From positions 1 through 13,613 of the forward strand of contig CAYXWT010000018.1 in NCBI GenBank assembly GCA_964468895.1: DNA of 13,613 bases, read 5' to 3'. The stretch comes from an uncultured archaeon (GTDB lineage Archaea; Iainarchaeota; Iainarchaeia; Iainarchaeales; CSSED10-239). The notes beneath the pieces were generated by a model. It saw only the letters and a program-made list of their open reading frames with translations. It did not search any database and was not told the DNA's origin. The number at the start of each line of letters is the position of its first letter. Positions within the stretch are counted from its first letter, which is position 1. A program made the translations under genes and the position numbers. Shown here in pieces: positions 1 through 13,613 of this stretch.

Positions 1-1
1 A

Positions 2-718
2 TTATATTAACATACTACTTAAATAAAATTTGATATTTGTATTTTCATCAATTTTATAATTAATATATAAAGGAACTTCCTCAGAAAACTTAATATTTAA
101 AATAGCTTCGTTATCCATTGATTTAACAATATTTCTTAAAAAAGAAAGTGAATATTTTGCAATTATATTTTTTTTACATTTAACTTTTACTTCAGAAACT
201 TTGGTTTTGATATTACCTTTTTCTCCAGTAGCTTCAATTATAAATTTACTATCTTCAATTTTAAAAATTAAAGTTGTTGCAACTAAACTTACATCTTTAA
301 TTATTTCTTTTAATAAACCAGCATTTATATCAAAATTTGCATCATACTTTATATCTGGAAGATTTATTTTTTGCTCAGAAAGATCCATATATGGTAAATT
401 AAAATTTCTTTCAATTTTACCTTTAAGTAATATATCTAAATATTGATCTTTTAGATCTAGAACTAAAGTATCTTTGTCAAAGGATCTAGAAACCATATGT
501 AAAAGTTCTTGAATATTAAGTCCAACTAAATTAGGTTCAATATGATAAGAATCAAATGCCTTTTTGGACATACTAAAATCAACAAGTAATATCTGTGTTT
601 TATCTATTGCTTTAATATAAATACCTATATCTTTAAATCTCACATTTGTTTCTTGTATTAAAGAGCTAACAACTTCTAAACTTTTCTTAAATAAAGATAT
701 ATTTTTTGTTTTAATCAT
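2..718 (-). CDS. pcn: DNA polymerase sliding clamp (PCNA)
   Basis: Complete 238-aa ORF with ATG at 716-718 and TAA at 2-4. Length and the N-terminal pattern (KSLEVVSSLIQETNVRFKDIGIYIKAIDKTQILLVDF...) match archaeal PCNA. It lies divergent to the clamp-loader large subunit gene. Family assignment is from memory, not a search. Confidence 0.85.
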   Translation of the reverse strand: MIKTKNISLFKKSLEVVSSLIQETNVRFKDIGIYIKAIDKTQILLVDFSMSKKAFDSYHIEPNLVGLNIQELLHMVSRSFDKDTLVLDLKDQYLDILLKGKIERNFNLPYMDLSEQKINLPDIKYDANFDINAGLLKEIIKDVSLVATTLIFKIEDSKFIIEATGEKGNIKTKVSEVKVKCKKNIIAKYSLSFLRNIVKSMDNEAILNIKFSEEVPLYINYKIDENTNIKFYLSSMLI

Positions 719-882
719 ATTTATTTCACAATTTAATTCTTAAACATAAATTCTATTCTGTTTTTGTATAAATATATACCCAAATGATTTATAAATATAA
801 AGTATAAGTTTTTAGGAAAACAAATTTATATCTAAATTTAGAAATAAGAATATTTATATTTACTTTTATATAAAATATATTT

Positions 883-2127
883 ATGAGAAAGTTTTTTGAA
901 AAATATACTCCTAAATCTTTAGATAAAGTTGTTAGTAATAAAAAAGCAGTTTTACAAATTAAAAAATGGGCTGAAAACTATAAAGAAAAACCTTTATTTA
1001 TATATGGTGCTACTGGTGTTGGCAAAACACTTTGTGCTAATTTAATAGCTAAAGAGTTAGGTTGGGATATATTTAATACAGATTCCTCAGAAATTAGAGA
1101 TAAAGAAGTTGTAAGAAACATAATACAAGTAGCGTGTACTAGTAACACTTTATTTTCAAAAACAAGATTAATATTAATAGATGAAGTAGATGCAATTATT
1201 GATAAAAGAGGTCATGGTAAAGATAGTGGCTTTTTTAGTGAATTTTCTAAAGTAGTAATTAAAAGTATACAACCTATAATATTTATTGCAAATGATCCTT
1301 ATGCTAATAAAAAAGCAAGACCAATATTTGAAAAATGTGAAAAAGTTAAATTTGATTTACCTAATAAATTATCTATTGCAAAATTTGCAAGAGAAATATG
1401 TGATAATGAAAATATAGAATATGATGAAATATCCATTAAAGCATTAATCGAAAATTGTAGTAATGATATTAGAGCTATGATGAATGATCTTTTTACTTTA
1501 AGTTTTTTTAAAAAGATTACTCTTGAAGATATAGATTCATTAGGTAGTAGAAAAAAAGAAGAAGATATTTTTAAAGTTATGCAAAAAATATTTTATCCTA
1601 AAGATTTTTATGAAACTAGAACTATCTTAAAAGATAGTAATGTAAATTGGAATCTATTAATGGCATGGGTAGAAGAAAATATACCTAGACAATATACAAA
1701 TCCAATAAATCTAAAACAAGGTATGGAAAAATTAAGTAAAGCAGATTTATATTATGGACGAATCAGAGGTAATAAATGGATTCTTTTAAAATATGTCATT
1801 GATTATCTAACTATTGGGGTAGCATATTCAAAAACAGAAAAACAAAGTTTCAAATATACTCCATTTCAATTTCCTAAAGCTATTAAAGAACTAGGAAGTA
1901 GTAAAAAAAATAGAAATATTCAAAAAAGTATTTTAAACAAATTACAAGAATACCTTCATTGTTCAAAACACATAATTTTAAGAGACCATCTAGAAATATT
2001 AAAAATAATTGCAAAAACTAATAAATTTACAAAAGAATTTGTTTTAAAATTTAATTTTGATATTGATGAACTTAAATATTTAGGATGTAAAATAACTCCT
2101 AAAAAATATGAAGAATTAATTAAATAA
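883..2127 (+). CDS. rfcL: Replication factor C large subunit (clamp loader, AAA+)
   Basis: 414 aa. The N-terminal FEKYTPKSLDKVV matches the RFC box (W.EKYRPK.L..V). Walker A is GATGVGKT and Walker B is LILIDEVDAI, and the helical C-terminal half is typical of archaeal RfcL. There is no SD; a TATA-like tatttata at 851-858 sits about 25-32 nt upstream of the ATG, which suggests a leaderless mRNA. Confidence 0.8.
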   Translation: MRKFFEKYTPKSLDKVVSNKKAVLQIKKWAENYKEKPLFIYGATGVGKTLCANLIAKELGWDIFNTDSSEIRDKEVVRNIIQVACTSNTLFSKTRLILIDEVDAIIDKRGHGKDSGFFSEFSKVVIKSIQPIIFIANDPYANKKARPIFEKCEKVKFDLPNKLSIAKFAREICDNENIEYDEISIKALIENCSNDIRAMMNDLFTLSFFKKITLEDIDSLGSRKKEEDIFKVMQKIFYPKDFYETRTILKDSNVNWNLLMAWVEENIPRQYTNPINLKQGMEKLSKADLYYGRIRGNKWILLKYVIDYLTIGVAYSKTEKQSFKYTPFQFPKAIKELGSSKKNRNIQKSILNKLQEYLHCSKHIILRDHLEILKIIAKTNKFTKEFVLKFNFDIDELKYLGCKITPKKYEELIK

Positions 2128-2136
2128 TGATGTTTT

Positions 2137-2892
2137 ATGCCTCCTAAAAAAGTTAGAAGTCCTATTAAAGATATTCACACAATGGTTTCTACAAATCCAA
2201 ATGTAGAACATGCATTTGTAAAAACCCCTACTAAAAAGGTATGTGAATGCTCAAACAGAAAAGAAAAAGAACACACAACAATTAATAGAGAAGCTGTAAA
2301 AAAGTATCTCGGAGAAGAAACTAGAAATTATTCTAAGATACACACACATCCTGCAAATAAGAAATTCTCTTTAATTCCAAGTCCTCAAGATATTTTTAAT
2401 TTATTATCTTTATCTACAAAAAGATCACATACAATATATGTAACTGGAAAAAAAGAAGTTTTAGGTACAATACATTATATGGTAAAAAATGAAACAGTGG
2501 CTAAAGAAATTTTTAATAGATATACCAAATTTAAAAAATCAATACTTGAAAGTAAAACTTTACAAGAAAAACTATCTTCAACATTACACAAAGGCCAAAC
2601 ATTAGAAAAATTATATCAATCATTTACAATATATAATACACTTATGGCTAAAGAAAATGGTGTCAAATATTTTAGTACAAAATATGACACTTATATGAAA
2701 GAACATGAAAAAACAAAAAATCCAAATGAAGAATTATTTAAAAAAATTAATTTTTTAACAGAAAATTTGCTTAGAAATAAAAAAAATCTACTAGAAATTT
2801 GGAATTTACTAGGTATAAAAATAAGATACACTCCTAATAAAAAAAAAGGATATAGATTTGATCCAAAAACTATTGATTTTATAAAAACTTAA
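2137..2892 (+). CDS. Hypothetical protein with JAMM/MPN-like HxH...SxxD motif
   Basis: 251-aa ORF that starts 9 nt after the rfcL stop and ends 27 nt before the ABCE1 ATG, on the same strand, so operon-like. It contains IHTHPANKKFSLIPSPQDIF, which resembles the JAMM Zn-site motif HxHx7SxxD but with a 10-residue spacer. The C-terminal half is K/E-rich and helical. I recognise no family. Confidence 0.6.
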   Translation: MPPKKVRSPIKDIHTMVSTNPNVEHAFVKTPTKKVCECSNRKEKEHTTINREAVKKYLGEETRNYSKIHTHPANKKFSLIPSPQDIFNLLSLSTKRSHTIYVTGKKEVLGTIHYMVKNETVAKEIFNRYTKFKKSILESKTLQEKLSSTLHKGQTLEKLYQSFTIYNTLMAKENGVKYFSTKYDTYMKEHEKTKNPNEELFKKINFLTENLLRNKKNLLEIWNLLGIKIRYTPNKKKGYRFDPKTIDFIKT

Positions 2893-2919
2893 AATAAAAA
2901 ATAATTGAATGATGATAAT

Positions 2920-4704
2920 ATGAGTAAAGATATAAGAATAGCAATAATTGATAAAGATAAGTGTAATCCAAAATCTTGTAATTACCTTTGTAAAAGACTT
3001 TGTCCAGGAGTTAGAATGGGAGAAGACACTATAGTTATAGATGAACAAAGAAAACTACCAACTATTGATGAAACTCTTTGTACTGGCTGTGGAATTTGTG
3101 TTAATAGATGTCCACAAAAAGCTATTAAAATCGTTAGAATTGGGGTAGAGTTTGATAAACCAATTCATCAATATGATAAAAATTCCTTTAGAATATATTC
3201 CTTACCAGTTTTAGAAAAAGGATATATTACTGGTCTAATTGGTAGAAATGGTATTGGCAAAACTACTGCATTAAATATATTATCAGGAAATTTAATTAGC
3301 AATTTTGGAGATTATACTAATTCTAAAGAAAAAACTTTAGATAATACTATTGAATTCTTTAGAGGTAAAAATATTCAAAAACATTTTGAAGATTTAAAAA
3401 ATAAAGAAATAAATATAGCTTACAAAATACAAAAAGTTGAAGATATACCAAAAGCTTTTGATAAAAAAATTATTAGCTTACTTGAAAGTATAAATAAAAA
3501 CCAAGATGAAATAAATTTAATTGTTAAAGAATTAAATTTAGAAAAGATTATTAATAAAACACCTCAAGAAATAAGTGGTGGTGAATTACAAAAAGTAGCA
3601 ATTGCTGCAACTTTACTTAAAAATTCCAATATTTACTTTATAGATGAATATTCTACATTTTTAGATATTAAACAACGATTTAAAATTGCAAAATATTTAA
3701 ATAAAATTATTTCTAAAGATAAGTCTATTATCTTAATTGAACATGATCTTGCAATTTTAGATTATTTAAGTGATTTTGTGCAAGTTATGTTTGGAAGTAA
3801 AAATGCATATGGTGCTTGTTCAAATAAAAAAACTACTAAAAAAGGTATTAATGAATTTTTAGATGGCTTTTTAAAAGAAGAAAATATCAGAATTAGAGAA
3901 TATGAACTTTCATTTGCTAGTAGTAAAGATAAAACTGAAGTTAAAAAACAAGAGTTTATATCTTATCCTTCTTTTAAAAAAGAACTTGGTTCTTTTAAAT
4001 TAGAATCTGATAGTGGAAATGTAAGTTGTGGAGAAATTATTGGTATAATTGGTCCAAATGCTATTGGTAAAACAACTTTTATTAAATTATTATCAGGAAA
4101 CTTAAAACCAGATAACACTATTAAAGAATTAAATTATAAAATATCTTATAAACCACAATATATTGATTTAGATGAAAACAAAACTGTTAGAGAATTATTT
4201 CATTCTAAAGAAATAAATGTCGAAATGTTTGAAAGTGAACTTAAAGGACAATTAAATCTTGAAGATGTATTTGAACAAAAAGTAAAAGAATTAAGTGGTG
4301 GAGAATTACAAAAAGTAGCTATAGCACATTGCTTAGCTAAAAATGCAGATATTTATTTAATAGATGAACCTAGTGCATTTTTAGATATTGAACTTAGATT
4401 AATTATAAGTAATACTATTAAAAACATCATTAATAAAACTGGCAAGTGTGCTTTTATTGTAGATCATGACATAATGCTTTTAGATGCCATTTCTGATAAG
4501 ATGTTATTATTTGAAGGTGAAGAAGGAGTTTTTGGAAAAGCAAGTAAGATTACTAATGTAGAAGAATGTTTTAATAAATTTTTAAAAACACAAGATATAA
4601 CTTTTAGACAGGATCCTCAAACAAAAAGACCAAGAGCAAATAAAGAAAATTCACAAAAAGATCAAGAACAAAAGAAAAACAATAAATATTATTATACTTT
4701 ATAA
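2920..4704 (+). CDS. abce1: ABCE1 / RNase L inhibitor homologue (ribosome recycling ATPase, 2x[4Fe-4S] + twin ABC)
   Basis: The N-terminus carries two Fe-S motifs: CNPKSCNYLCKRLCP (Cx4Cx3Cx3CP) and CTGCGICVNRCP (Cx2Cx2Cx3CP). There are two ABC domains: Walker A GRNGIGKTT and GPNAIGKTT, signature SGGELQKVAIA twice, Walker B IYFIDEYSTFLD and IYLIDEPSAFLD. The C-terminal RQDPQTKRPRANK...YYY tail is typical of ABCE1. The track start at 2905 is TTG; the first in-frame ATG at 2920 gives MSKDIRIAIIDKDKC, matching usual ABCE1 N-termini. Confidence 0.93.
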   Translation: MSKDIRIAIIDKDKCNPKSCNYLCKRLCPGVRMGEDTIVIDEQRKLPTIDETLCTGCGICVNRCPQKAIKIVRIGVEFDKPIHQYDKNSFRIYSLPVLEKGYITGLIGRNGIGKTTALNILSGNLISNFGDYTNSKEKTLDNTIEFFRGKNIQKHFEDLKNKEINIAYKIQKVEDIPKAFDKKIISLLESINKNQDEINLIVKELNLEKIINKTPQEISGGELQKVAIAATLLKNSNIYFIDEYSTFLDIKQRFKIAKYLNKIISKDKSIILIEHDLAILDYLSDFVQVMFGSKNAYGACSNKKTTKKGINEFLDGFLKEENIRIREYELSFASSKDKTEVKKQEFISYPSFKKELGSFKLESDSGNVSCGEIIGIIGPNAIGKTTFIKLLSGNLKPDNTIKELNYKISYKPQYIDLDENKTVRELFHSKEINVEMFESELKGQLNLEDVFEQKVKELSGGELQKVAIAHCLAKNADIYLIDEPSAFLDIELRLIISNTIKNIINKTGKCAFIVDHDIMLLDAISDKMLLFEGEEGVFGKASKITNVEECFNKFLKTQDITFRQDPQTKRPRANKENSQKDQEQKKNNKYYYTL

Positions 4705-4707
4705 TTT

Positions 4708-5253
4708 TTAAGTATAAGTTCCATTTTGATCTAATTGAACATGATCTAAATTATAATTATCTTTTATTTTTATATTACAAATACCTGCAGGTCCAGGATA
4801 ACTAACAACTATATCTTTACTAAATTTTAAAATTTTTGTAATATCTGAAACAATCACCTTATTTCTTTTACTACAACTAATTTCAATTTCTCCATAATAA
4901 TTAATACTTAAAGGTGCTGCACCACCAATATTAGAATCTAGAACATTATAATAACAATTGGTTCCTAAATAATTCTTAGAATCATTTTTAAAAGAATTTA
5001 AATATTCTTGAATTTTATCATCATATTCTGTATCTAAAAAAAAGGTATAACCTGCAGGCATAAAACTTGTAGGAACATAAGTTTGATCTGCTAATGCGTC
5101 TACTATTATATTATCAACTATTAAAGAAATATCTTCTATTTCTTGAATATTAGAAGTTATGATTTCAGATTTATTTGTAATTGAAGTATTAGGTAATAAT
5201 AATGCAAACATTATTAAAACAAATAAAATATCAAAAAAACCTTTATTTCGCAT
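4708..5253 (-). CDS. Type IV pilin-like protein (class III signal peptide-like N-terminus), 4th gene of operon
   Basis: An ATG at 5251-5253 (the track start at 5262 is GTG) gives MRNKG/FFDILFVLIMFALLL: a basic leader, Gly, then a hydrophobic helix. The body has 3 Cys and the sequons NTS, NKS, NDS and NGT. The start overlaps the upstream gene's end by 11 nt. Confidence 0.6.
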   Translation of the reverse strand: MRNKGFFDILFVLIMFALLLPNTSITNKSEIITSNIQEIEDISLIVDNIIVDALADQTYVPTSFMPAGYTFFLDTEYDDKIQEYLNSFKNDSKNYLGTNCYYNVLDSNIGGAAPLSINYYGEIEISCSKRNKVIVSDITKILKFSKDIVVSYPGPAGICNIKIKDNYNLDHVQLDQNGTYT

Positions 5254-5533
5254 AATTCTCACAATATCTATTTATTTGTAAACCACTTTGTGTATCTAAA
5301 TCAGAAGATTCTGGATCATAAACCAATTGTATTGAACACCAACCATTAGTAGTATATGTTTGAAGTCCCGGCACATCTCTATACAATAAATCTTTAGTTC
5401 TATAATATAAAGATTCTACTGAATCAATTACTTCAAATTTATTTGTAAGTAAAAGAAATATGCTTAAAAATAATATAAATAAAGCTACAAAATGTAAAGC
5501 TGTAATTGAAAAAAATATTCCTTTTTTATTCAT
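5243..5533 (-). CDS. Type IV pilin-like protein (class III signal peptide-like N-terminus), 3rd gene of operon
   Basis: An ATG at 5531-5533 (the track start at 5545 is GTG) gives MNKKG/IFFSITALHFVALFILFLSIFLLL, followed by a roughly 65-aa body with 2 Cys. It overlaps the upstream gene by 8 nt and the downstream gene by 11 nt. Confidence 0.55.
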   Translation of the reverse strand: MNKKGIFFSITALHFVALFILFLSIFLLLTNKFEVIDSVESLYYRTKDLLYRDVPGLQTYTTNGWCSIQLVYDPESSDLDTQSGLQINRYCENYAK

Positions 5534-6053
5534 CTTTCCACACACTTAAAGTAACATCACTAAATTCAAAAATTAAAGAAATATCTAATAAATCGTTCAT
5601 ATAACTACTTTTAGATATATCTCTATTACCAATAATATAATCCATTTTAAATTTAATTTTATAAATGTTAACTACAGACAAATCTACTATATCAGTACAC
5701 TCATTAGTTATACCTGGTGGCAAACCAGTAATATGACACTTATAATTATCAGGAATATCTAAATTTTCTTTTGTAATTTCTGAATCATCACCTATACAAT
5801 TTGAAAGTAAAAAATTATTTTGTGTATCATAAATATAACAATTTAACTTTGGGTTTGAAACTAATTTTTTGTAAGTAGAATTACCTATAAGGTCTAACTC
5901 TTTTAAATGATTATTAGTATTAGTTTTATAAATTTTGACTTCTGCAATTTTAGATAATAAAAACAATAAAAGTATAATTATAATTAAAGCAAAAACAATA
6001 TCTAAAGAAAACAACTGTGCTTTATTTTTTTTTTTTAATTTTATCAAATTCAT
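5526..6053 (-). CDS. Type IV pilin-like protein (class III signal peptide), 2nd gene of operon
   Basis: The N-terminus is MNLIKLKKKNKA/QLFSLDIVFALIIIILLLFLL: a basic leader, Ala-Gln junction, acidic residue near +6 and a long hydrophobic helix. The body has 4 Cys. Confidence 0.7.
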   Translation of the reverse strand: MNLIKLKKKNKAQLFSLDIVFALIIIILLLFLLSKIAEVKIYKTNTNNHLKELDLIGNSTYKKLVSNPKLNCYIYDTQNNFLLSNCIGDDSEITKENLDIPDNYKCHITGLPPGITNECTDIVDLSVVNIYKIKFKMDYIIGNRDISKSSYMNDLLDISLIFEFSDVTLSVWKDE

Positions 6054-6091
6054 TTTAAAACCAACAAAACATTATTTAAAGTAACATAAAA

Positions 6092-6556
6092 TTAAGGTAC
6101 ATTACTTAAATTATCACAATCTATATCACCAGCATCAAAAACACATTCTAAAGTTTGAGAACAATAGGTTCTTAAACCCAAAATCAAATTATTACTAGAA
6201 TCTAAATTAGTTTGTAAATTAGTAGTAATACCACCATATGCAGAACTATAAATTACAATGTTAGTATGGTTAATATCTATTGTACAGTTTACTTTTTTAC
6301 TAGCTATATCTATTGAAGGAATACTCATACTATTGCTAATTTGAGTATAATTATTTATAGGAAAATCTAACAAACTATCTTGTGTTTTTAAAAAGTTATT
6401 TATTTCTAAAGCAATATCTAATTGTTGCTCTTTAATTTTATTTATTTCTAAAGATTTTACAGTCATATTGGAAAGACTTGTATAAATATATAAAAAAACA
6501 ATTATTAAAAGTACTACAATTAATATTTCTAAAGATATTTGTGCTTTATTTTTCAT
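6092..6556 (-). CDS. Type IV pilin-like protein (class III signal peptide), 1st gene of operon
   Basis: The N-terminus is MKNKA/QISLEILIVVLLIIVFLYIY. QISLEILIV fits the archaeal class III signal peptide motif QxSxExxx(L/V), with Gln as +1 of the prepilin-peptidase site. The body has 4 Cys and 5 N-x-S/T sequons (NMT, NYT, NCT, NHT, NLS). Confidence 0.75.
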   Translation of the reverse strand: MKNKAQISLEILIVVLLIIVFLYIYTSLSNMTVKSLEINKIKEQQLDIALEINNFLKTQDSLLDFPINNYTQISNSMSIPSIDIASKKVNCTIDINHTNIVIYSSAYGGITTNLQTNLDSSNNLILGLRTYCSQTLECVFDAGDIDCDNLSNVP

Positions 6557-6695
6557 ATAACTGTCACATAAAATTATAATAACTATAATTATAGATTATA
6601 AAAAGTATTTTAAAAGTATTTACTATTAATAAATAATAGTATAATAGATATTAAAAGATTAATGTTAATTAAAAAATGCTTTGGAGATTATTTTT

Positions 6696-7229
6696 ATGCC
6701 TATTAGAAAAAGATCTATTAAAAAAAAACCTATTAAAAAAGCAATTATTGATTTTACAAAAGGTTTTGTAGAAAAATATTCTTGTAAATCAGCCTCTTTT
6801 AAAAGAAAAAATCAAGTTACATCTAAATATTATATTGATCTTTTAGGATTTCTTAAAAATTACAAAATCATTGATGAAGTAATACATACTTGTTTTGTAA
6901 GAGACTTACCTATAGAAACACAGATCTTAAAAATAAACAACCTTTACAAAAAAAAATATTCTAAAAAATATGATTCATTACAAAATTATATAGATAATAT
7001 GATAGAAAACATAAAAAAAACACATGAAAAAGTTCTTGAAGAATATGATAAAGGAAAATTAGATTCTTCTAATGGTAAAGATTATAATCATCATTTTAAT
7101 TCACCATATGGTATGATTATTATTGGATTAGCTGTGATACCTGAGGTAACAAGAAGAATCAAAGACAAATACAAGACTAATGAGATTACTAAAGAAATAA
7201 TAGATAATTATTTTTCTAAAGATAAATAA
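6696..7229 (+). CDS. Hypothetical lysine-rich protein
   Basis: The ORF track starts at TTG 6681. An ATG at 6696 is preceded by GGAG (6683-6686) with a 9-nt spacer, giving 177 aa that begin MPIRKRSIKKKPIKK. I recognise no family. The gene is divergent from the pilin-like operon. Confidence 0.55.
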   Translation: MPIRKRSIKKKPIKKAIIDFTKGFVEKYSCKSASFKRKNQVTSKYYIDLLGFLKNYKIIDEVIHTCFVRDLPIETQILKINNLYKKKYSKKYDSLQNYIDNMIENIKKTHEKVLEEYDKGKLDSSNGKDYNHHFNSPYGMIIIGLAVIPEVTRRIKDKYKTNEITKEIIDNYFSKDK

Positions 7230-7238
7230 AAAAAAAAA
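7230..7238 (-). terminator. Oligo-T (T9 on minus strand) candidate archaeal terminator after ef1b
   Basis: An A9 run on the + strand is T9 immediately 3' of the minus-strand EF-1beta stop codon. Archaeal RNAP terminates at oligo-T tracts. T/A runs are common in this composition, so the support is modest. Confidence 0.35.
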
Positions 7239-7505
7239 TTAGATTAAAGTTTGCATTGCAACTTCAATTTCACTTACACCATCAATTCCTTTTAAAAAGT
7301 TTTCTAGTTTATCTGATAAACCACTTATTTTATCTGGAAATATAAATGATGCTTTTACTAACTCTAAACCAAAAGCAATTGGTTCTAATTCTATTGTATT
7401 TAATTTAAATTCTTCTGGTAAATTTTTTTGGATAGCTTCTTTAACTTTATTTACTTCATCTATACCTTCTGGATAGATTTTATATGCTGTTAATATATCA
7501 CCCAT
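7239..7505 (-). CDS. ef1b: Translation elongation factor aEF-1 beta
   Basis: 88 aa from the ATG at 7503-7505; the track start at 7514 is GTG. The sequence MGDILTAYKIYPEGIDEVNKVKEAIQKNLPEEFKLNTIELEPIAFGLELVKASFIFPDK...GIDGVSEIEV matches the archaeal EF-1beta pattern (MG...K.MPE...EPIAFGL...GV...EV). GGAG (complement of 7514-7517) lies 8 nt upstream of the ATG. Confidence 0.9.
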   Translation of the reverse strand: MGDILTAYKIYPEGIDEVNKVKEAIQKNLPEEFKLNTIELEPIAFGLELVKASFIFPDKISGLSDKLENFLKGIDGVSEIEVAMQTLI

Positions 7506-7563
7506 TAATAACACTCCACATTAATAACTAATTAGTTATATTTAATTTGATTAAATTTTTTAT

Positions 7564-7719
7564 TTAAGGTCCAATAAATCCACATTCTGGACATTTATAA
7601 TTTTTTACTGTAGCTTTACAAGATTCACATCTTACAATTCTAGCTTTACCACATTTAGGACACTTGAATTCAGTATATTCTGATACTAATTCTTTATTAC
7701 AACTTGTACATTTTGCCAT
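7564..7719 (-). CDS. Small four-CxxC Zn-ribbon protein (COG2888-type putative translation-associated RNA-binding protein)
   Basis: Not in the supplied track because it is too short. My translation is MAKCTSCNKELVSEYTEFKCPKCGKARIVRCESCKATVKNYKCPECGFIGP* (51 aa). It has four CxxC pairs, enough for two Zn sites. A strong SD, GAGGTG (complement of 7727-7732), lies 7 nt upstream of the ATG. It sits immediately upstream of ef1b on the same strand, a pairing I recall as conserved in archaea. Confidence 0.8.
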   Translation of the reverse strand: MAKCTSCNKELVSEYTEFKCPKCGKARIVRCESCKATVKNYKCPECGFIGP

Positions 7720-7863
7720 AGTTTAACACCTCAAAAATAATTTTATTTGAATTTTTTAAAATTAGTTTTTATATTGTACTTGATTTCAAAAAATAATAAA
7801 TATAAAAATACTTTATACTATATATATTATATTGAAACCACATATTTTAAAAGATATTGGTTT

Positions 7864-7871
7864 TTTAAATA
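7864..7871 (+). promoter_or_regulatory. Candidate TATA box for tRNA-Arg
   Basis: tttaaata is centred about 25 nt upstream of the mature tRNA 5' end (7893), matching the archaeal TATA consensus TTTAWATA and its usual spacing. TATA-like strings are frequent at this AT content. Confidence 0.3.
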
Positions 7872-7892
7872 TATAAAAAACACTTATTAAAT

Positions 7893-7964
7893 GGGTCTAT
7901 AGTATAGTGGATAGTACGGTTGGCTTCGGACCAACAAACTGGGGTTCAAATCCCCATAGACTCT
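7893..7964 (+). tRNA. tRNA-Arg (anticodon UCG), no encoded 3' CCA
   Basis: Folded by hand. Acceptor GGGTCTA/TAGACTC (one G-U). D stem GTAT/GTAC with loop AGTGGATA (GG present). Anticodon stem GTTGG/CCAAC with loop CTTCGGA (U33, anticodon TCG, G37). 4-nt variable loop AAAC. T stem TGGGG/CCCCA with loop TTCAAAT. Discriminator T at 7964, followed by tt rather than CCA. This is the only GC-rich island in the window. Confidence 0.9.
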
Positions 7965-7977
7965 TTAACAGATATTT

Positions 7978-9351
7978 CTATAATAAAAATTCTTCTTTAT
8001 TTAAAAAGAACTTAGAAAAATAACTAGAAATCTCTAAATTACTTAAATAAAGATCTCTTACTTCTTCACCAACATAAACTTTTGTAGGTAATTTAAAATT
8101 ATTAAATAAAAAATCTAAAATTAAAGGTTTAATATTTATTTGATTTCTTAATTTTAAACTATAAAGATAATCTTCTTTTATATATGGTCCAAAACTAGCT
8201 CTGGAATTATTAATAAAATTTTCACAATGAACTATACTATTTACTTTTGGACCAATACTAAGTTTTAAACCTGATCTTTGCAAATTATTAACAATTACAA
8301 ATACATAGGCTTTACTACTATCTTCATTATAATAATAATTTAATTTTAAAATTTTAAAATCTTCTTCATTTAAATAAATATTTAATTTTTTACCAAGTCT
8401 TCTAATTTTAGACCAAACAATATCTTTTAATAAATCTTTATTTTCTATTTCAAGTATTAATAAAGGGATATTTTCTATTTTACCAACTAATTGGTTATAA
8501 TTTAAATTTCTAAATATTTTTTCTTTAAAAAAATCTAAAGTTGGATTATTTAAAAATAATCTCGAAGCCATTATAAATTTACTAATTGTTGTTCTAGCTA
8601 CTGCTGATGCAACATTTCTATTTGAATCTGTAGGATCAATAACAATTAAAGGATCATTAAATTTATTTAAAGAAACTTCATGTTCATCTTCTAAAGCTAT
8701 TTTAGTATTAAAATCCCAATTATTTACAGCTTGTAATACTCCTAAAAAATCATTATAGTATAATACTAATAATTCACATAAATATCCTGAAAATCCTAAA
8801 AACTCAGAATCTGCTCCATAACAACCTATTCTTTTTAAAAAATATTTTAATAATCTAATATCATCTTTTTGTGAATTTTTTAAAGCTTTAAGTAAATATT
8901 CTAAATGAAAAGGGGTTCTATCAACTGCACTTATTAGTTCACTAGTATTTTCTATATCATAAGCAGGAACTACTTCTACTTTATAACCATCTATTATTCC
9001 TCTAATATAAGGATGTTGAGAATATGCTTTTTCCCAGAAATTACCTTTAAATACTTCTTTACCTAAAGATAAAGATTGATTCACAAATACTTCTTTATCT
9101 GTATCTTTTGGATACATTACAAATATATCAAAATCTTTTGAATCTTTTAAATTTGTATTTCTTGCAAATGAACCTGCAATTATTGCTTTTTTATGTACAC
9201 CGTTCATTTTGTTTATTTTATTTAATAATGAATCTACAAATTTTTTCTCATGATTATTTTGAGAAGAACTTGGTTTTATTTCTTTTAAAATTTCTTTAAT
9301 AACTCTTTTAAATTCATTTAATTTAGAAGAATCTATTCCAAATTTAACCAT
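7978..9351 (-). CDS. cca: CCA-adding enzyme (archaeal class I tRNA nucleotidyltransferase)
   Basis: 457 aa. The Pol-beta-type nucleotidyltransferase motif is AGSFARNTNLKDSKDFDIFVMYP (GS...DxD). SAVDRTPFHLEYL matches the conserved archaeal CCA enzyme DRTPFH segment. Length is typical. Confidence 0.9.
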   Translation of the reverse strand: MVKFGIDSSKLNEFKRVIKEILKEIKPSSSQNNHEKKFVDSLLNKINKMNGVHKKAIIAGSFARNTNLKDSKDFDIFVMYPKDTDKEVFVNQSLSLGKEVFKGNFWEKAYSQHPYIRGIIDGYKVEVVPAYDIENTSELISAVDRTPFHLEYLLKALKNSQKDDIRLLKYFLKRIGCYGADSEFLGFSGYLCELLVLYYNDFLGVLQAVNNWDFNTKIALEDEHEVSLNKFNDPLIVIDPTDSNRNVASAVARTTISKFIMASRLFLNNPTLDFFKEKIFRNLNYNQLVGKIENIPLLILEIENKDLLKDIVWSKIRRLGKKLNIYLNEEDFKILKLNYYYNEDSSKAYVFVIVNNLQRSGLKLSIGPKVNSIVHCENFINNSRASFGPYIKEDYLYSLKLRNQINIKPLILDFLFNNFKLPTKVYVGEEVRDLYLSNLEISSYFSKFFLNKEEFLL

Positions 9352-9457
9352 AAAAATACCTGTTTATAATTATTGTTCTTATATAATATATATAGTAACA
9401 TACATATTATAAATATTATTAAACTACAATAAAATATAATTAAAATTTGATTTTAAA

Positions 9458-11308
9458 ATGTGTGGAATAATAGGTTATATTGGATCTAGAAATTGTTACC
9501 CTATATTATTAAAAGGATTAAAAAGATTAGAGTATAGAGGTTATGATTCTTGTGGAATTGCAACAATAAATAATAAAAAAATAAACATAATTAAAACAAA
9601 AGGAAGAATTAAAAATTTAGAAGAAAAATTAAAAAAATTAGATTTAAAAGAAAGCAATATAGGTATTGCTCATACTAGATGGGCTACACACGGAATACCT
9701 GATGAAACTAATTCACATCCACACACAGATTGTACTAGTTCTATAGCAATAGTTCATAATGGTATTATTGAAAATTATGAAGCTCTTAAGAAATATTTAA
9801 CTAGTAAAGGACATAATTTTAAAAGTGAAACTGATTCTGAAATAATTGCTCATTTAATAGAAGAATTTTATAAACAAGATAATGATTTTATAAAAGCTAT
9901 TAGAAAAGCATTATCTGAACTTACTGGTACTTTTGGTTTAGCAATTATAAATAAAAATATAAATAAAATATATGTAGCAAGAAGAGGTTCACCAATTATT
10001 ATAGGAATTGGACATAATGAATTTTTTATAGCAAGTGATGTTTCTGCAATTATTGAACATACTAAAAATATAATTTATTTAGATGATAATGAGTTAATAG
10101 AATTAGATTATAAAAATTATAAAATAACCAATTTAAAAGATACAGATAAAGAAATTATTAAAGAAATTACAAAAGTAACAATGTCTTTAAAAGAAATTGA
10201 AAAAGGTGATTTTAAACATTTTATGCTTAAAGAAATATTTGAACAACCAACTACTATTAGAAATGCACTTTCTGGAAGAATTGATTTTGAAAATTTAAAT
10301 TCTAAACTAGGTGGTATTGGAGAATATAAAGAACATATTTATTTTTATGAAAATTTACAAAAAATTGTTATTGTTGCTTGTGGAACTTCTTATCATTGTG
10401 CATTAGTTTCTAAATATTTTATAGAAAAATATTTAAGAATACCAGTAGAAGCTGAATTTGCTTCTGAATTTAGATATAAAAATCCAATTATAAATAAAAA
10501 TACACTTGTTATTCCTATTAGCCAGTCAGGAGAAACAGCTGATACTCTTGGAGCTTTAACAATTGCTAAAGAAAAGAAATCTAAATTACTAGGAATAGTT
10601 AATACTGTTGCAAGTACTATTGCTAGAGAATGTGGAGAAGGAATACATATTAGAGCAGGTGTTGAAATTGGTGTTGCTTCAACTAAAGCATTTACAAACC
10701 AATTAGTTGCTATATATTTATTAACAATATATATTGGAAGAATAACTCATAAAATTGATAATTTACTTACAAGAAAGTTATTTAATAGTTTAACAAGACT
10801 TCCAAATATTATAGAAGAAATGTTGAAAGAAAATAATAATATTAAAATAATTGCAAATAAATATAAAGATTATAAAAACATCATATTTCTAGGAAGAGGA
10901 ATTAATTATCCTATAGCCCTAGAAGGAGCACTTAAACTTAAAGAAATTTCTTATATTAATTCTCAAGCATATGCTGCAGGAGAAATGAAACATGGTCCAT
11001 TAGCAATAGTTGATAACAAAACAGTATCTATAGTTATAGCTAATAAAAATCATGAATATGAAAAAATGTTATCTACTATTAATGAAATTAAATCTAGAAG
11101 TGGTAAAATAATATGTATTACAAATAAAAACAATCTTAAACTAGAAGGTAAGGTAGATGATATTATATATATACCAACTATAAATTATGATTTTGAAGCA
11201 TTTATTAATGTAGTTGTTTTACAATTATTTGCATATAATGTAGCAAACCTTAATAATTGTGAAATAGACAAGCCTAGAAATCTTGCAAAATCAGTTACTG
11301 TTGAATAA
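9458..11308 (+). CDS. glmS: Glutamine--fructose-6-phosphate aminotransferase (isomerising)
   Basis: 616 aa. MCGIIGYIG carries the Ntn Cys1 nucleophile and AHTRWATHG is present. There are two SIS domains (SQSGETADT, GVASTKAFT). The C-terminus is the canonical KPRNLAKSVTVE. Confidence 0.95.
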   Translation: MCGIIGYIGSRNCYPILLKGLKRLEYRGYDSCGIATINNKKINIIKTKGRIKNLEEKLKKLDLKESNIGIAHTRWATHGIPDETNSHPHTDCTSSIAIVHNGIIENYEALKKYLTSKGHNFKSETDSEIIAHLIEEFYKQDNDFIKAIRKALSELTGTFGLAIINKNINKIYVARRGSPIIIGIGHNEFFIASDVSAIIEHTKNIIYLDDNELIELDYKNYKITNLKDTDKEIIKEITKVTMSLKEIEKGDFKHFMLKEIFEQPTTIRNALSGRIDFENLNSKLGGIGEYKEHIYFYENLQKIVIVACGTSYHCALVSKYFIEKYLRIPVEAEFASEFRYKNPIINKNTLVIPISQSGETADTLGALTIAKEKKSKLLGIVNTVASTIARECGEGIHIRAGVEIGVASTKAFTNQLVAIYLLTIYIGRITHKIDNLLTRKLFNSLTRLPNIIEEMLKENNNIKIIANKYKDYKNIIFLGRGINYPIALEGALKLKEISYINSQAYAAGEMKHGPLAIVDNKTVSIVIANKNHEYEKMLSTINEIKSRSGKIICITNKNNLKLEGKVDDIIYIPTINYDFEAFINVVVLQLFAYNVANLNNCEIDKPRNLAKSVTVE

Positions 11309-11312
11309 ATTA

Positions 11313-11318
11313 TTTTTT
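11313..11318 (+). terminator. Oligo-T candidate terminator after glmS
   Basis: A TTTTTT run begins 5 nt after the glmS stop codon, in the convergent gap with the Fic gene. Support is weak given the composition. Confidence 0.25.
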
Positions 11319-11428
11319 CAGATTTCTAAAATTAAGAGGTTTTTATTGCTAAAAGATAACATTTTATACAAAACACCATATTTTCTATAAGTACAATTGC
11401 ACTTACAAATAAAATAAATAAAAACTAT

Positions 11429-12559
11429 TTATAAATCAGATAATATTTTATTAATATCTTTTGCAACATATAATTTATTTTTTACTTCTTCTAAGATTCC
11501 TAATTCTACCAATTTTAATATTACTCTTTTAGAAGTATTATAATTTTTAGTATTTAGTATTTCTTTACCTTTCTTTATATCAATATAAGGATTAGAAAAC
11601 AAATAATCATATATTTTAAGTACTTTAATATTAACATTTTGATCTTTTAAATTTTTTCTAGTTTGAGACCTATAATCTAATAAATTAGAAACTCTATGAA
11701 TTGTTTTTTCAGATTGTTCTATAACTCCATCTAAAAAATATTCTATCCAAGAATTAAAATTACTATTCATAGAAACTTGTAACAAAGAAGAATAATATTT
11801 TTCTTTATCTTTTTCAAAATATTCACTTAAATAAAGAATAGGTTTATCTAATAATTTACACCTACATAAATATAATATTAATAATAATCTTCCTACTCTT
11901 CCATTTCCATCTACAAAAGGGTGTATTGCTTCAAATTGGTAATGTAAAATTGCAACTTTTACTAAAGAAGAATTTTCATTTGAACTATTTAAATATTCAA
12001 CAAAATTATTTAGAAGATCTTTAACTAGTTCTGGATTTGGAGGATTATAAACAGATGTTTCAATAGAACTATTAATATTACCAATCCAATTTTGAACAGT
12101 TCTTATTTTGCCACTATCTTTAGAAAATCCTCTTACATCATAAAGTAATATTTCATTTAATTTTAAAATTAAATCTAAAGTAAGATCTTTACTTTCTATT
12201 TCTTTAAGTCCAAATTCTAAAGATTTAATATAATTCAAAACTTCTTTTAAATCATTATGTAAATGTTTTGAATTTATATCCATTTTAAAAACATCTGACA
12301 AAGAAGATCTTGTACCTTCTATTCTAGAACTTAATACAGCTTCTTTTTTTAAATAAGGTTTTAAAAATAAATCTGGATTAGGTAAATTATTAATTAATCC
12401 AGATAATTTTCCAAGATAGTTATTAGATAATTCTATTTTTTTAATTATAGAATTACTATAATTTATTGTAATAGGAAGTTTATTAGGTATAAATACATTA
12501 TATTTATTATCTATAGTAATAATTTTTCCATTTGGATTTTTAAAACTTGATTTATCCAT
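11429..12559 (-). CDS. Fic/DOC family protein (class II, N-terminal inhibitory helix, C-terminal wHTH-like domain)
   Basis: 376 aa. The canonical Fic motif HPFVDGNGRVGR fits HxFx(D/E)GNGRxxR. An N-terminal SSRIEG fits the inhibitory (S/T)xxxE(G/N) motif of class II Fic proteins (Fic_N type). The C-terminal ~70 aa (NTSKRVILKLVELGILEE) look like a winged helix. There is no SD; a TATA-like atttataaat (12581-12590) lies 22-31 nt upstream of the ATG, which suggests a leaderless mRNA. Confidence 0.9.
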   Translation of the reverse strand: MDKSSFKNPNGKIITIDNKYNVFIPNKLPITINYSNSIIKKIELSNNYLGKLSGLINNLPNPDLFLKPYLKKEAVLSSRIEGTRSSLSDVFKMDINSKHLHNDLKEVLNYIKSLEFGLKEIESKDLTLDLILKLNEILLYDVRGFSKDSGKIRTVQNWIGNINSSIETSVYNPPNPELVKDLLNNFVEYLNSSNENSSLVKVAILHYQFEAIHPFVDGNGRVGRLLLILYLCRCKLLDKPILYLSEYFEKDKEKYYSSLLQVSMNSNFNSWIEYFLDGVIEQSEKTIHRVSNLLDYRSQTRKNLKDQNVNIKVLKIYDYLFSNPYIDIKKGKEILNTKNYNTSKRVILKLVELGILEEVKNKLYVAKDINKILSDL

Positions 12560-12620
12560 ATTTTAAATATGAAACTAAACATTTATAAATTGTGTTAAAA
12601 ATTAGTACCAAAAACCACTA

Positions 12621-12702
12621 TTTTGGCAACATTTGCAAAAAAGTTGCCAATTTTGGCAATATTAAAGACAAAGTTTCCAAAACAACCTGTTTTTGGCAAC
12701 AT
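12621..12702. promoter_or_regulatory. Array of five phased TTGGCAA(C/T) half-sites (candidate operator / iteron-like array)
   Basis: TTGGCAAC is at 12623-12630 (+), GTTGCCAA at 12643-12650 (inverted), TTGGCAAT at 12653-12660 (+), GTTTCCAA at 12673-12680 (inverted, 1 mismatch) and TTGGCAAC at 12693-12700 (+). Start-to-start spacings are 20, 10, 20 and 20 bp. The three + copies share the longer TTTTGGCAAYAT. Confidence 0.5.
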
Positions 12703-12868
12703 TTTCAATTTTTACAATTTTTTAATAAAAAAATTAATTTTCTTTAAAAGTTATTTAATTCAAATTTCTGCAAAAGATTTCTCAAAAAAAACATATACTT
12801 AAAAAATATTTAAATCTAATTATTATGTACCTTAAATACAATCCAAAATAAATTAAAATAAATTAATT

Positions 12869-13613
12869 ATGAACTTAGAGAAATATATTAAAGAAGAAAT
12901 TACAAAATTAAAAGAAAAAATAAACCAAAAAGACATTCCTTTAGCAATACAGATACCTGAAGGATTAAAACAATACTCCAAATCAATACTTGATCTATTA
13001 AAAGAGTATGAACCTGTGTTATTTGTAGATCCTTGTTACGGGGCATGTGATATAAAAGACACTGAAACACAAGAACTGAACTGTAAATCATTAGTTCATT
13101 TTGGACACTATAAATTAGTTGAACCAAGAATAAAGACATATTTTATACCAATAAAATATATTTTAAGTAAAGAACAAATAAACTATATAATAGAAGAAAT
13201 ACAAAAACTAAATTTAAAAAAAGTAAATTTAGTTACAACTATTCAGTATTTAAATAATATTTCTATTTTAAAAGAAGAATTACTTAAAAAAGATATAATT
13301 GTAGAGAAATGTAAGAAAACTAATAGAGTTCTAGAACATATGGTTCTAGGTTGTGATTGTTCTACAATTATTAATAAAGAAAGAACCATAATATTTATTG
13401 GAGATGGTTATTTTCATGTAAATAACCTTTCTTTCAATTACAAAACAGATATATATAGTATAAATCCTATTTCTAAAAATATAAATAAAATAAAAGTAAA
13501 TGAACAATTTATAAGAAAAAGATATGGAATAATAGCTAAAGCTAGAGAATCAAATATATTTGGAATATTAGTTAGTACAAAAGAAGGACAAAATAGAATA
13601 GAACTAGCTAAAA
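12869..13613 (+). CDS. dph2: Diphthamide biosynthesis radical-SAM enzyme Dph2 (2-(3-amino-3-carboxypropyl)histidine synthase), 5' partial
   Basis: An open frame runs from the ATG at 12869 to the window end (248 codons, no stop), so it is absent from the track. The translation contains IQIPEGL, PCYGACD, VHFGH, VLGCDCS, FIGDGYFH, EQFIRKRYGIIAKA and FGILVSTKEGQ, which are collinear with conserved blocks of archaeal Dph2, including two of the Fe-S Cys positions. Confidence 0.85.
   Translation, partial: MNLEKYIKEEITKLKEKINQKDIPLAIQIPEGLKQYSKSILDLLKEYEPVLFVDPCYGACDIKDTETQELNCKSLVHFGHYKLVEPRIKTYFIPIKYILSKEQINYIIEEIQKLNLKKVNLVTTIQYLNNISILKEELLKKDIIVEKCKKTNRVLEHMVLGCDCSTIINKERTIIFIGDGYFHVNNLSFNYKTDIYSINPISKNINKIKVNEQFIRKRYGIIAKARESNIFGILVSTKEGQNRIELAK

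Follow-up and report, generated by a model that had tools for sequence, protein, structure and literature searches.

The window, a stretch of 13,613 nucleotides from a very AT-rich archaeal contig (20% GC), carries four consecutive minus-strand genes, here called P1 to P4 (Table 1). Its other genes are those for PCNA, RFC, ABCE1, EF-1beta, a CCA-adding enzyme, GlmS, Fic, tRNA-Arg and a partial Dph2. The four open reading frames (154, 175, 96 and 181 aa) are as the preliminary description had them, and the same is true of the N-termini that it quoted, of its cysteine counts (4, 4, 2 and 3 for P1 to P4) and of the two overlaps of 8 and 11 nt among the last three genes, which join P2 to P3 and P3 to P4. 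Between P1 and P2 lies a gap of 38 nt. The AT-rich region 5′ of P1, the presumed location of the operon promoter, is also the upstream region of a divergent ORF of 177-182 aa. A scan for promoters and terminators of the sigma-70 type called no promoter and was uninformative because the DNA is archaeal and has a GC content of 20%.

Table 1. Features of the four-gene cluster, in positions of the window (a slash marks the predicted processing site).
Feature	Position	Strand	Description
P1	6092..6556	minus	154 aa, pilin-like, predicted class III signal MKNKA/QISLE
P2	5526..6053	minus	175 aa, pilin-like, predicted site MNLIKLKKKNKA/QLFSLD
P3	5243..5533	minus	96 aa counted from ATG, pilin-like, predicted site MNKKG/IFFSITAL
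P4	4708..5253	minus	181 aa counted from ATG, pilin-like, predicted site MRNKG/FFDILFVL
P2 stop / P3 start overlap	5526..5533	minus	8 nt, ATGAATAA, translational coupling
P3 stop / P4 start overlap	5243..5253	minus	11 nt, ATGCGAAATAA, translational coupling
AT-rich intergenic region 5′ of P1	6557..6680	minus	presumed operon promoter region

A search for the locus in relatives, run with a seven-sequence alignment, recovered the four-gene order in about 14 distinct lineages. The synteny held in all relatives recovered, and at every locus with enough flanking sequence the order EF-1beta > P1-P2-P3-P4 < ABCE1 is kept. In each of the 11 loci compared, P2 overlaps P3 by 4-13 nt and P3 overlaps P4 by 11-23 nt; the spacing between P1 and P2 is zero or less in six of these loci and 9-32 nt in four others. 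Measured against a relative that is about 70% identical, the dN/dS values of P1 to P4 are 0.36-0.47.

All four proteins had been described as pilin-like, and the signal features of their families bear this out. Specifically, we aligned the four families from 11 loci (44 sequences) and inspected four more loci, and a K/R-rich leader, Gly or Ala at position -1 and a hydrophobic stretch of about 20 residues are present in 44/44 aligned sequences as well as in the four further loci. The basic leaders span 3-16 residues across the sequences read, those of P3 and P4 being merely 3-5 residues long. Position -2 is charged except in two P2 sequences and one P3 sequence, which have N, Q or S there, with K/R further upstream in two of the three. 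This is the pattern given for archaeal prepilins, in which a hydrophobic domain is preceded by a short charged leader that ends in a charged residue (-2) and G/A/S (-1) (PMC4371748). Kyte-Doolittle maxima over 19 residues reach 2.0-3.1 and lie at the N-terminus only; in P4 the hydrophobic stretch is short, about 15 residues, and is followed by a conserved Pro. In each protein the segment after the predicted site is the best-conserved part (mean pairwise identity of 0.43-0.60 versus 0.28-0.43 for the remainder), and this fits a helix that is retained in a pilin rather than a Sec signal that is discarded. Sec-cleaved secreted proteins were therefore ruled out, the more so since the segment is modelled as a helix continuous with the head. 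When all six frames of the window were scanned for N-terminal regions in which [KR][GA] precedes 18 hydrophobic residues, P1 to P4 were the sole matches, so that the pattern is not a product of chance.

Sites of the prepilin-peptidase type are predicted in all four proteins, as K-[GA]/Q in P1 and P2 and as Gly followed by a hydrophobic residue in P3 and P4. The P1 family has the sites KAQI, KGQA and KAQL, and the P2 family KAQL, KGQV and KGQI; the sites listed for the Epd pilins are RAQI, KGQV, KGQL and KGQI (Table 1 of PMC4371748). All members of the P1 family have Gln +1, Ser +3 and Glu +5, and this family alone of the four has Glu +5 and the canonical Q+1/S+3/E+5 N-terminus; in the P2 family, Gln +1 and Asp +6 are invariant. 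The P3 family has no conserved acidic residue near its N-terminus, and in both P3 and P4 the +1 residue is F, L, I or M, not Gln. With a FlaFind-type motif, P1 is the single match in the window; across the 11 loci, the motif matches P1 in 9, P2 in 5, P3 in 4 and P4 in none. The earlier assignment of P1 to the class III motif QxSxExxxL stands for QxSxE but not for its last position, which is V in QISLEILIV and varies among V, G, A and I within the family.

Beyond the signal region, the view that the four proteins have no recognisable family holds at the level of thresholds: no Pfam or NCBIfam family reaches its cutoff for P1 to P4, and together with Pfam scans of all family members the searches gave only sub-threshold matches of the P1 family to PF04021 (Class_IIIsignal). 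For the P1 of the window this match scores 8.7 bits against a gathering score of 23.7. It recurs below threshold in 10 of the 31 P1 members, with a best E value of 0.0033, and is the most frequent family match for P1; none was found among the P2 to P4 family members. JGI labels one P1 orthologue ‘UPF0333 family’, and the 21 members of the P2 family are all unnamed and without a Pfam family. None of the sequences in the four families matches the T2SSH/I/J/K, N_methyl or ComG families of Pfam, and the scans of P1 to P4 revealed no domain for substrate binding, DNA binding or transport. In hhalign comparisons, the N-terminal 32 columns of P2 resemble P1 (E value of 9.5e-5), and the similarity among the four families is confined to the first 9-32 residues, which rules out recent paralogy. 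A weak match from an exhaustive search, to the 1,513-aa RTX protein P0036, was spurious. Four, four, two and four cysteines are conserved in the families of P1, P2, P3 and P4, respectively; the P4 of the window keeps three of its four, and the pair in P3 stands in the context WC...YC. Together with the extended P4 variants of relatives, these conserved cysteines count as extracellular features. The proteins had also been credited with many N-x-S/T sequons and, on that ground, with glycosylation. Their counts (5, 1, 0 and 4 for P1 to P4) match those expected from shuffles of the same composition (2.7, 2.0, 0.8 and 2.4) and represent no enrichment, so glycosylation cannot be argued from the sequons, and we rejected this argument.

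AlphaFold2 models give P1 and P4 a lollipop architecture, with N-terminal helices of 55-61 residues followed by a beta-sheet. The model of P1 (pLDDT 84.3) has a helix at residues 2-62 and then seven strands, and that of P4 (pLDDT 87.5) has helices at residues 4-58 and 74-96 and a five-stranded sheet. The extended N-terminal helix and beta-sheet that characterise the pilin architecture are thus present in both models. A Foldseek search of the PDB gave best E values of 0.02 for P4 and 0.24 for P1, with TM scores below 0.4 and no pilin among the matches, and the P4 model has no significant neighbour in BFVD. The weak matches are generic alpha+beta rolls (NTF2-, VirB8- and BPI-like folds), none of them significant, and PDB sequences searched with the profiles of all four families gave no match. 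Because pilin heads are known for their diversity, the absence of similarity in the heads is weak counter-evidence.

We then turn to the assembly machinery. The window holds no T2SSE-type ATPase, platform protein or A24 peptidase, as the preliminary description had stated. In relatives, precomputed Pfam tables of the genes up to about 10 kb from the cluster list neither a peptidase nor an ATPase or platform protein, and a scan of about 250 kb of fetched loci around the cluster for T2SSE Walker A and A24 GxGDxK motifs returned none. The suggestion that the lack of assembly genes in cis is remarkable did not survive, since it is usual for many archaeal pilins, among them those of Haloferax (PilA1-6) and Methanococcus. 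Archaea often encode pilins away from the ATPase and the platform (PMC4858521 section 11; PMC3875500), the pilus genes of Methanococcus occupy four or more loci (PMC4858521, PMC3875500), and DPANN genomes carry TFF systems, including the Epd-like system 1 (bioRxiv 10.64898/2026.04.22.720090). In this light, P1 to P4 are real but moderately unusual: they are a known kind of component, the assembly genes of which commonly lie elsewhere.

Our preferred reading, to which we give a probability of about 0.55, is that one operon encodes four unrelated, lineage-specific type IV pilin-like proteins, substrates for class III signal processing, that form a minor-pilin module of roughly 1:1:1:1 composition and prime or cap a filament. 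This stoichiometry appears most likely because the genes are coupled, or nearly so, and always occur together in a fixed order. That the set represents minor pilins or a tip rather than a major subunit had been proposed in the preliminary description, and four unrelated families with coupled synthesis do fit this better. The sizes of P1 to P4 also match those of the Epd minor pilins (130-156 aa) rather than that of the Epd major pilin (74 aa) (PMC3875500). Mechanistically, the N-terminal hydrophobic helix would insert each precursor into the membrane, and a prepilin peptidase encoded elsewhere would cut off the basic leader of 3-16 residues after the invariant Gly/Ala, the sites of P1 and P2 being possibly of the EppA/Epd type and those of P3 and P4 (G followed by F/L/I/M) possibly of the PibD/FlaK type. 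The retained helices of P1 to P4 could then form a bundle, and an ATPase and platform of a type IV filament, likewise encoded in trans, would extrude the assembly. Within it, P1, as the sole carrier of Glu +5, may join the module to the filament body, and P4 may be the distal, surface-exposed subunit, able to carry adhesin-type domains.

Alternatively, the operon could serve a dedicated pilus in which P1 polymerises as the major subunit and P2 to P4 are the three minor pilins, such that it would encode a complete filament except for the machinery. P1 is the first gene and has the only canonical N-terminus, it is separated from P2 by a gap in the window and in four other loci, residues 35-45 of its helix (LEINKIKEQ) show strong conservation, and the window has no other pilin-like ORF. 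Since no major pilin was identified, P1 could be the filament subunit, a role that pilins of 138-168 aa do play in the case of Aap and Ups (PMC3875500). However, P1 runs up to or into the start of P2 in 6 of the 11 loci, which favours equimolar output over an excess of P1, and in the Epd system, the closest known, a headless protein from a distant locus is the major pilin and it is the larger proteins, of the size of P1, that are minor (PMC3875500). We hold this alternative to be rather improbable.

Less probable still, and in our estimate decidedly unlikely, is that P1 to P4 are unprocessed bitopic membrane proteins, anchored by their N-termini in a lineage-specific surface complex that is unrelated to type IV filament machinery. 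The absence of assembly and peptidase genes from the roughly 250 kb around the cluster is in line with such anchors, and so are the heads of the P1 and P4 models, which have no structural neighbour among pilins, the very short leaders of P3 and P4, and the conserved housekeeping neighbourhood, which suggests a core envelope function. Yet mere anchors would leave unexplained why Gly or Ala stands at the boundary in every aligned sequence of four unrelated families, preceded by Lys with the three exceptions above, and why P1 and P2 have an invariant Gln +1 together with Glu +5 or Asp +6, copying the Epd sites (PMC4371748). The continuous helices in the models are also far longer than a membrane span, and a relative encodes a protein with an N-terminus like that of the archaeal Pilin_N family, albeit as a sub-threshold match. 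A short, non-extended pseudopilus or bindosome-like platform for the uptake of DNA or substrates, in place of an adhesive filament, is very unlikely: class III signal proteins also build bindosomes and, according to one proposal, functionalise TFF machineries for scavenging (bioRxiv 10.64898/2026.04.22.720090; PMC2910488), and an essential uptake role would be in keeping with the survival of the set in a reduced genome, amid core genes, but P1 to P4 lack the domains for binding or transport that were searched for, and the extra domains that P4 carries in relatives belong to surface-protein kinds and not to the binding-protein kind.

Returning to the minor-pilin module, we compared P1 to P4 with known systems. 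The Epd pilins of Methanococcus maripaludis (EpdA-D; DUF361/PF04021/UPF0333; processed by EppA; TFF ‘system 1’) share the K-[GA]/Q-[ILV] site with P1 and P2 and Glu +5 with P1. They resemble the set in the size of the minor pilins and in that several different pilins act together, and their genes, too, lie apart from those of the ATPase and the platform, in a system that has been reported in DPANN (PMC4371748, PMC3875500, bioRxiv 10.64898/2026.04.22.720090). The claim that the module is of an undescribed type is too strong, given the Epd-type site of P1 and P2 and the UPF0333 label of the P1 orthologue. There are also differences: the PF04021 match stays below threshold and no homology is detectable past the first ~25 residues; P3 and P4, unlike P1 and P2, lack the Gln +1 that EppA requires; P1 to P4 have conserved Cys pairs; and the Epd minor pilin genes are part of an 11-gene cluster with the peptidase, whereas P1 to P4 stand alone between EF-1beta and ABCE1.

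The bacterial GspH-I-J-K, FimU-PilV-PilW-PilX and ComGD-GG sets likewise consist of four different small pilin-like proteins from one operon, only some of which have an acidic residue near position 5, as in P1 to P4. One member is larger and more variable, here P4, which could be the cap; the role that may be shared, by analogy and not by membership, is the priming and tipping of a filament. In contrast to these sets, P1 to P4 are archaeal, with archaeal-type leaders that are charged at -2, and they resemble the T2SSI/J/K, N_methyl and ComG families neither in sequence nor by profile. It is tempting to speculate that archaea evolved the module independently as their equivalent of the bacterial GspHIJK / FimU-PilVWX priming or tip complex. 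It would be a fixed 1:1:1:1 module that an Iainarchaeota-like DPANN lineage keeps in its core genome, with P4 as a distal cap whose exchangeable adhesin domains determine what the cell attaches to, possibly a host cell. This extended scenario is tentative, and we regard it as unlikely in its full form.

Two further archaeal cases are instructive. The genes for the Haloferax volcanii pilins PilA1-6 are likewise neither linked to nor co-regulated with the PilB/PilC genes (PMC4858521 section 11; PMC4371748), but these pilins are paralogues with a shared DUF1628/Pilin_N H-domain, each able to be the major pilin, whereas the operon of P1 to P4 is fixed and draws on four unrelated families. The ‘dark matter’ pilins of DPANN (Makarova, Wolf and Koonin 2019, PMC6393860) are, like P1 to P4, recognisable as pilins by their signal peptides alone and without similarity to the pilins of other archaea; they were recognised through linkage to FlaI/TadC-type genes, whereas P1 to P4 lie in a housekeeping neighbourhood that shows no linkage of this kind.

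If the preferred reading is true, an AT-rich archaeal lineage, probably of small genome size, keeps a fixed four-subunit pilin module beside replication and translation genes, and the module would therefore belong to the core genome and not to an accessory island. Four protein families that are now ‘hypothetical’ everywhere would be added to the known components of archaeal type IV filaments. To our knowledge, the priming and tipping of filaments is known in structural detail for bacteria only, and P1 to P4 offer a compact, well-defined candidate for studying these processes in archaea. The practical value lies in annotation and in targeted structural work, and nothing known is overturned.

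A last observation concerns the P4 slot, the position that carries C-terminal extensions in some relatives. One extended variant, of 674 aa, has GLUG and Fn3_assoc domains, and another, of 375 aa, has an unknown domain of 200 aa. This recalls the modular type IV pilins such as PilB of Streptococcus sanguinis, in which surface domains are likewise added to the C-terminal side of a pilin module (PMC8179133), with the differences that the P4 of the window is the bare 181-aa module and that the domains grafted onto P4 are unrelated to the streptococcal ones. The P4 slot, bare in the window and extended by GLUG/Fn3-type domains in relatives, may thereby provide a handle on what these cells bind.

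The four ORFs P1–P4 lie between the genes for ABCE1/RLI and EF-1beta, in a window of ~22% GC that also carries further archaeal information-processing genes (PCNA, the RFC large subunit, and the CCA-adding enzyme) together with GlmS and a Fic protein. Their translations bear out the preliminary description, drawn from the sequence alone, in the number, strand, and lengths of the genes (6556..4708), the quoted N-termini, the overlaps among the last three genes, and the Cys counts of 4, 4, 2, and 3; the gap between P1 and P2 is 38 nt. P1–P4 are real, conserved genes. All four are present in the closest relative (L008/L009, ~70% identical), with dN/dS values of 0.36–0.47 compared with 0.14–0.26 for the flanking housekeeping genes. 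Scanning a P4 alignment against GTDB genomes and JGI metagenomes gave 14 loci, and look-ups of P1 and P4 relatives added further ones. The arrangement is (Zn-ribbon protein)–EF-1beta–P1–P2–P3–P4, followed by convergent ABCE1 and RFC, and the EF-1beta/P1–P4/ABCE1 order is kept in every locus with sufficient flank (~14 distinct lineages). With P4 as the query, an exhaustive phmmer search gave 32 representatives at E ≤ 0.001, nearly all of 157–179 aa, aligning over their full length and with four conserved Cys, the first of which is missing from the window copy. At this place (residues ~60–72) window P4 has an insertion of ~8 residues and its Cys total is odd (three); the L008 orthologue, ~58% identical, keeps all four.

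Features of the window and of related loci (a slash marks the predicted cleavage point)
Feature	Coordinates	Strand	Size	Predicted site, sequence, or position
P1	6556..6092	minus	154 aa	K-[AG]/Q-x-S-x-E; Q, S, and E invariant
P2	6053..5526	minus	175 aa	[GA]/Q-x-x-x-L-D; Q and D invariant
P3	5533..5243	minus	96 aa, counted from ATG	G/[FLMI]; locus L028 alone has Ala at −1
P4	5253..4708	minus	181 aa, counted from ATG	G/[FL]-F-[DNSE]
P2/P3 overlap			8 nt	ATGAATAA
P3/P4 overlap			11 nt	ATGCGAAATAA
ORF divergent from P1	6681-7229	plus	177-182 aa	between EF-1beta and the cluster
ORF	2137-2892	plus	251 aa	between RFC and ABCE1
ORF in locus L005	5870-6742		290 aa	after PCNA
tRNA-Arg(TCG)	7893-7964	plus		
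Fic gene	11429-12559	minus		
Three repeat copies	12620-12708			TTTTGGCAACATTTGCAA
Dph2-like gene, 5' part	12868-13613	plus		cut by contig end
Protein in cluster-bearing locus L018	7128-8549	plus	473 aa	NLKA/ISPLIATILLVVVAVALISIV; directly after PCNA
Fourth slot, locus L030/L031	8001-10025 (L030)		674 aa	
Fourth slot, locus L032/L033	6318-7445 (L032)		375 aa	

For the signal features we examined 44 aligned sequences (11 loci for each of the four families) and four additional loci. Every sequence has a K/R-rich leader of 3–16 aa that ends in Gly or Ala, nearly always preceded by K, and that is followed by a hydrophobic stretch of ~20 aa. Within the window this pattern is specific to P1–P4, since a six-frame scan for [KR][GA] plus 18 hydrophobic residues near the N-terminus matched these four and nothing else. 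The segment behind the predicted site is the best-conserved region of each family (mean pairwise identity of 0.43–0.60 versus 0.28–0.43 elsewhere), which argues for a retained helix and not a discarded Sec signal; Sec-secreted proteins were ruled out on this ground. P1–P4 also have the features published for archaeal prepilin signals, namely, G, A, or S at −1, a charged residue at −2, and a site ahead of the H-domain (PMC4371748). We assign the predicted sites of P3 and P4 to the general type and those of P1 and P2 to the Epd type, because the latter resemble the sites of the Methanococcus Epd pilins (RAQI, KGQV, KGQV, KGQL, and KGQI) and have the Gln at +1 that the EppA peptidase requires (PMC4371748). 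Glu at +5 occurs in P1 only, and P3 and P4 conserve no acidic residue close to their N-termini. As to the motif QxSxExxxL ascribed to P1, the QxSxE part stands and the final L does not (QISLEILIV). PF04021 (Class_IIIsignal) was the family most often matched by P1 members (10 of 31, best E of 0.0033), all of these matches being sub-threshold, and the set does not reach its formal Pfam threshold.

The AlphaFold models built from the family alignments are confident and show the anticipated extended N-terminal helix and beta-sheet in P1 (pLDDT 84.3; helix 2–62, then seven strands) and P4 (pLDDT 87.5; helix 4–58, helix 74–96, then five strands), a predicted “lollipop” of the pilin kind. Foldseek found no significant match for either head in the PDB (best E of 0.02, TM < 0.4) or for that of P4 in BFVD, profiles matched no PDB sequence, and the four families resemble one another only over their first 9–32 residues. 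Profile searches restrict the P1 (n = 32) and P2 (n = 21) families to cluster-bearing contigs, with neither a name nor a Pfam family among their members except for one P1 orthologue labeled “UPF0333 family” by JGI. In signal and architecture, the set corresponds to archaeal type IV pilin-like proteins and would work alike. In our assessment, P1–P4 make up a fixed operon in a core-gene neighborhood and represent four pilin families that are unnamed and restricted to this lineage, new as families and known in kind. The Cys pairs conserved in all four proteins fit extracellular heads. The “many” N-x-S/T sequons first reported dissolve on counting: P1–P4 have 5, 1, 0, and 4, compared with 2.7, 2.0, 0.8, and 2.4 in shuffles of the same composition, which we judge to be no excess. 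In the window's cytoplasmic proteins, sequons are scarcer than in composition-matched shuffles (GlmS, 1 versus 5.4; RFC, 1 versus 2.6), with P1 and P4 at expectation, which may reflect general sequon avoidance inside the cell, or chance.

The most interesting feature of the cluster is its modular fourth subunit. In some relatives the first three genes are unaltered and the fourth slot encodes a P4 module with a C-terminal extension, consisting of Fn3_assoc/CHB_HEX_C and GLUG repeats in L030 and of an unassigned domain of ~200 aa in L032. These extensions suggest that the P4 C-terminus lies outside the cell and that P4 is likely the exposed, adhesin-bearing subunit, for which modular bacterial pilins with added domains provide a precedent (PMC8179133).

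In 11 of 11 loci compared, P2 and P3 overlap by 4–13 nt and P3 and P4 by 11–23 nt, and in six of them P1 runs up to or into the start of P2. Together with the strict co-occurrence of P1–P4 in fixed order, these overlaps favor a putatively equimolar output of four different subunits, which is more in keeping with a defined hetero-oligomer than with a filament subunit that must be made in large excess. Their sizes (~95–180 aa) match the Epd minor pilins (130–156 aa) rather than their major counterpart of 74 aa (PMC3875500). The best reading of the cluster is therefore a minor-pilin priming or tip module. That P1 is instead the major pilin of a dedicated filament seems rather unlikely to us, even if it is the first gene, has a canonical N-terminus, and is not coupled to P2 in the window. 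A surface complex of unprocessed proteins anchored in the membrane is a good deal less probable, as it would leave unexplained why the G/A boundary is invariant and why Q+1/E+5 are Epd-like, and a bindosome- or pseudopilus-like uptake device, for which no binding domains were found, is very improbable. For a priming or tip module we infer cleavage, assembly, subunit order, and adhesion: P1 would connect with the body of the filament, P4 would be distal, and machinery encoded elsewhere would process and extrude the subunits. It is tempting, if doubtful, to see in the cluster an archaeal counterpart to the tip complex of bacteria, one that sets attachment specificity; the likeness to bacterial four-subunit minor-pilin sets is one of analogy, no homology to bacterial minor-pilin families having been found.

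As first described, genes for a T2SSE-type ATPase, a platform, or an A24 peptidase are missing from the window, and the ~10 kb to either side of the cluster are free of them in all relatives, too. Such separation is not unusual, given that the Haloferax PilA1–6 genes are not linked to pilB3/pilC3 (PMC4858521) and that divergent DPANN pilins recognizable by signals alone have already been noted (PMC6393860). The 473-aa protein of L018 has an archaeal Pilin_N-like N-terminus (PF07790, E of 0.024, sub-threshold) and an FGE-sulfatase-like middle part (E of 0.049); we regard it as a possible class III signal protein, large and modular, and it hints that the lineage makes further ones.

Among the other genes, the ORF divergent from P1 matches no family and is found only in the window organism and L008/L009, being missing from all more distant loci. 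The 251-aa window ORF and the 290-aa ORF of L005 look like paralogues with a common C-terminal LLG[IV]K[IF]R[YF].PNKK.GY.F; by eye, both show an HTHP...SPQD motif that brings JAMM/MPN metalloproteases to mind, and Pfam gives no match. The seemingly empty terminal part of the window holds the 5' portion of a gene resembling diphthamide synthase (Dph2). Finally, the three repeat copies, spaced by 30 and 70 nt and the first sitting in a palindrome (TGGCAAC...GTTGCCA), lie 60–150 nt upstream of the Fic gene, an arrangement that looks like putative operator sites.
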